DNA of 64,000 nt, from the NCBI GenBank assembly GCA_030390025.1, contig CM059431.1, positions 149,794,001 to 149,858,000 on the forward strand, read 5' to 3'. Below are positions 1 to 64,000 of this stretch, piece by piece. A model generated the notes under the pieces. That model saw nothing but the letters and a program-made list of their open reading frames with translations. It was not told the origin of the DNA and did no database searches. The translations under genes were made by a program, and so were the position numbers. Every line of letters begins with the position of its first letter. Within the stretch, counting starts at the first letter, position 1. This DNA comes from Squalus acanthias. Lineage: Eukaryota.

Positions 1-632
1 TTTCCTGCGGCTCTCCATCTCTGGGTCTCTGGGATTCTCCCCACTGCTGGGACCCCGGAGTCTCCTGCGGGCTCTGCTGGACACTAAAATGTGTCTGACG
101 GTGAGAGCATTGAGCAGCAGAATCACAACAAATGAGACCCCTGGGGTGAGAATATAATGAAGGAACTCAATTGCTCCCCAGACCAGTGAAAACATAACAT
201 CTATTGTTACACCACAAAACCAGGGGAGGTTCGTTAGCGAATATTGATCTGTGAACATAAAATACCAGAACATGTTCTTTAAACCGCTCAGCACAGTCAC
301 TGTTCCCAGAACCACAGCCGCCGTTTTCTCGGTGCAATATTTAGTTTTCAGCTTCTGGCGGCAAATGGCCACAAATCGATCAAAGGTGAAAGTGACGGTG
401 AACCAGACAGAACAGTCTGTGGCTGCATAAAGCAGGACGGCGTGGATATTACACACGGGGATGGACTCCACGAAACGAAACTGTTCACTAAAAACAATCG
501 GAATCTGCCTCAATATCAGGTCCAGGATAACGACCAGTAGATCAGCCGCTGCCATGGCCACCAGGTAGCGAGAAACACATTTGGAGAGACCGCACTTTCC
601 CCGAGACAAGATTACAATCGTCACTAAGTTCA
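1..632 (-). CDS. GPR139/GPR142-like class A GPCR, exon 2 (runs off the left edge; open in the visible part)
   Basis: Acceptor ttccctt cctctcAG at 634-633, then phase-1 (V)NLVTIVILSRGKCGLSKCVSRYLVAMAAADLL...TVTFTFDRFVAIC...LTPGVSFVVILLLNALTVRHIL...EMESRRK with no stop down to base 1. TM2 AxADL and TM3 DRF motifs are present. Confidence 0.9.
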
Positions 633-2549
633 CTGAGAGGAAGGGAAATAAACAGGGAAATTATACATCAGGCTGCGAGCAAGAGCAGCAGTTTGATGGA
701 AATCGGGCTGAAATCTGCGAATCAATAGCGACATTCAATGATATAATCTAATTCTATTACCCTTAGAGCTGAATGCAGGGTTTCCTGTAAGAGTAATCGG
801 GAATACATTGTGGGATTAAGAAATGAAACGGGGATAAATACAACATGAAAGTATCAGATGTTTGATCAATGAGAGATTAAATGGTAGATCTATTTTTAGC
901 CCCGCAGACAAAAACATCGCCCGACGTACCAGGGACACAAAGGACCAGAACATCTCAGGAAGCCTACGTGTCCCGGGATCAGTCAGCATTTGGAGCGGTG
1001 TAATTCGCTTCAGTGCCCCTGTGTTCGGGAGGGGCAAATCCCGCTTGGATTCCTGCTCCTGGTTACATTATCCATTTTATTTAGAACTGAAAGTGAATGC
1101 AACGGTAAAATACAGAAACTGTAATCTTGGTATGCAATAATTACAGGCAATTGGATTTAAACTGTACGGCGGTAATATGCAAGTACTACGATAATAAATA
1201 AAAGTGCACTGCAGTTATAAAGATAACTGAGAATTAAGAAGTGTTTGAAGAGTGAGCTTTCCATAGTTTTGTTGAAATACTCAAATTGTGGCTCATTAAA
1301 AGGAAGATTTTCCAAATAAAATTGCTGAGAATGGAATCTGAATTAAAATACATAGTTATGATTGACCAGGTAATATCCCACTCATTGCATTTATTAGCTT
1401 CATGATTATGCGACTCATCCCACAGGCAGCGAGCCGCCGAACGCTTTCGTAAAGTATCTGAAAACAAATGGAAGTTAAATATCCTCGAACTTTTTCACCT
1501 GTTTGTTTTCAACTTATGAAAGGATTTTCTTATCCTCGGTACTTCAGTTACAATCAGATGGGATTGTTTATCCTGCAGTACAGCAGGAGGCAATAGAGAA
1601 TCACTCTGGGTCTCACTGAGAGATCCATTGAACCGTGACAGACGGGCACGGGATCCAATTGTAAATTCAAAACAAATATTGGAAATAAACGCATTGAAAT
1701 ATGGCTGACGGAACGTTTTTTGAGAATTTTAATTATCCTTGTAATCCTATTGTAACCATCAGAAACAGTTTCAATAATGCAGATCTGGAGTTGGTGGGAA
1801 AGGAGACACTGACTGGAACTGAATGATTTGCGGATATTTCAGACATTTAAAAATGTGTTTGTGATCTGCCAGGATTTGTTCCTGTGACACTGTGTCAGTA
1901 ACCATGCCGAGCATTCACTGAAAACAATATCAAATTACTGTGGATGCTGAAAATCTGAAATAAGAACAGGAAATGTTTTAAATACTCAGCAGGTCAGGCA
2001 GCATCTGTAGAGAGAGTGTGAGAGAGTTAACGTTTCAGGCCGATAATCATTCGCCATTAGTTAAAAAGTCTCCTCAAACAAGAAAACATTCCTCTGATCT
2101 GTTACAAATGTTCAGTGTAGATTGCAGAACGAAATTCGTTAAGCAAAGAGTCTCGTTTAATATCCTTTCTTGAGTTGAATATAGAACAATTAAATCTTGG
2201 TAACACTGTATCACCCTCAGAATCAAAAGCAGACAGCAGTGCGGATGGGATGGAGAATGACAAGGAGAGAAATACAGTTAAACATGATTTATAGAATTAA
2301 TAGCGGGATACAGATACTTACCAGGAACACCTACAGCAGCGAGGATGTGCCAGTCATTTTAAACAACAACTCTTGCATTAACAAAGATGCAGCAACTTGA
2401 AACACAGAATACAATTAATAACTGAGTATGCCACGGTAAATCGCATGAATAATATTACAGTATAAAATGGTTTATTGAATTAATCACTGGATATAGATAT
2501 TTAAAAGGAACACTGACAGTAGAAAAAAGGGGATAGTAAATGTTTTGTA

Positions 2550-3340
2550 TAACCTCCCTTCCCTTTCAGCATTCCGAAGGAACCGTACCCTCCACAACAC
2601 CCTGGTCCATTCCTCAATCACCCCAACAGCCCCTCCCCTCCCCACGGCACCTTCCCATGCAAGTGCAGGAGATGCAACACCTGCACTTTTAACTCCACCC
2701 TTCCCACTCTCCAGAGCCCCAAACACTCCTTACAGGTGAAACAGCGATTTACTTGTACTTCTTACAATTTAGTATACTGTATTTGCTGCTCACGATGCGG
2801 TCTCCTCTGCATTGCGGAGAACAAACGCAGATTGGGTGATTGCTTTGCGGAAGACTTCTGTTCAGTCCGTAAGTGTGACCCCGAGCTTCCGGTCCCCGTG
2901 ACTTTAATTCGCTGCTCTCCTCCAACTCTGACCTCTCTGTCCTCGGCTTCTAACAGTGTTCCATAGAAGCTCAATTTAACCGCGAGTAACAGCACTTTAT
3001 CTTTCTATTCGGCACTTTACAGCATTCTGGACTCAACATTGAGTTCCGCAATTTCGGACCATAACCTCTGCCCCTATTTTTTTCAGGCGGCAGCTATTGA
3101 TGTTTCTCCCATCCCCATTTGCAACATTTAAGCACTCCTGCCTTCCACCCTATCACAGACAATCCCTTTTGTTCTTTGCTCCACCCCTCCCCAATTTCCC
3201 TGCCTCTGCACCTGCTTAAAATCTGTTGCAGCTGTAAAATTTTTCAGTTCTGACGAAAGGTCACAGACCTGAAACGGTAACACTTGCTCTCTCCACGGAT
3301 GCTGCCTGACCTGCTGAGTGTTTTCAACATTTGCTCTTGT
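2550..3340 (+). mobile_element. Penelope-like element, 5'-truncated (degenerate GIY-YIG end plus 3' region)
   Basis: KQRFTCTSYNLVYCICCSRCGLLCIAENKRRLGD, near-identical to 3730-4163. Ends in the CTGACGA...GAAAC / gatgctgcctgacctgctgag terminus. Confidence 0.85.
3250..3282 (+). ncRNA. Minimal hammerhead ribozyme core in the Penelope 3' region
   Basis: CTGACGA-A-AGGTC-ACA-GACCT-GAAAC: conserved CUGANGA and GAAA boxes flanking a 5-bp stem II. Confidence 0.6.
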
Positions 3341-3469
3341 TATTCCAAAGTATTGTTATTCACTGCCACTGTTCAATAATACTTTCCATCGAGATCCTCG
3401 AACACACGACATCCCTTCTGTGAGAGGCTCGTGGGCTTTGTGCTGGAGGCAACGCGCTGATTGTGTGAG

Positions 3470-3577
3470 GTCACACAGTGAAGGGAGCTCCTTATTTAGA
3501 GCAGAGGGAAACCCCCGAGTGACATCATTAGGCCTCACTGTAACTGGCATTAATTACGTTCATGGAACAAACAGACT
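3470..3577 (-). promoter_or_regulatory. Putative GPCR promoter, copy A
   Basis: Colinear by eye with 24138-24244 and lies just upstream of an exon-1 ATG. Contains a TA-rich box (TAAATA), GGGAAACCCC and TAAT-core motifs. Confidence 0.5.
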
Positions 3578-3729
3578 CATTGATACATTTTCACCACAAC
3601 ACTTCACTACAACGCAATCTAGCTCACATTATTGTACACAGCTTGAAATAAAAAATGAGTGTATGCTCCATATTTCACTCTTCCTCAGTACAGGAATTTC
3701 ATTCCCAGGGCCGCCTAGATTACACTTTC

Positions 3730-4530
3730 CTTCCCCTTCACCCGGCACATTCCCGTGCAAGCGCAGGAGATGCAACACCTGCCCTTATACATCCCCCCTT
3801 CCCACTCTCCAGGGCCCCAAACACCCCTTCCAGGTGAAACAGCGATTTACTTGTACTTCTTGCAATCTAGTATACTGTATTCGCTGCTCACGATGTGGTC
3901 TCCTCTACATTGGGGAGACCAAACGCAGATTGGGTGACCGCTTTGCGGAACACCTCCGTTCAGTCCGGAAGGGTGACCCCGAGCTTCCGGTCGCTTGTCA
4001 TTTTAATTCACCCCTCCACGCTCACTCAGACTTCACCGTCCTCGGCCTCTTGCATTGTTCCACGGAAGCGCAGCGTAAGCTCCAGGAACAGCACCTCATC
4101 TTCCGTTTAGGCACTTTACAGCCTTCCGGACTCAATATCGAGTTCAACAATTTCAGATCATAACCCCGGCCCCTACCACATATGTATACATTGTATCCAC
4201 TCTTTTGGTCCATGCCTTTTTCTTTTTTTTCTCTCTCTCCCCCCACGGCAGCTGTCTCTGATTCTGCCAGCATTTCACACCTTACCTTTTGTTTCTCAAC
4301 CTGTCCCATTACCATCTCGTCTTGCCTTGAGCATCTCTCAATGTCTCTACTCACTAAAGACCATCCCTTTTGTTCTTTTATTCCTCCCCCTAGCCTCCCC
4401 CTTGCATTTTTATCTGTTTATTTCTTGCTCTCTCAGTTCCGACGGAGGGTTTCGACCTGAAACGTTAACTCTCGTTCTCTCTCCACGGATGTTGCCTGGC
4501 CTGCTGAGTTTTTCCAGCGTTTTCTGTTAT
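3730..4530 (+). mobile_element. Penelope-like element, 5'-truncated, GIY-YIG endonuclease C-terminus
   Basis: FPCKRRRCNTC...NLVYCIRCSRCGLLYIGETKRRLGDRFAEH...LQPSGLNIEF, stop at 4163. Degenerate hammerhead (CCGACGG...GAAACGTT) at about 4439-4470. Confidence 0.9.
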
Positions 4531-4531
4531 T

Positions 4532-4997
4532 TTAGATTACACTTTTCCCGGCTTAGTCCAGGAATTTAAATCGCAATGGCTCCTAGCTTACACTGCTCCC
4601 GCCTCAGTGCAGGAATGTAATTCGCAGGGCCGCAAAGATTACACTGCTCCCGCATCAGTCCAAGAATTGAATTCCTTGGGCCGCCTAGATTACACTGCTC
4701 CCACTTAAATCCTGGAAATTAATTCCCTGGTCCGGAAAAATTACACAGTTCCCTTCTCATACCAGGAACGTCATTCCCATGTACGCCTAGATAATACCAT
4801 TGTTCCCTCAGTCCAGGAACTTTATTCCCATGGCCGACTTCATAACACTGCTTCCACCTCAGTGAAGGAATTACATTCCCAGATCCGCCTAGATTAAACT
4901 GCTTCCGCCTCACTCCAGAAAGTTGATTCCTAGGTCCACCTAGATTGCACTGCTCCCGCCTCAGTCCTGGAATTTCATTCCCAGGGCTGCCATAGAT
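4532..4997. repeat. ~51-bp tandem minisatellite (one further unit at about 3680-3730, split off by the Penelope insertion)
   Basis: Repeats of ctagattacactgctcccgcctcagtccaggaatttaattcccagggccgc, about 9 units. Confidence 0.85.
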
Positions 4998-7900
4998 TCA
5001 TACAATCATAGAGTTATACAGCACAGAAAGAGGCCCTTCTGCCTATCGTGTCCGCGTCATCCAAAAAGCCCTGTCTATTCTAATCACATTTTCCAGCACT
5101 TGGTCCATTGCCTTGTATGCTGTGGCGTTTCAAGTGCTCATCTAAATGCTTCTTGAATATTGTGAGAGTTCCTGCATCTACCACGCTTTCAGGCAGTGAG
5201 TTCCAGATTCTAACCACCCTCTGGTGAAAACGTGTTTTCCTTCAATCCCCCCTAAACCTCCTGCCCCTTACCTTGAAACTATGCCCCATGTTTATTAACC
5301 TCACTAATAAGCGAAATGTTCCTTTCTATCTACCCTATCCAAGCACCTCATAATTTTGGACACCTGAAATCAGTTCCCCCCTGAGCCTTCCCTGCTCGAA
5401 GGAAAACAACCCCAGCCTGCCCAGTATCACTTCATAGCTGAAGTGCTCTAGCCCAGGTAACATTCTGGTGAATCTCCTCTGCACCCTTTCCAATGCAATC
5501 ACATCCTTCCTACAGTTAGGCAGCCAGAACTGCACACAGTGTTCCAGCTGTTGCCTAACCAGCGTTGTGTACACCTCCATCATAACATCCCTGCTCCTCT
5601 ATTCTATGGCTCGGCTAATGAAGGCCAGTATCCCTATGACTTTGTAACCACCTTATCTAGATGTCCTGCTGCCTTCTGGGATTTATGTACATGCACACCA
5701 AGGTCCTGCGTTCCTCTGTCCTTCCTAGAGCCCTACAATTCACTGTGTATTCCCTTGCCTTGTAACTCCTCCCAAAATGCATCACTTCACACTTTTCAGG
5801 GTTAAATTCCATTTGCCACTGTTCTGCACAGCTGACCAACCCGTCTTATTGTCCTGTAGCCTGAGGCTTCCCTCCTCGATATTTAAGACTCAACCAATGT
5901 TCTTGTCACCTGCGAAATTACTGATTAATGTACACTTCAAACAGAAAAGGACCCAGCACCGATCCCTGCGGTACACCACTGGACACAGGCCTCCAGTCAC
6001 AAAAACTACCTTCGATCATCACCCTCTGCATCCTGCCACTAAGCCAATTTTTAATCAAATGTGCAAAATTGCCCTGGATCCCATGGGCTCTTATCTTCTT
6101 GACCAGTCTTCCATGCGGGACGTTGTCAAAAGCCTTACTGAAGACAATGTAGACTTCATCAACTGCACTACCCTCATCTACACACCTAGTCAGCCCCTCG
6201 AAACATTCAATCAAATTGGGTAGACCTGATCTCCCCCTGAAAAAGCCATGCTGACTATTCTTGATTTATAGTTGCCTCTCCAAGTGGAGACTAATTCTGT
6301 CCCTCTAAATTTTTTCCAATGATTTGTCTACCACTCATGTGAGGCTCACTGGCCTGTAATTCCCTGTTTTATCCCTCCTACCTTTCTTGAACAATGGTAC
6401 GACGTTAGCTGTTCTCCAGTCCTCTGGCATCTCCCCTGAGGCCAGAGAGGTTCTGAAAATTTGTGTCAGATACCCCTGCAATCTCCTCCCTTGCCTTACA
6501 CAGCAGCCTGGGATACATCTCGTCTGGGTCTGGTGATTTATCCACTTTTAAGCCCGCTAAAACCGCCAGTACCTCCTCCCTCTCAATACAAATTTGTTCA
6601 AGTATATCACAATCCACCTGCTTGATTTCTATGCATGCATCGTCCTTCTCCATAGTGAACACAGACGCAAAATATTCATTTAAAACATCATCTGCATCTT
6701 CCTGCTCTACACAAAGATTGCCACGTTGGTCCCCAATACGCCCTACTCTTTCCCTGGTTATGCTCTTGCCCTTAATATACTTATAATACTCATTGGGATT
6801 TTCCTTAATTGTGCACGCCAGTGTTTTTTTATGCCCCCTCTTCGCTCTCCTAATATCTTTTTAAGTACCCCCCTGCACTTTCAATACTACTCTAGGGCTT
6901 CCAATGTTTTTAGTCCTTTGTATCTGCCAAAAGCCTTCCTTTTTTTTCTAATCCATTCTTGTATATCCCTTGACATCCAGGGTTCCCTGGGCTTGTCGGC
7001 TCAACCCTTGACCTCTACGGGAACATTTTGGCGTTGGTCTCTCTATATTTCCTTTCTGAAAGTCTCCCACTGCTCTGATGTGGATTTTCCTATAAGTAGC
7101 TGATCCCAGTCCACTTTGGACACATCCTGCCTTACCATGTTAAAATCGGCCATCCCCCAATTTAGAAGCTTTATTTCCGGTCCTTCTTTGTCCTTTTCCA
7201 ACACTACCTTAAATCTCACCGAATTATGGTCACTGTCACCAAAAAGCTCTCCTGCTGACACTTCCACCACTTGCCCGGCTACATTTCCAAGAATTAGGTC
7301 CAGTGCCGCCCCCTCTCTTGTAGGACTTTCTGCATACTGGCTCAAAAAGCTCTCCTGGATGCACTTTACGAATTCTGCATCCTCTCAGACGTTCACACAT
7401 TGGCTCTCCAAGTGAATATTGGGGAAGTTGAAATCCCCTACTATTATTACCCTATTATTTCTACACTTCTCTGAGGTTTGCCTACATATCTGTTCCTCTA
7501 TCTCCCCCTGACATTTTGGGGGCCTATATTACACTCCCAGCAAAGTACTTGCACCCTTTTTGTTTTTAAGTTCTACCATATGGGCTCATTAGAGGAACCT
7601 GCTAATATATCGTCCCTCCTTACAGCAGAAAATGAATCCTTGATTAATATTGCGAAACCCCCTCCTCTTTTCACCCACCTCTGTCTCGCCTGAAGGTTCT
7701 ATACCCCGGAATATTGAGGTGCTAGTCCTGCCCCTCCCTCAACCATGTCTCTGTGCTAGCAGAAATATCATACTCTCATGTGTTCGTCAACACCTTCAAT
7801 TCATCTGCCTTACTGGCAAGACTCCTTGCATTAAAATAAATGCGATCCAGCCTTACCATACTCCTTTGTGCCGTTACATATTTGCTCTGCATTCCAGGCT

Positions 7901-9565
7901 GACTTGTTTTTTCCTCTATATTTGGCTGTGCATCACCCCTTACTATAGCAGCACTCCGTATCCCATCCCCCTGCCAAGTTAGTTTAACGACCCACCCCCT
8001 CCCCCGCCACCGCGCAACAACACTAGCAGACCTCCCGCAAGGATGTTGGTCTCGTCCCGGTTCAGGTGCAACCCGTCCCAGAAGCAGACCCAGTGATCCA
8101 GGAAAATAAAGCCCTCCCTCCTGCACCAACTCTTTAGCCACGCATTCATTTGCGCTATCCTCCTATTCCTAAACTCACTAGCACATGGCACCAGGAGTAA
8201 TCCAGAGATTACAACCTTGGAGGTCCTGCTTTTTAATCTGTTACCTAGCTCCATAAATTCTTGTTACAGGACCTCATCACTCTTTCTACCCATGTCGGTA
8301 GTACCACGACCACAGACTGTTCGCCCTACCTCTTTAGAATGCCCTGTCTCCGTTCAGTAACATCCTTGTCCTTTCGAACCATGGAGTCACGACTGCAGCC
8401 ACATAAACGTCTATCTGTTCCCCTTACGATAGAATCCCTTATCACTGTTGCTCTCCCACTCTTTTCACTCCCATCCTGTGCAGCTGGTCCTCAAGTAGTG
8501 CCACAGACTTGGCTCTTGCTGCATTCCCTTGAAACCATCTCCCCCATCAGTATCCAGAATGGAAAATCTGTCGGAGAGGGAGATGGACCCAGTGGACTCC
8601 TGCACCACCTTCCTAGTACTTTTACTCAGTCCGGTGGTCATCCATTCCCTGTCTGCCTGTGCACTCTTTACCTGTGGTGTGACGACCTCGTTCAACGTGC
8701 TATCCACGAAGATCTCAGCTTATGGATGCTCCACAGTGATTTCAGCCGCAGCTCCAGCTCCGAAACGCGGATTTCCAATAGATGCAGCTGGAGACACTTC
8801 ATGCACATGTGTCCGCCCTGGACACCTAAAGTGTCCCTGACTTCCCACATAGCACAGGAGGAGCAATCCACTCAGCCGAGCTGCCCTGCCATGTCTTGCC
8901 ATACATTTATTCCCTTTACTTCCTTTAAATTAAAGAATGCTAAATGCACAAGGGACCTTACTTCCCTTTAAACCCAACTTACTCTAAACTAGGGAACTTA
9001 CTTTTACTTTAACGACTGGACTGTAGAAATACTCACCTGGTCCGACTTACCAATCAGCTCCTTCCCTGGTTGTGACGTCACTTTAGCGGTTTCGCAGTTG
9101 TTGTTTTTTGATTGCTCCCGCTCTCGGAATCTTTCCTTGATGTAAAGTAAGAACCAGTTCCTTCAGGTTGAAAAGTTCGGAAAAACAAAGGCGAAGCAGG
9201 GGAGCACCTCCTTCCACTCCGCACCTAACTCCGTGACTCACCCAACTCGCAGCCCTCTTTTTAAACCGCACTCAGTGCAAAATCACACTTCAAAGCCTGC
9301 TTTTATAGGCCCTGAATCAAAGGAGCTTGCTGGGTTCTGCTACAGGACAACCAGTTTATTCTAGTTTCCCTAACTAACTGCCTTCAGCTGCTCTGAATTG
9401 TATGCCTTGTATATCCCTTTATAACCCTGCTTAAAGCTGCGAAATTTAGATTTTAAACAGTATACAGTAACAGTAAATGTGAAACAAACAGAAGTTTGAT
9501 TTTAGCAAACAGTTCAGACTCGCTGACTCACCCAACTCGCAGCACTATGTTTAAACTACACTCAC
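4998..9565 (-). mobile_element. CR1 LINE, near full length, degenerate
   Basis: ORF1 Zn-finger/esterase fragments (about 7980-8900), APE endonuclease (YFNARS, GDSDHN) and RT ([17 protein letters not shown]). Microsatellite tail near 5000. Confidence 0.9.
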
Positions 9566-9915
9566 ATTCGTGAACCAGATGTGTTTTTATTACAACCCGG
9601 TAGTTTCAAGGTTACCATTCCTGACACTAGCTTTTTATTCCAGATTTGTTTAATTAATTGAATTTAAATTCCCGAGCTGGTGGGATTTGAACTACAGGAT
9701 ATTTCGTCCGGACATCTGGTTTACTACTTCAGCAACAAAACAACTTTGAAACCGTACCCTTCAAATATATCACCGTTCCTTCATCATCACTGGCTCAAAA
9801 GCCTGAAATTCCTTCCGTAACAGTATTGTGGGAGCACCTTCACCACACGGACTGCATCGGCTCAAGATGAAGACCCACCAATTTATCATGGGTAACTTGG
9901 GGTGGGCAAGTAATA

Positions 9916-12900
9916 AGAACATCAGAACATAAGAAATAGGAGCAGGAGTAGGCCAATCGGCCCCTCGAGCCTGCTCAACCATTCAATAAGATCATGGCTG
10001 ATCTAATCATAACTCAAATCTAAAGAACACAAGAAGTAGAAGCAGGACCCGGCCACTCAGCCCCTGGGCCCGCTCTGCCACCCACAGGGAGCTGACCGAT
10101 CCGAACTGAGCCTCATGTCCAATTTCCAGCCCGCTCAGCGTAACCCCTAATTCTCTTTACCTCTAGGAAACGATCTATTTCTGTTTTAAATTTATTTAAT
10201 GATGTAGCTTCCACAGGATCCTGGGGCAGCAAATTCCACAGACATACTACCCTCTGAGTGAAGAAGTTTCTCCTCATCTCAGTTTTGAAAGAGCAGCCCC
10301 TTATTCTAAGATTATGGCCCCTCGTTCTAGTTTCACCCATCCTTGTGAACATCCTTACCGCATCCACCCGATCAAGCCCCTTCACAATCTTATATTTTTC
10401 AATAAGATCGCCTCTCATTCTTCTGAACTCCAATGAGTAGAGTCCCAATCTACTCAACCTCTCCTCATATGTCCACCCCCTCATCCCCGGGATTAACCGA
10501 GTGAACCTTATTTCTCCTGCCTCGAGAGCAAGTATGTCTTTTCTTAAGTATGGAACCAAAACTGGATGCAGTATTCCAGGTGCGGTCTCACCAATACCTA
10601 ATATAACTGCAGCAATACCTCCCTGTTTTTATAATCTATCCCCCTAGCAATAAAAGCCAACATTCCGTTGGCCTTCTTGATCACCTGCTGCAGCTGCATA
10701 CTAACTTATTGATTTTCTTGCACTAGGACCCTCAGATCCCCTTGTACTGCAGTACTTTCCAGTTTCTCGCCATTAAGATAATAACTTGCTCTCTGATTTT
10801 TCCCTGCCAAAGTGCATAACCTCACATTTTCCAATATTGTATTGCATCTGCCAAATCTACGCACACTCACCCAGCCTGTCTATATCCCCTTGTAGGTTTT
10901 TTATGTCCTCCTCACTTTCTACTTTCCCTCCCATCTTTGTATCATCTGCAAACACTCGGTCGCCTCCTCCAAATCATTAATACAGATTGTAAAATGTTGG
11001 GGACCCAGCACCGACCCCTGCGGAACACCACTGGCTACTGATTGCCAGTCCGAGAATGAACCATTTATCCCAACTCTCTGCTTCCTTTTAGATAACCAAT
11101 CCTCCACCCATGCCAGAATTTTGCCCCCAATCCAGTGATTTTTTATCTTGAGAAATAATCTTTTATGTGGCACCTTGTCGAATGCCTTCTGGAAGTCTAA
11201 ATACACAACGTCCACTGTTTCTCCTTTATCCACCCTGTACGTTATGTCCTCAAAGAACTCAAGCAAATTTGTCACACCTGACTTCTCCTTGATAAAGCCA
11301 TGCTGACTTTGTCCTATTAAACTAAGTTTATCTAAATGTTCCGTTACTGTCTCCTTAATAATAGACTCCAAAATTTTAACCACCACAGATGTTAGGCTAA
11401 CTGGTCTATAATTTCCAGGCCTTCTGCCTACTACCCTTTTTAAATAAGCGGTGTTACATTAGCAGTTTTCCAATCTGCCGGGACCTTTGCTGAGTCGAGG
11501 GAATTTTTGAAAATTATTACCAAAGCATCCACAATCCCTACTGCCACTTCCCTCAAGACCCTAGGATGTAAGCCATCAGGTCCAGGGGATTTATCCGCCT
11601 TGAGTCCCATTATTTTACTGAGTACCAATTCCTTAGTGTTTTTAATCGTATTAAGCTCCTCCCCCCCAGAGCCCCCTGTTTGTCAAGTGTTGGGATATTC
11701 TTAGTGTCCTCTACCGTAAAGACTGAAACAAAATATTTGTTCTGCATTTTTACCATCTCCATGTTTCCCACCATTAATTTCCCGGTCTCATCCTCTAAGG
11801 GACCTCCGTTTGCCTTAACCACCCTTTTTCTTTTTTATATAACTATAGAAACTCTTGCTATCTGTTTTTATATTTTTTGCTAATTTATTTTCATAATCTA
11901 TCTTCCCTTTCTTAATCCATCCTTTAGTTAGTTTTTGCTCTCTTTTGAAGAATTACCAATCTTCTATCCTCCCACTAAGTTTAGCTGCATTATATGTTCT
12001 TCTTTTTTGTCGGATACTACCCTTAATATCTTTACTTAGCCACGGATGGCTGCCATTTCTTTGACACCCTTTTTTCCTCAGTGGAATATATATTTTTTGA
12101 AAGTTGTAAATTAACTCCTTAAATGAACACCACTGCTCATGTACCGTCTTACCCTTTAATCTATTTTCCCATTCCACTTTAATCAATTCCGCTCTCATAA
12201 CATCATAGACTCCTTTATTCAAGCTCAGTACGCTTGTTTCAGAACAAACCTTCTCACCCTCTAATTGGATATGTAATTCAACCATGTTATGGTCACTCAT
12301 TCCAAGGGGATCCTTAACTAGGACATTATTAATTAATCCTGACTCATTACACAGGACCAGGTCCAAAGTTGCTTGCCCCCTTGTAGGATCAGTTACATAC
12401 TGCTCAAGAAATCCATCCCTAATACACTCAATAAACTCTTCCTCAAGGCTGCCCTGCCCAATTTGGTTTGTCCAGTTAATATGATACTTAAAATCACGCA
12501 TAATTATAGCTGTTCACTTATTACATGCCCCAACTATTTCCTGATTAATATTTCGTCCAGCAGAGTTGCAACTATTAGGAGGCCTATATACTACTCCCAC
12601 TAGTGTTTTTTCCCCTTATTATTCCTTATCTCCACCCAAACTGTTTCATTTGCCTGATCTTTTGACCCAATACAATTTATCTGCATTACAGTGATTACTT
12701 CCTTTATTAACAAAGCCTCCCCACCTCCCCTTCCTTCCTGCCTGTCCTTCCTGAATGTTAAATACCCTGGCATATTTAGTTTCCAATACTTGTCACCCTG
12801 CAGTCATGTTTCTGTAATGGCCACAATATCATACCCATACGTAGTTATTTGTGCCGTAAACTCGTCCATTGTGTTAGGAATGCTACGTGCATTCAGATAA

Positions 12901-13497
12901 ATAACTTTCAAATATGTTTTGTGACACTTAGTTCCTGCTTTTTCCTTTTTTAACACTTTAACTTTTACTCCATACCTTCTGTCCCTTCCTGACGCACTTT
13001 CCTCTGTCTGCCTGCTCAGGTGCCCAACCCCCTGCCACTTCAGTTTAAACCCTCCCCAATAGCACTAGCTAACGCTCCCCCTAGGACAGCGGTAACGGCC
13101 CTGCCCAGGTGCAGACCGTCCGGTTTGTACTGGTCCCACCTCCCCCAGAACCGGTTCCAATGTCCCAGGAATTTGAATCCCTCCCCCTTGCAATATTCCT
13201 CTAGCCACGTATTCATTTGAAATATCCTCCTAATTCTACTCTGACTAGCACGTGCCTACTGGTAGCAATCCTCAGATTACTACCTTTGAGGTCCAATTTT
13301 TTAATTTACATCAAAACTCCCTATATTCTGCTTTTAGGACCTCATCTCCATTTTTACCTATATCGTTGGTGCCTATGTGCACCACGACAGCTGGCTGTTC
13401 GCCCTCCCCCTTCAAAATGTTCTGTCGCCGCTCCGAGACGTCCTTGACCCTTGCACCAAGGAGGCAACACACCATCCTTGAGTCTCGGTTGCGGCCT
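9916..13497 (-). mobile_element. CR1 LINE, 5'-truncated within the ORF1 esterase
   Basis: [43 protein letters not shown]; (ttcttatg)n-type tail at 9916-9940. It splits an older repeat module that is contiguous at about 36350-36990. Confidence 0.9.
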
Positions 13498-13744
13498 TAA
13501 CAGCGCCACCAATATTCTGAAAACAAATAAATATAAATAATGAAATGGGAATAAAATCAATGATTTGTAATTCATTCATTGAAACCAGACGAGACCTATG
13601 ATCCTTGCGGATGTCATGCTCTGCTACACAAATTGTCAAAGTAACTTGTCTCACCAATTCTATGGCTTTATGATTGATGCTGCTCACACTCTCCCAATTT
13701 CCCTATATTTTCGAAAGGTGTTTGCTAAATACCACATCATATCA

Positions 13745-14472
13745 AAATGGAACCCATTGGATTAAAGGGGCAGTGGCAATATGGCTCGGAAATTGGCTAA
13801 GAGACAGAAAGTTGTGGTTGTTTTTCAGACTGGAGGGAAGTATAAAATTGCGCCCCCCTGGGGTCAGCATTGTGACAACTGCTCTTTTCATGTATATCAA
13901 TGCCATGGACTTGAGTATACAGCACATAATTTCAAAGTTTTCAGATGATGGGAAACTCGGAAATATAAATTATCAGTGAGAAGGGTAGTAACAGACTTCA
14001 GGAGCACATAGACAGTCTGGTGACATGGGCAGTTACATGGCAGAAACAAATTAACACAGGGAGTGTGAAATGATACATTTTGGTAGGAAGTATGAGCAGA
14101 GGCAATATAAACTAAACGGTACAATTTTAAAGTGGTTGCACGATCTGACAGACGTGCGGAGTACTAAAGACATTTTTGAAGGTGCAGGACAAGTTGTGGC
14201 AGCTGCTAATAAAGCATACGGAGTCCTTGGCTTTACAAACAGAAACACAGAGTAACACAATACAGGATGAAATACTAACCTTTTCTAAATCAATGGTTAG
14301 CTCCCAGCTGGAGCATTGTGTTCAATTCTGGGCATCACAGTTTGGCAAGCATGTCAAGGATTCGAGAAGGTTTAGGGATTTACGAGAATGATACCATGGA
14401 TCTGGGACTTCAATTACATGGAGAGACTGGTGAATCTGGGATTGTTCTTTTTAGAGCAGCGAAGGTTAAGGA
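13745..14472 (+). mobile_element. Old CR1 RT fragment
   Basis: ISKFSDD, LEHCVQFW and KAYGVLGF remnants. Confidence 0.75.
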
Positions 14473-14475
14473 AAA

Positions 14476-15905
14476 TAGAATCACAGAATCATAGAAATGT
14501 GCGGCACAGAAGGAGGCCATTCGGCCCATCGTCTCTGAACCGATCGCAAAAGAGCTATCCAGCCTATATCCACTTTCCAGCTCTTGGACCGTAGCCTTGC
14601 AAATTGTGGCACTTCAAGTGCACATCCATGTACTTTTTAATGTGATGAGGGTTTCTGCCTCTACCGTCCTTTCAGGCAGTGAGGTCCAGACCCCCACCAC
14701 ACACTTGGTAAAACGAATTCTCAACTCTCCTCGAATCCTTCTACCAATTACGTTAAATCAATGCCCCTGGTTATTGACCTCTCTGTGAAGGGAATAGCTG
14801 CTTCCTATCCACTCTATCTCGGCCGCTCATAATTTTATGCCCCTTAGTTAAAACACTCCCTCAACCTCGTCTGCTTTATAGAGAACTAGCATAAACTCTC
14901 GGATGTTATATTCTATGCCTCGGCTAATAAAATTGCTTATCCTGTATACCTTCTTAACCACCAACCTACCTGTCCTGCTACTTCACGGATCTGTGGACAA
15001 GTCCTTCAAGTCGCTCTGTTCCTCTACATTTCTCCGTATCCTACCAATTATTGTGTACTCCCTTGCCAAGTCAGCCCTCACAACTTCTCCTGATTGACTT
15101 CCATTTGACACTTTTCTGTCCAAATGACCAGACCATTGATTACTTCCTGTAGTCATCAGCTTTCTTCCTCACTATCAACCACACGGCCAATTTTTGTATC
15201 ATCTGCAAACTTTTTAATCATCGAGGTCTAAATAATTGATATATACCACAAACAGCAAGGGACCTGGTACAGAATCCTGCAGAAACCCAATGGAAACAGC
15301 CTTCTAGTCACAAAAACATCCGCCGAACATTACGCTTTGCATCCTGCCACTGAGCCAATTTTGGATCCAACTTGCCACTTTCCCTTGAATCCCGTGGGCT
15401 TTTACTTTTTTTACCATCCTCTCATTTTGGACCTTGTCAAATGCCTTGCTAATATCTATAGGGACTGCAGCTAATCCACTACCCTCATCGATCCTCATCG
15501 TTACCTCCGTATCAAATTCAATCAAGTTACTCAGATACAACCTTATCTTGTCTCTCTTAACAGCCTGGGATACATTTCATCCGGCCCTGGTGACTTATCT
15601 ACTTTCAAATAAGCAAAACCTCTTAATACTTCCTCTCTCTCTATGCTTATCCTATCTAATATTTCACAGTCTTCCTCTTTAACTACAATGTCTGCATTGT
15701 CCTTCTTTTCTGTGAAGACAGACGAAATGTATTCCTGAAGAACCATATCCATGTCTTCCACCTCCACACAGAGGTTATCTTATTGATCTCTAATAGGCCC
15801 TACTCTTTCCTCAGTTATCGTCTTGCACTTTATGTATTTATAAAACATCTTTGGGCTTTCCTTGATTTAACTTGTTAATATTATTTCATTCCCTCTCTTT
15901 GCTCT
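14476..15905 (-). mobile_element. CR1 3' fragment
   Basis: DKSPGPDEMYPRLL and DISKAFDKV; agaatcac/agaatcat tail at 14476. Confidence 0.8.
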
Positions 15906-15909
15906 CACT

Positions 15910-18035
15910 GAGACATGCCTACCGAAAATTCATGCCTTGGAATAAAATATTTTTTGCTTTCACATATTTAGAAAAGATAGAGAGAGGGAAAAAGGGGTGG
16001 TGGAGTTACTGTACTTTAGAGATACCATAATGGCAGTAGATAACAGTGACGCAGGTATCAGCAAGACAGAAATAGAATACATGTGGATAGAGATGAAACT
16101 AATAAATGATCAGTCACACTAATGGGATATTCAACAGACCACCTAATAGTGGAAGTGAGTTGGAGGTAGAAAAATGCAGACAAATTCGGGAAATTAGTGA
16201 CAAAAATAGAATAATTATCATAGGGGATTTCAAATACCCACATATTAATTGGACAAAAGAAGCAGGTAAAGGGGATAAGGGAATAGAGTTCCAACAATGT
16301 GTTCAAGACTCCCTTGTAACCTAATATGTAAAAGCCCAACAAGGGAGGATGCACTATTGCATCTAGTAATAGTGAATAAACCAGAGCATATAAGAGCAGT
16401 AAAAGTCGGGGAACATTCAGGCAATGGTGACCATAATATAACACGTTTAAGATAATAATTGAGTAGGGCAAAGGGGTGACAACGAGCAGGGTAATAGATT
16501 GGAGAACAGTCGATATTGAGGGGCTGAGAATGAAACTTAGGACATAAAATGGACAACATTTGCAAGCAATGATGTAGAACGGCAATAGGAAACTTTTGAA
16601 ACAGTGTTCAACAGAGTCCAGGAAATATATATTCTGCTAATAAAAAAGAACAAGTTAAACACTAATGAGCCACCGTGTATGAATAAAGCCATAATGTTAA
16701 AAATGAGCAGAAGGAAAGCGGCAAACATTCACTGCATGGACAGCAGGGAAGAGTGTGGTAAGGGAGAATATGAAGGGTGTAGCAGGGAAGTAAGAAAAAA
16801 ACAATAAGGAAGACAAACATAAACTAGGAAATTACATTATCAAGGAACAAAAAAAAGTTAAATATTTCACAGGCATATCAATAGTTATTTTTTGATGGGA
16901 ATAGGGCCACGAGGCGATGGACAGGCAGCAATAGAGAGTTGCAGAGAGTAGGGATAAAGGGTAACTCATCAGCGTGGCAGAAGGTGGGGAGTGGTGTTCT
17001 ACAAGGATCACTGCTGGGACCACAGTTGTTCATCACTTATATTAATGATTTCGATTTTGGAACCAAAAACATAATTTCAAAATGTGTGGACGACACGAAT
17101 TTGAGGGGATGGCCAACACTGAGGAGGACAGCAACAAATTACAAGATTACCTTAATAAACTTGCAGAATTGGCATATAATTAGCAAATTAGATTCAACAC
17201 AGACAAATGTGAGGTATTACATTTTGGTAAGACAAATAGGGAGGTCACATATTACTTGGAAAATAAGAATCCAAAATAGGGGAGAGGTGCAAAGGGATCT
17301 AGGAGTACAAATATACAAATCGCTGAAAAGTATCGACACAGGTTAAAAGGCCATACAAAAAGCAACCCAAGCACTATGGTTTGTTTCTAGAGGGATAGAA
17401 TTGAAGAGGAGTGAAGTTATGCCAAACTTTGTTTCGAACATTGGTGAGGACTTGGTTAGATCACACTTGGATTACTATGTGCATTTCTGCTCGCCATATT
17501 ATGAAAAAAGGATATGAAGGCACTGGAGAGGGTGTAGAGAAGATTTATAAAGATGACACCCGAAATGCGAGGGTACACCTATCATGAAAGGATGAACACA
17601 CTGGGTATCTTTTCACTTGAAAACAAAAGGCTGAGGGGTGACCTAATAGAGGTCTTTAAATCATGAAAGATTTTGACAGAATAAATTCAGTGACAATGTT
17701 TCCACTTGTGGGAAGAGGAAAACTAGAGGTCATCAATATAAGATAGTCACCAAGAAATCAAATAGGGATTTCAGAATAAACTTCTTTAACCAGAGAGTGG
17801 TGAGAATGTGGAACACGCTACCACAGGGACTGGCTGAAGCGAATAGTATGCATGCATTAAAGGGGCGGTTAGATAAGCTTAAAAGTGAGAAGGGAATAGA
17901 GGGTTATGCTGATAGAATTAGATGAGGAATGACAGGTGGAGGCTCGAGTGGAGCATAAATACCGGTCTAGACTGATTGGGTCAAATGGCCTGTTTATGTG
18001 CCGAATATCCTATATAATCCTATGTAATCCTATGA
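15910..18035 (+). mobile_element. Old CR1 with an internal deletion (endonuclease joined to the RT 3' half)
   Basis: RPPNS..IIGDFKYPHINW, GVLQGSLLGP; (atcctatgta)-like tail near 18007-18035. Confidence 0.8.
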
Positions 18036-18184
18036 AACCCTTGCAATTACTTTACTCCTCTAGGCTTTCTGTAGTAGTGGGTTCTCAGCATTAGACAAAA
18101 GCTTCCCTTATTTCCCTTCTTCTTCCCCGTATGCTTCTTGACTTCCAGTGGGCCCTAAATTTGAGAGTCTCTTCCTTTTTGTCA

Positions 18185-18632
18185 GATGTGGCTCGGTTAG
18201 TTCCACACTCGTCTCTGAGTCAGAAGGTTTGGGTTCAAGTTCCATTCCAGGGACCTGAGCATATAAAACAATGGTGACACTCCAGTGCAGTGCTGAAGGA
18301 GTGCTGCACTTTCGGAGGTAACGTCTTTCGGATGAGACGTTAAACGGAGGCCCCGTCTGCTCCATCAGGTGGACGTAAAAATGCCAATGGCACTATTTCG
18401 ATGAAGAGCAGGTGAGGTGTCCTTGCAAATATTTATCCCTGAATCAACATAACAAATCAGATTATCTGGTCATTAACACATTGCTATTTGTGCGAGCTTG
18501 CTGTGCGCAAATTGGCAGCCGCGTTTCCTAAAATACAGCAGTGACTACACTTCAAGAGTACTCATTGTCTGCAAGCGCTTTGAGACTTCCGCTGGTCGTG
18601 AAAGGCGCTATATAAATGCAAGTCTTTCATTT
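18185..18632 (+). mobile_element. tRNA-headed Deu-domain SINE (SacSINE1/AmnSINE1-like)
   Basis: Pol III A box TGGCTCGGTTAG and B box GGTTCAAGTTCC; Deu-like core (..gagcttgctgtgcgcaaattggc..); tail gaaaggcgctatataaatgcaagtcttt. Confidence 0.8.
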
Positions 18633-19299
18633 CTTTTTTTCTTTGTGGGAACATATTTGCTCTGAACTCTCACTACCTCCTTCTTGAATGCCCCCATTGC
18701 TCTGACACTGATTTACCTTCAAGTAGCTGTTTCCAGTTCGCTTTTGCTAAATCGCAGCTCAGCTCCGTAAAATTGGCATTTCCCCAATTGAAAACTTTTA
18801 CACCTGGTCTATCTTTTTCCTTTTTCATAAGGGGAGATTTATTATAGATATTAAAAATGTTGATTGGATTTCATAGTGCGCATAAGTCGAATTGTTTTGC
18901 AGTGGCAGATAGGTGGTTAACCAGAGTAAACAGAATTTAGTTAATAGGCAAAAGACCCAGAGGACAGATGAGGAGAACTTACTTTTTGCAGTGAGTTGCT
19001 GTGATCTGGAATGCACTGCCTGAGAACGTTGTGGAAGTAGATTCATTAGTAACTATCGAAAGGCAATGGGATAATTAGTTGAATGGAATTTTTTTAACCG
19101 GGCTCTGGCTAAAGAGTAGGAATAATGAGACAGCTCTTTGCTAGAGATGGCACTGACACGATGGGCCGAATGTTCTCCTTCTGTGCTGTACTATTCTATG
19201 ACACTATGAGCAAGAGGCAGAGAGAGAGAAGAGGGATAGTGAGAGACGGAGACAAAGAAAAATAGAGACAGAAAGACTGGGAGAGGTACAGCAGGGAAC

Positions 19300-22200
19300 A
19301 AATTAAATTACCGCAGGTAAAGGCTTTGACAGACAGTGTATGGGTGACCAAGAAGAAGGGCAATATCAGGAAGGTAGTGCAGGAGTCTCCTGTGGTCTTC
19401 TCCCTCCAAAACAGGTATGCCGCTTTGGATACTGTTGGGGGAGATGGCCTACCAGGGGAAGGCAACAGCAGCCAGGTTCATGGCACCATGGCTGGCTCTA
19501 CTGCACAGCAGGGCGGGAAAAAGAGTGGTAGGTCTATAGTGATAGGGGACTCAATTGTAAAGGGAATAGACAGGAGTTTCTGTGGCCGCAACCGAGATTC
19601 CAGGATGGTATGTTGCCTCCCTGGTGCAAGGGTCAAGGATGTCTCGGAGCGGCTGCAGAACATTCTGAAGAGGGAGGGTGAACAGCCAGCTGTCGTGGTG
19701 CATGTAGGTACCAACGATATAGGTAAAAAGCGGGAAGAGGTCCTACAAGCAGAATTTAGGGAGCTAGGAGCTAAATTAAAAAGTAGGACACTAAGGTAGT
19801 AATCTCTGGATTTCTACCAGGGCCACGTGCTAATCAGAATAGAGAGAACAGGATAGTGAGATTGAATACGTGGCTTGAGCAGTGGTGCAGGAGGGAGGGA
19901 TTCAAATTCCTGAGGCATTGGAACCAGTTCTGGGGGAAGTGGGACCTGTACAAAAGGGACGGTCTGCACTTGGGCAGGACTGGAACCGATGTCCTCGGGG
20001 TAATATTTGCTAAAGCAGTTCGGGAGGATTTAAACTAATATGGCAGGGGAAGGGGAAACTATGTAGCGAAACAGGGGGAAGTAATATGCAGTCAGAAACA
20101 AATGTTAGAAGGGTGAGAACCAACAGGGGAAGTCCGAGTAAACAAAGGCAAGACACACAAAGGGCCATACTAAATCACAAGTCTAAAAGGACAAAGGATG
20201 TTAATAAAATAAGCCTAAAGGCTCTGTGTCTTAATGCAAGGAGTATCCGTAGTAAGGTGGATGAATTGACTGTGCAAATAGATGTTAACAGATACGATGT
20301 GATTGGGATTACAGAGACGTGGCTCCAGAACAATCAAGGCTGGGAACTGAACATCCAGGGGTATTCAACATTCAGAAAGGATAGAATAAAAGAAAAAGAG
20401 GGTAGGGTAGCATTGCTGGTTAAAGAGGAGATTAATGCAATAGCTAGGAAGGACATCAGCTTGGAGGATGTGGATTCAATATGGGTTGAGCTGCAGAACA
20501 CCAAATGGCAGAAAACGTTAGTGGGAGTTGTGTACAAAAAAGGCACGGCAGTTATCATGGGTGACTTTAATATGCATATAGATTGGGCTACTCAAACTGG
20601 AAGCAATACGGTGGAGGAGGATTTCCTGGAGTGTTTAAGGGATGGTTTCCTAAACCAATATGTTGAGGATCCAACTCGAGGGGAGGCCATCCTGGACTGG
20701 GTGTTGTGTAATGAGGAAGGACTAATCAGCAATCTTGTGGTACGAGGCCCCCTGGGAAGAGTGACCATAGTATGGTGGAGTTCTACATTAGGATGGAGAA
20801 GGAAACAGTTAAGTCAGAGACCATGGTCCAGAACTTAAATAAGGGCAACTTTGAGGGTATGAGGCGTGAATTGGCGAGGTTAAATTGGCAAGCGATATTT
20901 AAGGGGCTATCATTGGAAGGGCAATGGCAGACATTTAGAGATCGCATGGATGAACTACAACAATTGTACATCCCGGTCTGGCGTAAAAATAAAAAAGGGA
21001 AGGTGGCTCAACCATGGCTAACAAGGGAAATCAGGGATAGTATTAAATCCAAGGAAGTTGCATACAAATTGGCCAGAAGTAGCAGCAAACCCGGGGACTG
21101 GGAGAACTTCAAAACTCAGCAGAGGAGGACGAAGGGTATGATTAGGGCAGGGAAAATAAAATATGAAAGGAAGCTTGCAGAGAACATTAAAATGGACTGC
21201 AAAAGCTTCTATAAATATGTAAAGAGAAAGAGGTTAGTGAAAACAAACGTAGGTCCCCTGCAGTCGGAAACAGGGGAAGTCGTAATGGGGAACAAGGAAA
21301 TGGCTGATCAATTGAACATGTACTTTGGTTTGGTGTTTACTGTGGAGGACACACACAACCTGCCGGAAATAAAAGGGGTCAGAGGATCTGGTAAGAGGGA
21401 AGAGCTGAGGGAAATCCTTATTAGTCGGGAAAAGGTATTGGGGAAATTGATGGGACTGAAGGCTGAAAAATCCCCGGGGCCTGATGGTCTGCATCCCAGA
21501 GTACTTAAGGAGGTGGCCTTGGAAATAGTGGATGCATTGACGATCATTTTCCAACATTCCTTAGTCTCTGGATCAGTTCCGATGGAGTGGAGGGTGGCCA
21601 ATGTAACCCCTCTTTATAAAGAAGGAGGGAGGGAAAAAGCAGGGAATTATAGACCGGTCAGCCTGACATCGGTCGTGGGTAAAATGATGGAAGCAATTAT
21701 TAAAGACGTCATAACAGACCATTTGGAAAGTGGCGACATGATAGGTCCAAGTCAGCATGCATTTGTGAAAGGGAAATCATGCTTGACAAATCTTCTGGAA
21801 TTTTTTGAGGATGTTTCCAATAGGGTGGACAGGGGGGAACCAGTAGATGTGGTGTATTTGGACTTTCAGAAGGCCTTCGACAAGGTCCCACACAAGAGAT
21901 TGGTGAGCAAAGTTAAAGCACATGGGATTGGGGGTAATATGTTGACGTGGATTGAGAACTGGTTGGCACACAGGAAACAAAGAGTAGAAGTAAATGGGTA
22001 CTTTTCAGAAAAGGCAGGCAGTGACCAGCAGGGTACCGCAGGGTTCGGTGTTGGGACCCCAGCTGTTTACATTATATATTAATGATTTGGACGAAGGGAT
22101 TAAAAGTAATATCTCCAAATTTGCGGATGACACTAAATTGGGAGGCAGTGTGAACAATGAGGAGGATGCTAGGAGGCTACAGAGTGACTTGGACAGGTTG

Positions 22201-23015
22201 GGTGAATGGGCAAATGTATGGCAGATGAAGTACAATGTGGATAAATGTGAGGTTATCCACTTTGGTGGTAAAAATAGAGAGGTGGACTATTACCTGAATG
22301 GTGGCAGATTAGTGAAAGTGGAGGTGCAACGAGACCTGGGCGTCATGGTACATCAGTCACTGAAGGTGGGAATGCAAGCGCAGCAGGCAGTCAAGAAAGC
22401 AAACGGAATGATGGCCTTCATAGTAAGGGGATTTGAGTACAGGAGTAGGGAGGTGATGCTGCAGTTGTACATGGCCTTTGTGAGGCCACACCTGGAGTAT
22501 TGTGCGCAGTTTTGATCTCCTAACTTAAGGAAGGACATTCTTGCTATTGAGGGAGTAGAGTGATGGTTCACTAGATTGATTCCTGGGATGGCCGGACTGA
22601 CATATCAAGAAAGATTGGGTCAACTGAACTTGTATCCTCTGGAGTTCAGAAGACTGAGGGGGGATCTAAAAGAGACATTTAAAATCCTGACTGGTTTAGA
22701 CAAGTTAGATACGGGCAGAATGTTCCCAATGTTAGGGGAAGCCATTTAAGACTGAGCTGAGGAGGAACTTCTTCACCCAGAGAGTGGTGAATCTATGGAA
22801 TTCTCTTCCACAGAAGGTTGTTGAGGCCAGTTCGCTAAACATATTCAAAAGGGAGTTAGATATAACACTCACAACTAGGGGGATCAAGGGGTATGGCGAG
22901 AAAGCAGGAATGTGGTACTGAGGTAGCATGTTCAGCCATGAACGCATTGAATGGCGGTGCAGGCTCGAAGGACCGAATGGTCTACTCCTGTACCTATTTT
23001 CTATGTTTCTATGTC
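19300..23015 (+). mobile_element. CR1 LINE, 5'-truncated: ORF1 SGNH esterase plus broken ORF2 (APE-RT)
   Basis: [62 protein letters not shown]; ctatgttt tail. Confidence 0.95.
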
Positions 23016-23609
23016 TAAAAGGGGAATTGGATAAATACTTAAAGGGTAACAATTTGCAGGACAATGGAAAAAGAACAGGGAAATTGGAATAATTGGAGGG
23101 GTGAGGCCATGGTGGGATTTGATCTTTCGGATGATAATATTAAGATCGAGGCCTTTCCTGATCGGGAGCAAATGGTGATCAGTGAGCAAAGTAATGGTGG
23201 GTGAACGGAACATGATGCATCTTAGGATGTGGGCAGCAGAGTTTTGGATGAGCTCTCGTTTATGGAGGCTTGTAACTGGGAGGCCAGCCAGAACTGTATT
23301 GGAATAGTCGAGTGAGGTTTACAAAGGCACGCGCGAGGGTTTATGCAGCGGAAAGGCTGAGGAGGTGCGGAGACGGTCGATATTACGCAGGTGATAGTCG
23401 GCAGGACTGATGGTTCAGAGGATATGTGATCGGAACTCAGCACAGGCTCAAAGAGAACTCCGTGGTTGCTAACAATCTGGTTCATCCTCAGACGTTGGTC
23501 AGGGAGGGGGACTGAATTGGTAAATAAAAAATGGAGTTTTTTGACGAGGATCGACGACAATGTCTTTGGACTTCCAAAGATTTAAATGATAAACACAGTA
23601 ATACAGTGA

Positions 23610-23890
23610 GACGTGGTGTACAGATCTAACTGCTGGATGTAGAGACTTAACAGGAAGACCAACAGCAGCACAGATGAGAGAGTAACTTCCGACAATAGTA
23701 ATACTGTATGCAAAGGTTTACAGATTTAATAGCTGGATACAGAGACTTACCAGGAACAACAACCGCAACAAGGAGGGGAATGTAAAAGGCAAGAACTGTA
23801 ATGCAGTTAAACACGTTATATAGAACTAATAGTTGGATAGAGAGACTTACCAGAAACACCAACAGCAGCAAGGAGGGGATAGTAAATGCA
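23610..23890 (-). repeat. Three ~100-bp tandem copies of the exon-1 end plus splice donor
   Basis: Donor-like sites G|GTAAGT at 23850 and 23750 and a degenerate G|TTAAGT at 23650, each preceded by an LxAVGVP-like coding remnant. Confidence 0.75.
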
Positions 23891-24031
23891 TTGCATAATC
23901 AGAAGTGCGTAATAGATCTTATTTGCTACTGGTAGATAATCATACATTTCAGAAAACAAATAAAACGCAAAAGAGAAACCCTTGCCCATAGTTGTAACAT
24001 TCCAATCTACTGATCTCAGATTCTGATCCAT
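23851..24031 (-). CDS. Distal GPR139-like exon 1 (intact N-terminus and start of TM1)
   Basis: ATG 24031, MDQNLRSVDWNVTTMGKGF...IYYPLLAAVGVS-G|GTAAGT. 181 nt ending in phase 1, matching the phase-1 acceptor at 632. Confidence 0.8.
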
Positions 24032-24137
24032 TGTTGTAACATTCCAATCTACTGTTCTCAGATTCCGACTCACTTTCTGATGAGCAGCGCACTGATCACT
24101 GTTAGTGCGGGAGGAGATGCTCTCACTGACTTTATGG

Positions 24138-24244
24138 GATAACACATTGAATGGAGTCCCTTATTAATAAAAGAGGGAAACCCTGTACTGATGCAATTAG
24201 GGTCCATGGAGAATGATATTAATTACAGTGACTGAACAAACAGC
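24138..24244 (-). promoter_or_regulatory. Putative GPCR promoter, copy B
   Basis: Homologous to 3470-3577; TATTAATAA, gagggaaaccc and TAATTG/TAATTA motifs. Confidence 0.5.
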
Positions 24245-24294
24245 TTCAGTTAACCCATTTCAATCCAGCACGTTTTGTACCAAAGTAAAGTAGA

Positions 24295-25022
24295 ACATTT
24301 CCGTGCTCCGGATGAGATGTATGAGGGTTGCTGAGGGATGTTAAGGTGGAAACAGCGCAGGATCTACACAGAATCTTTCAATCCTTCTTGGATATGGGAG
24401 TGGGACCAAAGGATTTTAGGGTTGCCAATCTTACAACCTGCTTAAAAAAGAAGGGAGGGATAAACCCTGTAACTACGGGCCAGTCAGGCGAACGTAGGCG
24501 GTGGGGAAATTTCTAGAGGCCATATACCCGAAGAAAATTATGTCACTTGGAAAGAAACATGGATTAATAAATGACAACAAGCACGGATACGTTAACGACG
24601 AAGTGTGTCTGAGATCTTGAATGAGTTCTTTGATGAAATAACGGAGAGTGTTGATGAGCGTAATGTGGTTGACGTTTTTACATGACTTTAAAAATGCATT
24701 TGATAAAGTGTCTTTAATAAACTTATTCGAGAACAAAGGGTCAGTGGCAGTGTGAATCTGACATTGGTTAAGGGACAGAAAGCAGAGAGTAGTGGTGACT
24801 GGTTGTTTTTCAGAGTGGAGTGAAGTATACAGTGGTGTCCCCCAGGTGTCGCTTTTCGGACCACTGGTCATTTAGATAAATATTAAACATAATGTTATAT
24901 ACATATACATGTAACCGGCATAATTTGAACGTTTGCAGATGATACAAAACTAGGAAAAGTAGTAAACACAGATTGGGATAGGAGTAGGCTTCAGGAGGAC
25001 ATAGACAAACTGGTGAAATGAG
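24295..25022 (+). mobile_element. Old CR1 RT fragment
   Basis: Degenerate PDEM, AFDKV, GVPQ and FADD segments. Confidence 0.75.
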
Positions 25023-25029
25023 CGAAGTG

Positions 25030-27090
25030 ACGAAAGGTGTCGTCGACAGTGTTATTAAGTGTTACCTACTCACCAATAAACTACTCACGGAAGCTCAGTT
25101 TGGTTTCAGCCAGAAACGCTCGGCTTGCAGACTTCAATACACCCTTTGTCGAAACATGGACAAAGAGCTGGATTCCAGTGCTGAGGTGAGAGTGACTGCT
25201 CTCGACATCTAGGCAGTATTTGACCAAGTGTGGCATCAAGGAGCACTCGTAAAATTGAAGTCATTGGGAATAAGGGGGAAAACTCTCCATTGTCTGGAGT
25301 CATACCTAGCACAAAGGAAGATGGCTCTGGTTGTTGGAAGACAATAATCTCAGCCCCAGGACATCGCTGCAGGAGTTGCTCAGGGCCGTGTCCTAGGCTC
25401 AACCATCTTTAGCTGCTTCATCAGTGATCTTCCCTCCAGCATAAGGTCAGAAATGGGGATGTTCGCTTACGATTGCAATGTTCACTTCCATTCGCAGCTC
25501 CTCAGATAAGACCCGAAAATTAGACCTAATGCGGGAGAGTACGCATTGTGTACTCTCGCGAATTAGGTCCCGAATTGCCGGTTTCCTGCATGCACTGCGC
25601 ATGCGCGGGCAACCGGCACTTCGTGTATTGCAAAGGGGGCGGTTCCGAAGTGAACCGTGTGCGCACTACAGGTTGTCCACACGCAGTGCACTTAGTTTTT
25701 TTTTCAGGTTTGAACGCGCAGGTAAGTGGTGAAGATTTTACACATAAAGAAAGCAGGCGTAGGACCCACTTTTAACAAGGTAAGTAGTTAATTAAGTGTT
25801 ATTTTAATTATTTTTCAACAGGTTTATCTTTTTTAGAGACTTTAAAGAAAGCTAAGTTTATTTTTATAACTTTTAAAAAGATTAAAACATTTTCAAAAAT
25901 GGTTAATTTATTTAACTATAGTTATTTTATTAATGTGACGGCTTTTTTTGATTTAATTGAGGTTTAGCTGTTATTTTGGGGGCTTGTAGTATTCATAGCT
26001 TTGACAGCCCTTGCTGTCAAAAGTATGAATGAAAGATGATGTGCTGCCATTGGCTCTAACTGAGTCACGTGATCCCAGAGCTCGCACGAACTAATTGCGC
26101 CTCAGGGACACGCAAGCACTGCACGGTTGCAGCAGGGAGAATCCCTGAAACTGAAGTTCTTGTTGGCCCGAAACAAAAAGGTAGGCGCGGAGTGCGATAT
26201 CGCGGGGAATCCTTACCCCCGCGGGAACCAATGAAGTTTAATTTCTGGGCCAATGCAGCAGTCCATGTCGCAAGCAGCAAGACCTGGACGACTTTCGGCT
26301 TGGGCTTATAATTGTCAAGTAGCACTCGCTCCACACAAGTGCCAGACAATGACGATCTCGAACAAGTTTCACCTCCCCGTGACATTCAATGGCATTACCA
26401 TCGGCAAATCCCTCACCATCAATATCCTGAGGTTCACCGTTCACCAGAAACTTAACTGGACCGGGACCAGCCACATAAAAACTTTGGCCAGAAGAGCAGG
26501 TCTGATCCTGGGTATTCTTCAGCGATTGTCTCACCACCTGACACCCCAAAGCCTTTCCACCATCTACAAGGCACAAGTCAGGAGTGTGATGGAATAATCT
26601 CCATTGACTGGATGCGAGCAGGTCCAATAACAGTCAATTTGCTCGACATCATCCAGGACAAAGCAGCCCGCTGGATTGGCACCACAACCACCACATTAAA
26701 CATTCACTCCCTCCACCGCCGGCGCACCATGGCTGCAGTGTGTATCATCTACAAGATGTACTGCGGCAACTCGACAAGGTTTCTTCGACAGCAACTCCCA
26801 AACCCGCGAACTTTACCACCTAGAAGGACAAGGGTAGCAGGGGCATGCAAAAATCACCACCTCCAATTTCCCTTCCAAGTCACACACCTTCCTGGTTTGG
26901 AAGTATATCGCCGTTCCTTCATCGTCGCTGTGTCAAAATCCTGCATTCTCTCCGTAACAGCCCTGTGGGAGAAAAGTCGCCGCACGGTTTGCAGTTCTTC
27001 AAGAAGGCGGCTTAACGCCACCTTCTAAAGGGCAATTAGGGATCGGCAATAATTGCTGTCCGTGCCAGCCATTGCCACTTCCAATGAATT
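25030..27090 (+). mobile_element. Non-LTR LINE 3' half (CR1/L2/Jockey-group RT), interrupted by a MITE
   Basis: EAQFGF..VTALDI..FDQVWHQG, LSTIYKAQVRSVME; same family as 52890-53845. Confidence 0.75.
25510..26251. mobile_element. Non-autonomous DNA transposon (MITE), possibly PIF/Harbinger-like
   Basis: Imperfect 16-bp TIRs gacccgaaaattagac / gtttaatttctgggcc. Splits the LINE at ctcagataa|aatgcagc with a 2-3 bp (T)AA duplication. AT-rich core. Confidence 0.6.
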
Positions 27091-27145
27091 AATAAAAATG
27101 AAAAAAAGACAGATACAATTTAATGCTGAGAGTTGTGAATGATAA

Positions 27146-27513
27146 CATAGAAACATAGAAACATAGAAACATAGAATCTAGGAGCAGGAGTAGGCCATTC
27201 GGCCCGTCGAGCCTGCTCCGCCATTCAATACGATCATGGCTGATCATCCAAATCCAGTACCCTGTCCCTGCTTTAATCCCCACAGTACACATATCCCACC
27301 CTACCCCCGTAACCCCACGTATTTAATTCCCCCTAACATATCCCATCCTATCCCCATAACCCCACATATTTAATCCCCCCTAACACTAAGGGTCAATTTA
27401 TCATAGCCAAATCAACCTAACCCACACATTTTTGGACTGTGGGAGGAAACCGGAGCACCCGGAGGAAACCCACGCAGACACGGGGAGAATGTGCAAACTC
27501 CACAAAGACAGTG
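27146..27513 (-). mobile_element. V-SINE (HE1-like) with CR1-derived 3' tail, 5'-truncated
   Basis: V-domain ggaggaaaccggagcacccggaggaaacccacgcagacacggggagaatgtgcaaactccac joined to a CR1-type tail ending in (catagaaa)n. Confidence 0.8.
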
Positions 27514-28275
27514 AGGAGAGACAATATAAAATAAACTGTACAATTTTAAAGGGGATGCAGGAAAAGAGCCATCTGGGAGTTTAACTACACAAGCCTTTGA
27601 AGATGGCAGGACAAGTAGACAAGATTGTTAAACAAACACAAGGGATCCTTCGCTTTATAAATAGAGGCAGAGAACAAGAGCAAGGAAGGTAAGCTGAACA
27701 TTTATAAATCACTAGTTAGGCCCCGGCATGAGTATTGTGTCTCATTCTTGGCAGCACACTTGCGGAAAGATGTCAAGGTCTTGGATTTTCCACAGAGGAG
27801 ATTTACTACAATGGCATCAAGGAAGAAGGACTTAATTTATGCGCAAAGACAAGAGAAGCTGGAATTGTTGTCCAGAGAGCACGCAGCATAAAAGGAAGAT
27901 ATACTGGAGATGTTCAAAATTATGACTGGTGTGATAGAGTAAATCAGGAGGAAATATTTCTACTGGCAGAAGGGTCGGTAAACAGAAGACACAGATATAA
28001 GATAATTGGTGAAATAATCAAAGGGATGATGAGGAGAATTTGATCTACGCAGCGAGTTGCTCTGATCGGGAAAGCAGTGTCTTAAAAGGTGATAGAAGCA
28101 GAATCAATGATAACTTTCAAAAGGGAATCGGATCAATACTGGAAGTGAGGGAATTGCAGGACTATGGGAGAAGAACAGGTGAGGGGCTTTAATTGAATAG
28201 GTCTTTCAAAGAGCCGGCGCAGGCTCGATGCACTGAATGGCCTCCTTCTGTGCTGTATGATTCTGTGATTCTATG
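27514..28275 (+). mobile_element. Old CR1 3' fragment
   Basis: Degenerate C-terminal ORF2 and a (tgattcta)n tail. A further 3' fragment lies at about 28480-28772. Confidence 0.7.
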
Positions 28276-29214
28276 ATAACAGAGCCATTGAGTCCTTGTC
28301 TTATGTGTAGAATCGGCGTTCTGCAGTTTTTGAGCCGGATTCTAATCGTTTCTTGTACTCTGATAAAGTCGACAGTGGAAAAGCATACACAATGTGCTGC
28401 TGAGACAAGAAGTGCTAACAAATTTATCATAGAGTTTAAAAAAACAGAAATTATGACATAATTAAGAGACCAAAAATAAGGGCCATGAATATAAGATAGT
28501 CACCAATAAATTCAATAAGGAATTCAGGAGAAACCTCTTTACCCAGAGAGAGGTGAGAATGTGGAACTCGCTACCACAGAGAGTGGTTGTGGTGAATGGC
28601 ATTGATCCATGTAAGGGGAAGCGTGATAAACACATGAAGGAGAAAGTAATAGAAGGTTATGCTGATAGTGTAGTATGAAGAGGGATGGGAGGAGTTTCGT
28701 GTGGAGCATAAACACTGGCATGGAGCTGTTGGGCTGAATGGCCTGTTTCTGTGCTGTACAAACTATGTAATTTGTTTAGCGGAGCATGACACCCCGCTCT
28801 GATCACAGGCCTTGCCTGGTTTCAATCAAAGAACTAAAAATCATTGATTATATTCCAATGACATTATTTATATCTATTACTTCTCAGGATATCGTGTCAA
28901 GACCTAACCAAGACATGGATGCGGTTTGAGCAGAAGATGAGCTCAGGCAGGGGCGGAGACGGCCGATGTAATGGAAGCGGGAGTCACGATGGAGACTGAC
29001 AGTGACACCTCCCACGTTCCAATAGCAACACTCAGCACTGACACGTGAAGGAACTGCACGGGGAACGCGGACCACAGCGAGAGAAAGAACCTTACAGGGT
29101 GAACAGGAAGGGTTTTGTAATAACAGGACTGACCAACACAAACACTGTCTCAGATTAATGCTAAGCAATGTGAAGCGTGGGGAATGACAATCATCGAAGT
29201 TTAAACTGCTCCTC

Positions 29215-29765
29215 CGGCGGGTACAGCACGGGGTTACATACAGAGTAAAGCTCAATCTACACTGTCCAATCAAACACTCCCAGGGCATGAAAAGCAAGGG
29301 GTTGTTACAAAGTCAAACACCATCTACACTGTATTTTTAAATACTCCCAGGGAAAATTTAGCAAGGATTAGAAATAGAGTAAAACTGTATCAACACAGTC
29401 CAATCAAACACTCCCAGGGCAGGTACAGAACGTGTTAGGTACAGAGTAAAGCTCCCTCTACACTGTCCCATTAAACACTCCCAGGGCAGGAAAAGCACAG
29501 ATTAGATCCAGAGTAAAGCTCCCTCTACACTGTCCCATCAAACACTTCCAGGGCAGGTACAGCACGGGTTAGATACAGAGTAAAGCTCCCTCTGCACTGT
29601 CCCAGCAAACACTCCCAGGGCAGGTGCAGCACGGGTTAGATACAGTGTAAAGCTCCATGTACATTGTCCCATCAAACACTCCCAGGGCAGCTACAGCAAG
29701 GGTTAGATACAGAATAAAGCTCCCTCTACACTGTCCCATCAAACACTCGCAGGGCAGGTACAGCC
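29215..29765. repeat. 65-bp satellite
   Basis: Repeats of gctccctctacactgtcccatcaaacactcccagggcaggtacagcacgggttagatacagagtaaa. Confidence 0.9.
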
Positions 29766-30109
29766 CAGTCCGAAGAGGGAGCCTGGGACATTTCCAATGA
29801 TCACAACCTCCTCACACTCTCAGTGATGCCCCTTCCTGGGATGCTGTGCTCCAGTCACTCTGTCGGATATCAATTCCTCCTTCTGTCGCCCCAGTGTATT
29901 TAAATTAATCCACTTTCTTCCTGGAACAACTCCACTGAACTTCCAAATAATGGCTTCGGTTTTGTTGGCAACAGCTCAGCTCTTTGTCATTATTGGAGAT
30001 AAATGATCTGGCATCACACCCAGTAAAAAAGCACATTCGGTCAAAGGATCATTAATAGCGCAATGGGCCCACAACACACAGATTTCACAGAACCAAGAGA
30101 GAAACACAC

Positions 30110-31105
30110 CTCCCTCTGTCTATTATCTGCTTCTCACTCCGCCTTTGTCTACTTTCATCTATCTCTCCTTTATCTCTGTCACACACTCTCTCTCCCTATC
30201 TATATCTAATATCACGTCTCTCTATCTCCATCTATCTCTCCTCTATCTCTGTCACCCCCTCTCTCTCTCTATCTATATCTAATATTCTCTACCCTATCTA
30301 TCTCCATCGATCTCTCCTCTATCTCCGTCACCCTGTCTCTCACTCTTTCTCATTCTCTGCCTCAATCTCTCTCAGTTTCCTCCTCACTCTCTCAGTCTCT
30401 GCCTCACTCACTCACTCTCTCTCAGGGAAGGGAGAAAGACTGGGGAGAGACAGAGACGGGAGAGAGAGAGAGATACTGTGGGAGAGAGATAAAGACTGGG
30501 GAGAGAGTGTCTTCTGGTGGGAGAGAGTTAGAGAGAGTGAGTGAGAGAGAGAGAATGGAGGAGCGAGACACTAGTGGAGTGATAGACAGAGAGAGAAAGA
30601 GAGACTGTGGGAGGGAGAGAAAGACTGGGGAGAGAGAGACTGGTGGTGGGAGAGAGAGAGAGACTGAGGGAGAGAGAGAGAATGGAGGAGTGAGCATGAG
30701 GAGAGAGACACTACGGTAGAGATAGACAGAGAGAGAAAGTGAGACTGGGGGGAGAGTGAGAGACTGGGGACAGAGAGAGAGACTGGGGAGTGAGAGAGAG
30801 AGACTGTGGAAGAGAGAGAGAGAGACTGGTGACAGAGAGAGAGAGGGAGACTGCGGTGTGAGAGAGAGACTGGAGACAGAGAGAGAGAGACTGGGGACAG
30901 AGAGAGAGAAAGGGGAGTGACAGAGGGACTGGGGACAGAGAGAGAGACTGGGGAGTGAGAGAGACTGGGGGGAGAGAGAGAGACTGGGGACACAGAGAGA
31001 GACTGGGGAGAGCGAGAGAGACTGGGGAGTGAGAGAGGGACTGGGGACAGAGAGAGAGACTCGGGAGTGAGAGAGAGACTGGGGAGTGAGAGAGGGACTG
31101 GAGAA
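30110..31105. repeat. CT-rich tract switching to GA-rich low-complexity/minisatellite tract
   Basis: Pyrimidine-rich 30110-30423, then purine-rich (gagactggggagagaga)n 30424-31105. Confidence 0.9.
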
Positions 31106-31584
31106 TAGAGCGAGGCGGGGTGATTTCACATTCCCACCACTTTCTATTTCTAAATTGACACTATAGGGAATAATCCATCATGAAATCTCTGCAAATTTAT
31201 ATATATTTAAATATGCACAACGCGCTTCAGCAAAATATCCCCACAAAATCAGCAACATTTCCTTTTGAAATTTGGTCCCTGAACCAGAAGCTTCACACAC
31301 ACTGGCTCCGGATCCAACCTGTCAATCACCGGACTGTGCTCCTCCCATCGCAAAAGCCATTGGCTGAACTTCAAGACCGGTCCGCATTCGATTGGCTGTC
31401 AATCACCCGCGGCATCAAATTTCGGCGGTAAAATCCGCTGGCAACTTTTCACAGATCAGCTGTTGGCGTTTGCAACTCTGACTGAAGTGAGCCAGCTGGC
31501 TGATGTTGCACAGAAATCACCACCGCTGCTGCATTTTAATGGATTTTCTCACCAACCCGTTGCCCGACTGGTTAAAAACATCAT

Positions 31585-32620
31585 ATGTTATTACCAGTGC
31601 CACGTGCTAGTGATTTCAGAAATAGGAAGACAGAGCAGATGAATGAGTGGCTGGAGGGATTCAGATTGCTAAGGAATTGGAACCTTTTCTGGGGGAGGTG
31701 GGACCTCTTAAAGCCAGACGGTTTGCACCTCAACGGGATCGGGACCAATATTATCGCGGGAGGGTTTGCTAGTGCTGTTGGGGAGGGTTTAAACTAGCTT
31801 GGAAGGGGGATGGAAACCTAATATAGATTCAATAGGGGGGGAAGACAAACTGGAATTGGAAAACAATAAAGTAGAAAATAAATCGGAAGGACAGAGGGAT
31901 CAAGACCTAGATAGTATTCAACAAGGAGGTCTGCCTGCACTAAATGATATATACTTCAATGCAAGGAGTATAGCGAACAGATGAGCTAAGGGCACAGCTA
32001 GATACTTGGGACTATGATATTCTAGCTATTAGAGAGACGTGGCTGAAAGCGGGTCTGGTATGGCAGCTCAACATTCCTGATTGCCGGATTTTCAGACGGG
32101 ATAGAGAGGGAGGTAAATTGTGAGGGGGGGTCGCGGTATTTGTTAAAAAAAACTATTACAGCTGAAGGAGGGATGATATGTTGGAGGGATCATCAAACGA
32201 GGCCATATGGGTCGAATTGAAAAACAAAGAAGGGTCAATCACACTGCTGGGAGAATACTACAGACTCCCAAGCAGTGAGAGGGAGATAGAAGAACCAAAA
32301 TGTAGACAAATTTCTGAGAAAGCAAAAAAAATATAGGGCAGTAATAGTAGGGGATTTCAACTACCCCAATATTAACGGGGATAAAATTAGTGTAAAGGGT
32401 ATAGAGAGTGCGGAATTCCTAAAATGCATCCAGGAGAACTTTTTTAGCCAGTATGTAGCAAGCCCAATAAGGGAGGGGGCGGTTCTGGACATAGTTTAAG
32501 GGAATGAAGCTGGGCAGGTAGAAGACGTATCAGCGGGGGAGCATTTTGGTGCTAGTTACAATAATTCTGTTAGATTTAAGGTAGTTATGGAAAAGGAGAA
32601 GGATAGACCACGAATAAAAA
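31585..32620 (+). mobile_element. CR1 fragment (ORF1 end and endonuclease), cut by the gap
   Basis: LLPVPRAS..DGLHLN, YFNARSI, VGDFNYP. Confidence 0.85.
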
Positions 32621-33250
32621 NNNNNNNNNNNNNNNNNNNNNNNNNNNNNNNNNNNNNNNNNNNNNNNNNNNNNNNNNNNNNNNNNNNNNNNNNNNNNNNN
32701 NNNNNNNNNNNNNNNNNNNNNNNNNNNNNNNNNNNNNNNNNNNNNNNNNNNNNNNNNNNNNNNNNNNNNNNNNNNNNNNNNNNNNNNNNNNNNNNNNNNN
32801 NNNNNNNNNNNNNNNNNNNNNNNNNNNNNNNNNNNNNNNNNNNNNNNNNNNNNNNNNNNNNNNNNNNNNNNNNNNNNNNNNNNNNNNNNNNNNNNNNNNN
32901 NNNNNNNNNNNNNNNNNNNNNNNNNNNNNNNNNNNNNNNNNNNNNNNNNNNNNNNNNNNNNNNNNNNNNNNNNNNNNNNNNNNNNNNNNNNNNNNNNNNN
33001 NNNNNNNNNNNNNNNNNNNNNNNNNNNNNNNNNNNNNNNNNNNNNNNNNNNNNNNNNNNNNNNNNNNNNNNNNNNNNNNNNNNNNNNNNNNNNNNNNNNN
33101 NNNNNNNNNNNNNNNNNNNNNNNNNNNNNNNNNNNNNNNNNNNNNNNNNNNNNNNNNNNNNNNNNNNNNNNNNNNNNNNNNNNNNNNNNNNNNNNNNNNN
33201 NNNNNNNNNNNNNNNNNNNNNNNNNNNNNNNNNNNNNNNNNNNNNNNNNN
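32621..33250. other. Assembly gap (630 N)
   Basis: Run of N. Confidence 1.
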
Positions 33251-34684
33251 ACTCTCTCTCTCTCTCTCCACAGATGTTGCCTGACCTGCTGAGCATTTAA
33301 AGCACTTTCAGTTCCTATTTCAGATTTCCAGCATCCGCAGTAATTTGATTTTGTTTTCACCGAATGCTCGGTATGGTTACTGACACAGAGTCACAGGAAC
33401 AAATCCTGGCAGATCGCATCCACATCTTTAAATGTCTGAAATATCCGCTAATCATTCAGTTCCAGTCAGTGTCTCCTTCCCCACCATCGCCAGTTCTGCA
33501 TCAGTGGCACTGCTTCTGAAGGTTAGAAAAGGTTTACAAGGATAATTTAGATCCTCAAAAAGTGTTCAGTCAGCCATATTTCAATGCGTTTATTTCCAAT
33601 CTTTGTTTTGAATTTACAATTGGAGCCCATGCAGGCCAGTCACAGTTCAGTGGATCTCTCAGTGAGACGCAGAGTCATGCTCTATTGTCTCCTGCTGTAC
33701 TGCACGATAAACAATCCCAGCTGATTGTAACTGCAGTACTGAGGATAAGAAAATCCTTTCGTATTTTCTCCACTACTATTCTCTGCACAAATTGGAAACC
33801 AACAGGATAAATCTCTTCCATTTGTGTTCAGTTACTTTACAAAAACGTTCGCCGGCTCGTTGCCTGTGGGATAAGTCGCTTGATTATTAACCTAAAAAGT
33901 GTATTTAGTGGAATATTGCCTGGTCAAGGATAACTATTTATTTTATTTCAGAATCCATTCTTTGCAATGTTATTTGGAAAATCTTCCTTTCAATGAGCCA
34001 CAATTTGTGTATTTCAACAAAACTGTAGAAAACTAAAAAACTTCAAATCACTTCTTACAGCCCAGTTATCTTTATAACTGCAGTGCACTTGTATTTATTA
34101 TCTAACATTTGCAAATTACAGCCGTACATTTTAAATACAATTGCCAGTAATTATTGCACGCTGTTTGTTTTTTGCCGTTGCATTCATTTTCAGTTCTAAA
34201 TATAATGACTATTCTAACCAGGAGCAGTAATCAAAGCGGGAATTTCCCATCCCTAACACAAGAGCACAGAAGCGAATTGCACCGCTCCAAATGCTGACTG
34301 ATCCCGGGACACGAAGGCTTCCTGAAAAATTCTGGTCCTTTGTGTCTCTGGTACGTCGAGGTGAGCTTTTGTCTGCTGGGATAAAGGCAGATCTATCAGT
34401 TAATCTCTCATTGTTCAAACATCTGTTACTTTCATCTTATATTTATCCCCGTTTCATTTATGAATTCCACAATCTATTCCCGATTATTCTTACAATAAAT
34501 CCTGTATTCAGCTCCACCGGTAATGGAATTAGATTATATCATTGAATGTCGCTAATGAGTTGCAGATTTCTCCCCGAATTCTATCAAAATGCTGTTCTTT
34601 CTCTCAGCCTGATGTATAATTTCCGTGTTTATTTCCCCTCCCAGCCTGATGTAAAATTACCCTGTTTATTTCCCTTCCACACAG

Positions 34685-35588
34685 TGAACTTAGTGACGAT
34701 TGTGATCCTGTCTCGGGGAAAGTGCGGTCTCTCCAAATGTGTCACTCGCTACCTGGTGGCCATGGCAGCGGCGGATCTACTGGTCGTTATCCTCGACCTG
34801 ATTTTGAAGCAGATTCCAATTGTTTATATGGAACAATTTATTTTTCTTACTGTCAATCCCCGTGTGTAATATCCATGCCGTCCTGCTTTATGCAGCCGCA
34901 GATTGTTCTGTCTGGTTCACCGTCACTTTCACCTTTGATCGATTTTTGGCCATTTGTCGCCAGAAGCTAAAAACTAAATATTGCACCGAGAAAACGGCGG
35001 CTGTGGTTCTGGGAACAGTGACTGTGCTGAGCGGTTCAAAGAACATTTTCTGGTATTTTATGTTCACAGATCGGTATCAGCTTCAGAACATCCCCTGGTT
35101 TTGTTATGTAACAATCAATTTTTGGATGTCAAGGGTCTGGGGAACAATCGAGTTCCTTCATTATATTCTCACCCCGGGGGGTCCCATTATTTGTGATTCT
35201 GCTGCTCAATGCTGTCACCGTCAGACACATTTTAGTGGCCAGCAGAGCCCGCAGGAGACTCCGGGGTCCCAGCAGTGGGGAGTGTCCCAGAGACCCAGAG
35301 ATGGAGAGCCGCAGGAAATCCATCATTTTACTTCTTGTTATCTCGGGCAATTTCATCCTGTTATGGGCAGCGTTTATGGTGGCTGCTATATGGAACCGGA
35401 TGTGGTATGTGGAGTTTCGGTCTGCAAGTCCACCTCTTTATTTACAGGAATTTGGATTGATGCTGCAGCTGCTGAGTTGCTGCACAAACACTGGAATTTA
35501 CGCGGTGACCCAGACTAAGTTCAGAGAGCAGTTGAAGAATGTGGGGAAATATCCGTTTACTCTGATTGTAAAATTCATTAAAGGATGA
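34685..35588 (+). pseudogene. GPR139-like GPCR exon 2, two frameshifts
   Basis: Acceptor ccacacAG at 34683-34684; NLVTIVILSRGKCGLSKC..DRFLAIC..CCTNTGIYAVTQTKFREQL..KG*. Frame changes near 34845 and 35180. No exon 1 is visible between the gap and the acceptor. Confidence 0.88.
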
Positions 35589-35684
35589 TGTAAACTGGAG
35601 TCTTTGCAGCCTCAGAACTCACTGGGCCTCATATTGCGGCGAGCCGTTCACATCCGGGCCGCCGCCGGCTGCGAAATTCACATA

Positions 35685-36110
35685 ATCAAGATGGCGTCCC
35701 TGGCGCCCCGCACAAAGTTGGCGGCCCTGGCGCTCCGCACAAAGATGGCGGCCCCGGCGCACAGCACAAAGATTGCGGCCGCTGCGCACAGCACTAAGAA
35801 GGCACCCCCCGGGGTCCGAAAAATGTTGGCGGCTCCGTTGCCTCGCACAAAAATGTCGGCTTCGTTCTCCGGCACAAAAATGTTTACTCCGGCGCCCCTA
35901 ACAAAGATGGCGGCTCCGGCGTCCCGTAACTAAGATGGCGGATCTGGGGTCCCGAAAAATGATGGTGGCTCTGGCACCCCTAACAAAGATGGCGGCTCCG
36001 GTGTCCCTCTCAAAAATAGCGGTTCTGGCGCCCCATAAAAGATGGCGGATCTCGCGTCCCTTACAAAGATAGCGGCTCTGGCGGCCCGCACAAAGATGGC
36101 TGCTCTGGTT
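35685..36110 (+). repeat. 27-bp CpG-rich tandem repeat with YY1-type motif
   Basis: About 16 units of acaaagatggcggctccggcgccccgc. Confidence 0.85.
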
Positions 36111-36989
36111 ACAACATTATAACCCTTTATAAATCATTAATTTATTTATTCTTGGAATGTGTACGTCGCAGGCATATCCAGCATTTATTGTCCATCCCTA
36201 ATTGCCCTGGAGAAGGTGGTGGTGAGTCAGCTGAACGGCTTGTTAGGTCATTTCAGAGGGTATTTAATAGTCAAGCACATTGCTGTGGGTCTGGAGTCAC
36301 ATTTCGTCCAGAATGGGTAACGACGGCAGATTTCCTTTCCTGAAGGATATTAGTGAACCAAATGTGTTTTTACGACAATCCGGTAGTTTTAGGGTCACTA
36401 TTACTGACAGTTATTTTGAATTCCAGATTTGTTTAATTATTTGAAATTAAATTCCCCAGTTGGTGGGATTTGAACTCAGAGACCATACGTCTAGGAATCT
36501 GGTTTACTAGTCCAGTAACATAACCACTATGCTACCGTACCCTACAAATATGTCGCCGTTCCTTCATTGTTATTGGTTCAAAAGCCTGAAATTCCTTCCG
36601 TAATAGTATTGTAGGAGAACCTTCACCACACCGACAGCAGCGGTTCAAAATGATGGCCCACCATTTTATCATGGGTAACTGGGAATTGGCAAGTAATACC
36701 GATGTTGACAGCGTCACCTATATCCTGAGAACAAATAAATATAAATAATAAAATGGGAATAAAATAACTGATTTTGAAAATCACTGATTGAAACCAGGCG
36801 AGGTATGTGGCCAGAGTGGGGAGTCATGTTCCGCTAAACAAATTGTCAACACAACTTGGGTCACCAATTCTATGATTTTATGATTGATATTACTCACACT
36901 TTCACAATTTCCCTATACGTTGAAAAGGTGCTTGATAAAGTGACACATATTACCAATATTGAAGCCCATGGGATTGAAGTGGCAGTGGC

Positions 36990-38955
36990 TACAGTGAGTG
37001 GTGCGACTTATATCAGTATTACAATGAGTTGTGTGGGGTGTAACTATCCAGAGTGTGGCATGTATCAGAGAGTTACCGTGAATGGTGTGAGGTAAAGCAG
37101 AGTACTCCATTGTGGGTTGTGGGATATATCAGGGTGTTACAGGGAGCTGTGTGGAGTATATCAGACTGTTAAAGTGAGGGGTGTGCGGTATATCAGAGTG
37201 TTACAGTGAGGGTTGTGGGTTATATCAGAGTGTTACAGTGAGTGTTGTGGGGTATATCGGAGTATGTTACAGTGAGGGGGTGTAGTATATCAGAGTTTTA
37301 CAGTGATGGGTGTGGGGTATATCAGTCTGTTACAGTAAATTGTGTGGGGTATATCAAACAGTTACAGCGAGGGTTGTGGGGCATATCAGACTGTTACAGC
37401 GAGGGATGTGGTGTATATCAGTGTTTGTTACAGTGAGGGGGATGAGTATATCAGAGTGTTGCCGTGAGCGGTGTGGGGTTTATCAGAGCGTGTTACAGTG
37501 CGGTGTGCCGTTATATCAGACTGTTACAGTAGGCGGTGTGGGGGATATCAGAGTGTTACCATGAGGGGCTTGGGGTATATCAAAGTGTTACCGTGAGGGG
37601 TGTGGGGTATATCAGTGTGTGTTACAGTGAGGGGTGCCGGTATATCAGACTGTTACAGTGAGCTGTGTGGGGGATATCAGAGTGTTACCATGAGGTTTGT
37701 GGGGTATATCCGTGTGTTACAGTGAGTGTTGTGGGGTATGTCAGAGTGTTACAGTGAGTGGTGTGGTATATGTCAGAGTGTTACTGGGTTGTGGTGTATA
37801 TCAGATTGTTACCGTGATGGGTGTCGGGTATATCAGTGTGTGTTACAGTGAGAGGTGCCGGTATATCAGACTGTTACAGTGAGCTGTGTGGGGGATATCA
37901 GAGTGTTACCATGAGGTGTGTGGGGTATATCAGAGTGTTACAGTGAGTGGTGTGGGGTAAGTCAGAGTGTTACTGGGTTGTGGGGTATATCAGTGTGTTA
38001 CACTTAGTGGTGTGGTGTATATCAGATTGTTATTTTGAGGGGTGTGGGCTACATCAGAATTTTACAGTCAGTTGTGTGGGATATTTCAGATTGTTTCAGT
38101 GTGGGGTGTTTCAGAGTGTTACAGTGTGGGTTGTGGAGTATATCAGGGTGTGTTACAGTGAGGGGGTGGAATATATCAGAGTGTGCTACAGTGAGACGGG
38201 CGAGGTATATCAGTATCATAGTGAGTGGTAAGGGGAGTAACAGCACATTGTGTGGCATATATCAGATTGTTACAATGAGTGGTGTCGGGTGTATGGGTAG
38301 ATAGCAGGAATATGGTATTGAGATAAAGGATCAGCCATGATCATATTGAATGGTGGAACAGGCTCAAGTGGCCGAATAGCCTACTGCTTCTCCTATTTTT
38401 CTATGTTTCTATGTATTTCAGATTGTTACACTGAGGGGTATGTGGAATATAAGAGAGTGAGAGTGACATGTGTGGGATATATTAAAGGTTTACAGTGAAT
38501 GGTGTGCTGTATATCAGATGTTTACAGTGAGGCTGTGTGGGAAATCAGAGAGATATAGTGTTGGGTGTGTATATCAGCATGTCGCAGTGAGTGGTGTGGG
38601 GTATATAAGAGTGCTTCTGGGGTGTGGCATGTAACTGAGTGTTACAGTGAGAGTACTGGGATATATCATAGTGTTACTTTAAGGGTTGTGGGGTATAACA
38701 GTGTGTTACAGTGTATTTTGTGGGGCATAACAGAGTGTTACAGTGGGGAGTGTGTGGTATATCTGAATGTAACAGTGAGGGCTCTCGCGTATATCAAAGT
38801 GTTACAGAGTGGGGAGTGCGGTATGTCAGAGTGTGTCACACTGAGTGGTGTGGGACATATCAAAGTGCTAAGGGTGTGTGGTTTTTTTATAATGTTACAG
38901 TGATTGGTGTGGGCTATATCAGAGAGTGTTACTTTGAGTGATATGGGATATATCA
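36990..38955. repeat. ~33-bp satellite (tatatcagagtgttacagtgaggggtgtgggg)
   Basis: Dozens of diverged units; a short CR1-type tail is inserted at about 38290-38415. Confidence 0.9.
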
Positions 38956-39180
38956 GAGATACAGAGTAAAGCTCCCTCTACACTGTACCATCAAACACGT
39001 CTAGGGCAAATGCTGCTCTGGTGACACACAGAATATAGCTTCCTCTGCACTGTCACACCAGACAATGCCACGATAGGTACAGCATGAGTTAGATAGACAA
39101 TAAACCTCCCTTTACACTGTCCCATCAAAATTCCCAGGGTAATTACAGCATGGGTTAGATACAGATTAAAGCTCCCTCTT
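38956..39180. repeat. 65-bp satellite, left part (continues at 52597-52890)
   Basis: The unit breaks at gctccctct| and resumes at |tacacagtccc after the CR1 tail. Confidence 0.8.
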
Positions 39181-39206
39181 AAAAATCCAGGTTCCGGGAG
39201 AGGTAT

Positions 39207-40844
39207 TGTAAGGGTCACGGACTGGTGCGAGCTGAGGCTTTCGATGCCTCTACTATTTCTTGCTCTGGTCTTCGTACAGACTTTTGCAATAAGCACCTGT
39301 GAGTGGTTCGACCCACTCGCCATTACGGTTCTGACATCTGCACTTAGATGCAAGGAGCAGTGATGTAGAGAACGACTCAAATAGACCTGGTTGAATAGCA
39401 CGAAATGAATGTCTTTGTTGCATTGCGTCTAAAATCATGAAATACATGTCATAGGCGCAGATCAAAGAGAGTACCAGTATACACACGTTTATTAAACTTG
39501 GTCTATGGAAATGGGGAACACACGACACATCGTAAAAGGGTGAACACATTATACATTAACCTTAGAAACCACCCTCCCTTAATATACCTAAACTACGTCT
39601 GGATTTGTATTATCGGGAAACCTGCTCACCACTCAGCTCACTTCGGAAATTTAAAATGAGGCTCTCAGATCGTTTCGCTGCAGCGCCTATCTGTCACGTG
39701 GCTGTAAGGGTTTCTGCACCCGACTTGTTTACTCTCGCTGCCGCGAATGGGTCCACTCGAGACGGCCCCGGTAAAGTTCGTCGCGGATGGCTCACGCTAT
39801 CCGCTCAAAGAGCCGGAGGGTAAGCCAAACTCCCTGATGTCATGAATTAGTTTGTGGAATTCAAACCTGGTCATGAAGTACTCTGTAGAATTCGAACTGG
39901 TGGACTCTGCCGTTTATCTTCGGGCGCGGTCGGGGTTTACTGACCGTGGCGGCACGTGGAATTTCTTCTCGTCTTTCTTCTCGTCTTCTCGTCACTCGGG
40001 CCTCACTCGGGAACACACCGCTGTGTTGCCCTGATGGGTCCGGACACCGTTTACCGACGATCGGGATGGTGTACCCTGCTGCCTGCCATGTCGAGGTGGC
40101 TCGTTCCGATTGAAATCCACCCAACACTCGAATACCGACCAGCGCAGCCCCGCCGAAGAAACCAGCACACGACAAGAGCGAAGAGCGAAGAGTCAAGAGC
40201 CAAGAGCCTGATGGACATTTGTCCCCTATAGTTATACAGTTTTGTCGGCCTTATCTCCCGCTCAAATCTAAATGTTATCCTTTGTGTGATTTTGGCGCCC
40301 AAAACTCCCAGCATGGGGCGATTATCTTCTTAATGGGTTTCGGTATCACCTGAAACTGGCCAACTATCCGTTAATGCCTTCTTCATTGTTGAGCCAGCCA
40401 GGATGTGTATGAATCGTCTCCTCAACTGGTTTTGGGACCCCCTGAATACTGGCTTAATCACCCGCCAATGTCTCTCTCATTGTTGATCCGGGGGGGTATT
40501 TGTGTAATGATGTGTCTGGATGGGCTTTCGATGGCCCAGTGCAATGATTCTTACTGTGCGTATGAAACGATTCAAGCACTTATATCATTGCTATTGTCCA
40601 AAAATGCAAACGGGTTGCATCCTGCCTTTTCAATTTGTACCAGGTATGATCTCATACTGAATGTATATTCGACGCCATCTTGTCTGCCCACTGTGTCTCT
40701 GGAAGCTTCTGCCACGATGCGCGGCGGCCATTTTGCAGGCTTCTGTACCCTTTATTTTCAAGACAGCATTCCGTTCAATAAAAATGATCAATTGAACCTG
40801 CTTCTCTCATATTATTAGAATCACGATAATTGCGAAACTCTACA
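39207..40844 (-). repeat. 3' LTR
   Basis: Direct repeat of 46691-48322. Minus-strand AATAAA at 39493-39488 and TATATTAA at 39586-39579. Confidence 0.97.
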
Positions 40845-40856
40845 GTCCCTCCTGTT
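40845..40856 (-). promoter_or_regulatory. Polypurine tract
   Basis: AACAGGAGGGAC directly precedes the 3' LTR TG on the minus strand. Confidence 0.8.
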
Positions 40857-41280
40857 GATGCGAATAACTCCGCTTATCATATCAATTAAATGCTTTTGAT
40901 TAAAATTATCCCGATTCTCCACATCCAAACGTTCCCGGTAATTAATCTATCTATGGCCCCCACGACACATGTAGTCCTCATTTCCCAGAAAAATCACACT
41001 GTGTTTATCTTGGATAATCATAGACAGCATTGCCTTTAACTTACACTGCGTATTCGCCTTCCAGGTGCAAAAGGCCGATGCCTCTTGCACTACCTGTACA
41101 TGCATGTTTTATTACAAAAGAAAAACAATTAAACCGACTGTTTTAAAAATACAACAGTTCCAAAAACTTAGCCACAAAAGCTTATAACTACAACAATTAC
41201 AACACACACACGGTAAAATGGAGGGGCACTATCCTGGCAGCTTACGCAGTAGTTTCCTCGTTCACGCGCACGTAACGTTC

Positions 41281-43591
41281 TTACCACTCCGCTGTGTTCT
41301 CCTGCCTCGTGAGGCGTTTGCCCCTTTTGCAGTGCACGAACAACAGGTACACTACAATTACAACTTGACATACTACCAAAATGTGGGAGGCTATCCTGAT
41401 CCTTACGGGACTTCAATATTAGTGAACAGATCCCACCACGGTGGGGTTACTATGTCCAATATCTCTGCCCCTATCTCTAGAGTCTTCTGTTCCAGGGTGT
41501 AAAAATGTTTCTGTGATACCATGACGGCTTTTAAAATCTTGGTGAGGTGTTCAGGGAGAGGGGGAATGATGTACGCGAAATGCGCGACGAATCGCTGCAA
41601 GTCTGTGAAATTCTCTTTAACAGTGAGGTGAACCGTGGAGGGTGCAGGAATTGGGACAATTCGCTGTTGTGCCACTTGAACTTCAGCCCTGGGTTTAAAA
41701 CAGAAAATGCTGTCACTCACCGGACACTGACTGTTCTGTCCATGCTGGTAGTGTTGCGCTGCAGTGGTAACGCAATACGTTCCACCCCCTATGTATGCCA
41801 CCTGTGGGGGCACATGATCTTGTGTCATTGCTTCCATGGTGCAATTCATGGGCTTCGCCCCAGCCGTTCTGAACCCGCATTGTGGTATTAAAAAGGCATT
41901 CAAGTGCTGGGGACCAAGTATGAGGTGTGCTCCCCTGCTATGACAACCTGAGAGGTCGGTACCTGTCATCGTTTGCTCCCAGCGGATGACGTAAGGTGGG
42001 ACCGCTGCGTAGCGAATGTGGGCTCCCCACTGAATGAGTCCAATGTTCTCCACCCTGTACACCGGGGCGGGCTTTGCTGTGTTGCCCAACACCGGCATCC
42101 GTACCACTATACCCATGATAGTGTGATTTGAGTGTCCGCAGTCCACTGGGACTGGGTATGCCTCTGAGGCTAGCCTGAGCTGGCACGGGCTTAATGGGTT
42201 CTGAAAAGGGTGTAGCGCCTGCAGGTGTTTGTTGCTTATCCAGGACGGGACCAAACCTTGTTTTAAATCCTCCAAATTACTGCGGCCTTCGCCCAGTAAC
42301 CACACCCCGTATAACACGCACACCTCGTTCTGCGCAGCTTGATCGGATGCATTTCGATCTTCCCTGATCAGGGCATTTACCGTTCTCGCATGATTCTCCA
42401 GCTCTGCTATAATCTCTTTTAAGTGTAGTGTCATGGCCTGGTCCTTATGTAACTCAGACCCTACTACTTTATTCTCATTTGTGACGATGCTCTTTAACTG
42501 TGTCTTTAAACCGCTGATCTGTGTCTGCAGCTCTACATTATCTAGAGCGTTGACCACAGATGTTCCCGTATTAAAAGCAGTGAACACATCGTTCACAGCA
42601 CCCCTTCTTTGTCTCCCCACCTGACCAAAACTTCGTGTGGTGTGGTGTATTAGCTTGTTTTGTCAACCTCTGCAAAATCGAACTCATAAAACTGCCTGAA
42701 CATGTTTGTTAACAGGACCTGGTACAATTTTTCCGTTTCTTTGGGGCACCATTCTGGCAAATGCACCTCGGTGAGATTTAGAATCACCGAGGCCACCGCG
42801 TAATGTACCCCCTGATACAGTATCTGATCTGTTGGCACCAGTAACAGACCATTCCCGGGCCCCTTAGTGGTTTTAGGGCACCCTTGCTCCTGAGCCAATG
42901 CCACCGGAATCGTGGGCGGGGACTTGCGTGGGCGCGTGATGAGTTCAGTGGCGTTTACCGGGATCGGGGAGAATGGAGCTCCGCACCCCCGGGTGCTGAC
43001 GTCCCACCTCATCCCTTTCCCGGCATCCTGCCACTGTTGTAGGAAAAATATGGATATACCCTTGGGGCAAACGTACGTAGATCCCCACATACAAACATAT
43101 ATTCCCTCATCCGGTTCCCACCATTTGTCCCAACAGACTCTCACTTGTCCGTTAGTCCCCGTAATTGTCCGATGGGTATTGTTACCCAATCGCTCCCACT
43201 CGACCGAGGAATTTCTCATAGTCTTGCTTAACTTCCGTAACCACCACCATCGGCTCAATGTGACGTTTAAAATGCACACCAAACAAATCCTTTTGCCAAC
43301 GGTGACGCTGATTCTGAGTGCAACGATCCTCACCCTGGGACACAGTAAAGAAGTCTCTTTGTACGCAAACACGGATGCGCTGGAGTATTCCGTTGAATTC
43401 GTTCCCAGCCATCCCGGTCACCTTCCATTATGGAAATAAGTGGCGCTTTCCTCAGCCTCTCACTTCCCGGTCCCATCCGTCGTGATGGGGGCCGTGTCCC
43501 CGGAGCAACCGAACACAACGACATTCTTGGTGAGGCCCCGATAGGCCAATCCATATCCGATCGTCGCGAGCACCACAAGAATCCAATTCAT
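41281..43591 (-). pseudogene. env: Envelope glycoprotein, class I fusion protein resembling paramyxovirus F; disrupted
   Basis: Signal peptide MNWILVVLATIGYGLA (ATG 43591, AG acceptor 12 nt upstream); two in-frame TGA; Ig-like segment; F2-like CPKETEKLYQVLL; frameshift near 42655; furin site RQRR at 42614-42603; heptad helix; Cys-rich region; frameshift near 41405; TM IASHILVVCQVVIVVYLLFVHC-KRGKR; stop at 41281. Confidence 0.85.
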
Positions 43592-43850
43592 ATCTCCTGG
43601 TTCCTGTGATCAGATAAAATGATGTAGCCAGCCTCCCAACAGTCTCTGGCTTTTGTGAAGGGTGAGCGGGTCCCTTGACCTCGTCTCACGTACAAGACAT
43701 GCATACTGGATAGACCTTAACTATTCCTATCACTAACTCCCATCATTTTACCATTTACTTATGAAATTAATCTACAATCTCAACCTGATATTAATACCTA
43801 AACTTATCCTCCTAAAATTACTGTACAGCGCCGCTCGTTCCCAGGGCGGC

Positions 43851-44888
43851 CTAGCTAACTCCTGAGAAGGCTGCTGCGAGCTGTTCCCCGTGGCGGGGGG
43901 ACACTGACCCTTGTCTTTGATCCGCCGCAGCCTGTCGCTGCCGATCGGGAACTGGGACCTCCCTGGGCTGCCTTGGACTTATACCTGGGGGTGTACGAGG
44001 GATCTGACCACAACTTCCTGTGCTGGGGTGTCCGACTCGACCTGCAGAGGGCCACCTTGGGCAAGGCCTCCAGGGCCGACGGACCGGGACTTCCACCGTC
44101 ACCGCCTGTGGTACCACCACAGCCGCCGGTTCTGTATCCCCTGGCTCCACCCCCCTGGGCTCGAGATCTGCGGTTTCCGACTCCACCCTACTTGTTTCAA
44201 CAGTAGGTGAATCTCCACCCGTAATCCCTACCTCCCCTATGCTCGGGTCGTGGGTGGAACCTCCGTCCTCCGACCCCACCACCTCTCCGACCGGGTCACA
44301 AACTTGGTCGAGCCCTCCGGGCCCTTCCTCATCCGAATCCCAAGAAAAAGGAGAGACCCTCCACTTTTGCAGAATGTCTTCTCCCCTCACGCAGGCTGCA
44401 TTACCGGCCTGCGTGACCTGCGGTTCTACCCGGGGCTGAGAGTCCCCACTCGCAGGTCTGGCCCCTCCCCTAAGACAGGCCACCGCCCCTGCTTGTGCAT
44501 TCTGTGTAATATCGCCTGCTGGAGGCTGAAGATTTCTATTCTGTTTTAGTTTGGGCAACTCTGCTACCATGGCTTGCAACTGCGGGGTGTTGAATTCCCC
44601 CGGGGTTGTTGAGCAAACCATCCCTCTGGCTTTGGATAGGGCTTGGGTCACAAATTTTATACTTTCCTCACAGGGCCCATGGTTTAAATCCTCATACTCC
44701 CTGCTCCTGGCTACCCTGTAGGCTGCCTTTATGTCTCTAAGCTGCCCTTCTAGCCCGTCTATTTTCCCCATTAAGCGAGCGTTCTCCTCCCGTAAGGCCT
44801 GCTCATTTAACCTGGCCTCCTTACAGGAGGTCTGTTCCTGTGCGTGTCTTTCAAGGGGACACAGGTAGGCAGGCTGCGCCGGTTCCAA
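43851..44888 (-). CDS. ORF2 in the pol position: duplicated Gag-N coiled-coil/HxxC module plus low-complexity acidic/Pro-rich tail
   Basis: 345 uninterrupted codons in frame directly after the gag TGA (44891-44889). No DT/SG protease, YxDD or DDE motifs were seen. Confidence 0.6.
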   Translation of the reverse strand: MEPAQPAYLCPLERHAQEQTSCKEARLNEQALREENARLMGKIDGLEGQLRDIKAAYRVARSREYEDLNHGPCEESIKFVTQALSKARGMVCSTTPGEFNTPQLQAMVAELPKLKQNRNLQPPAGDITQNAQAGAVACLRGGARPASGDSQPRVEPQVTQAGNAACVRGEDILQKWRVSPFSWDSDEEGPGGLDQVCDPVGEVVGSEDGGSTHDPSIGEVGITGGDSPTVETSRVESETADLEPRGVEPGDTEPAAVVVPQAVTVEVPVRRPWRPCPRWPSAGRVGHPSTGSCGQIPRTPPGISPRQPREVPVPDRQRQAAADQRQGSVSPRHGEQLAAAFSGVS

Positions 44889-46615
44889 TCAGAAGTCTGG
44901 GTTGTATGGGGCTGTTGCTACCTTTCCGTGTGAGGTCATAAGAGACCGCATGGCTCCTAACATTGACTCGATCGCGTCGTAATGGATAGGCACACCAGCT
45001 CCTCTCTCAGAGACAGGCGTTTGGGCTCGGACTGCGGGAGCTTTCTCCTTGGAATCCTTCCAGGGATTCCTACAGTTTTTGCGCTAGTGACCTGCCTTCC
45101 CGCACCCGTAACAAACACTATTGGTTTGTGCGGCGCGATTTCCCTCCTGATGCCACTCTTTCTGAGCCGGAGCTGCGGGCTTTGCTTCATGCACTTTTCT
45201 CTTAAGGGGACGCGCTCCCGTGCTTCTAGTATTTCTATGTCCTATGGTGAGCTGACTCAGGACCGACTCCTCCATTGTATTGGGGTTGGTGGGATCAAAC
45301 CACGCCTTGGCTTGCTCCCTGATGGCTGGCAAGCTGTTGGCGACTACGCACCTGAGCCAATGAGCTTTCTCGACACCGTGCAGGTTGTGACGCGCTGGTG
45401 TACTTGGGCAGCTACGCTGATATACTGGCCACAGCCTTTCGGCGAAAACTCGTGGGGGTTCTCCCTCCATCTGTACTGTCTGACCCAGTCTGCCAAACGG
45501 ACCTTCGTCATCCACTCCCAACACTTCCAGGACCTCGTCCCGTAAATCCTCATAGCCCCTAACTCCCCTCTTGCTCTCGTCGGAGAGACACTAAAGGATT
45601 GAGCTATCCAAAGAGAACAGCAACATTCTGGTCTTTTCCTCCCCGTCGCAGCCATTAATCGCTGCGGTCTGTTCTACCTCTCTAAAATGAACGGAAGGAT
45701 CTCCTGACTCTGACAGTTTCCGGACATGGCTGATCATTGCCCTCAGCTGTTGTGAGCTGTGGGGCACTACAAGTTGGTTTAAAAGGGTCCCGTCTTCCCC
45801 ATCTGCCCCGTTCGGGCCCCGCTTTTGTTCTCGGACCGGACACATCGGTGCCGGGTTCGACACTACCTCCGGGGTTTGTTCTACCTCGGGAACCTCCTTC
45901 TCAATTTCTACCGCTTCCTCCCTCACCCAGGTTTCCGTATAGCTGGGTGGCGCTGAGGGCTTGGTGGTTGGTACCACACCTGCTTTTCTTGGCAGTGGTT
46001 TTGGGAATTCCCTAGCTACCTGTGGCTGGCTCGCTGACGGGCTGATGAAACACACCAAGCCGTTCGCCTTATTCAGGGCCTCTCTCAGGTCCTATATCTC
46101 TCTCTGGCAAACGCTGTGGTCGGCTCACTCAGACTTATCCTCGAGAGCCATCTTGTATGCCGCCCTAACTCCCTGAGACTTTCTTCCTGGGTCTTTATCT
46201 GGTTAGCTAGGCGGATACACCGTTCTTTAATCTTTCCCTCACTTAACTTAGCTTCCGTGACCTGGCAGTCTAAGTAATCGATCCTAGCCTCGTGGTGGCT
46301 GGCTACTATTTGGCGTTCCTGATGCAACGCATTCAGTGATGCAATCAGTTTCTGTCCTCCCATAACCTTTTCCTCCATCTCTGTGTCTAACTCTTTGATC
46401 TGAGCTGTCTGTGCTGCAATGACCTGGTCCGAAAGTTGGACTTGCTCTTTGTAGCACATCAACCAGACCGATTTCTCTACTGACTTCTTATATTCTCTGC
46501 TACCTGTCCACCTGATGGCTGCGTCTAGCGGACGCCTATCCGTCAGTAGGTCACATATCCACTGTTTGGTCAGGGTTACATTCCCGAAAACATAGTCGGC
46601 TACTTTTTCGTCCAT
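44889..46615 (-). pseudogene. gag: Gag polyprotein, disrupted by frameshifts and stops
   Basis: ATG 46615 (or 46687 overlapping the PBS); coiled coil; PSAPPSY late domain (45959-45939); MHR-like QMEGEPPRVFAERL (45473-45432); zinc knuckle CYGCGKAGH*RKNC (45113-45072). Confidence 0.88.
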
Positions 46616-46668
46616 TACATTTCGTTTATTCAAACCTGGGTCTAAGACATTACTCTCTTGCTGCCAGG

Positions 46669-46686
46669 GTCCTGCCGTGGGCGCCA
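46669..46686 (-). promoter_or_regulatory. Primer-binding site, tRNA-Lys-like
   Basis: TGGCGCCCACGGCAGGAC begins 4 nt after the 5' LTR CA. It shares TGGCGCCC with the Lys1,2 and Lys3 PBS sequences. Confidence 0.8.
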
Positions 46687-46690
46687 TTTC

Positions 46691-48322
46691 TGTAAGGGTC
46701 ACGGACTGGTGCGAGGTGAGCTTTCGTTGCCTGTACTATTGCTTGCTCTGGTCTCCGGCCAGACCTTTGCAATAAGAACCTGTGAGTGGTTCGACCCACT
46801 CGCCCTTACGGTTCTGACACCTGGACTGAGATGCAAGGAGCAGTGATGCAGAGAAAGACTCAAACTGACTTGGCTGAATAGCACGAAATGAATGTCTTTA
46901 TTGCATGGCGTCAAAATCATGAAATACATGTCATAGGCGCAGATCAAAGAGATTATCAGTATACAAACGTTTATTAAACTTGGTCTATGGAAATGGGGAA
47001 CACATGACACATCGTAAAAGGGGGAACACATTATACATTAATCTTAGAAACCACCCTCCCTTAATATACCTAAACTACGTCTGGATTTGTAGGATCGGGA
47101 TACATGCTCACCACTCGGCTCACTTCGGAAATTTAAATGAGGCTCTCAGCTCGTTTTGCTGCAGCGCCTGACTGTCACGTGGCTGTAAGGGTTTCTGCAC
47201 CCGACTTGTTAACTCTCGCTCCCGCGAATGGGTCCACTCGAGACGGTCCCGGTAAAGTTCATCGCGGATGGCTCAGGCTATCCGCTCAAAGAGCCGGAGG
47301 GTAAGCCAGACTCCCTGATGTCATGAAGTAGTTTGTGGAATTCAAACCGGGTCATGAAGTAGTCTGTAGAATTCGAACTGGTGGACTCTGCCGTTTATCT
47401 TCAGGCGCAGTCGGGGTTTACTGACCGTGGCGGTACGTGGAATTTCTTCTCGTCTTTCTTCTCGTCTTTCTTCTCGTCACTCGGGCCTCACTCGGGAACA
47501 CATCGCTGTGTTGCCCTGATGGGTCCGGACACCGTTTACTGACGATTGGGATGGTGTACCCTGCTGCCTGCCGTGTCGAGGTGGCTCGTTCCAATTGAAC
47601 TCCACCCAACACTCGAATAACAGACCAGCGCAGCCCCGCCGAAGAAACCAGCGCACGTCAAGAGCGAAGAGTCAAGAGCCAAGAGCCCGATGGACATTTG
47701 TCCCCTGTAGTTATACAGTTTTGTCGGCCTTATCTCCCGCTCAAATCTAAATGTTATCCTTTGTGTGATTTTGGCGCCCAAAACTCCCAGCATGGGGCTA
47801 TTATCTTCTTAACGGGTTTCGGTATCACCTGAAACTAGCCAACTATCCGTTAATGCCTTCTTCATTGTTGAGCCAGCCAGGATGTGTATGAATCGTCTCC
47901 TCAACTGGTTTTGGGACCCCCTGAATACTGGCTTAATCACCCGCCAATGTCTCTCTCATTGTTGAGCCAGTGGGTATTTGTGTATTGATGTGTCTGGATG
48001 GGCTTTCGATGGCCCAGTTCAATGATTCTTACTGTGCATATGAAACGATTCAAGCACTTATATCATTGCTATTGTCCAAAAATGCAAACGGGTGGCATCC
48101 TGCCTTTTTAATTTGTACCAGGTATGATCTCATACTGAATGTATATTCGACGCCATCTTGTCTGCCCACTGTGTCACTGGAAGCTTCTGCCATGATGCGC
48201 GGCGGCCATTTTACAGGCTTCTGTACCCTTTATTTTCAAGACAGCATTCCGTTCAATAAAAATGAACAATTGAACCTGCTTCTCTCATATTATTAGAATC
48301 GCGATAATTGCGAAACTCTACA
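46691..48322 (-). repeat. 5' LTR
   Basis: Direct repeat of 39207-40844, adjacent to the PBS. TATATTAA at 47068-47061 and AATAAA at 46975-46970. Confidence 0.97.
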
Positions 48323-51300
48323 GTATGCAAATAGTATTTGTAGTGTGATAGCACCAAAAAGCAGGTAAGTGATTGGTTGGTGAGTGTTTTCTTTCTCAAT
48401 TTTTCTAAACTTTAATGTTGTGGTTTCTACGGTCTCTTTGTGTAGCGGGGACTACTGTTAAGCAAGGGCATTTGAGTATATCACTTAATTCTAGTGTAAT
48501 TGGTGGCATCCATTTAATTTTAATTTAATTTAAATTAATTAATTAAAGGATAAGTCATGGCAGGTGAGCTCGGTGCTGTGACATGCTCTTCCTGCACTAT
48601 GTGAGAAATCAGGGACACTTCCTGTGTCCCTGACAACCATGTGTGCAGGAGGTTTTTCCAGCTGCAGCTACTGACAGACCGCATTGCGGCGCTGGAGCTG
48701 AGAATGGATGCATATTGGAGCATTCGCGATTCTGAGCACATCTTGGATAGCACGTTTAGGGAGTTGGTCACACCGCAGGTAAATGGTGTACAGGCAGGAT
48801 GGGAATGGGTGACCACCAGGCAGAGTAATAGGCGCAGGCAGGCAGTGCAGGGGTCTCCTGTGGCCATCCCCCTCCCAAACAGATATATTGCTTTGGATAT
48901 TGTTGAGGGAGATGGCTTATCAGGGGAAGACAGCAGCAGCCAACTTCCTTGCACCGTAGGTGGTTCTGCTGCACAGGATGGGAGGAAAAAGTGTGGGCCA
49001 GCTATAGAGATAGGGGATTCTATTGTAAGGGGAATAGATAGGCGTTTCTGCGGCCGCAAACGAGACACCAGGATGGTATGTTGCCTCCCTGGTGCAAGGG
49101 TCAAGGATGTCTCAGAGCGGTTACAGAGCATTTCGGAAAGGGAGGGTGAACAGCCAGTTGCTATGGTGCATATAGGTACCAACGATATAGGTAAAACAAC
49201 GGGATGAGGTACTAAAAGCAGAATATAGGGTGTTAGGAGGTAAATTAAAAATAGGACCTCAAAGGTAGTAATCTCAGGATTGCTACCAGTTCCACGTGCT
49301 AGTCAGAGTAGAAATAGAAGGATATTTCAAATGAATACGTGGCTAGAGGAATGGTGCAAGGGGGAGGGATTCAAATTCCTGGGGCATTGGAACCGGTTAT
49401 GTGGGAGGTGGGACCAGTACAAACCGGACAGTCTACACCTGGTCAGGGCCGGGACCGATGTCCTAGGGGGAGTGTTTGCTAGTGCTCTGGGGGGGGGGGG
49501 GGGGGTTTAAACTAAAATGGCAGGGGGTTGGGAACCTGAGCAGGGAGACAGAGGAAAGGGAAACAAGGATAAAAGCAAAAGATAGGAAGGAGAAAAACAA
49601 AAGTGGCAGTCAGAGAAAACAACGCTTTAAATCAAACATGGCCACAGTAAATACTAATTCTAATCGGTGTAAGAGCGGTAAAAAAACAAGCCTGAAGGCT
49701 TTGTGTCTTAATGCAAGGAGCATTGGGATCATGGTGGATGAATTAGCTGCGCAAATAGAGGTAAACGAATATAATTTGATTGGAATAACCGAAATATGGC
49801 TCCAGGGTGGCCAGGGCTGGGAACTCAACATCCAGGGGCACTCAATATTCAGGAAAGATAGGCAAAAAGGAAAGGGAGGCGCGGTAGCTTTGCTGGTTAA
49901 AGAGGGGATTAACAAAATTGAAAGGAAGGATATTAGCTCTGATGATGTGGAATCTGTATGATTTGAACTGAGAAATAACAAGGGGCAGAAAACGTTAGTG
50001 GGAGTGATACGTAGACCTCCAAACAGTAATGCGGAGTTTGGGGATGGGATTAAAAGGGAAATTAGAGAAGCGTGCAATAAGGGCACAGCAGCCATCATGG
50101 GTGACTTTAATCTACATATAGATTGGGCTAACCAAATTGGTAACAATACTATGGAGGACGAATTCCTGGAGTGTTTACGGGATGGTTTCCTGGAACAATA
50201 TGCCGAGGAACCAACCAGAGATCAGGCCATCTTAGACTGGGTATTATGTAATGAAAAAGGATTAATTAGCAATCTTGTTGTGCGAGGCCCCTTGGGTCGG
50301 AGCGATCATAATATGATACAATACTTCATTAGGATGGAGAGTGAAGTAGTCGACTCAGAGACTTGGGTCCTGAATATAAATAAAGGAAACTACGATGGTG
50401 AGGTGCGAGTTTGGTACGATTTATTAGGGAATGCCACTCAAAGGGTTGACGGTGGATAGACAATGGCAAACCATCAAAGAACACATGGACGAACTACAGA
50501 ATTTGTTCATCTCGGTTTGGCATAAGAATAAAACAAAAAGTGTGATTCAACCTTGGCTAACAAGGGAAATTAGGGATAGCATAAGATCCAAGGAGAGCGC
50601 ATATAAATTGTCCAGAAAAAGCAGAAACCTTGAGAATTGGGAGCAGTTTAAGATTGAACAAAGGAGGACAAAGGGATTAATTAAGAAGGGGGAAATAGAA
50701 TACGAGAGTAAGCTGGCGGGGAATATAAAAACTGACTATGAAAGCTTTTATATAAATGTGAACAGAAGAAAAAGATTAGTGAAATCAAGCATAGGTCCCT
50801 TGCAGTCAGAATCAGGGGAACTTATAATGGGGAACAAAGAAATGTCAGACCAATTAAAAGCATATTTTGGTTCTGGCTTCACAAAGGAGGATACAAGTAA
50901 TCTCCCAGAGATGTTGGAGAACATAGGGTCTGATCAAAGAGAGGAACTGAAATAAATCAGTATTTGTAGGGAAATGGCGTTAGGGAAATTGAACGGATTG
51001 AAGACCGATAAGTCCCCAGGGCCTGATAATCTATATCCTAGGGTACTAAAGGAAGTGGCCCTAGAAATAGTAGATGCATTGCTGATCATCTTCCAACATT
51101 CGATGGAATCTAAAACACTACCCATGGATTGGAGGGTAGCTAATGTTATCCCACTATTCAAAAAGGGTGGTAGAGAGAAAACAGATAATTACAGACCGGT
51201 AAGCCTGACATCGGTAGTGGGGAACATGCTAGAGTCCATTATAAAAGATGTAATAGCTGAGCACTTGGAAAACAGTGACAGGATCGGACAAAGTCAACAT

Positions 51301-52596
51301 GGATTTACGAAAGTTAAATCATGCTTGAATAATCTACTGGAATTTTTTGAGGATGTAACTGGTAAAATAGATAAGGGAGACCCAGTGGATGTGGTGTATT
51401 TGGAATTCCAAAAGGCTTTGGATAAGGTCCCGCATAAGAGATTAGCGTGTAAAGTTAAGGCACATGGGATTGGGGGCAAGGTATTGGCTTGGATAGTGAA
51501 CTGGTTGGCAGACAGAAAGCAAATTGTTGGTATAAACGAGTCTTTTTCCGAGTGGCAGGCAGTGACTAGTGGGGTACCGCAGGGATCGGTCTTTGGACGC
51601 CAGCTATTCACAATATATATTAATGATCTAGACAAGGGAACTAGATGTAATTTCTCCAAGTTTGCAGACGATACAAAACTGGGTGGGCGTGTGTGCTGCG
51701 AGGAAGATGCCGAGAAACTCCAGGATGATTTGGACAGGTTGGGTGATTGGGCAGAAACGTGGCAGATGCAATATAACGTGGATAAATGCGAGGTTATCAA
51801 CTTTGGTGTCAAAAACAGAAAGGCAGATTTGTATCTGAATTGCAATAGATTGGGAGAAGGGGAAATGCAACGAGACCTGGGTGTCCTTGTGCACCAGTCG
51901 CTGAAGGTAAGCATGCAGGTGCAGCATGCGGTTAAGAAGGCAAATGGTATGTTGGCCTTCATAGCGAGACGGTTTGAGTACAGGAACAAGGATGTCTTGC
52001 TGCAGTTGTACAGGGCCTTGGTGAGACCACACCTTGAGTACTGTGTGCAGTTTTGGTCGCCTTATCTGAGGAAGGATGTTCTTGCCATGGAAGGAGTTCA
52101 GCGAAGATTCAGAAGGCTGATACCTGGGATGGCAGGAATGACGTATGAGGAGAGATTGGGTCGATTGGGCTTATACCCGCTGGAGTTTAGAAGAATGAGA
52201 GGGGATCTCATTGAAACTTATAAAATTCTGACAGGACAGGACAAACCAGATGCAGGAAGGATGTTCCCGATGGTCGGGGAGTCAAGAACCAGGGGTCACA
52301 GTCTAAGGATAAGGGCTAAGCCATTTAGGACAGAATTGAGGAGGAATTTCTTCACCCAGAGAGTGGTGAAGCTGTTGAATTCTCTGCCACAGAAGGCACT
52401 CGAGGCCAATTCATGCAATAGATTCAAGAATGAGTTGGATATATTTCTTAAGGCTAAAGGGATCAAGGGATATGGGGAGAAAGCAGGAACAGGGTACTGA
52501 ATTTGGATGATCAGCCATGATCGCATTGAATGGCGGTGCAGTATAGAGGGGCGGAATGGCCTACTCCTTCTCCTATCTTCTATGATTCTATGATTT
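48323..52596 (+). mobile_element. Essentially full-length CR1 LINE (extreme 5' end probably at 39181-39206); ORF1 esterase and ORF2 APE-RT with several stops
   Basis: ORF1 ATG 48557 (CSSC..CRR, IGDSIVRG, VHIGTND); ORF2 CLNARSI..SDHN; 508-aa RT segment 50974-52500 with FADD; (tatgattc)n tail. Confidence 0.95.
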
Positions 52597-52890
52597 TACA
52601 CAGTCCCATTAATACTCCCAAAACAGGTACAGCACTGGTTCGATACAGCCTAAACCTCCCTCTACACTGTACCATCAAATACTCCCAGGGCTAGTGCAGA
52701 ACGGGTTAGATACAGAGTAAAGCTGCCTCTACACTGTCACTTCAAACAATCCCAGGGCACGTCCTGCTCTGGTGAAATAAAGAGTAAAGTTTCCCCTGCA
52801 CTGTCCCATCAATCACTCCCACGATATGTACAGCATAGATTAGGTACAGAGTAAATCTCGCTTTACTCTCCCGATCAAGCACGCCCAGGG
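52597..52890. repeat. 65-bp satellite, right part
   Basis: Same unit as 29215-29765 and 38956-39180. Confidence 0.85.
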
Positions 52891-53848
52891 CACCATCTTC
52901 AGCTGCTTCATCAATGAACCACCCTCCAACATATGTTCAGAAATGGGGATGTTCGCTGATGACTGCACTGGTTTCAGTGCCATTCACAGCTGCTCAGATA
53001 ATGAAGCATTCCATGCCCGCATGCAGCAAGACCTGGACGACGTTGAGGCTTGGGCTGATAAGTGTCAGTTAACTTTCGCACCACAGAAGTGCGAGGGAAT
53101 GATTATCTCCAACAAGCGAGAATCTAAACATCTCTCATTGACATTCAAATGCGTTACCATCACCGAATCTCCCACCATCAACAATTGGGGTTCACCATTG
53201 ACCAGAAACGTAACTGGGTCAGCCACATAAATACTGTGGCAACAAGCGCAGGTCAGAGGCTAGGTATTCTGCGGCAAGTGTCTCACCTCCTGAATCACCA
53301 AACCCATTCCAACATGTACAAGGCACAAGTAATGCGTGTAATGGAATAATCTCCAATTGCCTAGATGAGTGCAGCTCCAACAACACTCAAGAACACGACA
53401 CCATCAAAGACAAAGCAGCCCGCTTGGTTGGCACCCAAGCAAACACCTTAAACATTCACTCCCTCCAGCATCGGCTAACCGTGGCTACAGTGTGTGCCAT
53501 TTACAAGATGCACTGCAGCACCTCGCCAAGGCTTCTTCGGAAGTACCTCACAAACACGCGACGTATTCTAGCTCGTAGGACATGGGCAGCCGTCGCATGC
53601 GATCACCACCACCACCAAGTACACCTCTAAGTCACACACGATCCTGAGTTAGAAATATGACGCCGATCCTTCTTCGTCACTGGGTCAAAATCCTGGAAAT
53701 CCCTCTCAAACAGCACTGTGGGAGTATCTTCAGTACAGGGAATGCAGCGGTTTTAGAAGGCGGCTCCCCACCGCCTTCGCGAGGGCAATTATGGATGGGC
53801 AATAATTGCTGGCCTTTCCAGGGACGACAAATCCCAGCCTAGAATTAA
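52891..53848 (+). mobile_element. LINE 3' fragment (same family as 25030-27090)
   Basis: MGMFADDCT..MQQDLD..WADK; YKAQV; A-rich end. Confidence 0.8.
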
Positions 53849-53854
53849 AAAAAA

Positions 53855-55325
53855 AGACTGACCCTCCGACACTGCAGCACTCCCTCAGTACTACCTCTCC
53901 GACAGTGTAGCGCTGCCGCAGTCATACCACTCCTACAGAGGAGTGCTCCCTCAATACTGGCACTCCGAAATGGGCACCGCTCGCTCTGAACAGCCCCTCC
54001 CACAGTGAAGCACTCCCTCAGAACTGCCCCTCCGACACTGGAGTGGTCCCTCAGTACTGCCCCTCCCACAGTGAAGCGCTCCCTCAGTACTGACCCTCCG
54101 ACACTGGAGTGCTCCCTCATTACTGCTCCTCCGACAGTGACAGTTTTCCCTCAGTACTCCCCTCCGACAGTGCAGTGCTCCCTCCGTAGTGTCCCTCCTA
54201 CTGCACAGTGCTTGCTCTATATTGCCCCTCCAACAGTGTAGCGCTCCCTCAGTACTGACCCTCCGACAGTGCAGTGCTTCAACAATTCTGCCCCTCTGAC
54301 AGTGCAGCGCTCCATTAGTACTGATCCTCCGACAGTGCAGCACTCCCTCAGAAACACCCCTCCGACAGTGCAGCACTCCCTCAGTAACGCCCGTCCGACA
54401 GTGCAGCGCTCCCTCAGTACTGATTCTACGACAGTGCAGTGCTCCCTTAATTCTGCCCCTCTGACAGTGCAGCGCTCCATTAGAACTGATCCTCCGACAG
54501 TGCAGCATTCCCTCAGAAACACCCCTCCGACAGTGCAGCACTACCTCAGTACTGATCCTCCGGCAGCGCAGTGCTCCTTCAGTACTACTGCTTCGACAAT
54601 GCTGCGCTCCCTCAGAACTGCCACACTGACAGTGTGGCGTTCCCTCAGTACCGCCCTCCCACAGTGCAGTGCTCCCTCAGTACTGCCCCTCTGACAGTGC
54701 AGCGCTTCCTCAGTACTTCCCATTCGACAGTGCGGCACTCCCTATGTACTGCCCTCCGACAGAACAGCGCTCATTCAGTACTGCCCCTCTGACAGTGCAG
54801 CGCCCTCTCAGTACTGCCCCTTCGACAGTGCAGCGCTCCCTCGGTACTGCTCCTCTGATAGTGCAGTGTCCTCAGTACTGATAATGCGACAGCGCAGCGC
54901 TCCCTCGGTACTGCCCCTCTGACAGTGCAGCGCTCGCTCAGTACTGTCTCTCCGACAGTGCAGCGCTCCCTCAGTACTGCCCCTCTGACAGTGCAGCGTT
55001 TGCTCGGTACTGCCTTACCACAGTGCAGCACACCCTCAGTACGGACCCTACGAGAGTGCAGCAGTCTCTCATTACCGCCCCTCCGTCATTGCAGTGCTCC
55101 CTTAGTATCGTCCCTCCGACTGTGCAGCCGCTTCTTCAGTACTGACCCTCCGTGAGTGCGGCGCTCCCTCAGTACTGACCCCCCGCCCCCTGGCAGTTCA
55201 GCGCTCCAGCAGTACCGTCCATCTTACAGTGCAGCGCTGCCTCAGTACTGACGCTCCAACTGTGCAACTCTCCCTCAGTACTGCTCCTCCGACAGTGCGG
55301 CGCTCCATCAGTTCTGCCCCTCGGC
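53855..55325. repeat. 33-bp satellite (cagtactgcccctccgacagtgcagcgctccct)
   Basis: About 44 tandem units. Confidence 0.92.
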
Positions 55326-55373
55326 TGCCCGAATAGTTTATATGGAAGGGAGGGGTTTATGGGATGGAACTAC

Positions 55374-55605
55374 CAATCCTGATTGGGGCTGGATCTGTTC
55401 CTCCACTTTCGGGATTTGCCTCCAAAAATCCCCGGGGATGATGGACATGGTCAGGGTCTGGAAAAGGTTGAGCCAGGACAGGATGATTTCTCGCCGTTGT
55501 TTGAAGTTACGAGCTGTCAGGATGCGGTACTGTTTCCAAAAGGAGGAGGCCCATCTTCTGTCCCGCTCCTCCTCCGAGGCCAGTGACGACACCGGGAGGG
55601 AAAGA
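55374..55605 (-). pseudogene. Isolated exon resembling an ABCG half-transporter (linker to first TM helix)
   Basis: AG|LSLPVSSLASEEERDRRWASSFWKQYRILTARNFKQRREIILSWLNLFQTLTMSIIPGDFWRQIPKVEEQIQPQSGL|GT. Fits the ABC2_membrane start pattern W.SSF..Q..IL..R.F.... Confidence 0.65.
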
Positions 55606-55659
55606 CTTGATTAGATTGTAACATTCAAAGATCATGGGGAGCAGATAGAGAAGCGTCCG

Positions 55660-57185
55660 GATGACCAGAGTCAGCATCGCGCGCTCCCAGGGCAGGTACA
55701 GCACGGGTAAGATACAGTGTAGAGCTCCCTCTATATTACCTTGAAAGTGTGTACCCCACATCAAACCCAGTGTCATCATCGTGCGCTCACAGGGCAGGAA
55801 GAGCACGGGATAGACACAGTGTAGAGCTCCCTCTACATTACCCTGACAGTGTGACACACATTATACACAGTGTCAGCAACCCGCGCTCACAGAGCAGGTA
55901 GCACATGGGGTTGAAATGGTGTAGAGTTCCCTTTACATGACCCTGACTAGGTATCCGCAAGATATACTCAGTGTCAGCATCTAACGCTCCCATGGCCGGT
56001 GCAGCATGGGTGAGTACAGTGTAGAGCTCATTCTACATTACCTTGACAGAGAGTCCGCCACTTTATTCCCAATCTCAGTATCTAGCCCTCCCACGGCAGG
56101 TACAGCACGGGTTAATACAGTGTAGAGATCACTCTACATTACCCTGACAGTGTGACCCCACCTTATACCGAGTGTCAGCTTTGGGCGCTCCCAGGGCAGG
56201 AACAGCACTGTTTTGATAAAGTGTAACATAGAAACATACATAGAAACATAGAAGATAGGAGCAGGAGTAGGCCATTCGGCCCCTCGAGCCTGCTCCGCCA
56301 TTCGATGAGATCATGGCTGATCATCCAAACTCAGTACCCTGTACCTGCCTTCTCCCCATATCCCTTGATACCTTTAGCTTTAAGAAATATATCTAACTCA
56401 TCCTTGACTATATTTAATGACTTCGCCTCAACTACCTTCTGTGGTAGAGAATTCCACAGGTTCACCACTCTCTGGGTGAAGAAATTCTTCCTCATTTCTG
56501 TCCTAAATGGTTTACCCGTTATCCGTAGATTATGACACCTGGTTCTGGACTCTCCGACCATCGGGAACATTCTTCCTGCATCTAGTTTGTCCAGACCTGT
56601 CAGAATTTTATATGTTTCGATGAGATCCCCTCTCATTCTTCTATACTCCAGTGAGTATATGCCCAATCGACCCAATCTCTCCTCATATGTCATTCCTGCC
56701 ATCACAGGTATCAGCCTTGTGAATCTTCGCTGAACTCCTTCCATGGCAAGAACATCCTTCCTCAGATAAGGCGACCAAAACTGCACACAGTACTCAAGGT
56801 GTGGTCTCACCAAGGCCCTGTACAACTGCAGCAGGACATCCCTGTTCCTATACTCAAACCCTTTCGCTATGAAGGCCAACATACCATTTGCCTTACTCAC
56901 CGCCTGCTGCACCTGCATGCTTACTTTCAGCGACTGGTGCACAAGGACACCCAGGTCTCGTTGCACTTCCCCTTCTCCCAATCTATTGCCATTCAGATAA
57001 TAGTCTGCCTTTCTGTTTTTGACACCAAAGTGGATAACCTCGCACTAATGTAGAGCTCCCTCTACATTACCCTGACAGTGTGACCCCACTTTATACCGAG
57101 TGTCAGCATCGAGCGCTCGCAGGGCAGGTACAGCACGGTTTAGATAAAGTGTAGAGCTCCCTCTATATCACCCGGATAGTGTGCC
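55660..57185. repeat. ~98-bp satellite related to the 65-bp unit, split by a CR1 fragment
   Basis: gtgtagagctccctctacattaccctgacagtgtgaccccac...cgctcccagggcaggtacagcacgggttagataca units on both sides of 56226-57045. Confidence 0.85.
56226..57045 (-). mobile_element. Young 5'-truncated CR1 (close relative of 48323-52596)
   Basis: 216-aa open C-terminus nearly identical to the end of ORF 50974-52500; (catagaaa)n tail. Confidence 0.92.
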
Positions 57186-57949
57186 TTGCACCTTGTTAAA
57201 AACAGGAGTGCCGTACAAGTGATATTGCAAGTCTCTGATTTACAGATGGCTATGCAAGCTCCGGCAAGGTGTTTAACTTGAACACAATGACTGAACGACC
57301 CTTAGGTGATATGAAATGATATTGAATTGCACACATCTGGTACGAACTGCCCATATAACTCTTTATTCATTTACTGAACATATTACAGCCGTCAGACAGT
57401 CTAATTCCAATGATAAACCTTGGGCAATCTGGAGGGTTCTGTGAGAGCAACATTCACAGATAAAGTGCAGTTAAAGGCACTGGCCACCAGGGCCAGAGGT
57501 CAAACTCATCTATCTGGGGTGGGTGTTGGGGAGAGGGTGGGGTTTGGGGAGATGGGGTAACTGAAGCTCCCCGCTCCCCTACCCCGTCCCAAGGCACTTT
57601 AATCGGGCAGCGTGGAATATCTTCGATCGGTTTGGAATTCCGCTCATGTCCCTACCATTTTCCGCTTCGCACTTTGATCCTGGGCGGTCGGTCAAAGTTC
57701 CGGTTCGGTCGGAGCTCCAGGCCGGATCAGTCCGTCGCCCCTCACCTGCCCCCACCAGTACAACCCGACAGGACGGGGATGGGAGAATGGGCGAGGCTGA
57801 CAGTGCCGTATTCGCTCCCCGCTCCGTCCACCACGCTCCAGGTAGCCAGCACTTTCCGATTGGGGTCGGGCACAATTCAGCGTGTGAGGGGAGGTAGCGA
57901 AAGTCAGCCTCAGCAGAGTGGGACGGGAGTCACGTGTAGGCCGCAGCGT

Positions 57950-59380
57950 GTGGGCAGAATGGCCTCCTCCTGTTCCTGCAAAACGGGCTTGAGCGACTGA
58001 ATTCCCTCCTCCTGTTCCTGTGTAACAGGCTCGCGAGGCTGAATGGACACCTCTTCCTGTGTAACAGGCTGGCGGGGGTGAATGGGTCTACACTTGTTCC
58101 TGTGCAACAGCCTCGAGGGGATGAATGGGTCTCCTCCTTTTCCGGTGGAATGGGCTTGAGGTGGCTGAATGACCTCCTCCTGTTCCTAGAGCAACAGCTT
58201 CGAGGGACTGAATGGCCTCCTCCTGTAACTATAGTAACAAGCTGGCGGGGGTGAATGGGCCTACTCCTTTTCGTGTGTACCAGCCTCGAGTGGTTCAATG
58301 GGCCTCCTCTTGCTCCTGTGTAATGGTCTCGAAGGGGCTGAATGACCTCTTCCGGTTCCCGTGTAACTGGCTCGAGGGGGTGAATGGCCCCCTCCTGTTC
58401 CTGCATCAGACGCTTGAGGGGCTGATTTGTCTCCTCCTGTTCTTACGCCACAGGCTAGAGGGGTCTGAATGACTTCCTCCTCCTCCTGTGTAACAGGATC
58501 GAGGGGATGAATGACCACTTCCAGATCCAATGTAACAGGCTCGATGGGGGCTGAATGCCATCCTCCTGTTCCTGTGTAACGGGCTCGACCGGCTGAATGG
58601 ACCTACTCTTATTTCTATGCAACAGGCTCGAGCGGCTGAATGGGCCACTTCCTGTTCCTGTTTAATGGGGTCGAGGTTCTGAATGGGCCTCCTCCTTTCC
58701 CTGCATAATGTGTTCGTGGTGCTGAATTTGCTTCCTCCTGTTCCTGTGTAACAGGCTCAAGAAGCTAAATGGACTCCTGCTCCTGTGTAACAGGCTCGAT
58801 GGGCTGAATGGCCACCTGTTCCTCTGTAACAGGCTTGAGGGGCTGGATGTGCCTACTCCTGTTCCTGTGTAACAGGCTCGAAAGTGCTGAATGAGCCTAC
58901 TTATTTTACTGTGTAACGGGATAGATGGGCTGAATGGCCTGCTCCTGTTCCTGTGTAACAGCCTCGAGTGGTTGAGTGTGCCTCCTCCTGTTCCTGCATA
59001 ATGCGCACGAATAGGCTGAATGAACTCCTCCTGTTACCGTTTAACTGGCTCGAGTGGGAGAATGGCTCCCTCCTGTTCCTGCGTAATAGGTTTGAGGGGC
59101 TGATTTGCCTCCCACTGTTCCAGTGTAACAGACTCAAGGGGCTGAATGGCCTACTCCTGTTCCTGTGTAACAGGCTCGAGGGAATGAATGGCCTCTTCCT
59201 GTTCCAGTGTAACAGGCCCGAGGGGCTGAGTGGCTTCCTCCTGTCCCTGTGTAACTGGCTCGAGAGGCTGAGTGGGCCTACTCCTTTTCCCAAAGTAACA
59301 GACTCGAGGGGGCTGATTGGCCTCTTCCTGTTCCTATAGTAACAGGCTCGAGGTGGCTGATTGTCCTCCTCCTGTTCCTC
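57950..59380. repeat. ~42-bp satellite derived from the CR1 3' tail
   Basis: Repeats of gtgtaacaggctcgaggggctgaatggcctcctcctgttcct. Confidence 0.9.
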
Positions 59381-59504
59381 CGAGTCAACCGGTTTGGTTT
59401 TCCCACAAATCTGACAGTTTTTCACCATCACTTTGATCGGGGGCCAGCCCATAAACCACCAGATTTCATGATTTTAATTTCACAATCTACCACATTCAAA
59501 GATA

Positions 59505-59850
59505 GAAGGAACTCGCATTTCTACTGCCCCTGTCACCACCTCAGGACGTCTCAAAGCGCTTCACAGTCAAGGAAGCACTTTTGAAGTGCAGTCGCTGTTG
59601 TGCGGCCGGAAAAGTGGAAGCCAATTTACGCACAGCAAGCTCCCACAAACAGCAATGAGAAAATGATCAGTTAATGTGTCTTTTTTAGTCCTCTTGTTTG
59701 AGAGATAAATATTGGGCCCTGGACACCAGGGAGAACTCCTCCTGCTCTTCTTCCAATAGCGGCTGGGGGAACTTTTATGTACAGCTGTGAGGGCATACGG
59801 GGGCCTCGATTTAACGTCTCATCTGAAAGTCGGCACCTCCGACAGTGGAG
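59505..59850 (-). mobile_element. Deu-domain SINE 3' part
   Basis: Reverse complement of 18310-18630 (gcacagcaagctcccacaaacagcaatg...). Confidence 0.8.
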
Positions 59851-60240
59851 TGTCCGTCAGTACTGCCCCTCCGACAGTGCAGCGCTCGCTCAGTACTACC
59901 CCTCCAACAGAGCAGTGTCCATCTGTACTGCCCCTCCAACAGTGCAGTGTCCATCAGTACTGCCCCTCCAACAGTGCAGCGCTCCCTCAGTACTGCCAAT
60001 CCAACAGTGCAGTGTCCGTCAGTACTGCCCCTCTAGCAGTGCAGCGCTCCCTCAGTACTCCCTTTCCGACAATTCATAGTTCGTCAGTACTGCCCCTCCG
60101 AAAGTGCAGCGCTCCCTCAGTACTGCCCCTCAAACAGTGTAGTGTCCGTCAGTACTTCGCCTCCAACAGTGCAGCGCTCCCTCACTATTCCCTTTCCGAC
60201 AGTGCATAGTTCGTCAGTACTGCCCCTCCGATAGTGCAAG
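59835..60240. repeat. 33-bp satellite contiguous with the Deu-SINE
   Basis: Same unit as 53855-55325, with some 30-bp variants. Confidence 0.88.
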
Positions 60241-60455
60241 CTACTATATTAGCCTCAACCCCATGAGTCCTTATTTTGTGTAATAACTTTTTACCTGACA
60301 CCTTATCTAATGCCTTATGCAAATCCAAATATTCTAAATTCACTGGCTCCCCTTTATCTACGCTGCTCCTTACATGATCAAAATACTCTAATAAATTTGT
60401 AAAACAAGATTTCCCTTTCATTAAAACATGTTGACTCAGTCTTTTCACGTTATCA
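60241..60455 (-). mobile_element. CR1 RT fragment
   Basis: KGKSCFTNLLEYF..YLDLHKALDKV. Confidence 0.8.
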
Positions 60456-61543
60456 CATACATAGACCAGGGATCTTCTACACAGAGCCAGAGATCTCCTA
60501 CACAGTCCAGATATCTCCTGCACAAAGCAAGGAATATCCTACACAGACCAGCGATCTCCCACACAGACCAGGGATCTCCTACACAGACCAGTGATCTTCG
60601 ACACAGACCAGGGATCTCCTACACAGACCAGTGAGCTCCCACACAGACAAGGGATCTGCTACACAGACCACCGATCTCGCACACAGACCAGGGATCTCCT
60701 ACACAGATCAATGAGTTCGACACAGACCAGGGATCTCCTACACAGTGAGTTTAGGGCCTAGGCAACAGAAGGGACGGTCACCAATGGTTGAGCGATTAAG
60801 ATCAGGCATGCTCAAGAGGGCAGAATTAAAGGAGCGCAGATATCTCGGGGTGTTGTGGGTCTGAAGGAGATTACAGACAAAGGGGCTCCCACACAGAAAC
60901 AGGGAGCTCCTACACAGACCACGGATCTCCTTCACAGACCAGGGATCTCCCACAAAGACACAGGGAGTTGCTACACAGACAAAGGGGCTCCCACACAGAC
61001 ACAGGGATCTCCTACACAGACCAGGGTTCTCCCACACAGATACAGGGAGCTCCTACACAGACAGCTCCTACACTGATCATGGATCTCCTACACAGACCAG
61101 GGATAACCGACACAGATCAGGGATAACGTACACAGTTCAGGGCTCTCCTACACAGAGCATGGATCTCCTACACAGTTCAGGGATCGCCTACACAGACCAA
61201 GGATCTCCTACACAGACCGGGGATCTACTACACAGATCAGGGATCGCCTTCATACAGACAGGTATCTTCTAAACAGAGCCAGGGATCTTCTAAACAGATC
61301 AGAGATTTTTTACACAGACCTTCCATTACCTACATAGAGCCAGGGATCTCTTACACAGAGACAGGGATCTTTTTCACTGAGCCATGGATCTCCAACAAAG
61401 AGCCGGTTATCTCCAACACAGAGCCAGGGAGTTCCTACACAGACCAGGCATCTCCTACACGGACTAGGGATCACCTACGCAGACCAGGAATCTCCTACAC
61501 AGATCGAGCGAGCTCCTACACAAAGCCAGGGATCTCCTACATA
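60456..61543. repeat. 21-bp satellite (ctacacagaccagggatctcc) with an L2-like fragment at about 60745-60875
   Basis: About 45 units. The insert reads, on the minus strand, RYLRS..RSTIGDRPFCCLGPKL, like an L2 C-terminus. Confidence 0.88.
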
Positions 61544-62243
61544 AAGGAACATAGGAACATAGGAATTATGAGCAGGAGTAGGCCTCTCGGCCCCTCGAGC
61601 CTGCTCCGCCATTCCATCAGATCTAGGCTGATCTAATTACTCCACATTCCCGCCTACACCCGATAACCTTTCATCCCCTTGCTTATCAAGAATCTATCTA
61701 AGTCTGCCTTGAATCTATTCAAAGACTCTGCTCCTATCGCCCTCTGAGGAAGTGAGTTCCAAAGACTCACGACCCTTTGTGAGAAAAAATTCTACTCATC
61801 TCTGTCTTAACTGGGCGACCCCTTATTTTTAAACAGTGACCCCTTGCTTCTAGATTATCCCACACGATTAAACATCCACTCCACATCCAGCCTGTTCAGA
61901 CCCCTCAGGATCTTATATGTTTCAATCAAGTCACCTCTTATTCTTCGGAACTCCAGCGGATACAAGCCTAGTCTGTCCAAACTTTCCTCATAAGACAACC
62001 CACCCATTCCAGGTATTAGTCTAGTAAACCTTCTCTGAACTGCTTCCAACGCATTTACATCCTTCCTTAAATAAGCAGAGCAATACTGTACACAGTACTC
62101 CAGATCTGGTCGCACCAATGCCATGTAGAAATGAAGCATAACCTATCTACTTTTGTATTCAATTCCCCTCGCATTAAACGATAACATTCTATTAGCTTTC
62201 CTAATTACTTGCTGTACCTGCATAATAACATTTAGCGATTCAC
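61544..62243 (-). mobile_element. CR1 3' fragment
   Basis: LVRPDLEYCVQY..VQRRFTRLIPG; (ggaacata)n tail. Confidence 0.9.
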
Positions 62244-62269
62244 AAGAAAAGACCATTCACTGAAACAAT

Positions 62270-63310
62270 CTGCTTTATCCCACATCACTCGCTCTAACAT
62301 TCTTACATACGCCTCGCCCATCACTCTAACACTGATATACCACACACCATTCACTGTAAACAGCTGATAACCCCCATACCTCTCACTCTAACTCTCTTAT
62401 ATAACACACACCCCTCAATGTAACAAACTGCTAATAACACACATCTCACTGTAACACATTGATATACCCTACAACCCTCACTGTAACACACTCGTGTTCC
62501 CCACATGCTTCACTGTAAAACTTTGATATACCCCACACCCCTCACTATAACACACTGATATACCCCACACCACTCACTGTAACACTCTGATATACGCAAC
62601 ACTCTGGGCTGTTACTCCCCACATCAATCACTGTAATACTGATATACCTCGCACCACTCACTGTAACACACTCTGATATACTCCACAATCCACCCTGTAA
62701 CACTTTGAAACAACCCGCATCCCACACTGTAACACTCTGAAATACCCCACACACTTCATTGTAAAACTCTGATATAACCCACACCCCTCAATGTAACACT
62801 CGGATATACCCCACACCAATAACTGTAACACTCTGATATACCGCACTCCTCTCATGGTAACACACTGATATCCCCCACACTGCTCATTGTAACAGTCTGA
62901 TATACCCGCACCCTTCACTCTGACACTCTCTGATATATGTGAGAAGTCGCACAACACCAGGTTATAGTCCAAAAGTTTTATTGAAATCACTAGCTTTCGG
63001 AGCTGCAGCCCCTTCTTCACCTGACGAAGGGGCAGCAGCTCGTGATTTCAAATAAAACTGTTGCACTATAACCTGGTGTTGTGCGACTTCTCACTTTTGT
63101 CCACCCCAGTCCAAAACCGGCATCTCCGCATCTCTGATATATGGCAAATCTCCTGAAAGTAATATTCTGATAAAACCCACACCCGTCACTGTAACAGTCT
63201 GATATACCCCACACCACTCACTGTAACCCTCTGATATATGCCACACTGTGGACTGTTACACCCCACACCAGTCACTGTAATACTGATATACCTCGCACCA
63301 CTCACTGTTG
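62270..63310. repeat. ~33-bp satellite, inverted copy of 36990-38620
   Basis: ccccacacccctcactgtaacactctgatata units, with unit variants colinear with the plus-strand array. Confidence 0.88.
62939..63130. mobile_element. Palindromic short element with two facing damaged hammerhead cores (Penelope-related)
   Basis: Near-perfect inverted repeat 62939-63094; tctctgatatat repeated at 62927-62938 and 63131-63142. Confidence 0.7.
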
Positions 63311-64000
63311 ACACTGACAATTTAAACCCAGGGCTTCAATTTTGGTAATATGTGGTACTTTATCAAGCACCATTTTAAAATATAGGGAAATTAGGAAAGT
63401 GTGAGCAGTATCAATCATAAATCCATAGAATTGGTGAGACAGGTTGTGATGACAATTTTTTTTATCGGATCGTAATGCGCCACTCTGATCACAGGCACGA
63501 CTGGTTTCAAACAGTGAGAAACACAAATAGTAATTTTATTCCATTTGTATTATTTTTATTTATTTGTTCTCAGGATATGGTTGACGCTGTCAAGGCCGCT
63601 ATTACATGTCCATCCCTAGTTACCCATGATAAAATGGTAGGCCTTCATCTTGAGCCGCTGCAGTACGTGTGATGAAGGTGCTCCCACAATACTGTAAAGG
63701 AAAGAATTTCAGTCTTTTGACCAAGTGACGATGAAGGAACAGCGATATATTTGAAGAATACCGTAGCATAGTGGTTATGTTGCTGGATTGTAAACAAGAT
63801 GCCTGGACTCATGATCCTGTAGTTCAAATCCCCACACATTGGGAATTTAAATTCGATTCATTAAACAATCTGGAATAAAAAATAGTGTCAGCAATGTTGA
63901 CCATGAAACTACCGGGTTCTCGTAAAAACACGATTGGTTCACTAATGTCCTTCAGGGAAGGAAATCTGCCGTCCTTACACATTCTGGCTGAAATGTGACT

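What the first reader, a model, noticed from the sequence alone, without database searches (positions are those of the whole stretch)
39207..48322. Complete provirus with gag and env but no pol: candidate helper-dependent lokiretrovirus-like element
Seen: both LTRs, a 4-bp GTAT target duplication, PBS and PPT are in place, so the unit went through reverse transcription and integration. The 5.8-kb interior is accounted for by gag, ORF2, a ~250-bp spacer, env and a 3' UTR, with no protease, RT, RNase H or integrase motif found. Known: non-autonomous LTR elements borrow Pol in trans, and lokiretroviruses carry Mononegavirales-F-like Env. Inference: this may be a lineage that kept particle and entry genes but outsourced its enzymes, not a one-off deletion, because the pol slot holds a distinct long ORF.
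Basis: partly seen in the sequence, partly recalled or inferred. Interest (0 to 1): 0.9.

Follow-up and report, generated by a model that had tools for sequence, protein, structure and literature searches.

The report
Helper-dependent provirus with portable pol-slot cassette
This is a broken copy of a large retrovirus family, probably in a cartilaginous fish, in which many copies keep their coat and envelope genes but have the enzyme gene replaced by a small borrowed cassette; the same cassette also sits in a second, distant retrovirus family, so it behaves like a parasite passed between viruses.

Summary
Observation confirmed: two LTRs (95.4%), GTAT duplication, tRNA-Arg primer site, PPT, gag, ORF2, env, and no protease, RT, RNase H or integrase. 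It is a family, not a one-off: of 38 family copies sampled by their LTR-PBS junction, 12 lack pol and 26 carry it, with the same LTR ends, PBS and PPT. ORF2 is not a new gene. It follows gag's conserved UGA in frame and joins 11 Pol codons, a coiled coil taken from a third family's Gag (87% nucleotide identity) and Pol's post-integrase tail. Pol-less and pol-bearing copies interleave on trees of both flanks. The same stop-plus-cassette (91-98%) occupies the pol slot of a second family whose Gag is about 49% identical. The lokiretrovirus label fails: the helper RT has LPQG, not the PFG of all 24 lokiretrovirus rows, and is closest to snakehead retrovirus among references seen. The F-type Env is real but not specific. 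This copy's own frames are broken. The scan met this family before on other DNA; the donor and the second family were not in the notes I saw. Verdict: new variant of a helper-dependent ERV.

The parts
46691..48322 (-). 5' LTR, 1632 bp
   Evidence: 95.4% to the 3' LTR, K2P 0.048
39207..40844 (-). 3' LTR, 1638 bp
39203..39206 (.). target-site duplication GTAT, left copy
48323..48326 (.). target-site duplication GTAT, right copy
46669..46686 (-). primer-binding site for tRNA-Arg(TCG), 4 nt after the LTR; 16 of 18 bases match in this copy; overlaps the gag start codon
   Evidence: family PBS is the complement of the 3' end of host tRNA-Arg(TCG) genes
44889..46687 (-). gag, about 600 codons in the family: N-terminal coiled coil, capsid-like middle, one CCHC knuckle near 45072-45113; broken in this copy
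   Evidence: (zf-CCHC 6e-4); capsid-like by language-model features only (a lead)
44889..44891 (-). conserved single UGA between gag and ORF2/pol, the inferred readthrough site
   Evidence: stop in 20 of 20 copies and in 34 of 34 sample rows printed
44856..44888 (-). ORF2 part 1: first 11 codons of pol
44595..44823 (-). ORF2 part 2: coiled coil captured from the Gag N-terminal region of a third ERV family
   Evidence: 87.3% over 229 nt to locus L133; own Gag 36% aa; sister family 54-55% aa
44461..44915 (-). module shared with a second ERV family: gag end, stop, pol start and cassette
   Evidence: 91-98% per 100 nt against 57-73% in gag and 39-66% in the tail; limits
43855..44466 (-). ORF2 part 3: post-integrase tail of Pol, about 205 codons, low complexity; frameshift near 44085 in this copy
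43592..43854 (-). pol-env spacer, shared with helpers
41242..43591 (-). env, about 789 codons in the family; furin site RQRR at 42603-42614, hydrophobic anchor near the end; paramyxovirus-F-like fold; broken in this copy
40845..40862 (-). polypurine tract next to the 3' LTR, identical in helpers

Best explanation
A non-autonomous form of a snakehead-retrovirus-like endogenous retrovirus, probably in a cartilaginous fish (host inferred from named Env relatives). SHOWN: the helper is LTR-gag-UGA-pol(PR, RT, tether, RNase H, IN, tail)-env-LTR. The pol-less form is the same genome with everything from pol codon 12 to the end of integrase replaced, in frame, by a coiled coil from a third family's Gag. 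Both forms share LTR ends, PBS, PPT and 4-bp duplications, and both occur at every age level sampled. The stop-plus-cassette module also fills the pol slot of a second family. INFERRED: the pol-less RNA makes its own Gag, a minor Gag-ORF2 product by UGA readthrough and Env from a spliced RNA. It is co-packaged with helper RNA and Gag-Pol, which supply the enzymes. Template switching during reverse transcription keeps swapping the pol slot between backgrounds, so the slot behaves as a two-allele locus and the cassette spreads as a parasite of the family. I think the cassette gives a modest advantage in cis through its open frame or its Gag-type coiled coil (about even odds), as the IAP 1-delta-1 fusion does. 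The window copy itself is a dead, older insertion.
For: No pol in the copy. 12 pol-less and 26 pol-bearing among 38 family copies picked by LTR-PBS junction alone. Exact junction counts: 1258 cassette (both families) and 2043 pol (first family), reversed-pattern controls 0. 12 of 19 evaluated copies have exact 4-bp duplications, 11 at other sites. 6 of 7 extended helpers have the same PPT and a 4-bp duplication, 5 of 7 with LTRs 99.1-99.9% identical. Of the 30 further copies nearest the window's gag, 16 continue into protease and 14 into the cassette. Label changes on trees: 11 on gag (at least 6 forced by strong branches, 50 rows) and 10 on the tail/env side (at least 6, 42 rows). Open frames in the 12 pol-less sample copies: gag 11, ORF2 11, env 8. 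Pairwise dN/dS: gag 0.16-0.26, env 0.11-0.29. Donor and second family. UGA-CUA(G) is a documented readthrough context (PMC13517186, passages).
Against: No experiment shows readthrough, co-packaging or complementation. Selection on the cassette protein is weak: ORF2 dN/dS 0.45-0.74; net 0.29 between the two families with a bootstrap range of 0.09-1.00, and 1.64 (0.50-20) between older and younger copies of this family. Low dN/dS in gag and env may be inherited from helpers by recombination. Tree labels are still more clustered than shuffles (means 17 and 14), and 14 of the 25 pol-less rows were chosen by likeness to the window. No conserved RNA structure behind the stop: z -1.6 to -2.1 in three pol-less copies, +1.4 in a helper. 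The window copy departs from the family's stop context. The RT tree lacks lokiretrovirus, foamy and ERV-L references.
Confidence: 0.8

Rival explanations
1. Same helper dependence, but the cassette is neutral filler. A chance recombinant spread because a shorter genome with all cis signals replicates well; the frame stays open because copies are young or because translation merely protects the RNA.
For: ORF2 dN/dS 0.45-0.74; net ratio not clearly below 1; ORF2 length varies from 292 to 393 codons with different 3' joins and an internal duplication; no homologue among 8000 scored candidates.
Against: Length variants keep the frame (ORF2 open in 14 of 20, 11 of 12 and, over 140 codons, 11 of 15 copies). 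One cassette, not many different deletions, fills the slot in two families: 12 of 13 shortened copies in the 38-copy sample.
Confidence: 0.4
2. The mixing of pol and cassette across backgrounds comes from gene conversion between chromosomal proviruses, not from co-packaging.
For: Thousands of similar copies offer templates; the window's two LTRs differ unevenly, 41 of 75 mismatches in the first 600 columns.
Against: Swapping about 3.7 kb of pol for a 0.4-kb cassette with both flanks following the nearest helper fits two template switches; the youngest pol-less copy extended has 99.8% identical LTRs and its own duplication; transfer between families only 57-73% alike in gag.
Confidence: 0.1
3. 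The element is a lokiretrovirus relative.
For: F-like Env, two RNase H domains, Gag coiled coil, nearest named Pol hits labelled NYNRIN-like.
Against: LPQG against PFG in 24 of 24 lokiretrovirus rows; RT nearer snakehead retrovirus; F-like Env also in foamy and walleye retroviruses; 0 of 3 chondrichthyan genomes had lokiretroviruses in the defining paper.
Confidence: 0.05
4. The pol-less copies are kept by the host because their Gag or Env is useful, as proposed for zebrafish BHIKHARI Gag.
For: Open gag and env frames under purifying selection; precedent in bioRxiv 2024.03.25.586437 (passages).
Against: The window copy is broken in all three genes; older copies decay at scattered sites; host selection is not needed to explain copy number.
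Confidence: 0.05
5. A one-off post-insertion deletion or misassembly.
For: None found.
Against: 23 full-length matches to the 2-kb junction among 40 scored candidates; 1258 exact junctions; cassette sequence in contigs of four differently coded organisms.
Confidence: 0.01

Closest known systems
Non-autonomous Athila elements of Arabidopsis (PMC2410132; abstract and passages read)
   Same: LTRs plus gag and env ORFs without pol, under purifying selection, linked to autonomous elements by recombination.
   Different: Plant Ty3/gypsy elements; in the passages read no readthrough frame or captured cassette fills the pol slot; Env-like protein of unproven function.
Bovine ERVK[2-1-LTR] C/D pair, koala KoRV/recKoRV, mouse MusD/ETn (PMC10924933; abstract and passages read)
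   Same: The middle of a competent ERV is swapped for a piece of another retroelement, the flanks are kept, and the defective form is spread in trans.
   Different: The bovine D-type has no intact ORF. Here gag and env stay whole, the swapped piece is in frame behind the readthrough stop, and it has crossed into a second family.
Mouse IAP 1-delta-1 (PMC6466679; passages read)
   Same: Non-autonomous, with an in-frame Gag-Pol remnant fusion reported to aid retrotransposition in cis.
   Different: A plain 1.9-kb deletion in an env-less betaretrovirus-like element; its gag is truncated; no foreign cassette.
Zebrafish BHIKHARI-1/-2, endogenous lokiretrovirus relatives (bioRxiv 2024.03.25.586437; passages read)
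   Same: Fish ERVs that lack pol but keep an open Gag with an N-terminal coiled coil.
   Different: Gag only, no env; no helper in the reference genome; lokiretrovirus lineage.
Snakehead retrovirus and clade Huo (PMC6001957, PMC4422223, PMC12193657 passages; record L127)
   Same: Helper layout gag-stop-pol-env in one frame, gag starting at the PBS, coiled coil plus one CCHC in Gag; RT 70 of 140 identical; Pol 32% over 800 residues.
   Different: UGA instead of UAG; no detectable Gag or Env sequence match; no accessory ORFs seen after env; nearer relatives are frog and coelacanth Pol proteins at about 50%.
Lokiretroviruses (PMC7947760; parts 1-2 of 4 of the text, passages, supplement searches and parts 67-68 read)
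   Same: F-like Env with RXXR site, two RNase H domains, coiled coil ahead of capsid.
   Different: RT signature and identity do not fit.

Membership tests
Lokiretrovirus | RT falls in the lokiretrovirus clade, sister to retroviruses | tested here: not met
   Helper RT has LPQG; 24 of 24 lokiretrovirus rows have PFG, the 15 retrovirus rows read have LPQG. Identity 70/140 to SnRV, about 50/139 to Loki-Lch and 53/139 to feline foamy virus (by eye). No tree with lokiretrovirus sequences was built.
Lokiretrovirus | Env related to paramyxo/pneumovirus F | tested here: met
   Foldseek top hit hPIV3 F, E 2e-10 (model pLDDT 62, TM-score 0.28 by query, 0.47 by target). Not specific: foamy Env (E 6e-5), walleye retrovirus Env. 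No PF00523 hit.
Lokiretrovirus | Tether plus second RNase H | tested here: met
   RT_RNaseH_2 470-558 and RNase_H 650-793 in the helper; shared by all retroviruses.
Lokiretrovirus | Integrase closest to CGIN1/NYNRIN | tested here: inconclusive
   Nearest named Pol hits carry the automatic label NYNRIN-like, but their RTs lack PFG; no integrase tree.
SnRV-like retrovirus (clade Huo, class III) | RT groups with snakehead retrovirus | tested here: inconclusive
   One branch (95/96) holds helper, SnRV, frog and coelacanth proteins against gamma/epsilon-like rows, but the 14-row tree has no foamy, ERV-L or lokiretrovirus reference. SnRV is the nearest named virus by identity.
SnRV-like retrovirus (clade Huo, class III) | gag and pol in one frame across one stop; Gag with coiled coil and one CCHC | tested here: met
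   SnRV stop context as in PMC13517186 section 4.1.2
SnRV-like retrovirus (clade Huo, class III) | tRNA-Arg primer as in SnRV (recalled, not from a call) | not testable with these tools
   This family uses tRNA-Arg(TCG); the SnRV genome paper was not held.
SnRV-like retrovirus (clade Huo, class III) | Gag and Env homologous to SnRV's | tested here: inconclusive
   No tblastn hit at E<=0.05; Env profile E 0.078, Gag E 0.34.
Non-autonomous (helper-dependent) ERV | Lacks pol enzymes | tested here: met
Non-autonomous (helper-dependent) ERV | Many independent insertions with target-site duplications | tested here: met
   12 of 19 evaluated copies with 4-bp duplications, one being a segmental duplicate of the window copy
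Non-autonomous (helper-dependent) ERV | Autonomous partner with the same cis signals | tested here: met
Non-autonomous (helper-dependent) ERV | Mobilisation in trans shown by experiment | not testable with these tools
   sequence evidence only

The most novel reading that the evidence does not exclude
The module [gag end + UGA readthrough site + captured Gag coiled coil] is a portable, selected pol-replacing cassette. It is made as a Gag-ORF2 readthrough protein whose second Gag-type coiled coil draws in helper Gag-Pol in cis. By recombination it has turned at least two retrovirus families, only half identical in Gag, into two-component populations in which one genome supplies enzymes and the other only particles and envelope.
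Probability: 0.3. Interest if true: 0.8.

Novelty: new variant of a known kind. Interest (0 to 1): 0.58.

Why it matters
Known defective partners of vertebrate ERVs, in the papers I read, lose their reading frames or keep gag only. This one keeps gag and a fusion-protein env, recombines with its helper at every age level sampled, and carries one identifiable cassette that has moved between families. With over a thousand junctions, near-identical LTR pairs and helpers of matching age in one genome, it is a rich natural data set for an open question: are coding non-autonomous elements pure parasites or partners, and what lets them win in cis? It also shows that an F-type Env does not mark a lokiretrovirus, and that RT-based surveys miss about a third of such a family.

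Tried and rejected
Copies whose match broke inside the spacer were checked for hidden pol. The inserts read were a Harbinger-type DNA transposon and its short derivatives, LTR-like pieces, LINE sequence or satellite (12 loci fetched, 7 inserts read). Single-sequence Env fold: unusable, pLDDT 35. Env against PDB by sequence: nothing. Pfam on Env and 15 relatives: no PF00523. ORF2 homologue search: none among 8000 candidates of 190-606 residues. Gag against PDB: zinc knuckles only. RT query in viral contigs: no relative; a motif pattern gave one record, SnRV by its RT. Complex prediction of the Gag N-terminal part with the cassette: no verdict. Sequencing runs: no RNA holder listed; two runs laid were only guessed to be RNA, so expression is untested. 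RNA fold behind the stop: no shared structure. The idea that the cassette was copied from the family's own gag was rejected: 36% aa to own Gag against 73% aa and 87% nt to the third family. The script for spacer length found no env start, so that length comes from window coordinates. Literature searches: lokiretrovirus, with shark (56), pol-less gag-env ERVs (57), SnRV (64, 69, 95), EAV-HP (82, listing only), readthrough (93), coiled coil replacing pol (121, 0 papers), cartilaginous fish ERVs (123). None described this family or cassette. Subscription journals and Repbase were not searchable, and bioRxiv supplements were not opened.
Full report
OBSERVATION. The element lies on the minus strand between LTRs at 46691-48322 and 39207-40844 (95.4% identical; K2P 0.048; not dated in years, no rate at hand), with GTAT on both sides, a PBS 4 nt after the 5' LTR and a PPT at the 3' LTR. 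A six-frame Pfam scan of the interior found nothing, and a relative's Pol matches only at its first 16 and last 260 residues. The copy is dead: gag, ORF2 and env are each interrupted. A segmental duplicate of the same insertion lies about 1 Mb away (flanks 99.3-99.7% identical). The host is probably a cartilaginous fish: the closest named Env relatives are from Rhinoraja longicauda (76-80%) and Pristiophorus japonicus (60-74%), then Mustelus, Chiloscyllium and frogs.

IT IS A FAMILY. The 2-kb gag/ORF2/env junction matched end to end at 23 places, the window included, among 40 scored of 4836 candidates. I fetched 20 of the 22 others. Of 19 evaluated, 12 have exact 4-bp duplications, 2 share 3 bp, 1 runs into a second provirus and 4 lack a 3' LTR end. 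LTR pairs are 96.0-99.6% identical in the 16 of 20 where both were delimited. The PBS is the complement of host tRNA-Arg(TCG) 3' ends. The exact LTR-end-plus-PBS junction occurs 2921 times, reversed control 0.

THE HELPER. I took 40 of the first 100 listed junctions, about every second one, without regard to the interior. Two belong to a sister family; of the other 38, 26 carry pol (one internally deleted) and 12 the ORF2 layout. The long ORF has protease, RT, tether, RNase H, integrase and a 260-residue tail. Of 7 helpers extended, 6 have the same PPT and a 4-bp duplication, and 5 have LTRs 99.1-99.9% identical; one young pol-less copy has 99.8%. Exact junction counts are 1258 for the cassette and 2043 for pol; they are not a clean ratio, because the first also counts the second family below. 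The window's own subfamily had helpers: of the 40 best matches to its gag, 10 were already known to carry ORF2, and of the other 30, 16 continue into protease and 14 into the cassette.

WHAT ORF2 IS. A single UGA ends gag in 20 of 20 copies and in all 34 sample rows printed, in both forms, followed by CUAG or CUGG in nearly all. UGA-CUA(G) is a known readthrough context (PMC13517186, passages and section 4.1.2), and a class III frog ERV also has gag-UGA-pol (PMC8278194, passages). ORF2 has no methionine before codon 40 in 17 of 20 copies, so readthrough is the likely route; this is inference. ORF2 is 11 Pol codons, a cassette, then Pol residues from about 1234 on. The cassette's coiled coil is 36% identical to the family's own Gag, 54-55% to the sister family, and 73% (87% nt over 229 nt, window 44595-44823) to the Gag of a third family. 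That donor rests on one locus, L133, found among 7 places that matched a cassette motif but not the junction pattern.

A SECOND FAMILY CARRIES THE SAME CASSETTE. The other 6 of those 7 loci have Gag about 49% and Env about 70% identical to this family; 5 read gag-ORF2-env without pol and 1 breaks off after the cassette. Across the stop and cassette they are 91-98% identical to this family, against 57-73% in gag and 39-66% in the tail (2 loci profiled). Of the 20 next-nearest copies of that family, 15 have the cassette and 5 a protease. Older pol-less copies of both families share one gag C-terminus that differs from both helpers'. The module therefore crossed between families; the direction is not established. 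It uses the same LTR end and a similar Arg-type PBS.

RECOMBINATION. On a 700-nt gag tree of 25 pol-less and 25 pol-bearing copies the label changes 11 times, at least 6 forced by strongly supported branches. On the tail/spacer/env side it changes 10 times, at least 6 forced (42 rows; 8 dropped for a weak anchor). The same neighbours recur on both trees while six young cassettes are identical over 130 nt. Shuffled labels need 17 and 14 changes, so clustering remains, partly because 14 pol-less rows were picked by likeness to the window. Co-packaging with template switching (established retroviral biology) is the simplest cause; gene conversion is not excluded. Contigs of four differently coded organisms cover the cassette region and show its internal duplication, so the form is not confined to one assembly.

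SELECTION. Pairwise dN/dS from my own script, pairs not independent: gag 0.16-0.26, env 0.11-0.29, ORF2 0.45-0.74. Cassette, net of within-group diversity: 0.29 (bootstrap 0.09-1.00) between families, 1.64 (0.50-20) between older and younger copies. Frames are open in 11, 11 and 8 of 12 pol-less sample copies for gag, ORF2 and env; gag and pol in 18 of 26 helpers each. A protein role for the cassette is suggested, not shown.

WHICH VIRUS. Env modelled from a 35-row alignment (pLDDT 62) matches paramyxo- and pneumovirus F (E 2e-10), and also walleye and foamy retrovirus Env (foamy link in PMC11468914, abstract and passages). So F-type Env does not define lokiretroviruses. The helper RT has LPQG where 24 of 24 lokiretrovirus rows have PFG. 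It is 70 of 140 identical to snakehead retrovirus, whose record matched the published row; by eye about 50 and 53 of 139 to Loki-Lch and feline foamy virus. A 14-row tree joins helper, frog and coelacanth proteins and SnRV (95/96) but has no foamy, ERV-L or lokiretrovirus rows. I file it as SnRV-like, likely but not proven. SnRV-like ERVs are known from elephant shark (PMC4422223, passages).

COMPARISON AND VERDICT. Gag-plus-env without pol is known in Athila; central swaps in bovine ERVK, recKoRV and ETn; a cis-acting remnant fusion in IAP 1-delta-1; gag-only fish ERVs in BHIKHARI. PMC9040795 and PMC8922424 were seen as listings only; PMC12440569, bioRxiv 2023.10.26.564294, PMC11089739 and PMC10435555 as passages. 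Ten searches found no account of this family or of a cassette shared between ERV families. Earlier notes of this scan describe the family on other DNA; the eight I saw do not mention the third-family donor or the second family, and one derives the coil from the element's own gag, which my test does not support. New variant of a known kind; interest 0.58.

Noticed in passing
L022, L024, L025, L026 at the site matching window ~43796: A Harbinger-type DNA transposon (DDE_Tnp_4, E 1.5e-38) and its 750-900 bp derivatives sit at the same spot of the pol-env spacer in four copies, in both orientations, suggesting a sequence-specific target.
   Followed up: partly
L133 (G000:C1:246115800-246121800): The donor-family copy keeps protease and integrase but lacks Pol residues about 138-778 (RT and RNase H), and has two LTR-end/PBS junctions about 60 nt apart.
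   Followed up: no
L043/L093 and L050/L087: Sister family with a shorter LTR (938 bp in one copy) whose env lacks about residues 417-672 in both copies seen.
   Followed up: no
window 46669-46686; L012, L015, L017, L042: Two distinct Arg-type PBS variants alternate within the family, and the gag start codon overlaps the PBS.
   Followed up: partly
window 39207-39800 against 46691-47290: LTR differences are uneven (41 of 75 in the first 600 columns) with 39 transversions to 36 transitions; the LTRs may not have been identical at insertion, so the age may be overestimated.
   Followed up: no
L001 (G000:C7:148848617-148858531): Inverted segmental duplicate of this insertion about 1 Mb away, interior 99.4% identical.
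   Followed up: yes
env 5' part, window ~43000-43400: Weak immunoglobulin-domain hints ahead of the F-like part (Ig_3 E 0.28; a relative is named Ig-like domain protein); earlier notes of the scan treat this.
   Followed up: no
window 1-660 and 34808-35515: Two rhodopsin-family 7TM receptor frames (E 6e-15, 5e-6) among LINE RT fragments (20715-22079, 50956-52497) and satellites.
   Followed up: no
G000:C26:39.0-42.2 Mb: Long tandem arrays with a 1.62-kb unit holding tRNA-Arg(TCG) and tRNA-Ser genes; 424 matches to the tRNA-Arg 3' motif genome-wide.
   Followed up: no
L016; G000:C1:143657926-143673389: Tandem proviruses: one copy's 3' LTR is followed by a new PBS, and cassette junctions recur at about 7.7-kb spacing.
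   Followed up: no

What the first reader, a model, noticed from the sequence alone, without database searches (positions are those of the whole stretch)
43851..46255. Pol replaced by an ORF containing an old duplicate of a Gag N-terminal coiled-coil/HxxC module
Seen: after repairing one 1-nt deletion, gag 46255-46050 (EAKLSE..RL..LR.VRAAYKMA..DHSVC..I..LREALNKANGLVC) aligns without gaps to ORF2 44819-44613 (EARLNE..RL..LRDIKAAYRVA..NHGPC..I..TQALSKARGMVC). By hand this is 26 of 69 identical residues, including the H, C and C. That is far more diverged than the two LTRs, so the duplicate predates this insertion. ORF2 is uninterrupted for 345 codons while gag has several lesions. Inference: ORF2 may co-assemble with Gag through this module (scaffold, helper hijacking or interference), or it was captured from a second related virus.
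Basis: partly seen in the sequence, partly recalled or inferred. Interest (0 to 1): 0.85.

Follow-up and report, generated by a model that had tools for sequence, protein, structure and literature searches.

The report
Pol-deleted endogenous retrovirus with gag scrap
This is a dead copy of a defective endogenous retrovirus whose polymerase gene was replaced by a short patch that includes a piece of a related virus's gag gene, and the resulting reading frame shows no sign of being a working protein.

Summary
The gag stretch 46255-46050 and ORF2 44819-44613 align without gaps at 26 of 69 residues (Smith-Waterman 129 against 25.9 +/- 5.0 for shuffles; 0 of 5000 reach it).

ORF2 is a remnant of pro-pol, not a new gene. 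It lies in frame behind the gag UGA. Its first 12 codons are the pro leader. Its last ~205 codons are the disordered Pol tail that follows integrase in an abundant autonomous sibling element of the same genome. PR-RT-RH-IN (3.66 kb) was replaced by a 387-nt patch.

That patch, together with the last ~12 gag codons and the stop, resembles a second related ERV lineage more than the element's own sibling.

ORF2 evolves neutrally across copies (dN/dS 0.84-1.01), while gag (0.27), gag's own module (0.22) and env (0.23-0.42) are constrained.

The window's ORF2 is also damaged: a 7-nt deletion puts its last ~78 codons off the family frame.

One loose end remains: nonsense and frameshift changes look under-represented in ORF2 codons 1-266, possibly through sampling bias.

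Verdict: an ordinary non-autonomous ERV; low to moderate interest.

The parts
46691..48322 (-). 5' LTR (sense strand is minus), TG...CA ends
   Evidence: blastn of the two LTR regions: 94.5% identity over 1645 aligned bases with 75 mismatches and 7 gaps; the ends were read from the flanks. Direct repeats were first seen.
39207..40844 (-). 3' LTR
   Evidence: Same alignment as the 5' LTR. A purine-rich tract lies just upstream in the sense orientation (read from the flank).
39203..39206 (.). Apparent 4-bp target-site duplication GTAT; the second copy is at 48323-48326
   Evidence: Flanks printed; both LTR outer flanks read GTAT.
44889..46687 (-). gag, broken. ATG at 46687. A 1-nt deletion lies at about 46174. 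In-frame stops at 46127-46125 (TGA), 46094-46092 (TAG), 45593-45591 (TAG) and 45086-45084 (TAG, inside the CCHC knuckle). The natural UGA stop is at 44891-44889.
   Evidence: Homologous to a skate protein (60% identity) and to a Logan-assembly protein (46%). zf-CCHC is the precomputed Pfam domain of the skate homologue P0002 and was found by hmmscan in family B gag.
46050..46255 (-). gag coiled-coil / DHxxC helix-loop-helix module (the original of the duplicate)
   Evidence: alignment. In the AF2 model it is the end of a long helix, a loop, then a short helix, at pLDDT 83-89 in the helix. It is under purifying selection: dN/dS 0.22; shared variants 14 N, 18 S and 1 stop in frame, against 46 N, 13 S and 3 stops in the two off-frames, p 0.0013.
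44889..44891 (-). gag stop codon UGA, in the same frame as ORF2 (the readthrough position of pro-pol)
   Evidence: Frames. Census of 37 distinct loci: TGACTGG 32, TGATTGG 2 (the window among them), TGACTAG 1, TGGCTGG 2. The five autonomous copies and the one family B copy aligned (L047) read TGACTA followed by G or A.
43851..44888 (-). ORF2: 345 codons plus a stop; a chimeric pro-pol remnant
   Evidence: At least 177 matches in the same genome. No Pfam family. No relative of similar length among 5.8 billion proteins.
44853..44888 (-). pro leader: ORF2 codons 1-12 (LEPAQPAYLCPL)
   Evidence: The same leader precedes the protease (LLDTGAS; RVP E 4.4e-5) in autonomous copy L037, and precedes a protease fragment in family B.
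44466..44927 (-). Foreign patch of about 462 nt: the last ~12 gag codons, the UGA, the leader, and a 387-nt insert (ORF2 codons 13-141) that replaces PR-RT-RH-IN
   Evidence: blastn of a family copy against L037: 96% identity up to the patch, 95% after it, and 79% over only 39 nt inside it. The left part differs at 21-28 of 75 sites from autonomous copies and at 12-15 of 75 from family B. The boundary in window coordinates was read.
44613..44819 (-). gag-like module inside ORF2 (codons 24-92)
   Evidence: The AF2 model gives helix 11-62, a loop, then helix 71-92, at pLDDT 52-71.
43854..44465 (-). Pol C-terminal tail (ORF2 codons 142-345), with a 7-nt deletion at about 44085 that shifts the last ~78 codons off the family frame
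   Evidence: 95% nt identity to the stretch that follows the integrase in L037. The deletion of one unit of CCCGGTC CCCGGTC is shown. Predicted disordered, pLDDT below 50.
41300..43591 (-). env, broken. ATG at 43591, a stop at codon 44, a frameshift near 42627, and an 89-nt deletion near the 3' end.
   Evidence: The uninterrupted family form is 783 aa with an RQRR cleavage-like site and a C-terminal membrane anchor.

Best explanation
The window holds a dead copy of a pol-deleted, non-autonomous endogenous retrovirus: LTR-gag-UGA-ORF2-env-LTR on the minus strand. ORF2 is the scar of the pol deletion, not an evolved gene. Its first 12 codons are the leader of the pro-pol frame, which in this virus group is read by readthrough of the in-frame gag UGA. 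Its last ~205 codons are the disordered tail that follows integrase in the autonomous sibling. The 3.66 kb coding for protease, reverse transcriptase, RNase H and integrase has been replaced by 387 nt. That insert, with the last ~12 gag codons and the stop, came from a different, family-B-like lineage of the same virus group. It is a patchwork: a gag coiled-coil helix-loop-helix module, 14 residues from the start of that gag's capsid-like part, and the first ~20 residues of that lineage's Pol tail. This is what template switching between co-packaged RNAs during reverse transcription produces (inferred). The family makes its own Gag and Env, both kept by selection (shown). It must borrow protease, RT and integrase from the abundant autonomous sibling (inferred). 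If translated at all, ORF2 would appear as a minor Gag-ORF2 readthrough fusion (inferred from the frame and stop context). Its amino-acid sequence, the gag-like module included, drifts neutrally (shown). The module is therefore a recombination relic, not a device for binding Gag.
For: Architecture: in 15 of 16 10-kb loci gag is followed directly by ORF2; the 16th (L037) has 3.7 kb of pol in between. L037 has RVP, RVT_1, RNase_H, Integrase_H2C2 and rve, and its Pol ORF runs into the ORF2 tail sequence. Flanks of the deletion are 95-96% identical between L037 and a family copy. Gag and ORF2 share a frame across a TGA in 35 of 37 distinct loci; the other 2 read TGG.

Foreign origin of the patch: searches give 21-28/75 differences from five autonomous copies and 12-15/75 from family B. 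Upstream of the patch the figures are 2-17/89 and 33-34/71. In the module tree ORF2 lies outside the clade of own gag, skate gag and family B gag (supports 86/77 and 98/97). The post-module pieces match family B gag (z 3.9, 5 of 2000 shuffles) and the family B tail (z 3.4, 15 of 2000).

No protein constraint: in the same 11 copies dN/dS is 0.27 for gag, 0.22 for the gag module, 0.42 and 0.23 for env, 0.84 for the ORF2 leader plus insert, and 0.90 and 1.01 for the ORF2 tail. Shared-variant N:S for the ORF2 leader plus insert is 27:11 in 38 rows, against 55:17 plus 1 stop in the two off-frames (p 0.65). For gag it is 157:153 plus 3 stops against 441:123 plus 21 stops off-frame (p 2e-17); for env, 83:93 plus 3 stops against 267:65 plus 18 stops (p 7e-15). 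The ORF2 insert against the gag module gives Fisher p 0.033.

Helper present: 61 of 61 scored pol matches are 96-100% identical, with open frames up to 1496 aa.

The structure model shows only a helix-loop-helix and disorder in ORF2.
Against: Nonsense changes are scarcer in ORF2 codons 1-268 than a spectrum-matched random placement predicts. Variants shared by two or more copies give 0 observed against 5.0 expected (P 0.005); private variants give 4 against 8.5 (P 0.07). True frameshifts run at 0.73 per 1000 codons in codons 1-266, against 4.5 in codons 267-346 (my recount) and 1.48 in gag. The two indels that spread to several copies there, a 69-nt duplication and a 24-nt deletion, are in frame. 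By my hand count of the listing, 80 of 97 matches spanning at least 230 residues have no stop. This hints that the frame is kept open even though the residues are free. The copies were chosen by ORF2 protein score, which may bias against stops, and a stop-blind sample could not be fetched. The donor lineage of the patch was not found, so 'second virus' rests on relative similarity over short stretches and on a 78-column tree with long branches. Readthrough and trans-mobilisation were not observed. The patch is 2-6 times less diverse than its flanks at silent sites (dS 0.039 against 0.10-0.23). I attribute this to a single origin plus recombination of the flanks with helpers, but an RNA-level constraint is not excluded.
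Confidence: 0.75

Rival explanations
1. ORF2 is a functional protein that uses its gag-like coiled-coil module to co-assemble with Gag, as a scaffold, a helper-hijacking device or an interfering factor.
For: The module is truly homologous to a gag segment that is itself constrained. It is predicted as the same helix-loop-helix. H and the first C of the loop are present in all 18 module sequences compared. ORF2 is in frame with gag behind a UGA followed by C.
Against: Module N:S among shared variants is 14:6, the same as in the wrong frames (16:4 and 14:4), while the gag module gives 14:18. ORF2 leader plus insert has dN/dS 0.84. There is no relative of ORF2 outside this genome. A Gag-ORF2 fusion would enter particles through its Gag part anyway, so the module is not needed for that.
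Confidence: 0.05
2. The ORF2 frame, not its sequence, is kept open for about 266 codons in replicating lineages. Two reasons are possible. Ribosomes that read through the gag UGA may need to travel far down the RNA, which would shorten the effective 3' UTR and shield the genomic RNA from nonsense-mediated decay. Alternatively, a long Gag-X fusion with a disordered acidic tail may be needed in particles in place of Gag-Pol.
For: Shared nonsense variants: 0 observed against 5.0 expected (P 0.005), a depletion like that in gag (3 against 11.9) and env (3 against 8.6). True frameshifts are six times rarer in codons 1-266 than in 267-346 (my recount). The indels that spread are multiples of three. 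The UGA and its context are conserved in 35 of 37 loci. Missense drift is neutral, as this model predicts.
Against: The sample was picked by ORF2 protein similarity, and private variants also show a deficit (4 against 8.5; in the 16 hand-picked rows 0 against 5.0), which points to sampling bias. The analogous remnant ORF of family B carries about 2 stops per 1000 codons, no fewer than its gag (about 1.8), by my hand counts. No stable RNA structure was found downstream of the stop (z -1.0 to -1.6 for the two non-autonomous junctions tested, the window and L035; +0.5 to +0.9 for L037 and L047). No expression data are available.
Confidence: 0.15
3. The module is an old duplication of the element's own gag within one lineage. 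A template jump back into its own gag would have made it, and its great divergence would then be only the result of neutral drift, with no second virus involved.
For: ORF2 drifts neutrally, so its branch is long and its place in a 78-column tree is unsafe; the tree tool itself flags that long branches meet. No donor gag with a near-identical module was found in 1.84 billion representative proteins; the best hits are 39-43% identical.
Against: The patch includes non-module sequence (the gag end, the stop and the leader) that can be compared directly. This sequence is closer to family B (12-15/75 differences) than to five autonomous siblings (21-28/75), although the flanks are sibling-like. The module shares HGPC and other states with family B and more distant gags where the element's own gag has HSVC. 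The post-module piece matches family B gag (z 3.9) better than own gag (z 1.8).
Confidence: 0.12

Closest known systems
Non-autonomous, internally deleted ERV families that outnumber their autonomous partners. The example read here is bovine ERVK[2-1-LTR] D-type elements mobilised in trans by C-type elements (PMC10924933, abstract read). ETn/MusD in mouse and the deleted HERV-H (RTVL-H) forms are recalled, not read.
   Same: Same LTRs and flanking genes as an autonomous element in the same genome. There is one shared internal deletion, many copies, and the enzymes are presumed to be supplied in trans.
   Different: Here gag and env are retained and are still under purifying selection, so only pol is parasitised. 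The bovine D-type elements are described as lacking functional genes. The deletion is also filled by a patch from another lineage, and the remnant stays in frame with gag.
Recombinant defective retroviruses made by template switching between co-packaged RNAs, for example recKoRV and acutely transforming retroviruses (recalled, no paper read here)
   Same: Internal viral genes are replaced by foreign sequence through non-homologous or short-homology jumps, the LTRs and packaging region are kept, and the element depends on a helper.
   Different: The captured sequence is not a host gene or an unrelated retroelement. It consists of fragments of a related virus's own gag and Pol tail, and it shows no sign of selection.
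Gag-stop-Pro-Pol expression by in-frame stop-codon readthrough in gamma- and epsilonretroviruses (established knowledge, recalled)
   Same: gag and the downstream frame are in phase and separated by a single stop. The stop is UGA followed by CUA G/A in the five autonomous copies and the one family B copy aligned, and by CUG G in most pol-less copies.
   Different: Readthrough was not shown. No downstream structure stood out in minimum-free-energy folds, and pseudoknots are not covered by the tool. What lies downstream is not an enzyme.
Lokiretroviruses (PMC7947760, passages read): fish and amphibian ERVs with a paramyxovirus-F-like Env and, in some, an extra 'smc' coiled-coil gene
   Same: A lower-vertebrate ERV with an unusual Env that has a large C-terminal subunit, and a coiled-coil segment outside the usual Gag domains.
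   Different: Env gave no PF00523 match at E up to 1. The coiled coil here is part of Gag. RT is closest to foamy-virus and MLV-type RTs among solved structures. Not filed as a member.

Membership tests
Non-autonomous (pol-deleted) derivative of an autonomous ERV | Bounded by two LTRs with a target-site duplication | tested here: met
   LTRs 39207-40844 and 46691-48322, 94.5% identical, with TG..CA ends and flanking GTAT on both sides.
Non-autonomous (pol-deleted) derivative of an autonomous ERV | Lacks protease, RT, RNase H and integrase | tested here: met
   No Pfam family in any of the 7 ORF pieces of the element or in the family form of ORF2. In the alignment to L037, 3.66 kb is replaced by 387 nt.
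Non-autonomous (pol-deleted) derivative of an autonomous ERV | An autonomous relative with matching flanks exists in the same genome | tested here: met
   L037 has RVP, RVT_1, RNase_H, Integrase_H2C2 and rve and is 95-96% nt identical on both sides of the deletion. 61 of 61 scored pol matches are 96-100% identical.
Non-autonomous (pol-deleted) derivative of an autonomous ERV | The same deleted form is present at many loci, meaning it spread after the deletion | tested here: met
   15 of 16 10-kb loci; at least 177 ORF2 matches.
Non-autonomous (pol-deleted) derivative of an autonomous ERV | Mobilised by the helper's enzymes in trans | not testable with these tools
   Inferred from the copy number and the absence of enzymes. 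Shared gag-end haplotypes between pol-less and autonomous copies suggest co-packaging and recombination.
Retroviral Gag-Pro-Pol by stop-codon readthrough | gag and the downstream frame are in phase and separated by one stop | tested here: met
   Frames; TGA in 35 of 37 loci; the same arrangement in 5 autonomous copies and in family B.
Retroviral Gag-Pro-Pol by stop-codon readthrough | A readthrough-promoting RNA structure downstream of the stop | tested here: inconclusive
   Minimum-free-energy folds of 122 nt gave z -1.6 and -1.0 (pol-less copies), +0.9 (autonomous) and +0.5 (family B). Pseudoknots were not modelled.
Functional accessory or Gag-binding protein | Purifying selection on the amino-acid sequence across copies | tested here: not met
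   dN/dS 0.84-1.01. N:S equals the off-frame controls, while gag and env pass the same test.
Functional accessory or Gag-binding protein | Homologues kept in other genomes | tested here: not met
   No hit for ORF2 among proteins of 189-604 aa. The insert alone finds six proteins at 33-43% identity: four are gag or gag fragments (P0003, P0005, P0007, P0008), one joins a gag module to an env N-terminus (P0004), and one is an unrelated 1264-aa repeat protein (P0006).
Lokiretrovirus | Env similar to paramyxovirus/pneumovirus fusion glycoprotein F0 (PF00523) | tested here: not met
   hmmscan of the uninterrupted 789-aa env frame at E up to 1 gave only DUF6360 at 0.12. No PDB sequence match.

The most novel reading that the evidence does not exclude
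The pol-less family keeps a roughly 266-codon 'filler' frame open behind its leaky gag stop, although the residues are free to drift. One reason could be that readthrough ribosomes must run far down the genomic RNA to protect it from nonsense-mediated decay. Another could be that particles need a long Gag-X fusion in place of Gag-Pol. The captured gag module would then be mere filler. That would be a case of selection on translatability rather than on protein sequence in a parasitic retrovirus.
Probability: 0.15. Interest if true: 0.55.

Novelty: new member of a known kind. Interest (0 to 1): 0.3.

Why it matters
Taken as proposed, the finding would have been a retroviral gene evolved to bind Gag in place of Pol. 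The evidence shows something more ordinary but still instructive. This is a vertebrate (probably skate-like) ERV system in which a pol-less family keeps working gag and env and parasitises only the enzymes of a young, abundant autonomous sibling. Its pol scar records recombination with a second lineage.

It also shows that an uninterrupted ORF in a GC-rich retroviral remnant, and even real homology to a functional domain, are not evidence of function. The same copies supply the controls: gag, env and the wrong reading frames.

The unresolved shortage of nonsense and frameshift changes in the first 266 codons is a cheap, testable lead on whether readthrough frames are kept open for reasons other than their protein.

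Tried and rejected
- Pfam: no family for any of the window's seven ORF pieces at E up to 0.1, nor for the family form of ORF2 at E up to 1.
- ORF2 against 5.8 billion proteins of similar length: no hit. The 'longer' and 'shorter' length classes were not searched, because the long form was found directly in the genome (L037).
- Profile-profile alignment of ORF2 with gag: probability 97.4, E 1.6e-11, ORF2 22-212 against gag 192-447. I reject the part beyond the module as over-extension. ORF2 residues from about 142 onward are orthologous to the Pol tail of the autonomous copy, and similar motifs occur in the family B tail.
- RNA folds downstream of the stop: nothing beyond shuffles.
- Lokiretrovirus link: PF00523 not matched.
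- Env: no PDB sequence match. The protein atlas gave only weak leads, 0.84 to an unnamed chordate cluster and 0.75 to a cluster in which 19% carry Baculo_F.
- Structure models are of low overall confidence: pTM 0.24 and 0.25. I ran no fold search on them.
- No complex prediction was run. A Gag-ORF2 fusion would co-assemble through its Gag part whatever the module does, so the result would not have changed the verdict.
- Sequencing runs: no RNA holder listed. No reads were laid.
- Earlier findings of this scan: none for this place or sequence.
- The circular-shift control is uninformative, because local alignment still finds the unshifted part.
- Literature: searches for 'lokiretrovirus', for non-autonomous/trans-complemented ERVs, and for ERV, cartilaginous, skate, gag and coiled-coil found no description of this family. 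That is three searches of open-access text only.
Full report
**1. What is there**

On the minus strand the window holds a provirus bounded by two 1.63-kb LTRs (39207-40844 and 46691-48322). The LTRs are 94.5% identical over 1645 aligned bases, have TG...CA ends and are flanked by GTAT on both sides.

The interior reads as follows:
- gag runs from ATG 46687 to a TGA stop at 44891-44889.
- ORF2 (44888-43851) follows in the same frame.
- env starts about 260 nt further on, at ATG 43591.

The copy is dead:
- gag has a 1-nt deletion near 46174 and four internal stops.
- env has an early stop, a frameshift and a 3' deletion.
- ORF2 has a 7-nt deletion at about codon 267.

**2.

The gag stretch 46255-46050 and ORF2 44819-44613 align without gaps at 26 of 69 positions. 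The Smith-Waterman score is 129, against 25.9 +/- 5.0 for 5000 shuffles, none of which reaches it. The remainder of gag's coiled-coil N-terminus scores only 34 against the ORF2 module, so coiled-coil composition does not explain the match. tblastn of ORF2 also found the gag module in other copies, at E down to 2e-12. Other copies carry neither the 1-nt deletion nor the two stops of the window's gag module.

**3. ORF2 is a pol remnant**

The genome (3.7 Gb) has at least 177 ORF2 matches. I fetched sixteen 10-kb loci. In 15 of them gag is followed directly by ORF2, and in most of these by env.

The sixteenth locus, L037, is an autonomous relative. After the gag stop the same leader (LEPAQP.YLCPL) continues into a protease (RVP), RT (RVT_1, YVDD), RNase H and integrase (Integrase_H2C2, rve). 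Its Pol frame then runs on into the very sequence that forms ORF2 residues ~142-345.

At the DNA level a family copy is 96% identical to L037 up to about 45 nt before the gag stop, and 95% identical from ORF2 codon 142 through env. In between, 3.66 kb of L037 corresponds to 387 nt of unrelated sequence.

ORF2 is therefore three pieces:
- the pro leader (12 codons);
- an insert (codons 13-141);
- the Pol C-terminal tail (~205 codons).

AlphaFold models both modules as a long helix, a loop carrying the H..C, and a short helix (pLDDT 83-89 in the gag helix, 52-71 in ORF2). Everything in ORF2 after residue 92 is modelled as disordered.

The pol of the autonomous form is abundant and very uniform: 61 of 61 scored matches are 96-100% identical, with open frames up to 1496 aa. 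A helper is therefore at hand.

**4. Where the insert came from**

The foreign stretch starts inside the end of gag. Upstream of it, three pol-less copies differ from five autonomous copies at 2-17 of 89 sites, and from a second family (B) at 33-34 of 71. In the next 75 compared columns (last gag codons, stop, leader) they differ from the autonomous copies at 21-28 sites but from family B at only 12-15.

Family B is another pol-deleted family in this genome. Its remnant keeps a protease fragment instead of a gag fragment.

A tree of 18 module sequences places the ORF2 module outside the clade that unites the element's own gag, a divergent sister gag, a skate gag and family B gag. It groups weakly with a more distant gag lineage, and the long branches call for caution.

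The part of the insert after the module matches two things. One is 14 residues at the start of the capsid-like region of family B gag (z 3.9; 5 of 2000 shuffles reach the score), a better match than to own gag (z 1.8). The other is the start of the family B Pol tail (z 3.4; 15 of 2000).

The best public matches to the insert are five gag-derived proteins at 33-43% identity; a sixth hit is an unrelated repeat protein. No donor was found.

I infer a recombinant. The body comes from the autonomous lineage, and the patch comes from a related lineage that had itself suffered jumps between gag and pol. Template switching during reverse transcription of co-packaged RNAs is the established way such mosaics arise. 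The switching itself is inference.

**5. Is ORF2 kept by selection?**

I compared natural copies only. In the same 11 copies, Nei-Gojobori dN/dS values are:

| Region | dN/dS |
|---|---|
| gag | 0.27 |
| gag's own module | 0.22 |
| env (two parts) | 0.42 and 0.23 |
| ORF2 leader plus insert | 0.84 |
| ORF2 tail (two parts) | 0.90 and 1.01 |

In 38 rows, ORF2 overall gives 0.83, no different from the same bases read in the two wrong frames (0.72 and 0.75).

I also counted variants carried by two or more copies, which were therefore passed on through replication:
- ORF2 leader plus insert has 27 nonsynonymous and 11 synonymous, the same ratio as off-frame (p 0.65).
- gag has 157:153 plus 3 stops, against 441:123 plus 21 stops off-frame (p 2e-17).
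- The gag module has 14:18 plus 1 stop, against 46:13 plus 3 stops off-frame (p 0.0013).
- env has 83:93 plus 3 stops, against 267:65 plus 18 stops off-frame (p 7e-15).
- The ORF2 insert differs from the gag module at p 0.033.

The method therefore detects constraint where it exists and finds none on the ORF2 protein. Choosing copies by ORF2 protein similarity would, if anything, bias towards finding constraint.

**6. A loose end**

Nonsense changes are scarcer in ORF2 codons 1-268 than expected when the observed base changes are placed at random on sites of the same base and CpG class. Shared variants give 0 against 5.0 expected (P 0.005); private variants give 4 against 8.5. For comparison, gag gives 3 against 11.9 shared and 9 against 12.9 private.

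Pieces of one in-frame 69-nt duplication had been split by the aligner. After merging them, true frameshifts number 7 in codons 1-266 (0.73 per 1000 codons over 36 rows) and 13 in codons 267-346 (4.5 per 1000). The indels that spread (the 69-nt duplication and a 24-nt deletion) are in frame. gag shows 1.48 per 1000.

By my hand count of the table, 80 of 97 matches spanning at least 230 residues have no stop.

This could mean that the frame, though not the sequence, is kept open. It could equally be sampling bias: the private-variant deficit, and the 0 against 5.0 in my 16 hand-picked rows, point that way. The remnant ORF of family B shows no such sparing, at about 2.0 stops per 1000 codons against about 1.8 in its gag (hand counts). 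A stop-blind sample could not be fetched.

**7. How it most likely works**

Shown:
- the architecture;
- the in-frame UGA (TGA in 35 of 37 loci, followed by C in 33);
- the chimeric make-up of ORF2;
- selection on gag and env and none on ORF2 residues;
- the presence of an abundant autonomous sibling.

Inferred:
- The family packages its RNA with its own Gag, uses its own Env, and borrows protease, RT and integrase from the sibling.
- It recombines with the sibling in the shared regions. This would explain why the patch, which the helper lacks, is far less diverse (dS 0.039) than gag (0.228), the tail (0.10) or env (0.09-0.13), and why gag-end haplotypes are shared with autonomous copies.
- A small fraction of ribosomes may read through the UGA and make a Gag-ORF2 fusion. 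No downstream RNA structure stood out, and no RNA data were available.

**8. Comparison with what is known**

This is a non-autonomous ERV of the kind known from bovine ERVK[2-1-LTR] D-type elements (PMC10924933, abstract read), and from ETn/MusD and deleted HERV-H (both recalled). It differs in retaining selected gag and env, and in having its pol scar filled with fragments of a related virus's gag and Pol tail, in frame with gag.

It is not a lokiretrovirus by the Env criterion (PMC7947760, passages read). I found no description of this family in three full-text searches.

**9. Verdict**

'Pol replaced' and 'captured from a second virus' are supported. It is a new member of a known kind, with interest about 0.3. 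The only lead worth a follow-up is the apparent sparing of the first ~266 codons from nonsense and frameshift changes.

Noticed in passing
L037 (G000:C3256:2881111-2891110) and the places listed: The autonomous sibling looks young and abundant. All 61 scored pol matches are 96-100% identical at the protein level, 40 of them without a stop in 733 residues (my count of the listing), with open frames up to 1496 aa. Its RT is closest to foamy-virus and MLV-type RTs among solved structures.
   Followed up: partly
L047 and L048 (G000:C2:89188621-89198620, C10:95651210-95661209): A second pol-deleted family (B). Its gag is about 85% identical to protein P0003. An in-frame stop is followed by a 364-aa remnant made of the same leader, a protease fragment with LVDTGA, bits of the RNase H/integrase junction and the Pol tail. 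No env-like ORF of 120 aa or more follows in the two copies seen. There are at least 131 gag and 140 remnant matches.
   Followed up: partly
window 41300-43591 (-); uninterrupted form in L032:1648-4014 (-): The Env of this ERV group is of no recognised type. It is 783 aa, with an RQRR cleavage-like site after about 325 residues, a very large (~460 aa) C-terminal subunit and a membrane anchor. There is no Pfam or PDB sequence match. The only lead is a weak atlas hit to a cluster in which 19% carry Baculo_F.
   Followed up: partly
window 46669-46691 (-): The gag ATG (46687) lies 4 nt after the end of the 5' LTR and overlaps a primer-binding-site-like TGGCGCCCA... There is thus no leader between the LTR and gag, and the open frame even runs back into the LTR. 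The reading as a primer-binding site is recalled knowledge, not tested.
   Followed up: no
family alignment, reference positions 2101-2550 (window about 44466-44888): The patch is the least diverse part of the element: pairwise diversity 0.026-0.049 against 0.055-0.115 in gag, and dS 0.039 against 0.10-0.23 in the flanks. My reading is a single origin, with the flanks refreshed by recombination with helpers. An RNA-level constraint is not excluded.
   Followed up: partly
protein P0004 (public collection): A 203-aa predicted protein from another data set joins a gag-type module, the closest to the ORF2 module at 43% identity, directly to an Env-like N-terminus. Deletion derivatives that join gag to env regions therefore seem to recur in this virus group.
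   Followed up: no
protein P0002: The nearest named relative of this Gag is annotated as a host gene: 'uncharacterized protein LOC144598870 isoform X2' of the skate Rhinoraja longicauda (60% identity, 588 aa). It is probably an ERV gag annotated as a gene.
   Followed up: no
L039/L040 (G000:C3:163237276-163254724): Two family copies lie head to tail about 7.4 kb apart; gag of the second starts soon after env of the first. This looks like a tandem provirus array sharing an LTR.
   Followed up: no
L036 and L038: Two copies have TGG in place of the gag UGA, giving a continuous gag-ORF2 frame. In L036 the stop-to-stop frame is 730 aa, or 654 aa from the ATG.
   Followed up: partly
window 38016-38849: An array of imperfect 32-nt-spaced repeats just outside the 3' LTR (family D1).
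   Followed up: no
window 48605-50459 (+): Long ORFs of a non-LTR retrotransposon type lie directly beside the 5' LTR. The endonuclease/RT-like reading is by eye only.
   Followed up: no
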